A stretch of DNA of 63,965 bases, the filler included, from Globobulimina sp. (taxonomy: Eukaryota), in assembly GCA_003354225.1 (NCBI GenBank). It is 57 parts of 57 records of this genome, joined end to end, with 100 filler letters (N's around TTAATTAATTAA, not from the genome) between each part and the next. Parts side by side here need not be neighbours in the genome. Positions count along the whole stretch, not along the records: positions 37,107 to 38,130 come from PIVH01025521.1; 56 more parts are not named here. One strand, given 5' to 3'. Shown here in pieces: positions 1 through 63,965 of this stretch (within the stretch, counting starts at the first letter, position 1; each line of letters starts with the position of its first letter). Made by a program: the position numbers and the translations under genes. The notes under the pieces were generated by a model. The model was not told the origin of the DNA. It saw only the letters and a list, made by a program, of their open reading frames with translations, and ran no database searches.

Positions 1-5
1 AAACA

Positions 6-782
6 GTGAATTGTCGCCGCTTTGAATGGAAAGAATTTGAAAATGGAAATGTAACTTTTTACAGAATTGCAAGGACAGATATACATAGAATGGAGAAAAA
101 AGAGCAAGAAAAGATGTTATGGACTGGGCGGCAAACGAGTCATATTGATATTGGAACGAGTTTATTTGATTTTGCTTTGATGAATGACAAAAACGTATTT
201 GATGAAACTAATTTGTGTCAATTTGAGTTTGCACAGAAATTGAGAATTGAAGAAACGTTAAGTGTTTCTGTTTGGGATGAAAAATATGCGGAAAGAGGCA
301 AAATTCAGTTACGATCTGTGAGTGAGATTGTGATTGAAGAAAATGGTGAAATAAATGCAGTTGGCTGTGGTCATAATGTGCCGTTAGGGACTGATGCGTA
401 TAGACACTATTCTGGCACTGAAACATTGGAGTTATTGTTTTATGGCAATGTTGTAAGTGATGGATATATGCCACCGGATGGTGTGGGAGGTGGTATCATT
501 GAATTGATTGCAAAGACTGTGACCAACAAAGGACATATTTGCTGTGATGGAAAAACTGGATTTTTCTCCAGTGGCGAAGGAGATGTAACCGGTGGATGTA
601 TTAAAATTGTTGCGAAAACATTTAAAAATTATGGTACAATAAGTGCAAATACGGATGGCTGCATTGCAATATATTGTGAAACATATGAATCAGAGGGAAT
701 AATAGAACCAGAACCGTATATTGATGATTCATATGTTTATGATGAAGATAAAATTAAATTTACACCAGTTTACGAAAAATAA
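6..782 (+). CDS. Hypothetical protein, 5'-partial, with Gly-rich GGxIxI repeats
   Basis: 258-aa ORF; GVGGGIIELIAK and VTGGCIKIVAK repeats; no confident family. Confidence 0.6.
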   Translation: MNCRRFEWKEFENGNVTFYRIARTDIHRMEKKEQEKMLWTGRQTSHIDIGTSLFDFALMNDKNVFDETNLCQFEFAQKLRIEETLSVSVWDEKYAERGKIQLRSVSEIVIEENGEINAVGCGHNVPLGTDAYRHYSGTETLELLFYGNVVSDGYMPPDGVGGGIIELIAKTVTNKGHICCDGKTGFFSSGEGDVTGGCIKIVAKTFKNYGTISANTDGCIAIYCETYESEGIIEPEPYIDDSYVYDEDKIKFTPVYEK

Positions 783-983
783 TGAATTATTGAATTATTG
801 TTTGTTTTTTGTTAGAGGATGCATGTTGTATAGTTTTCACCATACAAAGAATGATATCGATTTTTCAGTGATACAACATATCTTTTGACTTCAATGCAGT
901 AAATGGACAGTTGACTTTTTAGGCTTAAACTTCTAAACACTTCGTTTGTGATTGGCAAGGTTTTTGGGTTAGCTAGAGTGGTT

Positions 984-1021
984 TTCGAATCCTAGTATTC
1001 GAAGTTGACCTAGGATTCGAA
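984..1021. repeat. 12-bp perfect inverted repeat at contig end
   Basis: TTCGAATCCTAG (984-995) / CTAGGATTCGAA (1010-1021). Confidence 0.7.
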
Positions 1022-1025
1022 TCCA

Positions 1026-1125
1026 NNNNNNNNNNNNNNNNNNNNNNNNNNNNNNNNNNNNNNNNNNNNTTAATTAATTAANNNNNNNNNNNNNNNNNNN
1101 NNNNNNNNNNNNNNNNNNNNNNNNN
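1026..1125. other. Artificial contig spacer (44N-TTAATTAATTAA-44N); first of 56 identical spacers
   Basis: Identical 100-bp block every ~1124 bp; the palindromic core has stops in all six frames; contigs shrink 1025>1024>1023 bp. Confidence 0.99.
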
Positions 1126-1340
1126 GGATTTAAAACAAGAAGTTGATATTTTAAACAAATTAATTAACAAAAAAACTAAATTATAAATAATTTTTTTCAT
1201 ACAATTTAATGTGAAAAGTGTGTATCCATTATTTTGTTTGGTATGGAGTATGCCCGTTATTTGTTCTTTTTTTTGAATGCTCTGAATAAATGCTAGTGCA
1301 AGGATAAGAGTAGTCAGATGGCGGTTTTCTAGCTAGAATA

Positions 1341-2150
1341 ATGGCAGCACCAATAGAACATACAAGACCACCGCCAGGAGGATATGATTTAGAAATATTT
1401 GTAGATAAAGTTAAAATCGGTGAGTATATTTGTCAAATCTGTCATGACGTATCGCGTGATTGTGTAGAAGTGTCTTGTGGCAATGGACATATTTTCTGCC
1501 ATGATTGCATTCGATATAATTTCAAAATCAATGGTCATTCCTGTCCTGCAGACAGAACTAAAAATATTAGCATCACTGCAAATGATTTTGTACGACGAAA
1601 GATATTAGCTTCAAATGTAAAATGTAAATACCATACGTTTCGCTGTGAATGGATCGGTGCTTTGCGCCAATTTAAACATCATGTCTCTCATTGCAAATCC
1701 AAACCAATTAAAGTTAATATATATACACTCAATTGATTATATACTTAACTTGTATAAAATGTGTATAAATTTGTACAATAAACAGTGCAAATATTGCAAA
1801 GAGTCAGTATCATCACAACTGGTCAGCCAACATTATGAAGAATGCGACGAATATTTAGTTCGTTGTTCATGGTGTAACAATATGTATAGACGGAAAATAT
1901 TAAATGAACATATTAATTCATGTTATATGAAGCCAATCTTATGTCCAAATGGCTGCAATGAGACGGTGGTAAGTAATAAATTGGACAGACATTTAAATGA
2001 CGAATGTGCTCAAAGACTGGTTTATTGTTCATTTAATAAATATGGATGTAATCAAAGGCTTAAATCTAACGACATCAATAAACATGATTTAGATAATACA
2101 TTGCAATATATTCAATATCAAATGGCATGGATATTGCTGGAAAATGAAGC
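1341..2150 (+). CDS. RING + TRAF-type zinc-finger protein, 3'-partial, intron 1713-1785
   Basis: CQIC..CGNGHIFCHDC..CP RING; repeated CxxC..H..C fingers (CPNGC, CSFNKYGC); a GT..CAG intron joins ORFs 1341 and 1645 in frame. Confidence 0.85.
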
Positions 2151-2250
2151 NNNNNNNNNNNNNNNNNNNNNNNNNNNNNNNNNNNNNNNNNNNNTTAATT
2201 AATTAANNNNNNNNNNNNNNNNNNNNNNNNNNNNNNNNNNNNNNNNNNNN

Positions 2251-2574
2251 CTCTCCTGTATAACTTGTTAACTTTAAAGTTACATTATAATCACCAGCTT
2301 CCGGATAATAGATTTGGTAGGTTTTACTTTTATCAGAGGTGGTATCACCTTCACCATTCCCAAAATCCCAGATCAGCCAATAATAATCACCTTCAGATTG
2401 ATTTAAGAAAGAAACAGTATTGTCGTCTACAAATTCGAAGCTGAAGTCAGCTTTAATATCTGAACCATCATCATTTTTATCGCATCCCATAAAGGTTAGC
2501 AATGATGAGAATAATATGATAGTTAATAATCTAATTACTATCTTTGAATTTATTGCTTTTTCTTGATTTATCAT
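2251..2574 (-). CDS. Bacterial PKD-domain lipoprotein, 3'-partial (Bacteroidetes-like)
   Basis: Signal peptide with lipobox TFMG-C; ADFSF..VSFLNQS..WDFGNG..YPEAGDYNVTL PKD signature. Confidence 0.85.
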
Positions 2575-2780
2575 TTGCTCAATCTTTTCCCTTTTTTTGA
2601 AAATGCTATGAAATGCTTCATTAAACCCAACTATTGATGCTTTTGATATTAACCACATACAAAGAAATAATAATAGGTCTGTAGTTATTAGAAATTCATC
2701 ACATCAAAAACTCATCATTAATAAAATATAAGCACATCAAAAACACTGTTAATTTTTGTATACTGTTGTTTTTATGCAAT

Positions 2781-2818
2781 TTCCATATATTCACAACTCG
2801 CATTGTGAATATATGGAA
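2781..2818. terminator. 16-bp perfect intergenic stem-loop (RNA stabiliser or atypical terminator)
   Basis: TTCCATATATTCACAA-CTCGCA-TTGTGAATATATGGAA, 11 nt after the stop of the minus-strand gene; no U-tract on the coding strand. Confidence 0.6.
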
Positions 2819-2829
2819 CACATACCACT

Positions 2830-3275
2830 CTATTTTTGTTCAGGTTTAACGCTAGTGAAGATGTGATACCATGCAGCTGATTCATCCTCTTCTATTCTAA
2901 CCCTTAGTATGGTTTCTGATATCTCAATAATATCATAATCACTGGTACCTACCCACCAACACATAAAGCCTCCGTCAGAAATTTTGATTGATGTTCCTCT
3001 ATATCCTCCATCAATCGATGCTTTGGTTGTAGAGGGAGCAAATGATGCATTCTTAACCCCATACAGCGCTGGAGCTACATCTTCACCATGACAAACATCG
3101 CCTTCTACTCCAATCTTTGCTGCATATGTACCTGGAATAAATGCAGGGCCGGTTGTTTGTTCATATGTAAATGTATTTCCGGTTTTTGTAAATACTAATT
3201 CCGCAGAATACATACATGATTTATCAGGGTCGAATGGACCTATTTGCCACCAGTTTGGCCATGTATAATCAAGAG
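2830..3275 (-). CDS. Bacteroidetes-type surface glycan-binding/PKD-associated protein, 5'-partial
   Basis: C-terminus SDGGFMCWWVGTSDYDIIEISETILRVR..WYHIFTS resembles polysaccharide-utilisation-locus surface proteins; co-oriented with the PKD lipoprotein. Confidence 0.55.
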
Positions 3276-3432
3276 NNNNNNNNNNNNNNNNNNNNNNNNN
3301 NNNNNNNNNNNNNNNNNNNTTAATTAATTAANNNNNNNNNNNNNNNNNNNNNNNNNNNNNNNNNNNNNNNNNNNNAAATTTCCAACAATTTATTATTGCC
3401 AACAACCGTTCCAACAAAGAAAAGATGGCGGG

Positions 3433-4400
3433 TTGCCTTTGAAACTCCAGAATTATCTCAATAAATTTCAACAAAATGGAACCAATAACAATATCCGTGC
3501 ATCGCAACTAATTAACGGTCTGTTGCAACTTAACAAGAACAACAATTCAACAAATCCGACATATCAAACTGCCAGCAACGAAGCAGTCAATTTTGTGTTT
3601 GCATTTTGTGATAATATCGATTCACCAAAAGATAATATTTTAATCAACTCACTGTTACATTTGTGTTATGACTTTAACAGCCATGGAAAATGTCTTCTGC
3701 TTTGGAATGAAATAAGAATATTACACTTATTACGACAAAACATATCATATTCAGTGCTGCTTAAATGTATGATTGAGTTAAATCAAACAGATAAATGTAT
3801 TCAAGTGTTGGCATGGATGCAATCCTCGGAATACAAACTCAAAATTCATGACTGTTTCGTGACAAAATTAATTTCAAACTGCAATGATGTTAAACAATTG
3901 CAATATATCCATTCCTTAATCGACCAAAACATTATCAAAAATGCCACCAAATTTATCAAAACACAAATGATTTTATCATACTCCAAGTTTAGAGATATTA
4001 ATAATGCATTAAATATATTCAATTCCATTCCAAATGACAAGAAAGACATTGTATCCGTTGGTGCCATGTTAACTGCTCTCATTGATACTGATTGCAACCA
4101 TGAAGCCATACAATTATACGACGACATTGAATCATTTAATAACGGCTCGTTGCGGCGAGACAATATATGCCATAACTTATGCATCAAAGCTTGCGGAAAT
4201 ATTGGCAATTTAGAGAAAGGCAAAGCAATTTATACTGAGATTGATGAATTCAGTGAGGACAACATACAAATTCAAAATTCGTTCATTGATTTTTTTGGTG
4301 ATTGCTTTGAAATTGAAGCCGCTATGAATGTCTTTAATAGAATGGATGATAAACATAAAGACATTGTGAGTTATGGAGCTTTGATGAAAGCGTTAATCAG
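3433..4400 (+). CDS. Pentatricopeptide-repeat protein, PLS-like, partial
   Basis: Repeats TQMILSYSKF..ALNIFNSIP..KDIVSVGAML and NSFIDFFGDC..AMNVFNRM..KDIVSYGALM. Confidence 0.8.
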
Positions 4401-4501
4401 NNNNNNNNNNNNNNNNNNNNNNNNNNNNNNNNNNNNNNNNNNNNTTAATTAATTAANNNNNNNNNNNNNNNNNNNNNNNNNNNNNNNNNNNNNNNNNNNN
4501 A

Positions 4502-5153
4502 CTAAGATATAAATATAAACACTTCGATGCGAATACAAAATTCCTTTTGGATCACCCCAAGTTCCCGAAGTGTATTAAAAACTCAATGCCGTTGCACTCC
4601 TCTCATCTAAATGGGGAAATTTATAATTTGCAGAAAGTGGATATGATGATAATAAAGCATCAAAATCAATAATTTCTATATTATTGTACATGTTCGATAA
4701 CTGCTTCATATTTTTACCACAAATAATGACTGAATGTACTCCACTTTGTTGCAGCGTCAACGGTGGGATTTTCATAAATAAATTAATTAATTCTTGATCG
4801 ATAAATATTATTTTGTCTCGAGATTTTTTCATTATAAACGGTGTTTTATTTGGATTTAGTTTGTAATTTAATGGATGTATAATACCGCCCATCGAAGGAA
4901 TTGCATGACATAGCATATAATGCCGATAATTGCTTGTCATAAATGTTCCAATACAATCACCAATTTTGATGTTTATGGATACAGATAAAGCTGATGCAAT
5001 TTGTACTGCGTGCTTTTGTAGAATTTTATATGTAGTGCGGTGACATCCATTTTCTATTTTTGTTACAATCTCTTGATTTGCATTATTTCGGACTCCATAC
5101 TCCAGTAAGTGTCTAACATTCAGTTGATCGCGATGTAACAGTGCCTGCCTCAT
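4502..5153 (-). pseudogene. Acyl-CoA ligase (AMP-binding, AlkK/DmdB/long-chain FACS-like) with in-frame TAA at 4575-4577
   Basis: LLEYG..EIVT..HRTTY, MGGIIHPLN; the frame continues past the stop as [18 protein letters not shown] (AMP-binding loop). Confidence 0.7.
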
Positions 5154-5625
5154 GTGAAAATGCCAATTTTTATATACAATCAAAGCTATGGCAAATCAAC
5201 GTTGTTCAGTCGAAAATCTTCTTATTTTTACTCTGTATGTTCAGTGCCAGCTTAAGAAAATACACTATTTGCATTGATATTATTTCGATTTACAGAACCC
5301 TCATATTTAGCACCGGGCCACCATTAAATTTTTTTTTTTAAGTAAACACCAATAATCTGGCATCAAAGTACTGTAAATAGATTGCGAATACAACCTGAAA
5401 TAAATAGACAGATTGTGTATAAAATAAGTAAATCCACATAACACGGCTCTGGATAGTGTATATATTATTTATTTAAGTGATGCCGCATTCAAAAGTGCTA
5501 TAAAATATGCTATGAATTAGTATCTNNNNNNNNNNNNNNNNNNNNNNNNNNNNNNNNNNNNNNNNNNNNTTAATTAATTAANNNNNNNNNNNNNNNNNNN
5601 NNNNNNNNNNNNNNNNNNNNNNNNN

Positions 5626-6510
5626 TGATTAGTTGCCATTCTTTCCTGTGCAATTAGTACTTTCTCACGGCCATTAATGATAAAATAGCCGCCCTGATCA
5701 AAGGGACACTCACCAAAAGCAGTCACGTCCTGTTGTATGCCATCTCGATTGCTTTCACCATCGCCCCTTTCATATTCCTTTTGCTGCAACGACAATGTGC
5801 ATAACATCGAGCGTACCATAACCGGTATTTTACCCATATGTATTATAGCTTCGTCTGGTTGCTATTTATGTATTTATTTTATTTATTTTGCTGAATGTAC
5901 ATAACACATCATTCTACAACACAAAATTATACAACTTGTACTAAAATTTGTTATAACTCTCGTAACAAAGCATCAAAAGTGTATATGTGTATACCTTAAA
6001 TGGTTCTTCCTGTCGTGTTTCTTCATTCACTAAACTCACAGTCCGGACCACCTCAACCTGTGCCTCCGCGCAATACGTTAAATGCCGCAATCTGCAGGAA
6101 TGAGGAATTAGCGGTTCCTCCTGATTGGCACCTTCAATCTTGACAGGCGGAGTGATGTAAACCTGTCGGAATTGTATCTCACATTTCGTGCGCTTCTCAA
6201 TGCCATCCGCATCCATGGCCGGCTCCGATAATGCTACGATAGTTCGAGTGTCGTCTACGATCTCTTGAATAGTATTATTGATAAACTCATTGTAACTTTC
6301 AATTTGTTGACGAACCAAACCCTTTTCTTGGAAATATTGTCCAATCACAATCCATGAATCAGCAATTCCAATTTGGTTCGAATCGTCTATTTCTTGTTTG
6401 TGCTCTGTGGTATTATCATGAATGGCATCCATTTCTTCATCATTTAACGACATATCATCAATATCTTCATCAAATACTACATTTTGGTTTTGGTCCAGGT
6501 CTGCCATCAT
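5626..6510 (-). CDS. RPB2: RNA polymerase II second-largest subunit, N-terminal part, intron 5862-5994
   Basis: [60 protein letters not shown]; phase-0 GT..AG intron. Confidence 0.95.
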
Positions 6511-6750
6511 ATCGTTGCTGTGGTGGTTTATATGCGCATTTTCAAATAATTCATTGATTTGTTCGACATTGTTTGTGTTGTTTGTATTGGCATATTTTGA
6601 ATATGATGTATCGACACCAGCAGCGCCGAAATCATCTTCGTCATCAATTGNNNNNNNNNNNNNNNNNNNNNNNNNNNNNNNNNNNNNNNNNNNNTTAATT
6701 AATTAANNNNNNNNNNNNNNNNNNNNNNNNNNNNNNNNNNNNNNNNNNNN

Positions 6751-7710
6751 AGGGTTAAAGCTGCAATTACCGGATGCTGTAAGGTTCGCAAAACTGCCCA
6801 GTCCATTATCTTGTTCGGTCCAGGGAGGTGATAATGAGCCAGACAAGGCATCAGCCCATATTACAGTGCCAGAAGCTTCTGTTGGCGCTATATATATATA
6901 TTATGTTGTATATGTTACAGATGTTTTTGGAGATATACGATGGAGTGCTTCAGTCGAAAGAAACGCACAATAAATGCGAGCGCAGAGAGTCCGTATACAC
7001 TCTACATTTACATACAGGACAAGGTGTACGCGTCTCTAAAATTTAGTATCTGAACCAATCTACATGGAAAGTACATGGAATAAAATAGACAAATACCTAT
7101 TGTCGGTACGGGGATAGGGATAGGGCTTAATGTCGGTGCTAAATATATTTTTATATATAGAATTATGTTGCTACGTTTTTGGAGTTTGCGTAGAGAGAAA
7201 CGCACCAAATGTTGTCCCGATTAATGTAGGCGAAATCAAGGGACGTCCACTGATAATTAATTGTGAGAAAAAACATGAAAATGCAAGATTGGAAGTATTG
7301 GATCTCGCTTGTAATTTAACTGTCACTCCGTTCAAACTATGGTCGGCTACGGGCGATAATGAGAAAGTAAAAAATTCAGGAAGTGTCGCGAAAGGGCCAC
7401 CGGATTCAGACACTAAAAATCTGCAAAAATCTCCCGCGTTTTTTTGGTCGGATGATGTTGTGAAATTTAATGATATATTGGAATAACCGGTGGTGCCAAA
7501 TACTTTTTCTGTGTCTGAATGCGCCTTCAATTCAATACACCCAATACCTGGTGCTGGACATAGTGGATTTGTTCCATTGCGTGCAAATATGCCTGGTCCT
7601 GATGTTATATTATTTATCCATCCAACAGGATTATCTAAATTGTCCAACACCAGTAGGTCTGCAAATACATATGGTATAAACACAGATAATAGCAATAAAA
7701 TAGAGTGCAT
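6751..7710 (-). CDS. Secreted multi-exon protein with Pro/Thr-rich linkers, 3'-partial
   Basis: Signal peptide MHSILLLLSVFIPYVFA; later exons APTLSPIPIPVPT and APTEASGTVIWADAL follow AG acceptors; exact splicing unresolved. Confidence 0.55.
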
Positions 7711-7933
7711 TTTTGTTTTCGTTTCGGTTCAGTTGGAGAGCATTCAATATGTTCGTTATCTCAGCTTCACTTTCTNNNNNNNNNNNNNNNNNNNNNNNNN
7801 NNNNNNNNNNNNNNNNNNNTTAATTAATTAANNNNNNNNNNNNNNNNNNNNNNNNNNNNNNNNNNNNNNNNNNNNATCATCACATTAGCAAAAAACAGAA
7901 AAAATAGGCAATATAAAATCAGCAATACAATAT

Positions 7934-7977
7934 ATTGTAGAATTTGTTGACCTTACATTGTAGAATTTGTTGACCTT
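7934..7977. repeat. Short direct tandem duplication
   Basis: ATTGTAGAATTTGTTGACCTT occurs twice back to back. Confidence 0.7.
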
Positions 7978-8070
7978 GTATTCCCAGTACTGCATTCCCT
8001 ATTTTTTTACGCTTATATTTCCTATTTTGTTTGCAATTATCTTGCCACTCTCTATACTGCCTATATTATA

Positions 8071-8610
8071 TTGTGTGTAATTAAAAATATATTGCCTCTT
8101 TATGAATCCAATGTATTAAATGGCGGAGAATGCATTGAAATGAATGATGATGAAAGTGGAGAAAGTGAATGTGTTAAAATTGAAAGAAGGCAAACAACCA
8201 ATAAAAAGAGGTTGAAAGTAATGATGAGGAAAAGGAGAGAAAGAGAGAAATTATTTGGTAAAAAACGGAAGAAAATAAAAAGAAAAAAAGCAAAAATACG
8301 TAGAAAATGTAAGGTAAAGCGTAAGCAGACAAGGATTGCGCTTTGCAATACGACAAAATTGCAGATTGTGAGGCATTATTTGAGAGAAAAAAGAAGAAAT
8401 AGAAATTATAATGCAACAAAATGTAAATTATATTTCTTGAATGATAAAAGTATTGAATGCGGAGCAATTGCTAATATTACAAAATGGTCAAGAAATATTA
8501 ATAAAATTAAACAAAATATTAAACGTTTTGGTAAAAATAAAAAAAGGAACAGGAACAAACCACGTGGAAAGACAAAAAATGGTTTAATCATAATGAAAAA
8601 TAAAAAATAA
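8071..8610 (+). CDS. Lys/Arg-rich hypothetical protein, possibly a pogo/CENP-B-like N-terminal HTH remnant
   Basis: TTKLQIVRHY..ANITKW spacing followed by a basic KKRNR..GK linker; weak. Confidence 0.3.
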   Translation: MCVIKNILPLYESNVLNGGECIEMNDDESGESECVKIERRQTTNKKRLKVMMRKRREREKLFGKKRKKIKRKKAKIRRKCKVKRKQTRIALCNTTKLQIVRHYLREKRRNRNYNATKCKLYFLNDKSIECGAIANITKWSRNINKIKQNIKRFGKNKKRNRNKPRGKTKNGLIIMKNKK

Positions 8611-9188
8611 TTTTATAGCATAATCGTAATTATTATTTTTATTGTCGCAAATATAAGTGTTTACAAATTATTTCTTATTTTTGTTGTTATTTTCTTCTAT
8701 ATTGTGTAAAAACAAATTGTGTTATAAATTTTCACTATTTCTCACTGAAAATTAAATGATTATAAAGCTTGAGTTATGAACGAAAACTCTGAGTGAAAAT
8801 GTTTTTTTCTAACTTCCATCAGTAAGATTTGAAATGATAACAGTATATACAGAAAATACTCATTTATCAGTGTCAAATATACAGTATATGATCACATTAC
8901 NNNNNNNNNNNNNNNNNNNNNNNNNNNNNNNNNNNNNNNNNNNNTTAATTAATTAANNNNNNNNNNNNNNNNNNNNNNNNNNNNNNNNNNNNNNNNNNNN
9001 TATGATACGTGAATTGTTGTATAAGTTTAACCAAAATTGTGCAATTTATACCGCCAGTCAGATTGTTATTAATTGAATGACAGCTGCTAATTTTGATTAG
9101 TTTTTTTCTCACGGCGATTGTCGGCGAAGTAACTTAGTAACTATCATCAAACATTTTTGTTCTTTTTTATCATCCTTTCGGAGCTAGC

Positions 9189-9989
9189 ATGTTCGAGGCA
9201 ATTGAATGTAACATTCGCAAGATAATATCACATTGTTTGCATGAGTTGTTATTAAATAAAAAGAAAGTCCCATCACATTGCATGAAACCAACGCAAATTA
9301 CTGGCTTTTTTCCAGATGAAATTAAGGCAAATATCGAAAGCGATGATATTACGCAAAAGTTCTCGGCGGGATGGCAGATTTGTAATAATTTGATAAATTG
9401 TTATTTTGGACTTGAAGTGATCTGCAAAACGGATGCTACAAAATCATGGATTGTGAATATCCTCAATAAAAATCAGCAAAATGGACTATTTATTCAACCA
9501 ACAGAAATTGCAAATGGATTTATTGTAAAAAACATCAAATCGGAATGGAATACTTTTAATACAAACAATAATAAGGGGATAATTTGTAGATTTAATGCAG
9601 TGAATAAATGGAACGAGTTTGTGATAGTTCCTTTTGTTAAATGCACACATTTTAATTTTAATATTTTAAATAATAATTTCAATGAAATGTACGAAAATAA
9701 AAAAATAAAAAAATACGATGACTGGTATCACCAACAATATCTGGAGTATTATGAATATGATACAATTGATAGAAAGAAGAATATTTTAGAACCAATTTAC
9801 GAAAATAATAATCAACAATATGGTGTCCGATACGATGAAGATATTGATTTGCGGATTAATCAGAAAGAAAATATCAAAACTATTGAAGATAAAACAAGGA
9901 AACGAAGATTTCAAAATTTAAATAAAATGGACACAGAATATTGTAACCCAAGTAGACCTTTGGAATTTATCCGGTCGAATTCGCCTTGA
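9189..9989 (+). CDS. Hypothetical protein
   Basis: 266-aa ORF in AT-rich DNA; no recognisable motif. Confidence 0.5.
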   Translation: MFEAIECNIRKIISHCLHELLLNKKKVPSHCMKPTQITGFFPDEIKANIESDDITQKFSAGWQICNNLINCYFGLEVICKTDATKSWIVNILNKNQQNGLFIQPTEIANGFIVKNIKSEWNTFNTNNNKGIICRFNAVNKWNEFVIVPFVKCTHFNFNILNNNFNEMYENKKIKKYDDWYHQQYLEYYEYDTIDRKKNILEPIYENNNQQYGVRYDEDIDLRINQKENIKTIEDKTRKRRFQNLNKMDTEYCNPSRPLEFIRSNSP

Positions 9990-10712
9990 GTTCGAGTGCT
10001 TGGAACCTATGGTGGAGTATATATGNNNNNNNNNNNNNNNNNNNNNNNNNNNNNNNNNNNNNNNNNNNNTTAATTAATTAANNNNNNNNNNNNNNNNNNN
10101 NNNNNNNNNNNNNNNNNNNNNNNNNAAATGCTGATAAAATTAAAACGTATCCAAACTTTTATGTAAAAATTATTGATTTTTATGTCGAATCGTTTCAAAT
10201 TGAATGTAAAATGATTACACAAATAATTAGATTTATAACAGGTATACTGAAAATATTTTTGCTGAAAATATTTTTGTTGTGTTGAAAGAACACCACTATT
10301 TAGTAACTATTTCAATACAAAAACGAAAATGGGTAACTATTTAGACGACTATTTAACTTGTGTATAGGAAGCGGATCGACCAGTTTGATTGGAAAATTCA
10401 ACCTTTTGAGTTATATATAAAAATACTATAATTAGTAATATTTTTTTTGAACATACACCAAACAAAAAGTATCAAAAAAAAACACGTCAAACGTACAAAA
10501 AAAGAAAATATAAAACTAAGAAAAAAAAAGTTATAAAACTCATTATTTGCTTTAAAGCTATAAAAAATAATTATTTTTAACAAATGAGAGGAATAAAAAA
10601 TAAAGTTATACATAATGAGAGCAATAAATTTTTTATATGTATAGGATAGTATTAGTATAGGATAGGTTAATTACTATTGATTTACATAATTTTTTGAAAA
10701 AAAACAATTAAT

Positions 10713-11150
10713 TTACTTCACAGTTAATAGTGGCATATATTCATTAACTTCTACATCGACATCAGTAGCCACTGTATTAATATTCGCCAATTTAATATTA
10801 CGCCAATTATATGCCCATAACATGGCAACTACCATTAACGCAATGGATATTAAACCAATCACAGCAAAACCCATTTGTTTGGTACCTGCATAACTATGTG
10901 TTTTTACTTTGGTATCTTTCGCAGAAACTGCTTCATTTTGACACTCTGGGTTGATTTCACCATAATTTGTCAAAATATATTATGTTTGCTGACAGCCAAT
11001 ATATCCAAAAATACATTCAATATTAATATTTGCAGATTCATCTTTATCGACAGTAACAGCGAATGTTTCATCATCATACAATTTAAATGCACAGACTTCC
11101 GGTGTCAAATTTGGTGCTGTCTCAATTTTATCATCTAAAAGAAGAGAAGG
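10713..11150 (-). pseudogene. C-terminus of single-pass membrane protein with in-frame TAA at 10980-10982
   Basis: Frame open from the contig end (..INIECIFGYIGCQQT*YILTNYGE..) to a TM helix and a YMPLL tail. Confidence 0.5.
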
Positions 11151-11489
11151 NNNNNNNNNNNNNNNNNNNNNNNNNNNNNNNNNNNNNNNNNNNNTTAATT
11201 AATTAANNNNNNNNNNNNNNNNNNNNNNNNNNNNNNNNNNNNNNNNNNNNAAAAAAAAATTTTCGGAGTTAAATTTCTGTCCTTAAGTGCATCATTTTTC
11301 TTCAAAATCTGTCCTTAAATATTTGAGTCAACTTATTGCAGCCTTGGACAGAAATAGGAATATTGTCACGCGACAAGTGTAACGTCACCATGTTACATAA
11401 CACTTCATGCTGACATGATGCATCGAAAATTGTTCTACAAACAAGAAAATGAAAAAACTCGAGTGTCTCCACTTTATTATTTCCAAACC

Positions 11490-12275
11490 ATGTCAACTGA
11501 AAACAGCCAAACCAGAGAACATTTCGTTCAAAAAACCCAAACCCAACAATCAAACGCTGGCTCTGTAATTGAGCGACGAAGGCGTATACGTCGCGAACGA
11601 GCGCGAAATAACCCTATGAATGATTTTGAAGACAGTAAATGTGCTCGATGCATCACCAAAATATTGTGTAAAATTCCTTGTGTCATCGTATGTTTTTTGG
11701 TCGGTGGCGACACATATTTATTATATGGCTATTCTCGGTTAGTTTTAAATGACGAAATCGGTTGTATATTGACCATATTTGCAACTACAATCTATACCAT
11801 TTGCATATCATTATTACTAATCTCATATTTTCGCTGTATGTTAACAAGCTGTGCTGTTGAAGACAATCCGCCACCGCCAGATTTTGATGTTGATACATGT
11901 CCAAAATGCGACAAATGCGGCAATTGGAAGCCACCACGCACTCATCATTGCTCCTTATGTGGTACCTGCACATTAAAGGTACGGTGTATATATATTTCTA
12001 TTCATAATAATAAAATAAATGATGTGTTATATACTTAGATGGACCATCACTGTTTGCATCTTTTTATATTTCTGTTTACATTGTATATAATATCTGTGTC
12101 TGTGATAAAGGTCCGTGGGTTGGAAACTGTGTTGGCCTCAATAATTATAAATTTTTCTTGGTTTTTTTATTTTGGGTATCAATCTCCGCCGCAATCTATG
12201 CCATAATAACTGCAATAGCAATGTTCAAAAGTTATAAATCATTCGGCTCAATGATTGGAGCATGGACTATGCTGT
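11490..12275 (+). CDS. DHHC palmitoyl acyltransferase, 3'-partial; introns 11979-12038 and 12052-12110
   Basis: CDKCGNWKPPRTHHCSLCGTCTLK|MDHH-C|PWVGNCVGLNNYKFF reconstructed across two GT-AG introns. Confidence 0.95.
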
Positions 12276-12375
12276 NNNNNNNNNNNNNNNNNNNNNNNNN
12301 NNNNNNNNNNNNNNNNNNNTTAATTAATTAANNNNNNNNNNNNNNNNNNNNNNNNNNNNNNNNNNNNNNNNNNNN

Positions 12376-12892
12376 CCCATTATATATTGAGGATACATTT
12401 AATATGTTCAGATTTAGTAAAAAAACATTAAATATAAATTTGAATTCACTTTCTTTATATCCCTCAGTTTTACAAGATTTGATTGTGGAGTCATCAGAGT
12501 CTGTGTATGATAAAAATAATATGTCATACAAAGAGATTATTGGTGGCACAAATTTATTGAAGAGTAGTTTGATAAATTTATTTCCAAATTTGGATCATAT
12601 TGTTATTCAATGTACAAGTGGTGCTGGATCTTATTCATTTCAATTTTCATTATGTGGTTTATTGGATATTTTAAGTGAAACAAGAAAAAGAAATAAAATA
12701 AAATGTTCATTATATGGCGTATGGAAGGATTATAGAAAAGGGAGTGGAGATAGACGAAGTTGGTTATTTTATGTATATTCATCAATCTCATCATCATTAA
12801 ATATCAAATATCCAAAAATAAAAATATCAATACAACAAACAAATGATTCTCGTGGTTATAGAAATGATTTATTAATTTTTGACTGTGTTTGA
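12376..12892 (+). CDS. Hypothetical protein C-terminus
   Basis: Open frame >160 aa; LFPNLDHIVI resembles LFANLKEVIV in the 42800 ORF. Confidence 0.5.
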
Positions 12893-13109
12893 TTGTTATT
12901 ACTTTTTCCTTTTTGTTCGGAAATTTTCATCAAATTCTAATTGACTTTTTTTTGTGAATTTCAAATGACGGTTTGAAGCACGAAAAACAATAAATATAAT
13001 TATAAAGATAAGCAACTAATATTGATTGATTTGCTAAACTAAACTGGAACAACATTGTCTTTATTCAACTTAACAAAAATTGTCAATGGAAACAACAAAA
13101 ATTGTCAGA

Positions 13110-13400
13110 TTAATGTTTGATTTTTTTATACAGAAAACAATACTGATTTGTTTTATTTTTATTTGTCATATAAATTTGAATTTGATTCACCGAAATACGT
13201 TCCAAATCTTTAAATGCATCAAATATTTGTAAATATTTTTTGTAATTCCTATAAAATGTCGGATTATTTGTCCGTGCAATATCCCCCGATGCCCCGCCTT
13301 CGCACGACTCGCGAAAGAAAATATAGCCACCACAACTACACCAATTATAAAATTTTATTGCCAATTTATATATTTCCTCATCATCTAAATACATCATCAA
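13110..13400 (-). CDS. Phosphoethanolamine N-methyltransferase-like domain, 5'-partial
   Basis: MMYLDDEE..W...GGYIFFRESC...GD..R..NPTFYR matches the plant PEAMT N-terminal / nematode PMT-1 domain. Confidence 0.85.
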   Translation of the reverse strand: MMMYLDDEEIYKLAIKFYNWCSCGGYIFFRESCEGGASGDIARTNNPTFYRNYKKYLQIFDAFKDLERISVNQIQIYMTNKNKTNQYCFLYKKIKH

Positions 13401-13552
13401 NNNNNNNNNNNNNNNNNNNNNNNNNNNNNNNNNNNNNNNNNNNNTTAATTAATTAANNNNNNNNNNNNNNNNNNNNNNNNNNNNNNNNNNNNNNNNNNNN
13501 TAGGCTAACTCGTATGATTTTTTTGTGGTGATGAAAGATGGCCGATGTATGC

Positions 13553-13750
13553 TCATATATATATGATCAAAATTTCTATGTACAGATATATGTAGTCGTG
13601 TGATCATATATAGATATGACCAAATATTTTTTTTTTGCTATGATCAATATGACCATGATATGACCAATATGATCATGATATATGATCATAATATGATCAA
13701 ACACATATTTTGCGTAAAAAAAATAGGACATATTTTGATCATATCATAGT
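13553..13750. repeat. Degenerate ATATGATCA/ATATGACCA minisatellite-like array
   Basis: Many copies of ATATGA(T/C)CA in both orientations. Confidence 0.65.
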
Positions 13751-14035
13751 CTAATTCACAGTGTAAAAAAGTAATTTACGTCCCAAATATTGGATATGTT
13801 GGACGTCCCAATTACTAGGTTTATGGGACGTCTTATTGAGAAATCATAAATCAACACAAAAATGTATAATATAACATAATATAATTAAAGTTTGTTTGTA
13901 GATGCCGACTAGATGATAATCAGAAACACGCAGTTTGTCCTAAGGACAAGAATCAAAAATAAAAAAAACACAAAACACAAAAAAAAAATCATTTACATCG
14001 GAACTCTCTAAAAAATCAGCGCTCCCGTACCTGTA

Positions 14036-14525
14036 TTAAGGTTTCATAGCAGAGACAAGAATATATCTGTCAAATTTTGTTCCGTGTTGAAACAAGAAAT
14101 CAAACGTCTCCTTAAATTCTGCAGCTTTCGTGTTTGAAATATCCACCTGTTTCGATTTTTGGTAGAAATGCTGAAACCATGGTTGTATGACACGGTGTGA
14201 CACATCTGTAATCGTAATGTCTTCAAATCCTGCGTTTGATATTAGATCTTCATAACGTTTGACATTCATTGGCACGACACCAAACAAGCGTTCTAGCAGC
14301 GTTCCTGCTAAGAAATCGGCAACAACAATGCGTCCACCAGTCTGAAGCGCACGGAATGCTTCGTGATAAAATTTAGACCGATCCATATGGAAAACACATT
14401 CAAGTGCAATTATATGTGTAAATGTATTGTCCAACCTCCTGTCTATCGATGTTGCATCCATAAGCATGAATTCGACATTGGAAAGTCTGGTGTCTTTGAG
14501 TGCTGTTTTTGCTTCGCTAATGTGG
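14036..14525 (-). CDS. Class I SAM-dependent methyltransferase, 5'-partial
   Basis: DAT..FTHIIALECVFHM..FYHEAFRALQTGGRIVVADF, AGFEDITITDVS. Confidence 0.85.
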
Positions 14526-14626
14526 NNNNNNNNNNNNNNNNNNNNNNNNNNNNNNNNNNNNNNNNNNNNTTAATTAATTAANNNNNNNNNNNNNNNNNNN
14601 NNNNNNNNNNNNNNNNNNNNNNNNNG

Positions 14627-15640
14627 GATGATCCCACTGACCCAAAATGGACACAAAGCGATGCTTTAGGAAGAATGCAACCCAGTACGGGCTTGATTAA
14701 ATGTTGGGATATGGTCATGATGATCAAATCCAACATTTTAAACGTTTTTGAGGCCAAATTATCTGAATATTTACAGGATACGTTGGATTATCCCACATTA
14801 AATTTAGTCGACACATTATTGAAGACATTAAAAGGTTCGCCAGCTCATCCAAACCCTGAGGGTACGGATGAATTTATTGAGGTAGCATCATTTGTGGCGA
14901 GGTTAGCAGTGAAAGCCTGGAATCGCTGGCTAACGACTGGCGAACGCAAAGTCACCATCAACAACACTCCGAATTTAGAGATATTCACAGGCGCTGATTT
15001 TGGCCTTCAAAAAGCCAAAGTCCAATACAAAATCAACACGTTCGACATCGACTGGCAAGGCTTAGGAGATTGGATAGCAAATTTAACGCATTCAGTGAAT
15101 GCGTCTGACACTTTCGATGCATACAAGGAAGCCATTCTCAATCCGAACAAATTAATTGCTGACATGAGAGAAGATGACACATCATCCCCTTCAACAAAAG
15201 ATGATGCACCGGCTCCAATATCAACGGACGCGCACAAACCAGAGGAAAAGACGGCAGATGACAATGGTGTTGACATTGAACGTTGGCAAAAAGAGTTAGC
15301 AGCGTTAGGTGGTATGGAAGAGAAGGAAGACACAGACAATGCACGTCTTACCATCCTTCAAAAGCTAAATAAAAAGAAACAAAGGATGGAGTTACAGAGA
15401 AAAATCAAAGAGAAACGAGATTTAGACAAAAGAAACAATGTCGATCAAGCAGCAGAAAGCCACACAACGACAATGGTTGACAACGTTGGTGAGATTGAGA
15501 AGGCAGTCAGAAATGCAGTGAATTCTTCCAACCGAGCTGCGTTAGCACGGGTTTGGATTTTTTCCATCCTGGCATTGAGGACAAGACTGATCAACTTTAT
15601 TCAGAAGAAATTGTCAAGAAATACAGTGGAGGGAAGGTAA
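14627..15640 (+). CDS. Orphan multicopy protein (copy A), 5'-partial, C-terminal coiled coil
   Basis: First 55 aa share 34 identities with the end of ORF 21931. Confidence 0.75.
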   Translation, partial: DDPTDPKWTQSDALGRMQPSTGLIKCWDMVMMIKSNILNVFEAKLSEYLQDTLDYPTLNLVDTLLKTLKGSPAHPNPEGTDEFIEVASFVARLAVKAWNRWLTTGERKVTINNTPNLEIFTGADFGLQKAKVQYKINTFDIDWQGLGDWIANLTHSVNASDTFDAYKEAILNPNKLIADMREDDTSSPSTKDDAPAPISTDAHKPEEKTADDNGVDIERWQKELAALGGMEEKEDTDNARLTILQKLNKKKQRMELQRKIKEKRDLDKRNNVDQAAESHTTTMVDNVGEIEKAVRNAVNSSNRAALARVWIFSILALRTRLINFIQKKLSRNTVEGR

Positions 15641-15792
15641 TGGAAAAATANNNNNNNNNNNNNNNNNNNNNNNNNNNNNNNNNNNNNNNNNNNNTTAATT
15701 AATTAANNNNNNNNNNNNNNNNNNNNNNNNNNNNNNNNNNNNNNNNNNNNTCCAGTATATAAATATATTAGTAACTAATATATATATATTAT

Positions 15793-15830
15793 TACTAATA
15801 TGCGTACCTCTTATCGGGAACACTACTGTA
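15793..15830 (-). mobile_element. Putative Tc1/mariner/pogo-type terminal repeat (copy 1)
   Basis: Reverse complement is identical over 38 bp to 45881-45918 and begins TA|CAGT. Confidence 0.7.
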
Positions 15831-16031
15831 ACGTATTCTCACTCACACTCAAATGAGCAAAAGGTGACAATGTTTAATAAAAACAAATGTATATACATAT
15901 ATTCTACAAAAACGTATATTTTAAAATTGAGGATCTTGAAACAAAAAAAAAATTAACTAATTGAATCCCTTCAATCAAAAAAAATGAAATAATAAACTAA
16001 CGTTTGGTTTTTTAATGAATAAAATTATAAC

Positions 16032-16367
16032 TTATACTGATTCGCTATCTGACTCATCTGAGTCAAATTCAACATCTTCTGTTACCGCCATATCTTCCAT
16101 TTCAACCTCATTCTGATTCGAGATCTGAGTCAGACTCAATGCGTGGGCCAAATTTTGTTCATTATCATTCTAATCGAATAAACCGCCATACGTACTGTTA
16201 CTATCAGATGTATATAAATCCTTGCGATGAAAATCAACAACGGCCACAATATCCTCCTCATCTGAATCTGTATCATAATGTACCGATATTGCCTTATCAT
16301 GTTTATGTTCATCACTGTTATTATTCAATGAATACCATACAAATATGGAGAATATAATATATTTCAT
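16032..16367 (-). pseudogene. Acidic ORF with in-frame TAG at 16170-16172
   Basis: ..GGLFD*NDNEQNLAHALS..DSDESDSESV*; same Asp/Glu-rich composition on both sides of the stop. Confidence 0.4.
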
Positions 16368-16874
16368 TCTTTGTTTAAATCTAAATAAAACATCATTTTT
16401 CCAATTTAGCTGTTTTTATTTTATAAAATGTCGCAGATGTAAAATATATCAACAATATAAATGGAAATACGATTAAAAATGACAATATTACATAGGCTGT
16501 GCCGTAGTCGGATTGCATAGATAACAAATTCTGTGTTGCAATTGCAACAATCAGACAACTATAGAGTTACTATACGGACTTTAGGAGTAAAGGCTGGTTT
16601 AGGACTTTAGAGTCTTTAGTAAAGGTTTTTAAGTGAATAATAACTCAAGGTTTAAATAGGAAACAATAAGAAGAAGGAGTCAATAGGGTAATAGTATTTT
16701 ATCCAAATTCAGTAATATCGAGACGGGAACGTGTTTCCGAAAACAAAGTTTTTAACGTCGAGGGGGGCGCGCCCNNNNNNNNNNNNNNNNNNNNNNNNNN
16801 NNNNNNNNNNNNNNNNNNTTAATTAATTAANNNNNNNNNNNNNNNNNNNNNNNNNNNNNNNNNNNNNNNNNNNN

Positions 16875-17053
16875 CTAATAAATAACCCTAATTTACGCAA
16901 TAATTGTTGAAATAATTTCTCATTGAAAAATGAAAATGGTTGCATTTGTTTTACTATTTTTATAATTTGCATGGTTAAGTTGTGTGGTTCATCTTCATTA
17001 GTACCAGTGTTCTGTGACTGATTACCCTGACCCTGAGAGTTGGTATTACCCAT
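16875..17053 (-). CDS. Hypothetical protein N-terminus with a myristoylation-like start, 3'-partial
   Basis: MGNTNSQG.. Confidence 0.4.
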
Positions 17054-17266
17054 ATTTCAAGATATAGTGAGGTTTTCGGGTGTAATATTTTTTGAAGTAC
17101 GAAAAATTTTGGGATCAGATTAAGGTACAAACTGCTATAAAAAAAAAGTATAAGGTATACAAAAAGTAAAGTATAAGGGATAAAGTACACACATACGATA
17201 CGGCAAGGAATCAACACAAATATACGAAAAATATTTTGAATCACGCATCCAACTTAAGTTCAATGT

Positions 17267-17898
17267 TTATTTCTTTGCAGAATATTTTGATATAAAATCA
17301 TTTAATACATTTTCAAATCCTGAGTTACGTTCAAATCGGGCATTTAACTTATTTATTTCATCTAAATATCCATTATTTTTACATGTATTATAATCCAAAA
17401 CATCTTCTTCCATCAAATATTGGATAAATCCGAAATTATTTTTTGAAACACAATGAGGAATAATTGTATTCACATCATAACCTAAAATATTTTTCATCAT
17501 TTCAACACAATTTAATTGAGCATCCTTCCAAAAAAAGGAACACTCCAAAATGATTACATCAGCACTCTTTTGGTTAAATTTATTCAACGAATCCTTAATC
17601 ATTTTATCCATTTCATTGCAATGTACTTTCATTTTGATACAAATCTTATTGAAAAATGTTAATGACTCATATTTAATATTTCTAACCACTTGAAATAACA
17701 AAGAACCCCAAAATAAACCGGGCTTCACTGAATCAAACAAATCTAACGCAATTTGAAATAAATGGACATCATTCAATTTAATTGAATGGATAACAAAATC
17801 ATTGATAGCCGATGGCCGAAACTTATTTCCAGTCTGAGGATAGATCTCTATACAAAATTCAACTAATTTCGCACATTCAAAAAGTCGACAGGCAATAA
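17267..17898 (-). CDS. Hypothetical protein C-terminus, degenerate ankyrin-like helices
   Basis: 169+ aa ORF; HCVSKNNFGFIQYLME. Confidence 0.45.
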
Positions 17899-17998
17899 NN
17901 NNNNNNNNNNNNNNNNNNNNNNNNNNNNNNNNNNNNNNNNNNTTAATTAATTAANNNNNNNNNNNNNNNNNNNNNNNNNNNNNNNNNNNNNNNNNNNN

Positions 17999-18761
17999 TG
18001 CGCGCTTCGAGAAGTTGAACGATAATCGAGCGGCTTGGGCCGATGTAGGCGCATTTATGTATGGTCCGATATTGTTGGCCGGCCTCACAAACACAATGTA
18101 TTTCAACTTCAATGCGGCCAACATCGAGAAAATGATCACTCCGCCAACCAGCGGCAACCAGTTCACACTCACCGGCACCAGCGGCAGTATCAAGGCCATC
18201 CCCCACATGGACGTCATCAACGAAGCGTACACTATTTACTTTAAAAATGGCGCCGCCAATATCTTGCCGTATAATCCCAGCGGATCTACCATCAAAGTAA
18301 CGGGTGCCTACGATATGGTGTTTACCGGCGGTGCGGGCATTTTGGCCAATCCATTGGAGGCCATTCGTTCTGGCGATCCGGGGCAGAAAAATAATGGCAC
18401 GGTGGAGACATTTATCTCCAATGCACAGCACGGAGTGCAAGCGGTTGAGTTGGATTATCAGTATATCTCTGGATATGGATCGAATGGACAAGGGACTGGA
18501 GCCCAGTTTGCCTTATATTTGACCACTAATCCGTATGTGGCAGGGACGCAACATTTGATTTATTCCAGTCCGCATTTTACGGATTATTCGTATGATCAAT
18601 GTAGTACTTGTTATTCGCCCGTAGTTAAATTCAGAACCACTGGTAACTTAAATGTGGATGTGTCGAGAAATATGTATGTCTTTCAATTTGTATTTACGGA
18701 TAATGACAGAAATGTGCAATTGTTATTATCTTCGTTCAAGATTACGGTGTTTTGGACATAA
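17999..18761 (+). CDS. Glycoside hydrolase GH127/GH146-like (beta-L-arabinofuranosidase) C-terminal part plus extra beta-rich domain
   Basis: RFEKLNDNR..AFMYGPILLAG motif typical of the family C-terminus; AT-rich 3' UTR. Confidence 0.6.
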
Positions 18762-19122
18762 ACTTTTTCTTTCTTTTTGTATTATTGTATATACCGATTT
18801 TTTTTTATTATACTAAGTATCAATTTTAAATTTAATACATATTTGGCTTAATTGCTATTTGAATTTGTTTTTAACAACGTACATGACTGCCATTCTAACC
18901 ATTTCAATTTACTGCGATAATGGACATAGCACTGTCAAGACTCTCTATCTGGTCCGTGCCAGACTTTGACAAACAGCATATTTTTGGAATATAGTAACAA
19001 GCGTTCAGAGGTTTTAGGTTTGNNNNNNNNNNNNNNNNNNNNNNNNNNNNNNNNNNNNNNNNNNNNTTAATTAATTAANNNNNNNNNNNNNNNNNNNNNN
19101 NNNNNNNNNNNNNNNNNNNNNN

Positions 19123-19263
19123 GATGATAAAGAAGTTAATCTCCCGGAAATGAAATCCGGAGATACAGTCAAGTGTGTTGACCTCATTGCCAAGGATCAT
19201 GAAACGCAGCCACCAGCCAGATATACGGAAGCATCCTTAGTGAAAAAACTGGAAGTTGAGGGT
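19123..19263 (+). CDS. topA: Bacterial DNA topoisomerase I internal fragment (chimeric junction ~19263)
   Basis: LPEMKSGD..HETQPPARYTEASLVKKLE..G; the expected IGRPST is replaced by unrelated DNA. Confidence 0.85.
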
Positions 19264-19529
19264 GATATTGATACTTTACTAGGTTTGACCCTAATAAATA
19301 CCCTAATTACCCCAATGATCCTAACAATCTTAATTCGTTGAGTGATAATCTAGTACGATTTGTCCACCAATCTAAAAGTGGAATATTTTGGATTGGACCA
19401 GTTTTATCAAAGGTTGGTTTATGCGCAAATTGTTGGCTGCGATATAACCGCAAAAAAGGTATTTTTGACTTAACCGTTTTTGGAAACGATTACTGTTTCA
19501 ACAAAAGGCTTAATTTTTTTTTCCCATAG

Positions 19530-20146
19530 GATCCAAAACGTTTTGTTGAAGAATTTGATCTGTCGCAGCAAGTGAAAGATGTCAATGATCGCAATGAAGT
19601 GCAAATGGCGATAACTAACATTGTTAAAGAAACAGCAGCAAAAAATATTAAAGTTAATGAGGAAATTGTAGAGTTTTACCAATTTAAGAAATTAGATTTA
19701 TGTTCGTGTATTCCTGAACGAGATCAATTATTATATGAAAAGTATCACGTTGCAAAATATGCATTTGAATCCATGGTAAATGTCATGAATGACGATGATA
19801 GTTTGCAGTCTATCCATGTTTCATTGACACCAATTCGACAGATGTTGTATAAGCGATATTTGATGGACGCTGAGAAGAAAATTGATTGTATCACTGAATA
19901 TAAATTGATGTACAACCATAATACGCTACAAATGGAAATGAGTGAACAGGAAATAAAATTACAGCATTTATTGATGGTTGAGTCGTTACCGCATTTTAAG
20001 TGGAATTGTGAGGAGAAATGGTCGCATGAGACAACAATTGATTTGTTTCAATTTGTGATTGGTATTTTCAATAAGTTGTCATTGTTGAAAGGATATGAAA
20101 AGAAAGGAGATGCAATGGTATTGCAAGTAAAATGGAGGACCATATA
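19530..20146 (+). CDS. Eukaryotic hypothetical protein exon, partial
   Basis: Open frame after the ttttttttcccatag acceptor; no motif. Confidence 0.5.
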
Positions 20147-20246
20147 NNNNNNNNNNNNNNNNNNNNNNNNNNNNNNNNNNNNNNNNNNNNTTAATTAATT
20201 AANNNNNNNNNNNNNNNNNNNNNNNNNNNNNNNNNNNNNNNNNNNN

Positions 20247-21108
20247 AAATTAAAAACGTATTCCCTAATCTACAAACTTCTTTAAATTCCTCAATTGAAT
20301 CTATTCTTGACATGTTAGCAGAACCTAAATTACAAACATCTGAATCAAACATTGATGTGACTTCAGTGCATGCATTTCTTCCAACATCAGCCTCATTTTC
20401 ATAAAAATTAAAAGCATATCCTGGCTCAGATGTTGTACAAGCTTGTTTAATATTTTCATTAAACACATCATCATCAATTCCTTCTAACCATTTCGTATCA
20501 TAAGAGACAGAAATATTAGTCATATCTAAAGGAGCAGGATAATTAAAATCATTTGCTTTAGCGTCTTTAGTAATATTATCCCAATTTTTTATGTTTACAA
20601 ATTCATCAATATCTTTATGATTCCATGGAAGGGAGGCATATAATGCAGAACGTCTTGAACCACCTTGCTTAACATTTCTACCAATTTCATTCATAGCCAT
20701 CATTAAAGGAATTGGTCCAGATGCTTCACCACCTGTTTTTGCTATTGATCTTCCTTTTGGTCTAATTTTTCCATAATAAGTTCCGATGCCGCCACCGCAC
20801 ATTAGACCCATAAAATGTTTATATGCTAAATCTGCCCATCCTTCTCTTGTATCTTCTGCTATCATTGTGAAACAATTATTATAAAATTTAGCATCTCTTC
20901 CTGCATAATATAAATATCTACCACCAGGAATAAATTTCATTTCTTGTACAAATTTTGTTAATTTTGCCATGTCAACTTTAGTCATATATTTTGAACAAAC
21001 TCTTTTAATAAGCACTTCTGACAATTCGTTCCACGTTCCACATCCGCCTTCCCTATACATATACTTATGCTCAAACACATCTCTTCCAATTTTATTTCTG
21101 AATGTCAT
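20247..21108 (-). CDS. nrdJ: Ribonucleotide reductase catalytic subunit, compact phage-type, probably class II (NrdJ-like), 3'-partial
   Basis: FIPGGR..NNCF, GGGIG, ASGP, QGGSRRSA, NISV, EPG, NACTE, CNLGS; no ATP cone; AAGGA Shine-Dalgarno upstream. Confidence 0.85.
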
Positions 21109-21124
21109 TAGTTTCCTTTGTTTT

Positions 21125-21165
21125 AAAACAAAAATATCCCATTAAGGTGAATCCAAAATGGGATA
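21125..21165 (-). terminator. Intrinsic terminator-like hairpin just upstream of the RNR start
   Basis: Minus strand TATCCCATT..AATGGGATA followed by TTTTTGTTTT. Confidence 0.6.
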
Positions 21166-21930
21166 ATTATGTTGATATGTCCATTTTCCAAAATTATATG
21201 CCTCTTCATAATAATAAGGATGTGAATCTCAGTCTCCATATATTTACACTTTACTTTTCCCCTCAATGAANNNNNNNNNNNNNNNNNNNNNNNNNNNNNN
21301 NNNNNNNNNNNNNNTTAATTAATTAANNNNNNNNNNNNNNNNNNNNNNNNNNNNNNNNNNNNNNNNNNNNGCTATGCTGTTTTTGTTGTGTTGTGTTTTG
21401 TTTTTGAAGCAAAAAACCTTTTTTTTTATGGGAATCAAGACAATACGATGACACTCTTAATATCACGGTTCTCACCTCATAGACCACAAATGTTCAGAAA
21501 TATTGCATAATATCACAGAGGAGAGTAAGTTAACCGGTCGTAACAAAAAAACGTGAACATCCTAACATGGACAATGGGACAAAAAAATAAAACCAGTGAT
21601 CCATTATCAATCCAATCCACATCCACAATATTGGGACTTGTTATTTTATCAATGATTCCAATTTCATATTTAGAGAATGAAATTGTTGATATTATAAGAA
21701 AGAAAAGGAATAAATATAATATTTCCCAGCATGCGAGAAACAAAATGTTTTAAACGTGGAACAAAGGTTTTATGTGAAAGATTGATTGATTGTAATTTAT
21801 TTAATTTTACATTTTATTTCCTTTAAGTTTTTTAGAATTCGTTAAAAGTTTTTTGTTTTTAATACAAAACAAGTAGTAAGTCAACAGAAAGTCGTGAAAC
21901 ACAGAAACGTTTCCCTCGTATTCCTATAAG

Positions 21931-22394
21931 ATGTCGCTTAACATCAATATTGGCAATGCTCTCCGCAACACCAATATGAAAAGAATTATTGCGAATAACA
22001 TAGTATCATTAATTCGATTACCAAGCGCCACGGCTCAGGCTGAGCCAGATGCGTCTATTCACAATGCATTACTTGAGTTTTATGATGATCTTGAATTATC
22101 AATAAAATTCAATCATTTTGCCAAAACGGTGGATGGCATAGAAATATCTGCCTATAAAATTGTGAAAGGAGGACACGTCACAGATTACGAAACATTAAGA
22201 AAATGCGTGCAAGGCACATTATTGATCACCGATCCGGAGGATCCGCGCTGGTCTGAGACGGATTCGAATGGTCGGATTCAGCCAAGTATGGGAAAAATCA
22301 AATGTTGGGATTTGATTAAAATGGTTAAGGCAAATATTCTTAATGTATTTGATGCCAAATTGGCAGTATATTTAGAAGAGACTTTAGATTATCC
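21931..22394 (+). CDS. Orphan multicopy protein (copy B), N-terminal part
   Basis: DPEDPRW..GRIQPSMGKIKCWD..NILNVFDAKL..TLDY homologous to the 14627 ORF. Confidence 0.75.
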
Positions 22395-22494
22395 NNNNNN
22401 NNNNNNNNNNNNNNNNNNNNNNNNNNNNNNNNNNNNNNTTAATTAATTAANNNNNNNNNNNNNNNNNNNNNNNNNNNNNNNNNNNNNNNNNNNN

Positions 22495-22630
22495 CAACAG
22501 GATTTTGCTCATTTGATGTTGAAGGAGATCCCCCGCCAAAAGTCCATTCCCAGCCAGTTGGGTTTCCTGTAGATTGATCAGTAAAACTTACGGATTGTCC
22601 CAGTTGAATGGCTGTCATGTTCGCTGAAAA
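22495..22630 (-). CDS. Prokaryotic PKD-domain fragment (not in ORF track)
   Basis: Manual translation FSANMTAIQLGQSVSFTDQSTGNPTGWEWTFGGGSPSTSNEQNPV. Confidence 0.8.
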
Positions 22631-22743
22631 AAAAACACTCTGTCGGTTTCAGAAATGTGAAAAACCTAATCACAATGCATCTGGTTGCAATTTGATTTCA
22701 AACGTACTTATATTTAACTATACAAAGGAAATAAACTAGTAAC

Positions 22744-23109
22744 ATGAAGTCAGGAACAATGTCAGATGGAAAAACACACAAAAAAAATGACAAATTGCAA
22801 CATGAATCGATAAAAGTAATGCTACGTTTTAGACCACATAACAAAGCAGAAAAAATATGGAATAAACAAAATAAAAAAAAGAATATAAATCACAGAGATC
22901 ATGAAATCACATATTTGCCGCAAAATCAAATCAAATTATTCAACACCAATGGCAAAAAATACCAATATGGATTCGATACCATTTTGACCTCATCCACCAC
23001 ACAGAGACAAACTTTCGAGATCGTAGCAGAAGGTGTCTGCGACGAAATACTTGAGGGTTATAACGGTACCATCTTTGTTTATGGACAATCCGGCTCTGGA
23101 AAAACGCAT
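22744..23109 (+). CDS. Kinesin motor domain N-terminus, truncated by chimera
   Basis: IKVMLRFRP, YGFDTI, GYNGTIFVYGQSGSGKTH; ends at an abrupt GC shift. Confidence 0.92.
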
Positions 23110-23518
23110 TAAACTGATGAGGGAGAAAGGGACATTTCGCCTGCTAGGCGAAATGAGCGGGCAAGACCCCATGTCGGTACAAGCCGCTGCAGTCGCGTTA
23201 GAAGAACGACAGGCCGGCGAGCAGACGTTACACGCACTCGACATGCGCCTTAAAGGCGACGACACACTGTTAAAACAAGTGGCCGCCATACACCTTGGCA
23301 AGCTCGGGTCAAAAGCCCGATCCGCAGCAGACGAGCTGCTCGAAGCGCTAAGCAGCGAAGACAAGGCATTGCGCAAATACGCGGCCACCGCGCTGGGTGA
23401 AATCGGAGCAAGCAAGGCGATACCGAAACTCGAAGCCGCGCTTGCGGACAAGGATAAATCGACAGCCGGCGCCGCCGCACTATCGCTGGCCAAATTGAAA
23501 GCTGTGCCGGCCCTACCC
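23110..23518 (+). CDS. GC-rich bacterial HEAT/PBS-lyase repeat fragment
   Basis: AAIHLGKLG, LRKYAATALGEIG..AIPKLEAALAD, AAALSLAKL; much higher GC than the rest of the contig. Confidence 0.75.
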
Positions 23519-23795
23519 NNNNNNNNNNNNNNNNNNNNNNNNNNNNNNNNNNNNNNNNNNNNTTAATTAATTAANNNNNNNNNNNNNNNNNNNNNNNNNN
23601 NNNNNNNNNNNNNNNNNNTGCCACAATGCAAAACGAACATATTCGTAAATTAAATAAAGTAAGTAAGTAAGTATGTTTTAATCGATTTTAATTTTTTATA
23701 ATTATAGGTAATTTCCAAACAAGAAGATGCGATTCGGACACAAGGCAGAAGAATTTACGAATTGCGAACAAGAGAGGGTGACAAAGATTTAAAAA

Positions 23796-24642
23796 TTGTT
23801 GTCCATAATTGTTCATGCTGAATACTATGTTAATTTTGATTTTGACTCAATATATTTTATGAGATATCAGAAAGACACAGAAAAAGAGTCAGTTAATCGA
23901 TTAAATAGAGAAAAATTGGAAAATGTTGAACCAGAAACGAGAAGAGACGTGGACAGAAGTGAAAAAGGAGTAGCTGAAATATGTAGCAGTACACAATTGG
24001 CGACAGCAACAAATATAGAAAAGAAAGTTTGTATAATTGTTGACATTGCTCACAAGAAAGAGTCAAAATCAGTACTTTCAATTGAGCAACATTACAAACA
24101 ACAGTTGCGATCAATTTGGAAACAACTGCTAAAAGTTAATACATTTACTGACAATGACAGCTTCTTTGAACTTGGAGGGGACTCGTTGCTTGTTAGGAAA
24201 TTAGTTGTTGCTTGTCGGAAGAAGTTAAAATCAAGAAAAATCACCTCAATAGATGTGTTTGAACATCCTACCATCGCACATTCAACAAATTGGCTTAACG
24301 GAGGAAAAGTTAATTCAGTGGTTGCAAAAATTCCAGCCAGTCCATCACCCTTGCCTTTCCCAGTGGCTATCATAGCCATATCTGGTCAGTTTTCTGGTTG
24401 TTCTGACCCCTATGATTTTTGGGAACAAATTAAGAACGGTGTGGAATGCACTGAATCTTGGTCAAGAAATCAACTGATTAATCAAGGATTCTTAAAAGAA
24501 ACAATTGATCAACCAAATTTTATACAAACATCAGGTCATGTAACTGGAATTGAACATTTCGATCATAAGTTCTGGTCATTTTCGCACAAAGATGCAAGTT
24601 GTATGGATCCGCAGAAGCGAAAAATGTTAGAACATTGTTATT
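23796..24642 (+). CDS. Carrier protein (PP-binding) + type I ketosynthase N-terminus; NRPS-PKS hybrid-like, partial
   Basis: IWKQLL..DSFFELGGDSLL..DVFEHPTI; VAIIAISGQFSG..FW..G; FDHKFW..MDPQKRKMLE. Confidence 0.9.
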
Positions 24643-25331
24643 NNNNNNNNNNNNNNNNNNNNNNNNNNNNNNNNNNNNNNNNNNNNTTAATTAATTAANN
24701 NNNNNNNNNNNNNNNNNNNNNNNNNNNNNNNNNNNNNNNNNNATTTGATTGTTGATTTTCAAGTTAATTGATTAGACTATGTCCAAGTAAGTGTTTTTCG
24801 AGACCGTTACATTTGATGTCTACTTATGTCTAAGAGGATTGCTTGCTAGCAGCGTGGATTAATGAATAGTCCTCACTCTATTGCCTCTACTGTCTCTCCA
24901 TATGGTTTATAATCCATTTGCAAAATAAACCTCCTAACTTATGTCCTTGTTTAGTAGAATAAGAAGAGGGAAGTAAGTTTTGTAATTAATTAATTAAATA
25001 AACTGAGTCGAAGTGACGTCAGACAACAATGTAATATAAGAATATAATACCTCCACATAGAAAATCGCTAATGGCAAATGCAACAAAAATGGTCGCATAG
25101 CTCAAGCAGAGCACTGGATCGATCCAGAAGATACAGGTACAAATCCTGTGGCGACAGCAAATCATTATGTGATGGATTTGGATTTTATGGAATGGATGAA
25201 TTTGAATAGAAAAAAATGAATTTTGTGGTGAGAATTTGGTGGTGATGTAAACCACCACGGTTTGAAGAAGCAATGGTATTATAAACATATATAGAGGGGG
25301 CAACACAGTAGCATTGCGGGTCGATAGACCC

Positions 25332-25510
25332 AGAGGCAAGAAGCACAGAGGCAAGTACACCGGAGGCAAGCACCCCTGAGGCAAGAAGTCTTCATATTTG
25401 TTCCCTTTTTTTTTGTTAGGACTGGTGAGGCATTAAACATTAAAAAATATTTTGTTTTGGAAGCAGAGACAAGAAGCACCAGGTGCAAGAACCCCTGAGT
25501 CAAGAAGCTC
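25332..25510. repeat. Two clusters of ~15-bp repeats (core GAGGCAAG)
   Basis: Four units at 25332-25391, three diverged units at ~25465-25510. Confidence 0.75.
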
Positions 25511-25866
25511 AGAAGGATGAGGCTTATTTTTTGCGTTTGAAATATTTCAAAAAAACAGTTTTAACATTTTATTAAAACAATAAGAAACACACATGTCATT
25601 CAAAACAAATGTCTTGTATATTTTCTTATTTTTTTTCATTCAAAAACTAACAAAATCTTCTTCATCAACATCCATCGCATCTTCACATTCATCCAATATA
25701 TCTCTATTTATGTCTTGTACTACATCCTCATCACTTGGATGATCACTGCAATTTTCCTCATTTTCANNNNNNNNNNNNNNNNNNNNNNNNNNNNNNNNNN
25801 NNNNNNNNNNTTAATTAATTAANNNNNNNNNNNNNNNNNNNNNNNNNNNNNNNNNNNNNNNNNNNN

Positions 25867-26501
25867 TGATTTTCAGAGTCATGACTAACTTTATTTATTT
25901 TCCATTTGAAGTGTTGAGTAAAAGCAGCCAAATCATTGGTAAAAATATCTTTTAATCCTTTGAAATATTGATTAAATTCATGAATATGATGGTCTTGTTC
26001 CCTCCGAATATTCCTCGCCAAATAGAATGCGTATTTTCTTGCGTTGACATCGCAAATATGCTCAAACTGGATCTGGTGATCAGGAACGCCGTCTGTTGAT
26101 TTTTCATTTTTTAGGTTGTGATTGTTTGAATTTTTGTTATTTGTTGGAAAATAATGGTCACTCAAATTTTTATTGCTTGTATTTCCATTAAACTTTCTTT
26201 TGTCAAACAATGGCGACAAACGTTTGAATGCTTTTTTCTTTGATTTTAATGTTGAGGCAGCATTGCATTGTGATGGTTGTGCTGCACATTGGGAGCAAAA
26301 TACATAGCTTTCATGATTATACGTATTGCAGGCAATACATTTCCATCTTTTCCTTTTTACTGCATTACGCTTTATTGGCGAAACAGTTTTCCATTTTGTT
26401 GCATCAACAATTCGCGGAGGATTAAATTTAGGTTTTTTTGGCAACGGTGCATTGGATGCAAGCAATTTTGCCTCAGATGCGGTTCGTTTCTTGTTTGACA
26501 T
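25867..26501 (-). CDS. RanBP2-type zinc-finger protein, 3'-partial
   Basis: WKCIACNTYN..FCSQC; basic NLS-like N-terminus MSNKKR..PKKPK. Confidence 0.7.
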
Positions 26502-26544
26502 GCTTTTTAGTGGAGTTATTTTGAAGTAGGTTTTGTGTATACAG

Positions 26545-26815
26545 ATGATCTCAACAACAAAGTGGTATTTAAAAGCTCTAAATTGGTTAAAAATTGTAAT
26601 TGTGGCAACAATACTAACATTTATCGCATTAACTATTGTCAATCACAAAACAACCCTGAAATATCTGCAACTTTTCCTCGAATGGATGCAAGATAATCCA
26701 GTCCGAGGATCATTTGCTTTTATCGGTGTGTACTGGTTTTGTACAGTAATGTTTATACCAGCTTCATTATTGACCATTGGCGCAGGATTTGTATTCCGTG
26801 CAGTTGCAGGACCAG
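26545..26815 (+). CDS. TVP38/TMEM64 (VTT/SNARE-associated) membrane protein exon
   Basis: FLEWMQDNP..G..AF..Y..TVMFIPASLLTIGAGFVF after a CAG acceptor. Confidence 0.8.
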
Positions 26816-26990
26816 TTTAGTAATAACTTATATGGACACAAAATATAGAAACATCTGATAAATCTGAAATGAATTTAGTGGACAGGCTTANNNNNNNNNN
26901 NNNNNNNNNNNNNNNNNNNNNNNNNNNNNNNNNNTTAATTAATTAANNNNNNNNNNNNNNNNNNNNNNNNNNNNNNNNNNNNNNNNNNNN

Positions 26991-28014
26991 ACATTGTTTG
27001 TATTGTTGGTTATTATTTAACTGTTTCATCATTACACCAATTGATATGGTGCTTTTTTTGTAATCTGGTATTGAATTAAATAAATCCAATGCATGTTCAA
27101 TTTTGTTTGTATGCCCATAAAAATCGATAACAGTGCTCACGAATTCAATGCTGTGCTCATTAATATCATTAATATATTTGTCAATCATTTGGTTCCCTCT
27201 CTCAAATTCATTACTATTTATGCACGCTTTTAGATATAACAGATGTGAGACATCGTTCTGTTGCTTTAGTGTCTCATAAATGTTGATACATTGTTTGTAT
27301 TTTTGATTGAGATTTAAGCAGTTCATCATTGCATTAATCGATGTAATATCTTTTTTATGTGTTGGTATTGTATTAAATACGTTGACTGCATCTATGACAT
27401 TTCCAATATGACCATAAAAGTCAATAACTGTGGTTATGAATTCGATGCTGTGGACATTAATATTCTTAATGTGTCTGTTAATAATTTGTTCTGCTTTATC
27501 AATTTCAGTGAGTTCGTTGCTATTTATGCATGATTTTAAGTATAATACATGTAAGACATCATTATGTTTATTAATATTATTTTCATGCTGATAGATAGCA
27601 ATACATTGTTTATATTGTTTGTTATTATTTAATTGTTTCATCATCGTACCAACAGAGATGGTATCCTTTTGATGCTCTGGGATTTGATTGAATATATTCA
27701 ACGCTTTGTTAATATTTCCATTCGAACTGTAAATATTAATCAACATTGTTTTCGAATATAAAGTGTCAATAAAATGTAATATATTTATGGTTGATAACAT
27801 ATCAATTTTTATTGATCTTTTACAACATTTCAATAATAATGGTTTCATAATATCATTTATTTTATGATTGATAATATCAGAATAAATATTTGTAATCAGG
27901 TGTTTGTGCAATTTTGTTTGGTTTTGATAGCATTCATTTAACCATAATGATAACCATTTATTTACGACATGTTTATTTTTTTGTGCGTCATCAATATTAT
28001 TATAAATGTTAAAT
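26991..28014 (-). CDS. Pentatricopeptide-repeat protein, PLS-like, internal fragment
   Basis: Triplet repeated ~2.5 times: TTVIDFYGH..A..F..IP / KDxxSxxxMMK..N.QYKQC / DV.H.LYLK.CINSNE. Confidence 0.82.
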
Positions 28015-28431
28015 NNNNNNNNNNNNNNNNNNNNNNNNNNNNNNNNNNNNNNNNNNNNTTAATTAATTAANNNNNNNNNNNNNNNNNNNNNNNNNNNNNN
28101 NNNNNNNNNNNNNNCTAGGAAATTTTATTTTAAAATTTGATCAAAAAAAAGACAGAGTCAGGAACAAATTATGATTTTCTAAGATAATTAAAAAAAAATA
28201 GTAAATATTAATTTAAAAAAGGAATATTTAAAAATTACAAAAATAACGGATATAATACGACGTACTGAGATGCAAAATGATTGCAATTGGTGGACAAATG
28301 ACAAATGACAAATGTGGAAGAATGCAATAGATGTAGTATTTGTACAATTAATTAGTTTTCGAGTAAGACGAAAAACAAACAAAAAACAAAAGTTGATTAA
28401 TATTGGATTGGAATTGGATGAAAAAGCAAAT

Positions 28432-29138
28432 TTATTGCGAATCATTATTAAGCTTATTACTAATATTTAATCCTTGATCCAGTGGTCTTCGCGAATAATC
28501 GATAAGATTATTGTTTTGATTTTGTTCCTGTTCAACATTATCTGACAATTTATCCTCATTGCTCTCCTCCGCCCCGTCGCCACCCGCACCACTCTCCATA
28601 TTCTTGCCTTTATCCTCATTCTGATTCTGATCCATCTGATCCTTGCCTGCCACGCCCGCCTTGCCGCCATGCGACTTGACATTGACGTTGACATTGTCGC
28701 CAAAGGTGGGATTAATTAATTCAGTGCGCGGGTCATGCTCCCACAACTTCAACAATTTGACATAGACTTCGCGCGGGAATTTCTTGTACGACCTCGACCT
28801 ATATTTGTCAATCAAGCTGGCCGTGGCCACAAACTCAATGATGCGGAACCTATAGCCGTGCTCCACTGCGTATTGGATATGGTCCTCATACATCGAGATG
28901 CGCGCATTGTGGTTGTCCAATATGATCAGATTCACATTGCTTTGGATGCACTCTCGGATCTCTTTGGTGCACCACTCGCGCGCCAAAAAAACTAACTGGG
29001 GCTGGAACTTGTATTCCCCGACGCCATCTTCCTTCCCACTCCAATGATAGCGGTCCTCGGTGCAGATGCGCGCATTCTTGCTGCGCTGCGCTAATTTCTT
29101 GGCCAAGGTCGTCTTGCCGCTGCCCGGCAAGCCGCGCA
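28432..29138 (-). CDS. P-loop kinase of AAA_33 / N4BP2-like type, 5'-partial
   Basis: RGLPGSGKTTLA, IILDNHN, A..HGY. Confidence 0.75.
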
Positions 29139-29571
29139 NNNNNNNNNNNNNNNNNNNNNNNNNNNNNNNNNNNNNNNNNNNNTTAATTAATTAANNNNNN
29201 NNNNNNNNNNNNNNNNNNNNNNNNNNNNNNNNNNNNNNACAATGATATTGCTACTAATGTGTTCAACATGTTTTCTGTGCACTTTATTAATGTTTAATTC
29301 AATTTGATAATGAAATGATTAGTTTGCGATTTGTAAAATGTAAATGTCAATGTCCGATATCGGTGATGCTATTTATCGTAAACAGTGATAGTTACAAAAT
29401 ATAGTTGCAGCTGCAAGGAACATCACGTTGTTTTAGAATATACAGCAAATAATCAATGAAGATGATTGGTGGAATAATTAGAACCCCGCACTGTTATATT
29501 AACACATGATGCATGATTTAAATTCAAAACTTAGTCAAGATCACATCATCATAACAATCATCATAACAATC

Positions 29572-30262
29572 ATGTGTTCACCCTTTGCATGTTTTAGTAA
29601 AATGACGACTAACGACCAAAAAAACAATGCTGAAAAACAAATGCAATTAGCGAGACAAATGGAGCAACAGACCATACGGGTCTTATTATTAGGCCCTGGC
29701 TGTTCGGGCAAAACCACCATTTTGAAACAAATTAAAAAAATTCATTGCCGAGATGGTATTTCAGAGCGAGAGCAGTTGAACGACCGCCAGAAAATAACCA
29801 AATCCATTCAAGACGCAGTCGTCGAATATATGCGGATTTTATGCGTGGAAGCTCCTAAATTAAACATACAATACAACACCAATACGATCGTAAGCGATTC
29901 GTACGAACATATTCGAAAAGAGTTTGAATTATTACACCCAGAGAACCCACGTTCTTTAACCGAGGACGTCGCAGCAAAAATTGCAATGTTGTGGGAAGAT
30001 CCTGGCATCAAAGCAACGCTCGCCGCCAGGCAACATTTTCAAATCGCAGATAATGTGTCTTACTTTTTCGACCGCATTGGCACAATCTCGCAAATCTCGT
30101 ACGTGCCCTCGTTCGATGACTATGTGCGATTTCGACATCGTTCCGCCGGTTCGAGCAAAACCAAAATACAAATCGATATCAGCACTTTCGGGAAACATAC
30201 ATTTGAGTTTACTGACGTCGTCGGTCAGAAATCTGAGAGGCAGATATGGATGAAATTTCTCG
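29572..30262 (+). CDS. Heterotrimeric G-protein alpha subunit, divergent, 3'-partial
   Basis: VLLLGPGCSGKTTILKQIKKIH, LWEDPGIK, YVPSFDD, DVVGQKSER..W. Confidence 0.9.
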
Positions 30263-30373
30263 NNNNNNNNNNNNNNNNNNNNNNNNNNNNNNNNNNNNNN
30301 NNNNNNTTAATTAATTAANNNNNNNNNNNNNNNNNNNNNNNNNNNNNNNNNNNNNNNNNNNNCCTCATTTTAA

Positions 30374-31386
30374 TTAATTATAGGCTTCTTTTATCAGGAA
30401 TCGAATTACACCTTTATTATTTGCTTTGACTTTCTCACATTTCACCATATTGTTTAAATCTATTTGTTTCATTAACATATCATTGATATTATAGCAATAA
30501 AATATATTTTCGTTTGTCAAGACATAATATCTTTTTTTCTTTCTTTTTAATTTACATTTTTTGTGTAAAAAGCCAGCTTTAATGACATTATAAAATGGTT
30601 TTTCATTTCTTTTAAAATATTTCGGATTTAATGATAAAAATAATTCATTTTCTGTGGGTTTTTCGTCGCCGTATTTACAAAACATCGGAGATAAAATATT
30701 TGAATTAAAATGAATTTGTTGGTAAATATAAAAATGATTTAATTGTGACGAATAAATTATGTTTCTTATATTTCTTAGTTTTGATTGTTTGGATAAAAAA
30801 TATTTGTTTTTAATACACTTAAATTTCGGACAATGATTGGAATGAATATATTCACCAATTTTACATTCCATTTTTAATGCAATATGGCCATTACAAGCAT
30901 ATCCATTCGGTGGAATGCCTCGGAAAAATGAGATTTGATTATTTATGCAATAAATACATTGCAAAGAATTTGGTGATTTCAATGCGTCCATATCTCTTCC
31001 ATTTTTTTTAATGATCAATAATTTATGCTTTCTGCACTGGTTTGTGGCTAAATGGCCAAACATATATTCATTTTCACCTAAAACCGGTTCAAATATTATG
31101 GTTTGCAACGCATTTGAATTATTGTTTGAAGTCCATAACAGTTTAAAGTGTGTCGCATATAATAAAATCAAGTCATTTTCATCATTCTTATCATCATCAA
31201 AATCATCAGACGACCAATGATCACATAAATTCAAATCATCAGCGTATTGTTTATATTCTTTCTCATATGATTCTTGTTTGCTTTCTGCAATTTTATTTTG
31301 ACTATGATTTAGTTGCGGTATCGCAGTCAATGGAGACTCTTTTTTAATAAATTTAGGTTTAAAGGCAAAACGTTTCTTGCTTTGAT
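30374..31386 (-). CDS. Vps62/DUF946-like region followed by PH domain, partial
   Basis: SFFRGIPPNGYACNGHI; IKAGFLHKK..KKRYYVLT. Confidence 0.6.
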
Positions 31387-31517
31387 NNNNNNNNNNNNNN
31401 NNNNNNNNNNNNNNNNNNNNNNNNNNNNNNTTAATTAATTAANNNNNNNNNNNNNNNNNNNNNNNNNNNNNNNNNNNNNNNNNNNNTAACTTAAACCGAA
31501 TACAGGCGGAAATAAAT

Positions 31518-32510
31518 ATGTTCCAAGCGGCATCTCAGAGCCCCATGGGTTCAGGTGATGACTTAGTATCAAAATTTTACGGCCGCAAAGCAGACGACTT
31601 TAACTCATGGGTTGACATTTTCGAATTAACGGCGAATGCATACAATTTTGATGATGCACGCAAAGCTAAACTACTGCCGGCTTATCTGCGAGAAACAGCC
31701 CTTCAAAAATACAAAGGATTAGCAGCAGACGTAAAGGCGAATTATGGTCAAATGAAAACCGCACTACGAGATGCACTGAAGCCAGCAGAACAAAAAAGAT
31801 GGGCTCAAGGACGACTTGCAGACATTAAACAAAATGACGATGAATCGGTACAGGCATTCGCACTAAAGCTGCAACGTTTAGTGAAACTAGCCCACCCAGA
31901 ATTAACTGACGAACAAAGAAATGAAATGATGCTAACATATTTCACAAGCAAACTTCATCCCAGTCTGCGCCAATGGGTACAAGCATTTGAATGCCAAACA
32001 TTTGATGAAGCATTGTCAAAAGCAAGCTGCTTGGAGGCAAACCGAATGATTGATGCAAATGATTACCCTCAACCAAAAATTGCAGCTCTATATGATACAA
32101 ACGCACAAGACGACATAGAATCTGAGGAACAAAAGAATATTCCACCTGGCGCGACAATTTATTATAACAATAACCGTACACCAGGTAAGCCAATGACAAA
32201 TTTTAATAACAGTAATTACAGACAAAACCCAAAATCGGAAAGTACAGAGGCAGCAATTGCAAGAATAGATCAAACTCTACAAAATATGGCAATTGCCAAT
32301 AAACCAACCGACACAAGAACATTGTCAAACAGACCATTCAAACGAAGTTTCCCAAACAATCAAAGGTACCCAGATAAATTTAATAGTCAACCAACTTATA
32401 ACAGATATAATCAACGACAATATAGTGGAAACAATAATGGAAATCGCAATTATAATTATAATCAAAACAATAGAACTAACTTTCAACAAAAACAATGGAA
32501 ACCCCAACCT
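31518..32510 (+). mobile_element. Ty3/Gypsy-type retrotransposon Gag, 3'-partial
   Basis: KFYG..FNSWVDIFE..LPAYLRETALQKY and major-homology-like KQNDDESVQAFALKLQRL; Asn-rich tail. Confidence 0.8.
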
Positions 32511-33090
32511 NNNNNNNNNNNNNNNNNNNNNNNNNNNNNNNNNNNNNNNNNNNNTTAATTAATTAANNNNNNNNNNNNNNNNNNNNNNNNNNNNNNNNNN
32601 NNNNNNNNNNCATGACAACAGTCTTTTCATCCATTGTCGAAGCCATTAGAATATTCTCAACAAAAATCCTTTTACTAACTGAGCGCCTCAACAGGTGGAT
32701 ATCCCTTACAACTGTTCTTAAACAGAGACCACGCTCTGACCTTCGCCTGTGGCATGTTTAGTTGTTCTCAGATTACGCATTCACTACACATACAAAGCTC
32801 GGATGCTCTTTGAAAATGCTGCATACCATCTACACTTTTTACCCCTTTGGATTTAATACTAAAACATACGCCTAGCTTCTAATTTATGATTGGACAATTG
32901 TGCGTATGTACACATCAAAAATATTAACAAACAACATTAAAAAAAGCATATTAAAATAATAAAAAAATGAAATTTGAAAATAAACAACCTCAAAGAAATA
33001 ATATATTAAATTAAAAAAAAAATCGTCATATACAATTTAAAAAACAACAACAAAAGTCTTTAATATTTGAATAAAGAATATATAATAAAA

Positions 33091-33634
33091 TCAATAATCA
33101 CTACTTTCATCATCATAATCATCTCTATGCACCTCCTTTGGTTCTGGCGTATACTCATTGCCATCATCCTCATCACTATCACTATCACTGTCCTTACTTT
33201 TGGCCTTGATTCGCTCCGTCTTACTTTTGGCAAACGATTGGCCACCATGCCCACCATGGCCACCTGCGTTCATTTGCACAGCTCTCTGTCGCGCACTCTT
33301 TGGTCTTTTCTTTGAACTGTTTGCATTATTTACTATATGCCGCGCACTCTTCGGTCGCACATATTTCTTCAACTTATTCTTTCCCTGCGACCGACTCCTA
33401 TGCCTTCTGCCCTTCTTAGAATTGGTCAAAGTCCCCGTTTGACTCCGCGTATGCTTCCCGAGGTGGCGCCTCTTTTTCCCACTATTATAATCACCCGTTT
33501 TTCGCCTGGAATGCCGTTTTTTATCCCTCCCTCTTCTCCGCTTCTTTCCCCTCCCACTCTCATCCCCTTTACTCAGTTTATGTACTTGTACTCTTTCACT
33601 ATAATTATCCCGCTCAAATTCATACTCATTCCCT
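33091..33634 (-). CDS. Low-complexity Arg/Ser/Asp-rich protein C-terminus
   Basis: RRHRSRS, RPKSAR twice, acidic tail. Confidence 0.5.
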
Positions 33635-33744
33635 NNNNNNNNNNNNNNNNNNNNNNNNNNNNNNNNNNNNNNNNNNNNTTAATTAATTAANNNNNNNNNN
33701 NNNNNNNNNNNNNNNNNNNNNNNNNNNNNNNNNNTAGCTATCAA

Positions 33745-34305
33745 ATGAAACAGAAACTTTTTAATGTTGCCGGAGCTAAAACAAAGCGGATTGATAATGA
33801 ACCAGTACGAGGGTTGAAGAGTGTTAATGTGTATCTTGGATCTATCAAAGCTGCAAAAAACATACAAAGATTGAGAGAATTGAATATTACTCATATTATT
33901 GACTGCACTGCGCGTTGCAAAGAATGTATTGTAAAAAATGAATTTATAAAATTGTGTATTCCTGTTCAGGATTCCGTTGATGACAATATTATTAAATATA
34001 TGGATGACTGTTTGGCATTCATTTGTAATGCATTGGAGGATGATAAAAGTGTTTTGGTACACTGTTGGATGGGAGCTTCACGGAGTGTGACTATCATCAT
34101 TGGATATTTAATGAAATATCACAATATGAAACTCAAACTCGCATTGGAATATATTGCTAAAATTCGCGGAGCTTTTGCTAGACCAAATACCTCATTTCTT
34201 TTGCAATTAATTGAAATGGAAAAGAATTTGTTTGGATGCCATTCATTTCATATAACGTCCAAACAAATGCAACGATACCAAAGAAAACTTACTAGCCACA
34301 AATAA
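33745..34305 (+). CDS. Dual-specificity protein phosphatase
   Basis: VYLGS..A, ITHII, VLVHCWMGASRSVTIIIGYLM, RPN.SF..QL. Confidence 0.92.
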   Translation: MKQKLFNVAGAKTKRIDNEPVRGLKSVNVYLGSIKAAKNIQRLRELNITHIIDCTARCKECIVKNEFIKLCIPVQDSVDDNIIKYMDDCLAFICNALEDDKSVLVHCWMGASRSVTIIIGYLMKYHNMKLKLALEYIAKIRGAFARPNTSFLLQLIEMEKNLFGCHSFHITSKQMQRYQRKLTSHK

Positions 34306-34407
34306 TTTGTCAAAGCTCATTAAATAGGTTCAGATTTCAGAATACTTTTTTAAATTAAAATAAAAACAATACAAAAAAAAACAAGTCTAAACTGCATTTG
34401 TGTCATT

Positions 34408-34758
34408 TCATCGCTTCGAGGCGTCGCCATACTTCAACTTCAACAATCTCATTTTTTCCAAATGCTGCTTTGATGGCAACTTACTGACTGGAACGACTTT
34501 TTTCTTCGCCACTGCATTTTTCGAAGATTTGTTTTTATTCTTCCTCAACGAGCTCGCAGGCGGTGTCGGGGATCGTTTCCTATTCGTTCCAGTCTCTAAA
34601 TGCAAAGTCAAGCTATGATAATATGCGGTTGGTCTCCGCGCATAATCTCTGCCCACAGCCACAACAGCGTCCATTTCTTTTTTCCGTACCATTTTCTCCA
34701 ATTCCTGATCATCATTCATTTCCTTGTCACTATACACATCCTCCTCATCCTCCTCCTC
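34408..34758 (-). CDS. Hypothetical basic protein C-terminus
   Basis: Open frame with higher GC; converges on the phosphatase. Confidence 0.45.
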   Translation of the reverse strand, partial: EEEDEEDVYSDKEMNDDQELEKMVRKKEMDAVVAVGRDYARRPTAYYHSLTLHLETGTNRKRSPTPPASSLRKNKNKSSKNAVAKKKVVPVSKLPSKQHLEKMRLLKLKYGDASKR

Positions 34759-35046
34759 NNNNNNNNNNNNNNNNNNNNNNNNNNNNNNNNNNNNNNNNNN
34801 NNTTAATTAATTAANNNNNNNNNNNNNNNNNNNNNNNNNNNNNNNNNNNNNNNNNNNNATATAAAATGTCATTCATTGAAAATTCACACACTAAAAAACA
34901 AATGTTTATAACACCAGTCAACACCCAAAAAAACCTCGAAAACCCAGAACAATCAAACACAATTTTTGGAAATTGACTGCAAAAAAAAAAATAATAATTA
35001 ATGCAAAACAATGAAATAAAAATAATACTTAAAAAATAATAATTAC

Positions 35047-35745
35047 TTATTGAGCAACATGATGTGCTTTCTGTTTATGTGTCTTCTTAGCATGTTGTTG
35101 AAAGCCTTGCTGTTGTTTGTGTTGTTGATGAAACTCCGTAAAATAAGGATGAGCCAACGCCTCCTGAGCACTCAACCTTTTGTCCGGATCATACCTCAAA
35201 AATCTCTAAAAAAAACACGTACAAAATTACATTGCGAATTTGCGTCACACCAAAAATAAAAAAAAACACATTAACCACATACCAATAAGATATCCAAGCC
35301 GGTCTTGGACAACGTAGGGAATAATTTGCTCAAATCCCTGGCCTCATACTGCGGGAAATCATTCTTAAACTGCGGCAATTTGGACATATGCGGCCAGGCA
35401 CTTAGCTGCGGCGTGCCTAAAAGCACGAATATTTTCAGCAACTGGTCCTTCTCAGAAGTGCCAGGGAACAGTGGCCGCCCCGTCACCATCTCGGCGAAGA
35501 TGCAGCCGATGCTCCACATATCCACCGAGGTGGAATAATGCTTACTGCCCATCAGGACGTCGGGCGAGCGATACCATAACGTCACCACTTCGTGGGTCAA
35601 GGACCGGACTGGTATTCCAAAGGCGCGCGCCAGCCCAAAGTCAGCCAACTTCAACTGTCCGTGTTGTATATTGATCAATAGATTCTGCGGCTTGAGGTCG
35701 CGATGCAACACACGGTTCTTATGGCAATAATTGATGCCGGATAAA
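35047..35745 (-). CDS. Cyclin-dependent kinase (CDK1/2/5-like), 5'-truncated, intron 35206-35282
   Basis: [37 protein letters not shown]; exon 2 [22 protein letters not shown]. Confidence 0.95.
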
Positions 35746-35982
35746 CAAGGGCTGATTTAACTTTTTGTTTTAAATCTTCCATTTTTTCATTATCATCTGC
35801 TATTGCGTTCAGGATCTTTGGAAATGTTTTGTTATGGCTGTCTGATGCGATGAAATATCTGAGCGTTTTTTTAATAAAATCANNNNNNNNNNNNNNNNNN
35901 NNNNNNNNNNNNNNNNNNNNNNNNNNTTAATTAATTAANNNNNNNNNNNNNNNNNNNNNNNNNNNNNNNNNNNNNNNNNNNN

Positions 35983-36619
35983 AAAGCGTCAAAAACAGTT
36001 TTTTGGGGCCAAAACGGTTAAAAAGTGCTCAAAATTGGGTAATACTCACGAGTCAAACTGAAACCAAGTACGCCGGATCCAACGGTGTCAATTAGAACTT
36101 TCTAGCACAAACGGTTGGTGAGTTATGGGGTCTCGAAGCGAAAATGGTCAAAATTTGGCACTTTGCCAAATAAGCCGATTTTGTGATAAAAAGTATTGCC
36201 CTAGGGTAATTTTTGCCATAGAATTCATTTTTGTTACTCTCATTGTCCGCTGGACTCTCCAAAAGGCATGAACGAGAGTTCCGAATTTGATACCAACCAT
36301 GAAACCAACTTGTGCAGGAGGGTGTTAGGTTCTTGCCTTTTGGAGAGTCCAGCGGCCAATAATAGTAACAAAAATGAATTCTATGGCAAAAATTACCCTA
36401 GGGCAGTACTTTTTATCACAAAATCTGCTTATTTGGCAAAGTGCCAAATTTTTACCATTTTCGTTTCGAGACCCCATAACTCATCAACTATTTGTGCTAG
36501 AACGTTATAGTTGACACCGTTGGATCCAGCGTTCTTGATTTCAGTTTGACTCGTGAGTATTACCCAATTTTGAGCACTTTTTAACCGTTTTGGCCCCAAA
36601 AAACTGTTTTTGACGCTTT
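35983..36619. repeat. Long imperfect palindrome (~290-bp arms, ~55-bp spacer); foldback/MITE-like
   Basis: 35983-36273 is the reverse complement of 36329-36619 with scattered substitutions. Confidence 0.9.
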
Positions 36620-37160
36620 TTGACCATTTTTCGCTCCGACCGGCTTCCGAAAAATGGCCATAATTCCGAGATGGATTATCCGATCGGGCTGAAATTTCTT
36701 TGGCGGTATCCTGCATCCATACTTCATTGATTGTGTGATTTTCAAGAAAATTGGCCCGTTCCCAAAAAAGTCGATTTTTTCGGATTTCATTTTTAACATG
36801 CAAATTTTTCCAAAATTTTCGAATTTTGATAAAATGATCCCAGATTCGCCTGGTTGCAACGATCATTTTTGGTATATAAATGTCTGGGATTGGATATCTA
36901 CCAAAAGAGATATTTGCAAGCAACCTCCAGGGCCAACCTTTTTTAGACAGACTTTAGTTTATTTGAGACATTTTGTGTAACTTAGTGGTAATCAGTAGTG
37001 ATAATTNNNNNNNNNNNNNNNNNNNNNNNNNNNNNNNNNNNNNNNNNNNNTTAATTAATTAANNNNNNNNNNNNNNNNNNNNNNNNNNNNNNNNNNNNNN
37101 NNNNNNGCTTTAAAGCCTTAATCCTTAAAAATACCAATCGTTTGTATTAAATAAACAATT

Positions 37161-38129
37161 TTATTGTCTCAAGCAACTCTTAAATATCATTGTTTGTTGT
37201 TCCGGTTCAATATTGTCGTAATATGTCTTTATTGAACTAATCGATCTCCAATCTCCTTGTTTCATAATTGTTGTTATTGGTACTTTCTTTTTTATGTACC
37301 ATTGCATTCCTCCTTTTCTTGCACTGTGTCCTGCGATTTTCTTTGGTTGAATACCAATTTCTTGTGCCAATTCTTTTAATTTATTGCTCATTCTATATTT
37401 ATTTATGGTTATTCCTTGTTTCAATGTCAATAATTGCTCCTTTTTTAATATTTCTATAGATTTCGTTTCCATTCTTGTTTGCAAAAATATTTTCAAATTA
37501 CATAATGCACATATTCCTTCATTGCATGTACAGATAAAATTTGCAAATAAATCACCTCCAAATTGGTAGGTTTTCCCTTTGTCTCTTTTTAATATGCAAT
37601 AAGTTGAATCTTTGAATTCTTTGCTGCTTAATTTATGTTCAAATTCAAGTTGTTTTATTTTCAATCCTGTTGCATCCTCTTTATTCTCTGTATATTCTGA
37701 TATCCTTTTTATGCCAAAGAAAGGCAAAGTGATCGCAACTAACCACATTTGCTTATCTTGTAATGATAATTTCGTGTCTCTTTTTATTGCGGCAGCCATA
37801 GATTTTAATTGATTTAATTTCAATGCTGATTTGCCTCCTTTTGATGGTCTTGCTCTTTTCTCTTCTTTTATTATGCCATGGACTCTCGGCATATGTTCTT
37901 TTGTTACATTTATATTTATGCTTCTTCCGATTAATAGATCTCGCACTGCGTAAATGTGGCTGTGCATGGCTGACCATCCTATATTGACACATGCATGTTT
38001 CCAAGTGATGAATCCAGCCATTTGTCTTTGGTCACAACTGTTTGGATTCTTGTTGTACAGCCGACAGTATATTAAGTAGTGTTTTTGAGTGCTGGAGTAC
38101 TGCTTTTTAGTTCTCTTTGCGTTTCTGTT
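37161..38129 (-). mobile_element. Tyrosine recombinase of DIRS/Ngaro/Crypton-like element (copy 1), 5'-partial
   Basis: Catalytic set FFGIKRISE (R), KGKT (K), GHSARKGG (HxxR), GDW (W), SIKTYY (Y); upstream in-frame RTKKQYSSTQKHYLIYC. Confidence 0.88.
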
Positions 38130-38521
38130 TNNNNNNNNNNNNNNNNNNNNNNNNNNNNNNNNNNNNNNNNNNNNTTAATTAATTAANNNNNNNNNNNNNN
38201 NNNNNNNNNNNNNNNNNNNNNNNNNNNNNNTTTTTTTATGAGTTTATGTTATATTTATGAGTTGAATATATACTGATACCCTTTGATACTAGTAACAAAA
38301 ATAAAAATCAGTAAAACAATATGAATTAATTAATTAAAACTGGTTAAACTGCTATTTGTGCTGTGCTGTGCTGAGGAAAAAGATGAGTTACTCTGCATTG
38401 TACAATCAAAAAAATGAAATACTACATAACATAACAAAAAAACAAAAAAAAAACGAAAACAAATCATTTGTTATATATTTGGTTATATGTTAAATATGGA
38501 AAGAAGGAAAAAACAGTATAT

Positions 38522-39215
38522 TTATAGTAATTGACATTTGCATCCACCATTATTATTGTTTGACGGTTCAGGTTCAATAATGATATTTTTATCTTTTTTT
38601 CCTTTTGGTTGTTGCCTATTTGGTACTTCTTGTGCTGTAACAGACGCATATTAATTATGTTTAGAATGATGTGTGTTTTGTGCGATTTTGCGTACGCAAA
38701 CAGATAAAAATAAATAAAATACCAATTGATCGAAATATTTCCTTAATATTGGTTGAATTTTTAGCAGAAGTTTCGAAAAATATGAAATTTTTTTCTTTTG
38801 CAAACTCAGAGCCTTCGTCAGTTGACACCTTTCTATTCCCCGCTAAATCCACTTTATTCCCCGCTAAGCCAATGACGACGTGGTTGCCTTCCTGGGTTTG
38901 GACCTCTTCGATCCATTTCCTTGCATTCTCAAATGATTCCCGATTCGTAATGTCATACACAACCAATGCTGCGGACGCACCGCGGTAATACAATGGTGCC
39001 AATGACCTATATTTTTCCTGTCCGGCGGTGTCCCATATCTCAAATTTTACCAAATAATCGCCCACTGATACGCTTTGAGTCAAAAATGTGGCGCCAATGG
39101 TTGGGAATTTATATTGATCGAATTCATTTTTCACAAATCGAATAACTACGGATGATTTACCAACGCGACTATCTCCTAATAACACTAACTTCACTGTCAA
39201 CGGTTGCGTTGTCAT
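38522..39215 (-). CDS. RAB5: Rab5-family GTPase, complete, intron 38635-38722
   Basis: GDSRVGKSS, PTIGATFLTQ, WDTAGQEKYRSLAPLYYRGA, GNKVD, ETSAK; exon 2 ends GGCKCQLL*. Confidence 0.9.
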
Positions 39216-39354
39216 GATAAAAGATACTCACTTTCTTAGTTTTTTTTTACTTGANNNNNNNNNNNNNNNNNNNNNNNNNNNNNNNNNNNNNNNNNNNNTT
39301 AATTAATTAANNNNNNNNNNNNNNNNNNNNNNNNNNNNNNNNNNNNNNNNNNNN

Positions 39355-40378
39355 AATGCCGCATTATTTCAATTTTTCATCAAATCGCCCGCAGTAAATT
39401 CAATAAACAATTTATTAACAAACATTATTAGAAACAGAAAGAAAAAACCAACCACCATAACAACCCAAAATATTAAATTGGATCAACTCCCAAAACAAGT
39501 GATTGGTGTCACTGCATCTTTTATGAAACAATATGATTATATTCATTTTAGTAAATCAAATCGATCCATATTTTTAGGCTGCAATTCACCAAATTTAATG
39601 CAAGAATTACAGATCACAAAAATACAAAATTATTCATCAATTAATTTAAAATCATACCGATTCCTAAAAACATTGGCAATGGATTTAAATCTGTTCAATG
39701 AATTAAAAATAAATAATCAAAGTAATGTTATGAATGAAGTAAATAAAATCGAATTAGATGGTGCAGCGAAATCGGACATTGATATTAATGCATTTATGAC
39801 ACAAAATTTTATAAATGCCCGTAATGTAAAAACATTAAGTTTTTGTAATTTTGGAAGAAGTCGAAATCCTTTTAATTCTGCGAAATTAAACACACTTTTA
39901 ACGAAGTTTCCAAACATACAATATTGTTCATTCATGGCTATGACCATAAATATTGACGCAAATAAAATTAAAACAGCATGGCCACATTTAAGAGGTTTAC
40001 AACTTCTCGCATGTCACAGACAAACATTACGATCATTGCTTAATGCATTTGGACATAAATTGGATTGTTTAGGTTTTTTGCAACCGGACAACACTGATTA
40101 TAATTTATGCAATATTGATTTTTGTAGATTAGAACAATTGAAATTGTATACACCAACTAACAAATCCATAAATGATATATTAAGAACAGCAGTTAATTTA
40201 AAAAAAATATATGTATGTCCAACATTGGGGACCGAAAAAATATTTTTAACCGAAAAAGAAACAAAAGAAACAATAATTAAATTGATGGTGACGTGTAAAT
40301 ATTTGCAGTATATTCAATTTAGAGATGATGGTAAATTATTTGAATCGATATTGGTTGGTATTGAAAAAGGATTATTTA
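39355..40378 (+). CDS. F-box-like N-terminus + degenerate LRR-like protein, partial
   Basis: LDQLPKQVIGVTASFM; LxxLxL-type repeats. Confidence 0.55.
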
Positions 40379-40478
40379 NNNNNNNNNNNNNNNNNNNNNN
40401 NNNNNNNNNNNNNNNNNNNNNNTTAATTAATTAANNNNNNNNNNNNNNNNNNNNNNNNNNNNNNNNNNNNNNNNNNNN

Positions 40479-41010
40479 TATAATAAGGATTATTTTTCTC
40501 CTCCTTTTCTTTTTGTTGTTGGATTTGGTAAAAATCCCTCGCAAATTTCCTCACAATCTTGGCATAGTTTACATTGTGATTGGCGTCCTCCTGCTGTCCC
40601 TGATGCGTTTCATGCTTTTTTACAAACTCTAATAAGCCACCAACCAAATCCCAATTAATTATGGAAGAATGCACATGTGCACAATGTTTCTTGACGGAAA
40701 GACAAGATTTGAATGGTCGCTCACAAAAGGGACACAAGTATGGACGGAGGCAACATTCCGAATATTGCTGATGTTTCACCACATCCTGTTGATAAAAAAA
40801 CGTTGCTCCACATTTATCGCAATGAAATTTATAATCCTCGTCATTAAAATGCGGAGATATGTTGTGATTATTTATTTGATATCTTTTCCTGCCGCGGATT
40901 ACCGGCATGGCCAACCGCGTTAAATTCAAACTCTTCAAATCGCGGATTGAGGAAATATTACATGTGTTCAAATTCGGTAAGTTGGTTAAAAAAGTATTGG
41001 CTGTATCCAG
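40479..41010 (-). CDS. C2H2 zinc-finger protein exon (further exon ~41085-41250)
   Basis: FHCDKCGATF..VVKHQ and YLCPFCERPF..KKHCAHVH. Confidence 0.8.
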
Positions 41011-41821
41011 TCTACAAAAATAAAAATAAAAATATATATTAGGACTTATAAATATAAACATACATTTTGGGTGGAATTGCAATATTTTGTTGGTTTTGTT
41101 GCATATAAATATCGTTATCTTGCGAAGATGTGCTACCTTCCTCGTTATTGTTCGTTGACGGCGCAGAAGGGGCCGATGATGGATTGAGTCGCGATTGAGA
41201 CTGTGACTGTGGCTGAGACGGAGGGACCTTATTTTTATGTGCGCTGTGTACCAAAATATATGTAATTACATAATGATTGTTTGCAAATTAAATATGAAAC
41301 ATACCGTTGGTGACTGGCCAAAGCACGGTTTGTCTTAAACGTTCGGCGACATTTTTTACAGTGAAACTCGCCTTCATTTTTGATTATTTTTTTATTTTTT
41401 TTCGTGTCTTTTTTGGGATTTTTAGCTGTTTGTTTTTTTCTCTTTGGACTTATTTTTTTCTTTTTGTGGGTACGTTTTTGTTTTCTTTCATTAATATTTG
41501 TTNNNNNNNNNNNNNNNNNNNNNNNNNNNNNNNNNNNNNNNNNNNNTTAATTAATTAANNNNNNNNNNNNNNNNNNNNNNNNNNNNNNNNNNNNNNNNNN
41601 NNTGTTTATGTATATTTATGGGAAAATAATGAAATGTATTAATAAAAAAAAAGATAAAAAAATAAAAGATGAGTGAATGGAATGGAGAATCGGAGAAAGA
41701 TGAAATTAAAAATAACCTAAAAAAATAACCTAGCCGCACAATAACCTAAAAAAATAAACAGAAAATACACATATTACCATTCATGCTTGGCTCAAAAACC
41801 TTTTTCTTAAAGTTTTGAAGA

Positions 41822-42626
41822 ATGATCATGAGCAGTATGAGCACCAGAGAAACCTATATTATATTAATGATTACAACATTAACAATACTGTTCGTTATCT
41901 GGCTACTAACATTGCAACAATTGTGCGTGACGGAAGTCTCCGCTAAGCAACGATTAAAATCTACATTTTTAGCTGTAATATGGACATCATTTGCTATTAT
42001 AGCCAATCTGTTAATTTATGCATCAGCTATATTCCATCCTAGCTTTAATATTTACAGAAATGTACATATTTCATTGTCAACCATAGCGATTATATTTGAA
42101 GGTTTTTATATGTGTGTTGGATTTCATATATTCCGCTTATTCCATTTGGCGGTGATGAATCAGTTATATTCTTCGACAAATACTGCGCCACCAAAAATGT
42201 ACACGTATATATTCAACATATTGGAGTGTTTTTTAATTATAATGATATTCATTTGTTACTCATTTGTTTTTATTTTTGCTAATTACTGGCTCATCATATT
42301 TTATATCATTATATCTCTCGTAATTGTAATACTTACAATGTATTCGCTGCATATTTTAGCTAAAATCTTAAAAATATTAAATAGTGTGCAGTTAATGGAG
42401 GAAAATAATAAAGATATAGTTTATGCGAAACGGTATATTAAAGCCGGATATATCACAGAAACAACAATCGCCATTTATTGTGCTTTCAATATATTAGTAT
42501 CATTGGATATTATTTTCGATTTCGGAAATATTTTATTCAATCGATTATTATCCATTCTTTTCTCACATTCAGTGCTTAGTATTGGACTTGGATTGCTTTT
42601 ACTCCCTCCCATCTACCGGTCACGGA
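41822..42626 (+). CDS. Multi-pass (about 7 TM) membrane protein, GPCR-like topology, 3'-partial
   Basis: About seven hydrophobic segments with basic loops. Confidence 0.6.
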
Positions 42627-42726
42627 NNNNNNNNNNNNNNNNNNNNNNNNNNNNNNNNNNNNNNNNNNNNTTAATTAATTAANNNNNNNNNNNNNNNNNN
42701 NNNNNNNNNNNNNNNNNNNNNNNNNN

Positions 42727-43750
42727 AAATTACGCAAAAAAAATACAAATACAACACCTAAAACATCTAAAATATGCATATGATGATGATATAAGTAATG
42801 TGTTTGTAAAAGATTTGAATCAAACATTCTCTGCACAACAAAATAAAATTATTCTCGATTTAAATATAATTAAAAATAATTATTATTCCTTTTGTGATTC
42901 ATTAATATCCCCAGATGAGAATTGGATTAATTTACTATTATTAGCGAAATTATTTGCAAATTTAAAAGAAGTGATTGTTCGATATATGTATATTGATACT
43001 GTTACAATGCAAAATTTATTATATTCATTATCTCAAAATGTTTTTACATCAAAAAATAGCAAAATTGAATCTATTTCGTTTGAGAATGTATTATTATTTG
43101 ATGATAAATTATTAATCGCTTTTGAACATGATTTAGCAATGAAAGGATGGTCCATTGTAAAAAATGCACAAAAAAACATCACAATCACGAAAATGAAACA
43201 CGATTTAACATTGGTAATAAATTTGAGTAATACCTCGCTGTCAAATATTACATTTAAACATTGTCCGCTTTCATTGATTGCAGAATCTATATTACCATCA
43301 CCAGAATATGAGATATTATGCCATAGCATGGACATTGTTCAATGTCTATCGTTAGAACAACAACTATATATCCTAAAATACGCATTTTTATATTCTAATC
43401 CTAATAAATGTGAATATGTTTTAAATACGATATTAAATGATAAAGAAATTAATAATTCGTGCATTCAACTTTTATGCAAATTGCTTCATTGTTACTATGA
43501 AAAAACAAAGTTATTCAATCGAAGTAATTATTTTGCAATGGCGAATACAATCCATTGGTATGGTAGTTCATTATTGATCCACCTGATTCGATATAACAAT
43601 GACAGCAAATTATTATTCAATCCCTGGCTGTATCAATTTATTGACTGTTTAAATAAAACCAACAGTGCAAAGATAACACAATTGCTACAAACCCGAAATG
43701 AAAGAAATATAAATATAATGCAATTAGTTTGTAAAATAAATAAATTAGAA
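42727..43750 (+). CDS. Hypothetical protein, internal fragment
   Basis: Frame open >310 codons at very low GC. Confidence 0.55.
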
Positions 43751-43850
43751 NNNNNNNNNNNNNNNNNNNNNNNNNNNNNNNNNNNNNNNNNNNNTTAATT
43801 AATTAANNNNNNNNNNNNNNNNNNNNNNNNNNNNNNNNNNNNNNNNNNNN

Positions 43851-44455
43851 CATCCACCAATTTGGATGATATCACGAGCAGTGACATCGTAGACGTCGAC
43901 CAAGATGAATTTGAAGCCTTTTTTAAGAAAGCCCAACAATATCGAGGTAGGGGAATGAGTTTAGCGCGAATCAAATCCGCCTCTTCCGATGTGAATAAGT
44001 CCACGAAATTAGGTGAGTTGATCGAGGATTTAGCATTAGACGGCGCCGAGATTGATTTTGCTTTATTGAAAACTGCACTAAGTACTATCGACTGTCACCC
44101 ACCCGATAAGGACCTAAAATATTTAATAAATCACGTGTCGTCGGACGGGACCGGCTTTGTGGATTTCAATTATCTGATTACGTTTTTGCAGGAAACCTCG
44201 GGAGTGCCGGCTACGAAATGGCGGCGGATAGAAAAGATTATCCATAAAGTGGTGAATCAGTTGAAAATGGTGGAAAGGGCGGAGTTGCGGAGACAACAAC
44301 AAAAGGAAAAATTGAACGCGAGGTTAGAGAAAACGAGGAATTCTCGGTTGCCTAAAACAAACGAGACTGCGGAGGAAATGGCCAAATTGGCAGCGGAAGA
44401 GAGGCGAATGAGAGCATTGAAATTAAGGGATAAAGCTAAAAATGTAAAAAAATAA
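43851..44455 (+). CDS. EF-hand-like protein with C-terminal coiled coil, 5'-partial
   Basis: VSSDGTGFVDFNYLI degenerate EF loop. Confidence 0.6.
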
Positions 44456-45880
44456 ATACATCACATGTGCTGTGCTTTGTATGTGTCAATTTGATATGAT
44501 TTGTGTGTGTGACTTTTTCCGTTGTGTTTTATTTATTGGTGAATACCTTCATTATAGCAAATGTTATTTATCACTTTCAATTTTTTTTCCTTTCTGTCTA
44601 GCCTGTAGTTGTAAAACGTTTCTCAGATAATTGAATAAAATGTATACAACTTGACCAGGGGGGATCTTTTGGAATATATCGTTCATGGTCCTTCGTAAGA
44701 CGTAAGTTTTTTTTTTTTCTTCGAAACTTTAAGAAATCAATTACTTTAGAATAGGACCTGTTTGAAACACATTTTTTTTTAAAATTACAGTTTGAATTCA
44801 AAACATTTCGTTTTTGAAACACTGCCTGTTTATAGCCTATGGGCGTATGAATGTAATATTCTATACATCACGAANNNNNNNNNNNNNNNNNNNNNNNNNN
44901 NNNNNNNNNNNNNNNNNNTTAATTAATTAANNNNNNNNNNNNNNNNNNNNNNNNNNNNNNNNNNNNNNNNNNNNATCACACTGTTCACATCATGCCACTC
45001 CATGGACTTCATTACATGAATAAACTCATGCTGGCAAAATCAGAGATGAAAGCACTCATATTAAACTGATTTTTACAATACTTGTCTATCTTTTAGATTT
45101 CCAACTTTCAACTTTCGGGATTTATGACTTTCGGGAATTAGTATTTTGGATTGTATACTACATATAGCAGCGTCGGGGAGGTTTTTTCGTTTCTATGACT
45201 TACATTTCGTTTTCCAGATTCGTTGTCACGCTGCAAAATGTGTATACAACGCTATTGGCAAAGTTGTAAAGTATCAAAGTCAGAAAGAAAGACAACTATT
45301 ATAAAAATTGATATAGAGACAAGTATTATAAAAACCAGTTTAATGGCCCTAAATTCACAAACATTTGGTCTATTTGGTATGTGACAGTGCGTAACTTTTT
45401 TCATTTTTGTAACCCATATTTTAGACATTATTTCTGCGAAAACAGAGGGTACAACGATAAACATAGATGCTCCCCACAAATTTAACAGTGTTACGCATGG
45501 TTCTGATATGCATATTCGGACAGGAATTTAGGAGCAAAGACAGCACGAACGAAACCTCGTGCACAGGAAAAAAATGTATCGACTTTGAATTCATATTTGG
45601 ATATTATGGAAATTTCAAGAAAAAAATATTATTTTCCGATAAGAAATAATAGCAGACTGGACTGTATAATGGCAAAATATGGAGCTGGAATAGATATTAA
45701 ATAACATCTACGGATAACATGGGATAAGAAAAATTGAATTGGAGACTGCTTGCACTGCTTGTTCTCTGTGCAATGGATATACTTATAAATATGGTGAAAG
45801 GAATCAAAGGATGGAGAAATATTTTAACATCAATTTTTCTGAATCAAGGTTTGAGTATTGTAAAAGCTTTTGAGTGCTTG

Positions 45881-45918
45881 TACAGTAGTGTTCCCGATAA
45901 GAGGTACGCATATTAGTA
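45881..45918 (+). mobile_element. Putative Tc1/mariner/pogo-type terminal repeat (copy 2)
   Basis: TACAGTAGTGTTCCCGATAAGAGGTACGCATATTAGTA, identical to reverse complement of 15793-15830. Confidence 0.7.
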
Positions 45919-46165
45919 CTAATATTATATATTATACAGCTAATATATATATTAGACTGCGAAGTTTCCCTTAGGATTCGAATAATATATATGATTTNNN
46001 NNNNNNNNNNNNNNNNNNNNNNNNNNNNNNNNNNNNNNNNNTTAATTAATTAANNNNNNNNNNNNNNNNNNNNNNNNNNNNNNNNNNNNNNNNNNNNACA
46101 ACAATTGCTGAATTGCAAAAAGCACATTTAAACAACAATTATACAGAAATATATTAGCAAATAAC

Positions 46166-46996
46166 ATGATTTATTTATTATTTTTAGGATGGCTGTTAGC
46201 ATTTGTATCTGGGGAAACAACATGTACCGAGGGGTATTTTACAACTTCCAACCAATGGAATGGTATTACACATAATAATACTGAATGTGTATTTCATTGT
46301 TATGATAGTAACACAAATATCCGTTCACCACAAACTGAATTATCATGGACCTCCATTGTTGAAGCGTGTCATGCCGTAGAAAGAGGCATAGGTTTCGGTT
46401 ATTGTGCAAACGGAGTCAAATCAGATTTAGTATGGCCTGACAGTTGTGCTTGTCCATATTGCAGCTGCGACACACAAGATGTTACAGCAACAGAACAAAC
46501 AGTACAGAACAAACAATATTTAGAAAAAGAATGTTTTTCATGTATGTGTGATACAGTGCCAGGTACAACAGAATTAGGATATCAATGTGACAGTTTATAT
46601 TATGTGAATACGCCATATAATTGGAATGATTTTCGATGTCCAGCCACAGCCTGTACAGCTGCAGACGGGGGCCTTACTCGTTATGCCGGACAATCATATT
46701 TTAAAGACCAGGCTGTTGGTGAAGAATGTACAACATTTTGTTATTGTGGTGCTGATGGAACAGAAACCTGTGCCACTGGTTTCGATAATATTTTATCATC
46801 AACCAATGCCGCTTTAAAATCCTCATTTTTTGATAAGTGTTCGTATTATATTGAAGATTGTATTGACGATCCTGACAGAATGTTTACAAGTAATTCGGGT
46901 ACATATTGTCCCGATTCTTGTTATTATGTTAGTTGTAAATGCCCAAATGGTGCAAATGTTGGTGATATCTGGTATACTGAAGTATACTTGAAATGA
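46166..46996 (+). CDS. Secreted cysteine-rich protein with VWC-like CxxCxC modules
   Basis: Signal peptide; CFSCMC, CTTFCYC, CPYCSC. Confidence 0.7.
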   Translation: MIYLLFLGWLLAFVSGETTCTEGYFTTSNQWNGITHNNTECVFHCYDSNTNIRSPQTELSWTSIVEACHAVERGIGFGYCANGVKSDLVWPDSCACPYCSCDTQDVTATEQTVQNKQYLEKECFSCMCDTVPGTTELGYQCDSLYYVNTPYNWNDFRCPATACTAADGGLTRYAGQSYFKDQAVGEECTTFCYCGADGTETCATGFDNILSSTNAALKSSFFDKCSYYIEDCIDDPDRMFTSNSGTYCPDSCYYVSCKCPNGANVGDIWYTEVYLK

Positions 46997-47597
46997 AATT
47001 CAACATCACTTTTTTAAGCAGATGCAAAGCAGACTGAAAAAGGCCGACTTTTATGGTAGCTTTCGCACTGGATACTCTGAAATGACGATTTTAAACATGT
47101 TATGAAGATCCTGAAATATTNNNNNNNNNNNNNNNNNNNNNNNNNNNNNNNNNNNNNNNNNNNNTTAATTAATTAANNNNNNNNNNNNNNNNNNNNNNNN
47201 NNNNNNNNNNNNNNNNNNNNAGTTATTGCCCATGGTCAGCATACTTAGTTATAAAGTGAAGCACTCAAATGTTAGTAAAAATAGAAAATTTAAATGTTGA
47301 TTGAAGAAATGAACAAAAAGCAAAAACCCTATTGTGTATGGCTCTATGAGACTAATACAAAATTCATTGGCGAGGGTTAGTATTTAACACAACTTGTCTG
47401 ACATGGCAAAGGCTACAATTTGATTGGAGTGAATGGAGTCCATAATCGAGAATGTAATGTCAGAATATTATTGGAATACATATTATAATGGAGACAGAAT
47501 GAATACAAATTTTCGATATAATGCAGACGGTGCACCAGATATAAAAATAAAAGGACTTGAAAAGTTGAGTAAATAATTTCAATCCAAACATTTTAGT

Positions 47598-48188
47598 CTA
47601 TGAGATTCCAATTGTATTATTTATATTTTCCAAATAATCTGCACACTTTGTTCTATCATAGTACCTTGCCCACTGTCCTGGTGTCCAGTTTTTAGAATTG
47701 CATTTCTCATTTGTAGCGGCGCCATTTGCCACCAGATACTTAACAATGTCCAGATGATCCCTTGTGGCCGCAGCATATAAAGGACCATGGCCATGAATAT
47801 CTATTATGTTTATATCAGCTCCACTCTTTACAAAATATTCAACGCATTCCATATGACCCCCAGCACACGAAAATCCTACTGGACAATGTTTGGATTTATC
47901 TAAACAATTTACAGCAAATCCAAGGGATATCAATGTTTTCACTCTGTCTAAATCTCCTTGTTCAGCTGCTCTATGCAGTAATGTAAGACCATATATATTA
48001 ATTTTCAACATATTTTCCATATTACCTTTGAATGGATGTTGATTGATTCGCAACATAACTCCATCCCAGAAACGTTGTTTAGCCATGATTGCAATCTCTA
48101 TAGCTTGCTCATCTATGCTTGCTTGATGACAACAATTATCTTGTCCCATTGTAAAAATGTGTTCAGATATTTTATGTGAAGTGGACAC
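47598..48188 (-). CDS. Ankyrin-repeat protein
   Basis: GLTLLHRAAEQG, GHMECVEYFV..GADIN, GPLYAAA..HLDIVKYLV. Confidence 0.9.
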   Translation of the reverse strand: MSTSHKISEHIFTMGQDNCCHQASIDEQAIEIAIMAKQRFWDGVMLRINQHPFKGNMENMLKINIYGLTLLHRAAEQGDLDRVKTLISLGFAVNCLDKSKHCPVGFSCAGGHMECVEYFVKSGADINIIDIHGHGPLYAAATRDHLDIVKYLVANGAATNEKCNSKNWTPGQWARYYDRTKCADYLENINNTIGIS

Positions 48189-48591
48189 TTTTTTTTTCCT
48201 ACGTGTCAGCCATGTTTTGTCCTCATTGGTACAAGAATTGGTANNNNNNNNNNNNNNNNNNNNNNNNNNNNNNNNNNNNNNNNNNNNTTAATTAATTAAN
48301 NNNNNNNNNNNNNNNNNNNNNNNNNNNNNNNNNNNNNNNNNNNGAGTCGACATAATCTTATATTTGAAAACTAAAAAATCTTGTATTTGAAAAAATATAA
48401 AATTGAGGAAATAAATTAATTCCTACCCAGGAGTCTACGTCGCTTGTCGACAATTTAATTTTTATGTCGCTTATCCTTGCACGTTAGTTGAAAAATATTT
48501 TCCAGTGCTTAATTCAGTGTTGACTAAAAAACCAAGAATGTTGCTCCACGGCACTAGTACTACTTCGTTTTTTTTTCTCGCTTAATTCAAC

Positions 48592-49280
48592 ATGTCAGGA
48601 CTGGTCAAACAAATTGACAGAGGATTAAGAAGATATTACGAACACAAAAGCACACCATATGTTAATAAAGAAGGCATTGGTAAATTTGCAGAATGGGCAG
48701 AAGATAATGAATATGATACAGATGCAATTACAGCAGACTTTAATAATGTGGATCCAAAAGAAATGGAATGTGTTGATTTTGACGAAAATTTCCCAATCAC
48801 AGATTCCACCAACAAAACACAAGAGATCTTCAAAATATTAAATGTATGTTATAAAGAACCAACAGCCTTTTTCAATTCACCTGATTTGCCGGTACCCGAT
48901 GAAGATTCACAAATAGAAATAGCAACAAACGCATCATTGCTACAATCGCAACCACACACAAACACTCACACAAACACAGCCTATCATAATGCGCCAATTG
49001 CAAATGACGATATCTATGATATCGATGTAGTTGATGATGAAGAGGCGTATATACGCAAACGACGAAGAGATGGATATAATTACGGTGGCAGCCGTGGCAA
49101 TGTTGACGATAATAATAACAACATCGACAACAACAATACCAACAACAATAACAACACTCCTAATAATTATCATAAAAATAGTCATCATCATAAGTCCGCA
49201 AATGCCAAAATTTGTTATAAATGGCAATGGGATGTTGGTCCATATTGGAAAGATTATAAAATTAAGGATTCGCGAGTTAG
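48592..49280 (+). CDS. Orphan N-terminal domain + Asn-rich linker + start of WWE-like domain, 3'-partial
   Basis: N-terminus similar to ORF 61867; YKWQWDVGPYWKDY at exon end. Confidence 0.6.
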
Positions 49281-49650
49281 GTGTTATTTGAAAACCAAAT
49301 ACATTACATTCGGACTTGTGTATGTTTCACATAACACACACAGGCTATTGAATTACAGTATGGTTCNNNNNNNNNNNNNNNNNNNNNNNNNNNNNNNNNN
49401 NNNNNNNNNNTTAATTAATTAANNNNNNNNNNNNNNNNNNNNNNNNNNNNNNNNNNNNNNNNNNNNGACGAACAGACAAACAGCCATTATTGAGTGATTT
49501 GAGTCCCTCTCGTAAACAACAGTGGGCAATGAAACGAGCAATAACATTGGAAGGTCCACAAAGGACTCTCGAAATTGTTTAGTTTGATATTATATATTAT
49601 AAATAATGATCCATAGGATGTTATGCGCATATATATAGAATATTAATGAT

Positions 49651-50489
49651 ATGCATTCGCACAATTCATTGCCACTAAGTCTTAATAAGCAGAGACTTGC
49701 CCAATCATTACAGAATCAGTCATTCAATCAGCCGCAACAACAAAATCTAATTACAAAACCATTAGACACTGATCATGATAAACAAATTACATTTTGCCCA
49801 TCGCCATCATTTGAAACAAACACTCAGCAATTATCCACAGAAAATATTATTGATTCTAATCAGTTAAAACGTTTTTGTAAAGAGTTGTATGGTAAGAATT
49901 GTAGCACACAAAATATTAAACTAATATCTGCAAACAAAGATTTTGAAACTATTCATGCTAAACATTACAATTGTGATTATTCTCATATTCATCCATTTAT
50001 AAATTGTTTACAAATTGCATATTTTAATCGTTATCCATTAATTATAAAACCATCTCACATTTGGTTGTTAATATTGCAACGTATTTGTACGCATTCTGGC
50101 CGTGGAACGAATAAAACAACATTGATTGAAACACAATTTGACATTGATATTGGCGTCGATATTGACATTGAAACAGAGATTGAAAACAATATACTCGATG
50201 ATGCCAAATTATTTTCGCAAAATGATTATAGTACATCTACAAAATTGGAAGAAGTTGCATTAAAAGTTTGTGTGATGAATATTTGCCAATTGCAAGGAAA
50301 ACAGACTCAAATATTAAATGGGACCATGGCCAATGGTCATAACTCTCGCGGGGTCGAGGTGGAGGTCGAGGAGAATAAAGAAGATATTTCAGATATTAAA
50401 CATAACAAAAATGGATTTGTTTCGATCAAGTTAGTTGCAACAAAACAAGATTGGATAAAATTGAAAACAAAAACTATTCATTTATTGAA
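49651..50489 (+). CDS. DUF4419-like protein, partial and divergent
   Basis: HPFINCLQIAY..YPLIIKPSHIWLLILQ, DYSTST, IKLVATKQDW. Confidence 0.65.
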
Positions 50490-50736
50490 NNNNNNNNNNN
50501 NNNNNNNNNNNNNNNNNNNNNNNNNNNNNNNNNTTAATTAATTAANNNNNNNNNNNNNNNNNNNNNNNNNNNNNNNNNNNNNNNNNNNNACTTATTAACT
50601 TATTATACATCCGATAACAATGCAGACAACTTTTTTTTTCTTTTCTTGATATTAACAAAATTAAGGAATTACAAATCATTGTGTTGGTCAATGGGAATCC
50701 AATAAAGCAGTAAACGCATATAAGCCTGAAACATTA

Positions 50737-51572
50737 TTGTTTTCTTCATCAATGCGTCAAACGTCAGTCACTTCATTGTCATCCACAACATATAAAAGGA
50801 AACAAAGGCAATCTTATATTGACACTGTCGGCATTGATGAGAATGCAGTAACCTCTGATTGTTATATTGGTGTTTTAGACATACCAACAAAATGTGTGTT
50901 ATCTCGAGAATTTGCAGGTTATGACGATGACAGTATTGTCCATATTGGATGGAATGCATTTGCATATAATGCGTCTGTAATTTGTCAATGTCAACATTTG
51001 TACATTCGAATTACGCGAACTATCGGAAATATGCCATATAAAATATTAGGAGATGCATCTGATGCTATTTTTATTTTTGCTGCCTGGTATCCCACTATTC
51101 GAGAAAGGCGCGTTTATATTAAAGTTGATCAATCAAAAACATTTAAAAAAGCAAAAAAATATGATATTGATGCATATGAAACACCAGAAACAGATACGTT
51201 TACAGCGCGTATAGTTGAAGGTATGTTTGCATGTATGATTATGAGATGTAATATACACTGCATTTCATATCAGAAACATTAGATGAATCGGCAGAAAATA
51301 CCACAAATATTAATCCGATATCGACACTTTTTCCAATTAATATTACAACAAAACAACCAACTCAAAGACAAGGGTTGCAGCACCAATTAGATATACATAA
51401 AACGAATAAAAATGGCATTTTTAATGGATCATTGATTGCAATGATTGTGATAGTCCTGATTTTATTGTGTCTTGCTTTTGTATGTTCTCTTTTTTTTGTA
51501 TTTTATATGGCAGATACATTTTTAAGTGTTTTTTGTTTAATGTCAGTATTTTATAAGAAGGATGTGTTATGA
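50737..51572 (+). CDS. Hypothetical single-pass membrane protein, spliced (probable intron ~51221-51282)
   Basis: GAAG|GTATGT donor and CATTAG acceptor; C-terminal hydrophobic segment. Confidence 0.45.
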
Positions 51573-51712
51573 ATCTGGGTCTGTTCGTGGTGTATCATTG
51601 ATGGTGACAAGANNNNNNNNNNNNNNNNNNNNNNNNNNNNNNNNNNNNNNNNNNNNTTAATTAATTAANNNNNNNNNNNNNNNNNNNNNNNNNNNNNNNN
51701 NNNNNNNNNNNN

Positions 51713-52735
51713 ATCAAAAACAAACCAAAAATCAACGAAGATCCCAAAGATGCGATGATTCGGAAAATGAAGGAAGAATTAAATAATTTGCAGCAACAAT
51801 TAAAAACTGGAAACATTTTGCCAGGGAATAAAGGACAGAAAGTTGAAATTATTAATAAAAAAGTCGAAGTTTGGAAGGGAGTGAGCACCCAAAAAGTTGA
51901 AGAGTTAAAATTGAAAGCGATTACAGCAAAGGAACAGTTATCAGAATTACATAAAAAGGATTCGGAAAAATATGAAATGGCCCGGATTTCAGCTGAAAAA
52001 GCTGCGAAAATCGCAGAGGAAAATTTGAAAGTTGCTCAAAATAAACTGGATGAAGAACAATCTGAGTTGCATTATTTAGAAAAAAAATTAAAAGTGAAAA
52101 CATTCGAATTGATACATGGTGGAAAGAAATTGAATGAAGCGAGAGTGGCTGAGAAAGAATTGAAGGAAACACATCGTAAATTAGTAGAAAGTGAGAAATC
52201 GCACCAACGTTTTTTGCACGAATTGGAAGGAATTTGTAGGGAAAATGAAGAGTATTTAGATGGAAAATTCGGTGCGATTCAAGAAGAAATATCTGATACA
52301 AATCATAAATTGAAAACATTATGGAAGAAATATGAAAATAAAAATGCGGAATTGAAAGATTTGTATTCTGAGAATGATTTTGAAGAGAAAGAATTGAATG
52401 AAAATATAAAACTGTTAACGCAGCAATTTCAATTAAAAACAATCATTTTAAATTACTTTATTCCAAATAAATGGTTGGGATTTATTGAGGAGCATAGTGA
52501 GTACGATACGGATGTCGATCAATGGAGAATTCCTGCACTGGAATATTGTGGAAATAATATCAATGAGGAAAAACAACAGGAACAGGACATGGAAATGGAA
52601 GAGAGACCATTAACAAATAAAAGATTGACGCAGATTTGGAAGAGAGTTGAAAGTATAAAGAAAATTCATTCGTTGACTACAGAAATAGAAGAAGCGATTG
52701 ATTGTGCAATAAATACAAATATTGATCCAAATCAA
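51713..52735 (+). CDS. Kinesin-2 (KIF3/FLA10-like) neck, stalk and tail fragment
   Basis: IKNKPKINEDPKDAMIR neck; KL..LW, E...E..EL, IL.YFIP, W tail motifs. Confidence 0.85.
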
Positions 52736-53045
52736 NNNNNNNNNNNNNNNNNNNNNNNNNNNNNNNNNNNNNNNNNNNNTTAATTAATTAANNNNNNNNN
52801 NNNNNNNNNNNNNNNNNNNNNNNNNNNNNNNNNNNCCATGATTAATAATGTTTTGACTGAAAACTGTTTGGTTAGTTTTTGGGAAAGTATTTGCAAAGAG
52901 GAGGTCAAATTAATGAGCATTTTTGACTTTTCTTATGAGAACACAGTAATATCTGAACCAGAAACAGTTTGTTGTTGCTGGTGTTAGCAAACAAGTGTTT
53001 CAACTCACACTCTTTTTATTTATTATAAACCTACGATTTACTGAA

Positions 53046-53858
53046 TTACGTATTAGATTCTCCTTCATTTTGATTTTCATTTTTATTATTATTGTTATCA
53101 TGTTCTTTTCTCTGTGCATGTACTAATTTTTGTATACTTTTATAAATATCACGTTTATCTTTAAACTGCGTAATGCCTAATCTATGTAAATCATTTTTAT
53201 CTAAATCTGGCAAACATAATCCATCAATTCCTTCATTCATCATATTTTCCAATAAATGATTATAATATTTGTCATACCGTAATTTATCAATATTAACAAT
53301 CCAATTTGCTGCATCTTTTGTGCTCCATGATTCAAATCCTATTTTTTTTTGTTGTTCACTATACTTTGCTGCCAACTCATTATATTTCCTTTCCAATTCT
53401 TTGTGTTGCTCAATTAATTTAGTATTGGCACATTGATTTGATTCTTGTTTTATGGATAATTGTTGGTATCGTTGATCCAATGAATTATATCTTTGTTGCA
53501 TCCTTTTATTTGATGCTCTCAAATCATTAATTTCTGTCTGTTTTTGTGATAATAATATGTTATGTTTACGTTGCAACTCAGCTTTTTCTTGGATTAAATC
53601 CTTGGATTTTGATGAATGGGCATCATTTCCATTTGCAACATGCTCTTCTGTTTCCAGAGCCTTTTTATTGCTTTGTAAGAGCTGTTTTGATTCTTTTTTA
53701 CCTCTTATAAATGTAAAGGGTATACCGGATTTGTTGTGCTTTTTAATTAAATTGTTAATGAAGTATTCAAATTTGTTAATAAAAAGGCAAATCGGTAGTA
53801 GTCATAAGTTGGGATTTAGATCACTTGTGGTAATGATTAACATATCGTTGGAAAGCTA
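53046..53858 (-). CDS. Coiled-coil protein with C-terminal SAM domain, 5'-partial
   Basis: WSTKDAANWI..EGIDGLCL..LDKNDLHRLGI. Confidence 0.85.
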
Positions 53859-53959
53859 NNNNNNNNNNNNNNNNNNNNNNNNNNNNNNNNNNNNNNNNNN
53901 NNTTAATTAATTAANNNNNNNNNNNNNNNNNNNNNNNNNNNNNNNNNNNNNNNNNNNNC

Positions 53960-54981
53960 TTGATTACATTAACGGGTACACAAATTAATGAATTTATTCA
54001 GAATGGAGTATTAATAGTACCAAATGTATTAAAACAAAACGAAATTACAGACGCAGTGAATTCTTTACATAAATCATTATTAAGATATGACATCGTATGT
54101 TTTATTTGTTATTTTCGTTTTTATGCGTCATGATTTGCTATAATTGTTTTGCAAAGGACATTAATAATTTGTTAGAAACAGGACAAAACCTAACAAAGTT
54201 ATCAACCACGGGAGGAGCCGGCGGTATTATTGATTTATTTTACGAACCATTCAGATTAAACTTAGCAACACATCCTCAAATATTCAATATCACAAAACAA
54301 ATCTGGTCAAATACGTATGGCAAATACTCAAATAATAACAGCAATAACAGCAGTAATCGCATTATAAGAATGATTGATAAACTCATAGACTTTATAGACG
54401 CTGATTTATTTAGTCATCCATTTGGTTCATTTGATAGTAACTCCGGATATATTTATATGAACAGAGTATGTTTCCGAGTCAGTGATTCCATATCAAATCA
54501 CCATTCCAAAGGAATGAAAAAGAAACGAAAACTGCAAAGATGTTTAGCACCACATTTGGATTGTTGTCCGTGCGATTTATTTGGTTTAAATCGCGGCAAA
54601 TTGGGAATAAAAGCAATGCAGAGATGGAGACCTATTCAGTTAATTGTCACTTTGACGGATAACCATTGTAAAAATAGTGGAGGATTCGAGTGTGTTAAGG
54701 GGTTTCATCACAAATTCAATAAATACTTTGAAAAGAAAAGAGGTCAAACTATTTGTGTCGGTGATTTTTGCCGTTTATTACCGCATCAAGATAAGGATAT
54801 TTTATCTAATTTTGAACATATAAGATATGATTCTGGCTCATTGATATTGTTTGATTGGCGAATACCTCATGCAAATTCAAGATATAATGTGACGGATAAA
54901 ACAAGAATTGTTGTGTATACCGGATTGTTACCAAACATTGAATTAAATAGAAAATATTGCCAACAGCAATTAAAATGTTAT
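53960..54981 (+). CDS. Phytanoyl-CoA dioxygenase (PhyH)-like 2OG-Fe(II) oxygenase, intron 54095-54156
   Basis: QINEFIQNGVLIVPNVL; PHLD (HxD); LTD..GGFECVKGFH; FDWRIPHAN (distal His). Confidence 0.8.
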
Positions 54982-55162
54982 NNNNNNNNNNNNNNNNNNN
55001 NNNNNNNNNNNNNNNNNNNNNNNNNTTAATTAATTAANNNNNNNNNNNNNNNNNNNNNNNNNNNNNNNNNNNNNNNNNNNNATAATATACCATTCGTTGC
55101 TGGAGTGTCTGTAGGAGGTTTGCTGGATTACAATATAAATAAATTCCAATCGTTGCTGATAA

Positions 55163-56104
55163 TCATAGTCTATTTTTCCTCCTTTTTTTGTTCTTTTTAT
55201 GTTTTTTCTTGGCCTTTTTTGCCACTTTTACAAACATATCAATCCGTTTCTCATCTTGTACATTACTGTTGTACCTATTTAAGGATTTCTCAGTTCTCCA
55301 GTCGGCTTGCTTCATTATATAAGGTGCCGGTAATCCGTCTCGGATTGCTTGCTGAGCCCCTCCCTTTCTTGCGCCGTGCGGTGTTACTTCGCCAGGTTGG
55401 AAACCGCAGGCTTTGGTTAGTTTCCTGAACCCTTGCGCGAGTGCATATTTGTTTAGGGATTTCCCGTTTGTTAGTTTAAATATTAGATTCAAGTCCGAAT
55501 CCATATTATTGATCTTATATTTGATCAATTCGATGAGTGCATGCAATGCGCAGACACCACAGAAGCAGTTACATATGAGAATTGCTGTCAATTTGCCTCC
55601 GAATTGGTAGGTCTTTCCTTTGCTTCTGTTATATTTACAGTACTTGCTTTTGGTCCATTGGTCGTTGTCCAATGCATTTCCATCGAATGGGAATTGGAAT
55701 TCGAATTTTTTTAATTCAATTCCTTGCCCCAGTATGTCATCATAAGTTATTTCTGATCCTCTCTTTATGGCATCGTGTCCCAATGCCAATATCGTTTCCC
55801 ATATCAATATGTCCCTTTGGTCCATGGCCGGGTCCTTCCTGTTGATGCCATAGAATCTTTTTATCATTTCCCTATCGACCGGTTTCGATCCAGGCCCTGA
55901 GGGCTTTCTCCTTTTCTCTCCAATGATGTCATCATATAACTTCGGCATTCCCTTTGCCGAGACATCAATATTAAATCCCACAGTCTTTGCGTGGTCCCGG
56001 ATGGCATATTTATGTCCGTGCATTGCGGACCATCCTATTCCTCTTATTATCTGTTTCCATGCCAGGAATTGCCGTAGATTCCATTCTGAGAAATCCATAT
56101 TTGA
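55163..56104 (-). mobile_element. Tyrosine recombinase of DIRS/Ngaro/Crypton-like element (copy 2), 5'-partial
   Basis: AIKRGSE, KGKTYQFGG, PHGARKGG, ADW, SLNRY; basic NLS-like tail; clear paralog of 37161. Confidence 0.88.
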
Positions 56105-56750
56105 NNNNNNNNNNNNNNNNNNNNNNNNNNNNNNNNNNNNNNNNNNNNTTAATTAATTAANNNNNNNNNNNNNNNNNNNNNNNNNNNNNNNNNNNNNNNN
56201 NNNNGGTGAAACTGAAGGAAAAAACGATAAAAATAAGACATAAACATTAATGGGACAACAGATGGAAAAATTTGTGAATCCAAATATAAAAAATGTAAAA
56301 AAAATCGATAAGAAAGAAACAATGATGGGATTTGAACAAAATAATCAAAAATTAACATTTAACGAATACATATGCATTGATTTTGAACCAGGATCACAAT
56401 CAAATATTAACAGTAATAACAAAGGAATAACATTGATGGGAATACATGAGAATGATAATGATAAGATTTGTTTTATGAGTAATGATAAACTCAACTCTGA
56501 CAAATAATTGTTTTTTTATTATTGTACTGGAAGTGCGTCAATGAATTTTATGATGAACGTGTTTCTATTTAAACCAACGCTTTTTCTGACTGATATGATT
56601 TGCTAATGTTAGATTTTGCAGATAAACACAACAAAAAAAGTCTCGAGTTATTGCAATTTAGGATACCCAGGTCCTAGGTCCAAATTTATATTGCGCAACA
56701 TATAAGAACCCCTAATGTGATCTACATTATGTTTATTGAGATAATTTGAT

Positions 56751-57227
56751 TTATTGTGGAAAGTATGTGTGAAAATGGTAAAATAAATGGGGTATTGAGA
56801 ATGTAATAAATGTGCATAGGCATAATACAACAATTAGTGACACTAAGAGTGGGTTTGACATATTATGGAAATGTATGTGATATAACAAGTATGCCGATGA
56901 ACCAATATATGATATCCATAGATATGCGACCACATTCCAATAATATCGAGAAGTGGAAGAACATATACCATCGAAAAATATTGTTTTTCTTTTAGTCGAA
57001 GCACTCCGTTTATATTTATCCTTAAATAGCATAGCCATACAATATGGCACCAAAGGCAATGTTAAAAATATTAATATTAAAATAAGTGTAAATATACATT
57101 TTCCAGCAATGCCATTCTTTTCTGCGATTTTGGTCCAATATTTTTTAATTATATGAAACACAAATAATGTTTTGGGAATGTTGAATATTAATAAGATCCA
57201 GAATATATCTTTGAAATTAATTATACC
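56751..57227 (-). CDS. Membrane protein fragment
   Basis: Three hydrophobic segments. Confidence 0.45.
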   Translation of the reverse strand, partial: GIINFKDIFWILLIFNIPKTLFVFHIIKKYWTKIAEKNGIAGKCIFTLILILIFLTLPLVPYCMAMLFKDKYKRSASTKRKTIFFDGICSSTSRYYWNVVAYLWISYIGSSAYLLYHIHFHNMSNPLLVSLIVVLCLCTFITFSIPHLFYHFHTYFPQ

Positions 57228-59573
57228 NNNNNNNNNNNNNNNNNNNNNNNNNNNNNNNNNNNNNNNNNNNNTTAATTAATTAANNNNNNNNNNNNNNNNN
57301 NNNNNNNNNNNNNNNNNNNNNNNNNNNCTGCTGTGTGTGAGAATAATTTCTTTTTTTTTATTATTAAATTTATTTCCATGTTACAGTTACTTTATATAAC
57401 GCTCTCAATCATGAATATGCAAATGCAACCAATGAGGAATTGAAGGGATAGTTATATGCGAGAAGCGAATAAATTTCATTTATAATGTTTGATGGGATGG
57501 ATACAGACGTCACCCACTAGTCAAACAAGAAAATATAACATTAAAAATAATTTTTTATGTGTGATTTTATGTGAAAGTGCAAGGATATTTTATTTGTGTA
57601 TTTTTTGTGTATGTCTTTTCTTTTTGGCATGATTTAAAAGGGATTTACGACATTTTGAAAAGGGATAGAAGCTGTTTGACAGGTTTTTAAAAAAATCAGT
57701 ACTTATCGGAGACCCCTAATGGCCTCAATTTTGTTGTACTATTTTTTTTTATGTTTCTCTTCAAATGTACTTTGACTCCAAATGTACTTTGGCTCTGATT
57801 ACAACGGATTACTAAATCCGAAATTTTAAAGGAAGCGACACTTTAAACGTTAAGGGTAATAACCATCCGCTAAATAAAACAATTTGGGCATTGTCTGTAT
57901 GTGTACAGAAACCAGATCTGACAGCAACTAGTTTCAAAATGGCATAACCAGTTTGAACAAAACAGAATAAAAATTTAATGATATGACCCATTGAAACATT
58001 CACACCCATTCGATAAAAGATTGTGTTGCAAATTTAAATTAAAGTAATAAAGACACCACAGATCCTATACACTAAAAACACACAATTACAAAATAACAAA
58101 ACAAAAAAAGAAACAGAGAGAAAAATGTTAAAAAATATATATATTGTTTAATTTGTTTTTAATTTTGGTATTAGAAAGCAAAGTCGATAATTAAGTTGAT
58201 TTGGACTAATCGAATAAATGTTTAATTTAATTAATATTAATGTTAAATATCAATCATATTAATGTTGAAAAGTAATACAGAATTACCTACATTTTTTGAC
58301 TAATTGTGAAATGAACTAATTCAGAAATTCTGGAAGAAACTCAGAAATTCNNNNNNNNNNNNNNNNNNNNNNNNNNNNNNNNNNNNNNNNNNNNTTAATT
58401 AATTAANNNNNNNNNNNNNNNNNNNNNNNNNNNNNNNNNNNNNNNNNNNNCAAAATAATGAAAAATGTATACTGTTAAATATAAACGTAGCAAAAGCATC
58501 ATATTGAAGCGAACCCAAATCATCTTAGATATATAGAAAATGTTTTAACATTCAGAAAATATTATGTTTTGTGTGCGAGTATAGAAAACATAGAATGCTT
58601 AGGATCGAACACCGCAAACTGTTATTTGCAATAAATCTTTTAGAACATATATTTACTTTGCCCGTAGTCGTAGATTTTTAGATCACAGCTACAGGCAAAG
58701 TATAAGGAAATTAAAAGAAAGAAAACTTAACGTAATGCATGGTCAATTAAAAAAACATGGACTTCAATAATCGAGATAAAAATGACATATTCAGCTTGTT
58801 TAGAATGTCTGTACCGAAACAAACAATGATCTCGCCATTCATACCATTTCTTTAGTGCATAGATGTAAAATGGGAACAGAATGATGTAAAGCACTAAATC
58901 AACCACAAAATTCCATCGAACAAGCGTCATTTCAATTATTAATTCCTTCAATAAATATTTAAAGAGCTGGCAAAGTGACAATGCTGTGACTGAACTAGGA
59001 TTTTTTAGCTTACAGCAAAAAAAGACATTGTTGTTTATGATTGTATTTGTTCCAATGTATCTTTTGGCACATTTTGCTGCAATAAACAGCTGTTTGGCAG
59101 CTTTTACATTTCCAAAATTTATTTTTCTGATACTGTTTACTTTCTGCTCGCGATTGATTTCCTTTCTCTTCATATCTTCTTATTCCACAGATTGGATTAC
59201 AACATTCATGGATTACTAAAGCAAGTGAGAGACATTATACAGTACACATTATGATTGCGTATATGTTTTACATCATCGTTTGTTTTTACAACAATATTCT
59301 GATTTTATCAATGGCTCCTTTTCATGTTACATATCATATCCATTGAGTGCAAGGATAAACAAACAACCATTATTAATAAATAAACTTTAATAAACAAATA
59401 AATAATATACATTAGATGCATAAGCCAATTCATTTTATTTTTTTTATATTTAATAATCATTGTTCCTTTATTTNNNNNNNNNNNNNNNNNNNNNNNNNNN
59501 NNNNNNNNNNNNNNNNNTTAATTAATTAANNNNNNNNNNNNNNNNNNNNNNNNNNNNNNNNNNNNNNNNNNNN

Positions 59574-60390
59574 ACCGCAGTGGCGGCAGCGGTGTCCCAG
59601 TTACAAATACCGCAATCATTTGTGCCTAAAGTCCCATCGCAGGGAACATATATTGCTTCACTGCATTGCTGCGCTGACAATGTACAATTACAATTAGGAG
59701 ATTCAGGCACATCCGCACTGTTATCATAAATCACGAGATACTGATTGGGATCGATGGAAATCGAGCATGAGCCACCGGCGGTGGCCGCGCCAAAGGAGTC
59801 AGAAGCCATAAAGCCGGCGAATTTTAATGTTTCCTGCGCTAAATCAATAACAGATTGTCCGTAATTGTAGATTTCAATGAAACGCGAGAGATGATAGGTG
59901 GGATTATTCGAGTACTGCTCGATGCGCACCTCGGTCAGTTTGGCGCTCATTGTCTCCGGACATAAAAATTTCGACGCGGCTTGGCGTGCGGCAGCAAAGG
60001 CTTCGTCAGTGAAGGTGTCCACTTCTAATACGCGCGAATAGTCTGCCTTGCCACCTTTGGTGGGATAGCCGGGAGTCACCATGCATTTAATGGAAGATCT
60101 GGACCAGTCTTTGCCCATTCCCACTACGATGATATTTTCCGCACCTACCACCGCTTGCGTTTTCTCCACCTCGCCACACGGGGATTTGCCCCCTGTTGGT
60201 CTGCCATCTGCGTAGGTTATCATTGGAGAATGGTACATTATGAAGGGAGGGAAGGACGTACCTGTTAAAAACACTAATAGTCGCTCATAGCCTGCATAGT
60301 CCTGGTTGTAATTAGCATCGTTCTCCCAAAGATCGAATATGTATTGGACGCCCCATAAGGCATCAGCTGTATTGATATATTTGTCAATGT
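59574..60390 (-). CDS. Extracellular protein exon: VWA-like domain, lamin-tail-like domain, Cys-rich region
   Basis: NTADAL..RLLVFLTG..IIVVGMG; LTEV..RFIEIYNYGQSVIDL. Confidence 0.6.
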
Positions 60391-60760
60391 AGGTATGTAT
60401 GTGTGTGTATGTATATGTATATAATATGTAACTTAACACATATAGGTTCCTCCACCGTTATAAGATGTGCTCAATACGGCGTTAATTGCGTCTGTTTTAG
60501 GGGTTTGATTGTCCCAAAACCAATAAACACCTCGAAGGTTGGACGAAAACTGTGTGGTGTTATTTGATGATGATACAAAGCAGATAAATTCGAAAANNNN
60601 NNNNNNNNNNNNNNNNNNNNNNNNNNNNNNNNNNNNNNNNTTAATTAATTAANNNNNNNNNNNNNNNNNNNNNNNNNNNNNNNNNNNNNNNNNNNNCCAT
60701 GAGATGATAACTGATACTGAGATGGATGGAATTCGGAAAAGATCCGATTATTAGATATAA

Positions 60761-61537
<777 letters not shown>

Positions 61538-61866
61538 TGTTTTTTTTTGCGTCCAATGGAAAAAAGTAATTCATGGTTTTAAGAAATAAATACCTAATGC
61601 AACAATACGAAGATCCGCAGAATCTGGATCACCTAAACGTATACCTTGTGAATGACGAGTATCCGGATCAGTTTTTAGTATATTTCCATTATTTTTTAAG
61701 ACATCATCAAAATCAGTGCNNNNNNNNNNNNNNNNNNNNNNNNNNNNNNNNNNNNNNNNNNNNTTAATTAATTAANNNNNNNNNNNNNNNNNNNNNNNNN
61801 NNNNNNNNNNNNNNNNNNNATCGTTTTCCTCTGTTTTTCCATCTTTTTTCCGAGCAATAATCATTG

Positions 61867-62796
61867 TTAACGTACCATCACATTTTGCATTAAATATGTT
61901 GTTGCAAATAAATAATTTGCAATTGCTTCAATATCATCATTTATTAAATAATACGATGGCAAATCAATGGATAGATTTAATAAATTTGATATAATCACTT
62001 CATCAGTCATCTCATTATTATTTATTTTCAAATCGTCACTAAAATCCTTTAAATTATAATCAGATGTTTTATTATTATCATTTATAAATATTTTATGAAC
62101 ACAATACGTATCATCCATATTATCTGGTAATGCTTTCAAACAACAAATTTTATTCATATACTCATACTCATACACATCCCCATCCTCATACTCATACTCA
62201 TACTCATTCATATTCATATTTATATTGAATTTATTAATAACATATAATACCCATTTATATTGATCTTGAGCTAAATTAATTTTTTCTTGCCATAATTTTA
62301 ATTTTTGTTCCATTTCTTGTTGTGTCGGTATCTCAATATTATCCATTTTATTTTCTTCAATAATTGTTTTGAGTGATTTACATATTTTTTCATCAAATTC
62401 AAAATTTACAATATTTAAAATATTCAACCAACATAGTTTTTGTTTGATGCGACTAATGTCATCTTTGTATGGATTATAGAAATATCTTAATATTCTCAAT
62501 ATTTCTTCTTCTTTGCCATCCTCATTGTCTGTTATGAATATTAATGGAAATTTTGTGTCAATGTCGATAAAGCTTACATCTTCCTCAGATTCTACTTTGT
62601 TTAGTCTTACAACAATCTCTTCCATCTGTTCCTTACCTGTATTATTATCACAAAATCTTTTGAATTTACCGACTCCATAAGAATTAAAATAATCAGCTCT
62701 TCCCACAAAAACATAATATTTCCCTAATAATCTATCTATTTTCCTAATGGTACGGTCGTCTAAAACTGCCATTGTTACATGTTCAGTAAAAACCAA
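61867..62796 (-). CDS. Hypothetical protein with orphan N-terminal domain
   Basis: IDRLLGKYY..YFNSYGVGKF..DIDTKFP..ILRILRYFY similar to ORF 48592. Confidence 0.65.
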   Translation of the reverse strand: MVFTEHVTMAVLDDRTIRKIDRLLGKYYVFVGRADYFNSYGVGKFKRFCDNNTGKEQMEEIVVRLNKVESEEDVSFIDIDTKFPLIFITDNEDGKEEEILRILRYFYNPYKDDISRIKQKLCWLNILNIVNFEFDEKICKSLKTIIEENKMDNIEIPTQQEMEQKLKLWQEKINLAQDQYKWVLYVINKFNINMNMNEYEYEYEDGDVYEYEYMNKICCLKALPDNMDDTYCVHKIFINDNNKTSDYNLKDFSDDLKINNNEMTDEVIISNLLNLSIDLPSYYLINDDIEAIANYLFATTYLMQNVMVR

Positions 62797-62942
62797 TTAT
62801 TACTTGTAAGCATGGCTGAGTGTAACAACAATCAAAACTCATNNNNNNNNNNNNNNNNNNNNNNNNNNNNNNNNNNNNNNNNNNNNTTAATTAATTAANN
62901 NNNNNNNNNNNNNNNNNNNNNNNNNNNNNNNNNNNNNNNNNN

Positions 62943-63295
62943 GTACAGCAAGACAATTAATGGTACAATCACCGTACAGCGGACAATGTATTGTTGTAGA
63001 ACCGCATTCATTTTGCTGGTCACAATTTACGACGTAATTTTCATACGGTGGGGGAACTGGGAAATTCATGCCTTTGCACGCCTGTCTGCCGCCGTTGCAT
63101 TCCAGAGTACCAATTCCATTTATTGGCCAGGTTGCTTGTGCACCGTAACAAGCAGCACTGTCTAAACAACCAATATGACAGTTGGCATTTGTTGGGCAAA
63201 TGAAGCTGTACGAGTGGCATTCATCATAACCAGTGCATAAATAGGTCCAATCGGTGAAATCATCGGGTGCTGATACGGTGACTGATTCGGTGATG
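62943..63295 (-). CDS. Cysteine-rich extracellular repeat protein fragment
   Basis: CTGYDEC..ICP..CHIGC..AC / CDQQNEC..IHCP..CTINC repeats. Confidence 0.65.
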
Positions 63296-63627
63296 CCTTT
63301 ATTATGTTTATATTGTTATGTGTTTGTTAATTGTTGTTAGCTATAGTGAGCAAATTAAATGTACCAAATAAAATGATAAGTGGGACTAGAAACGACGTCA
63401 TCTGTCCACAGTTTTTTTTTTTAGAAAAACTGCTTTAATAATAAATACAAGTTGGCTATAAAATTAAATTAAAATAACAATAACATCTAACAATATGCGC
63501 AAAAATAATCTGTAATAATTGCAACTGCTTCAAAATGATCTACAAAAAAAACATTGGAGAAAAAATTTAAAATTAAAAAATTAAACTCCAGCATAAGGAA
63601 TATACACTGTAATATTAAAAATCAGGC

Positions 63628-63965
63628 TTAATCAGCAAATAAGTGCTTTGGTAGTTGATTATTTATGAAGTCATACTTAATATCCTCTCCTTCCTCGTCA
63701 TCATCATCATCTTCGTCGGACGAGCTCTCATCATCAGAAATGCTTTGATGATCATCAATATTTAATAAATCCAATGACATTCTTTCATTGTTATCTAAGA
63801 GTTTATAGGAAGAACCATAAAATGAGTGTGGTTTTAATGTTTTATTGTCAATAAACATTGGTATTATTTTTGGTTTAAAGGAACAGCCACTTTTGAGTAT
63901 GATATTAATGAATGAAAATAAAATCGGTAAACGGCATTTCATCATAAACCCAAATAGAACGCCGA
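63628..63965 (-). CDS. Hypothetical protein C-terminus with acidic tract
   Basis: Open frame ending SDDESSSDEDDDDDEEGED..HLFAD*. Confidence 0.45.
   Translation of the reverse strand, partial: GVLFGFMMKCRLPILFSFINIILKSGCSFKPKIIPMFIDNKTLKPHSFYGSSYKLLDNNERMSLDLLNIDDHQSISDDESSSDEDDDDDEEGEDIKYDFINNQLPKHLFAD

Follow-up and report, generated by a model that had tools for sequence, protein, structure and literature searches.

Two diverged tyrosine recombinase genes in a Globobulimina sp. contig sample probably belong to Ngaro-like retrotransposons of the DIRS order

We found two open reading frames in Globobulimina sp. that probably encode the tyrosine recombinases of DIRS-order retrotransposons with a Ngaro-like layout, an assignment that is firmer for the second copy than for the first. 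Both lie on the minus strand of the window, by which we mean the whole 63,965-base stretch analyzed here: copy 1 (P0001) at 37161..38129, recognized by Pfam, a structure model and Foldseek, and copy 2 (P0002) at 55163..56104, recognized by its match to the metagenomic locus L001 and the recombinase P0008 that this locus encodes. The window is made of 57 separate contigs of 1023-1025 bp each, ordered by length and joined by an artificial spacer of N44, the 12-nt TTAATTAATTAA and a further N44. Its G+C is mostly 0.25-0.37 with a mean of ~0.31, and copy 2 has a G+C of 0.41. We scanned the longest frames of 52 contigs for domains, excluding the two recombinase contigs and three others without a 100-codon frame, and detected matches to G-alpha, TRAF-type zinc finger, PPR repeats, Ras/Rab GTPases, protein kinase and dual-specificity phosphatase, as well as ankyrin and SAM domains, a polyketide-synthase fragment, ribonucleotide reductase and an RNA polymerase subunit. 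Judged from sequence, the contig set is that of an AT-rich eukaryote, and its mix of genes may resemble that of amoebozoans. Only two of the 57 contigs code for a recombinase, as determined by tblastn with five recombinase queries.

Copy 1 occupies 322 codons (37164-38129) of contig 37107-38130 and ends with a TAA stop at 37161-37163, and copy 2 occupies 313 codons (55166-56104) of contig 55082-56104 and ends with a TGA stop at 55163-55165; both frames remain open to the contig end. The first-pass annotation had described them as two homologous, well-diverged recombinase frames, which is borne out by a protein identity of 34% (96/282; E 8e-59) and by scores above the Pfam PF00589 cut-off for both, and the motifs that it listed (IGWSAMH, EKRxxPS, KRxSE, KGKTYQFGGxLxA, HxARKGG and IMKQxDWR) were all found in both copies. 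It had also called the frames intact, which is true of their catalytic residues and of the absence of internal stops, but not of their N-termini, both of which run off their contigs. The ORF call for copy 1 begins at an internal ATG at 38021; P0003 and P0004, two of its relatives, align with the 36 residues upstream of this ATG, and the true start must therefore lie at or just past the contig end, which clips the N-terminus by ~1-18 codons. Copy 2 lacks ~42-45 N-terminal residues in comparison with the 355-aa P0008, and its C-terminal tail is Lys/Arg-rich. The sequence of copy 1 was recovered with 0 differing letters in sequencing runs from two studies, and it is therefore not an assembly artefact. 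Logan contigs from four runs did not extend the copy 1 contig. These contigs have a gap in cover near 38090-38130. Two other short Logan records from the same sample carry 47-55 nt of the conserved core at ~84-87% and may represent further family members. An abundant, multicopy family, as suggested in the first-pass annotation, is conceivable from the 2 of 57 contigs, these two records and several RT/RNase H clusters of an NCBI-sourced assembly.

Several lines of evidence demonstrate that both frames are Cre-like tyrosine recombinase genes of a eukaryotic family. Pfam PF00589 (Phage_integrase) was matched at 35.2 bits by copy 1 (E 1.4e-8) and at 28.8 bits by copy 2, with a gathering score of 27.1. 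A search of 1.84 billion representatives recovered 211 relatives at E <= 1e-3, of which 35 remained at <= 1e-10 and 10 at <= 1e-30, and an alignment of 120 sequences of 260-460 aa was drawn from 154 relatives. The AlphaFold2 model of copy 1 built on this 120-row alignment had a mean pLDDT of 96.1 and a pTM of 0.90. Model and profile delimit an N-terminal helical domain (core-binding, SAM-like) at approximately residues 1-121 (37767..38129, minus strand), with predicted helices at 5-24, 34-48, 52-68, 81-93 and 105-117, and conservation across the 120 sequences delimits a catalytic domain at approximately residues 122-322 (37164..37766, minus strand). The full R-K-H-R-W-Y set is present in both copies. 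In copy 1, the catalytic codons, all on the minus strand, are those for R142 (37704-37706), E145 (37695-37697), K186 (37572-37574), H268 (37326-37328), R271 (37317-37319), W294 (37248-37250) and Y303 (37221-37223), and the corresponding residues of copy 2 are R115, E118, K164, H243, R246, W269 and Y278. R142 and K186 were conserved in all 120 aligned sequences, followed by R271 and Y303 (117/120 each), W294 (116/120) and H268 (115/120). Both copies may be active as recombinases.

With the full-length model of copy 1 as the Foldseek query, the best match was Cre (TM 0.70-0.74, E 4.9e-9), with Xer, integron and lambda-type enzymes ranking below it. The same family came first in a search with a profile of the 120 relatives, Cre scoring E 4e-26 and the next family, XerA, 1e-14. 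The profile covered the N-terminal domain of Cre in addition to its R/E, K, HxxR, W and Y positions, with profile positions 32-216 pairing with Cre residues 35-210, whereas the single sequence alone reached only E 0.03-0.08 against Cre. The first-pass annotation had preferred mobile-element recombinases of eukaryotic type over phage or bacterial integrases, and our searches agree. The nearest ESM Atlas clusters were 94-100% Eukaryota, with Mollusca, Arthropoda and Basidiomycota as the commonest groups. Searches of 50,697 phage records, of 2.9 million viral contigs (with either the recombinase or the RT alignment) and of one-per-species prokaryote genome contigs (with a 5-row alignment) yielded no relatives, and NCBIfam XerA gave 19.5-23.8 bits, far under its cut-off of 220. 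The empty phage, viral and prokaryote searches, together with the sub-cut-off XerA scores, speak against a phage or bacterial integrase of the Xer, lambda Int or integron types. Crypton-derived DUF3504 was likewise sought in both window proteins, with no Pfam match at E <= 1.

That the copy 2 lineage belongs with retroelements is shown by L001, the one locus obtained from a metagenome scan. This contig of 5623 nt begins and ends with the same 119 nt; the unit as assembled is therefore 5504 nt long and self-closing, be it a circle, a tandem or the product of terminal repeats that collapsed. Its ORFs all lie on the same strand. A 396-aa ORF at 3116-4306 is gag-like by position only, with no Pfam support, and contains a finger-like motif, C-x8-C-x7-C-x3-H; a 601-aa RT/RNase H ORF with a YVDD box starts at 4485, crosses the contig join and stops at 783; the 355-aa recombinase P0008 lies at 990-2057; and an unexplained ORF of 194 aa is found at 2502-3086. 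The RT/RNase H ORF has an RNase H domain (PF13456, RVT_3; E 1.7e-5) and no Pfam match for its RT part alone, and it shares 34-36% identity over 86-100% of the length with four PF00078 proteins (precomputed). The ORFs are separated by gaps of 179-1058 nt, with zero overlap. No methyltransferase domain was detected in L001 by Pfam, and the RT/RNase H proteins of the family, at only 531-649 aa, are too short to include one. Long inverted repeats were not found in L001 either, the best being 20-30 nt at 70-85% identity.

Along its whole extent, the contig of copy 2 aligns with L001 at 82.9% DNA identity over 1033 nt, and the match runs 91 nt past the stop codon into the 3' non-coding flank (55082..55162, minus strand; homologous to L001 2058-2148). 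At the protein level, copy 2 and P0008 share 90% identity, with a dN/dS of 0.054 at a dS of ~1.2, which demonstrates strong purifying selection on the recombinase and indicates old lineages. L001 comes from a different sample than the window genome (dS 1.2 to copy 2). Given that the neighbours of P0008 in L001 are genes for RT/RNase H and for a gag-like protein, the copy 2 lineage is that of a retrotransposon recombinase. The first-pass annotation had placed DIRS/Ngaro elements and Cryptons side by side as possible sources; the RT/RNase H gene beside P0008 decides for a retrotransposon in the copy 2 lineage, and by extension the same would probably apply to copy 1. Within the window itself, no recombinase was seen adjoining an RT: a search of its 57 contigs with 14 RT/RNase H queries yielded no RT/RNase H fragment at E <= 0.01, and the gag and orfX sequences of L001 gave a best E of only 0.69. 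Given that the sample consists of 1023-1025 bp contigs only, the absence of RT and gag from the window weighs little.

For copy 1, the link to a retroelement is indirect. In a FastTree phylogeny of the 120 sequences, from which the columns of the cysteine motif were excluded, copies 1 and 2 fell within a 13-row clade with a support of 98. In a quick IQ-TREE run on 46 of the 120 rows spanning the tree, a core clade of 11 rows (copy 1, copy 2, P0003, P0004, P0006-P0009, P0014, P0031 and P0048) had an SH-aLRT of 95 and the 13-row set one of 69. The closest relative of copy 1, P0003 (43% identity), comes from a single ENA contig that is 4,979 nt long, and a length of 4,979 nt is likewise recorded for the single ENA contig of an RT/RNase H homologue, P0163 (592 aa; one of the 16 RT/RNase H relatives of P0156). 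No second coinciding pair of contig sizes was found besides P0003 and P0163, and it is unlikely that both are on contigs of this size by chance (by a rough estimate, about one in a hundred across all pairs). The RT/RNase H lineages are mutually 35-52% identical, a divergence that parallels that of the recombinases. From the equal contig sizes, the tree position and the parallel divergence, we infer that copy 1 belongs to the same kind of retroelement as copy 2. The flanking sequence of copy 1 does not add to this. The short repeat AACGAWTGG occurs twice in the 3' flank of copy 2 (55146-55154 and 55090-55098) and twice in L001, and a single copy, a weak match on the minus strand at 37134..37142, lies 21 nt past the copy 1 stop. 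We considered this repeat as evidence for a copy 1 flank internal to an element and rejected it as not significant, with 177/2000 shuffles and 10/220 control contig ends reaching an equal score.

Three other origins were weighed against that of a retrotransposon recombinase. Copy 1, and possibly some of its relatives, could be recombinase-only, that is, a Crypton-like transposon or a solo leftover of a retroelement, moving without reverse transcription. Such an origin would fit a contig that holds, beyond the frame, only 54 nt of 3' flank and nothing else, and the lack of an RT fragment on any of the 57 contigs, and retroelement recombinases and Cryptons are considered related in published work (PMC4157794, PMC6681497). 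However, copy 1 groups with the RT-linked P0008 within the clade of 11 members, its closest relative shares a contig size of 4,979 nt with an RT/RNase H homologue, and the RT/RNase H proteins form parallel diverged lineages with 35-52% mutual identity, while other pieces of an element are not expected in a window of 1023-1025 bp contigs. We therefore regard a recombinase-only origin of copy 1 as unlikely.

Considerably less probable still is that the host domesticated a mobile-element recombinase and has kept the two frames as genes of its own with a cellular role. Strong purifying selection (dN/dS 0.054) and open frames with every catalytic residue present would be consistent with a host function, and domestication is documented for Crypton recombinases (PMC3212892). 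According to the same paper, however, the known domesticated forms have lost most catalytic residues, all of which are retained here; the non-coding flank of copy 2 is conserved with the retroelement L001; two lineages at 34% identity occur in one small contig sample; and the contigs are broken at both ends, as repeats would tend to be in short-read assemblies. Least probable of all, to the point of being a marginal option, is that the contigs do not stem from the organism's own retrotransposons but are viral, virophage-like, polinton-like or contaminating DNA. Elements of this sort are reported to carry recombinase genes (PMC12220804), and the G+C of copy 2 (0.41) exceeds the window mean (~0.31), but neither the recombinase nor the RT alignment found any relative in the 2.9 million viral contigs, the phage records were equally empty, L001 is a 5.5-kb retroelement rather than a capsid-bearing virus, and copy 1 is present with 0 differing letters in the runs of two studies. 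A retrotransposon origin of both recombinases thus remains our preferred explanation.

Both recombinases contain a cluster of cysteines in the catalytic domain, C200-x-C202-x4-C207-x2-C210 in copy 1 (37500..37532, minus strand; ICTCNEGICALC) and C178-x-C180-x4-C185-x2-H188 in copy 2 (55541..55573, minus strand; ICNCFCGVCALH). In the copy 1 model, C200 follows the beta strand 194-199 and C207 and C210 begin the helix 208-220, with a local pLDDT of 96-98, so that this CxC-x4-C-xx-C/H cluster would sit where the third beta strand ends and the next helix begins, just after the hairpin of the catalytic lysine. The predicted arrangement could accommodate a small zinc site, and we consider CxC...CxxC/H a candidate for one. 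The motif is widespread among the aligned relatives. All four ligand positions are C or H in 53 of the 120, and 35 of the 120 have a three-Cys form, C...CxxC, 34 of them in one 36-row clade (support 99) beside two four-ligand rows. The classical 'CPV' cysteine stands alone in 25/120 and mixed forms account for 7/120; the cysteine at the C207 position is found in 118/120. Ligand positions 1 and 4 are both occupied in 88 of the 120 sequences, only the first in 6, only the fourth in 0 and neither in 26. On the tree, sequences of one motif type tend to group together (12 changes, against 56 expected under shuffled labels), and the co-occurrence count is therefore inflated by shared ancestry, reflecting few gains and losses instead of 120 independent events.

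The first-pass annotation had pointed out this cluster as a contrast to the single cysteine of 'CPV' enzymes and as a possible mark of a special clade of this protist. The contrast is correct, since the alignment of our profile to Cre is interrupted at positions 217-284, the stretch that includes the cluster. The second part did not hold, as the cluster is common to many relatives (53/120 with four ligands, 35/120 with three cysteines). Rather, the cluster is an inherited, widespread trait of a large eukaryotic recombinase group, and it would most likely serve as a structural zinc site inherited from that group. A broader reading, to which we give somewhat less than even credence, is that CxC-x(2-10)-C-xx-C/H is a true structural zinc site that defines a large branch of Cre-like recombinases, as yet without a name, in eukaryotic retrotransposons, with the three-Cys form as sister and the single-Cys 'CPV' forms elsewhere. 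If true, this would mean a metal-binding catalytic domain within a tyrosine recombinase. Cre is not known to have such a cysteine cluster. Full-text literature searches gave no description of this Cys/His cluster, although the alignments of Goodwin and Poulter and of Poulter and Butler may show one, and the cluster is not mentioned in the available text of the Crypton paper (PMC3212892) or the ALOG/DIRS paper (PMC3537659). The latter describes a separate zinc ribbon located in the N-terminal domain; a ribbon of this ALOG type was considered for the window proteins and rejected, given that no conserved HxxxC...CxC is common to both copies (PMC3537659).

Taken together, the elements would consist of a gag-like ORF followed by an RT/RNase H ORF and a recombinase ORF, with no methyltransferase and no overlaps, and copies 1 and 2 would represent two old, diverged lineages within one clade. 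By analogy with the DIRS order, the element RNA would be converted into DNA by the RT/RNase H, and the Cre-like recombinase, with its R-K-H-R-W residues and tyrosine nucleophile, would then insert the element DNA into the genome in a site-specific manner.

Tyrosine-recombinase retrotransposons have a rare and patchy record outside animals and fungi. Together with their relatives, the contigs described here extend this record by two deep lineages of what appears to be a Ngaro-like family, carried by an AT-rich protist. The relatives, numbering ~13 for the recombinase and 12 for RT/RNase H, are representatives drawn from metagenomes and a single NCBI-sourced assembly; several of the RT/RNase H clusters stem from an NCBI-sourced assembly. 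The accepted view of how such elements work is unchanged, and the element type, DIRS-order and Ngaro-like, is a known one. The feature that stands out is the coupled Cys/His cluster, which may form a zinc site in the catalytic domain. Given that its ligand positions come and go as a set among the 120 recombinases, zinc binding by this domain is directly testable. In addition, the strong match of the family profile to Cre (E 4e-26) may interest recombinase engineers.

Among known systems, DIRS1-like elements (Dictyostelium DIRS-1 and its relatives) share with L001 the replacement of a DDE integrase by a tyrosine recombinase in a retrotransposon. As characterized in PMC3266345, they carry a methyltransferase, have ORFs that overlap, and combine inverted terminal repeats with an internal complementary region. 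In these elements, the recombinase is upstream of the RT, in contrast to L001, where it follows the RT/RNase H without overlap. A DIRS1-like assignment was rejected, as L001 has no methyltransferase, no inverted repeat >30 nt or >85% identity and no overlapping ORFs. PAT-like elements, with a methyltransferase and split direct repeats, were rejected as well, considering the lack of a methyltransferase domain in L001 and RT/RNase H proteins of 531-649 aa. In VIPER-like elements, the recombinase comes before the RT/RNase H, and this group was also set aside for L001, in which the recombinase comes after it. VIPER-like elements are known from kinetoplastids (PMC6681497). Cryptons, as presented in PMC3212892, similarly are eukaryotic mobile elements that rely on a tyrosine recombinase of the same superfamily, but they have no RT, in contrast to the copy 2 lineage, which adjoins an RT/RNase H gene. 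Cre of phage P1 (solved structures 1crx, 1ma7 and 5u91, among others) shares the two-domain fold along the whole length (TM 0.70-0.74), and its R-E, K, HxxR, W and Y positions align in the family profile (E 4e-26). However, pairwise identity to Cre is just 12-14%, and Cre is a phage enzyme acting on loxP, not the integrase of a retroelement.

Ngaro-like retrotransposons are the closest to L001. They have been described from zebrafish, sea urchin, fungi and Cafeteria burkhardae (PMC8547959, PMC4157794, PMC3266345). L001 resembles them in its order of putative gag-like, RT/RNase H and tyrosine recombinase genes on one strand, in its lack of a methyltransferase and of ORF overlap at a size of ~5.5 kb, and in a recombinase with HxxR and a catalytic tyrosine. 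Differences were noted as well. The host here is an AT-rich protist, the RNase H of L001 is RVT_3, whereas the Cafeteria elements were reported with PF17919, and the split direct repeats of Ngaro elements, A1-[ORFs]-B1A2B2, are not visible in L001 because it closes on itself with 119 identical terminal nt, which is the outcome that collapsed split repeats would give. By the structural criteria set out in published work (PMC3266345, PMC4157794, PMC6681497, PMC8547959), and with trees that contain no named references, the layout of L001 is Ngaro-like.

Just past the stop codon of both tyrosine-recombinase genes of the window (copy 1 and copy 2, both on the minus strand), on the 3′ side, we found AACGAWTGG, a short motif with WAT..T after it. 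It lies at 37134–37142 in the flank of copy 1 and at 55146–55154 and 55090–55098 in the flank of copy 2, these being three of only five matches across the whole window on both strands. Taken alone, the copy 1 match was not significant (equal score in 177 of 2000 shuffles). In L001, a Ngaro-like metagenome locus carrying a relative of copy 2, the motif occurs at 2066–2074 and 2134–2142 and belongs to a pair of 30-nt direct repeats spaced 68 nt apart.

L001, on which the full element lies, has the same 119 bases at its two ends (1–119 = 5505–5623), and because of this terminal identity the assembly closed its 5504-nt unit into a circle. Such a closure could mean that the DNA exists in circular form, that copies lie in tandem, or that split direct repeats have been collapsed. 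L001 additionally has a 194-aa ORF (2502–3086), placed after the recombinase gene and ahead of the gag-like ORF, in a frame different from that of gag, for which no family match was obtained; this ORF may be a genuine additional gene, the beginning of gag, or a chance reading frame.

In one sequencing run of a second study, the contigs covering copy 1 stopped in sequencing-adapter letters at fixed places (window 37171, 37627 and 38079), which suggests that library fragments were very short or defined and is without bearing on the copy 1 gene itself. The contig adjoining that of copy 1 in window order, without linkage to it, carries a Rab/Ras-family GTPase frame (38664–39227, minus strand; Pfam Ras, E 2e-59), in which similarity drops off near the C-terminal end, as though a short intron broke the frame there. 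Elsewhere in the window, all on the plus strand, were a TRAF-type zinc-finger protein (1621–2148), a polyketide-synthase fragment with carrier and ketoacyl synthase domains (23793–24641) and a G-protein alpha subunit (29503–30261), a gene mix that points to a free-living, signalling-rich protist. A single tRNA gene (25091–25157, plus strand; 35.6 bits) was the sole Rfam match across the window.

The RT/RNase H proteins of the L001-type retroelement family end in a conserved small cysteine motif, K-x-C-x-C-...-C-x-x-Q-x-L-Y-x-K-W, located at about 700–783 in L001 and at the C-termini of the homologues P0156, P0158, P0159, P0163, P0165 and P0166. Pfam gave no match to this motif, which is a second candidate metal-binding element within the same retroelements.
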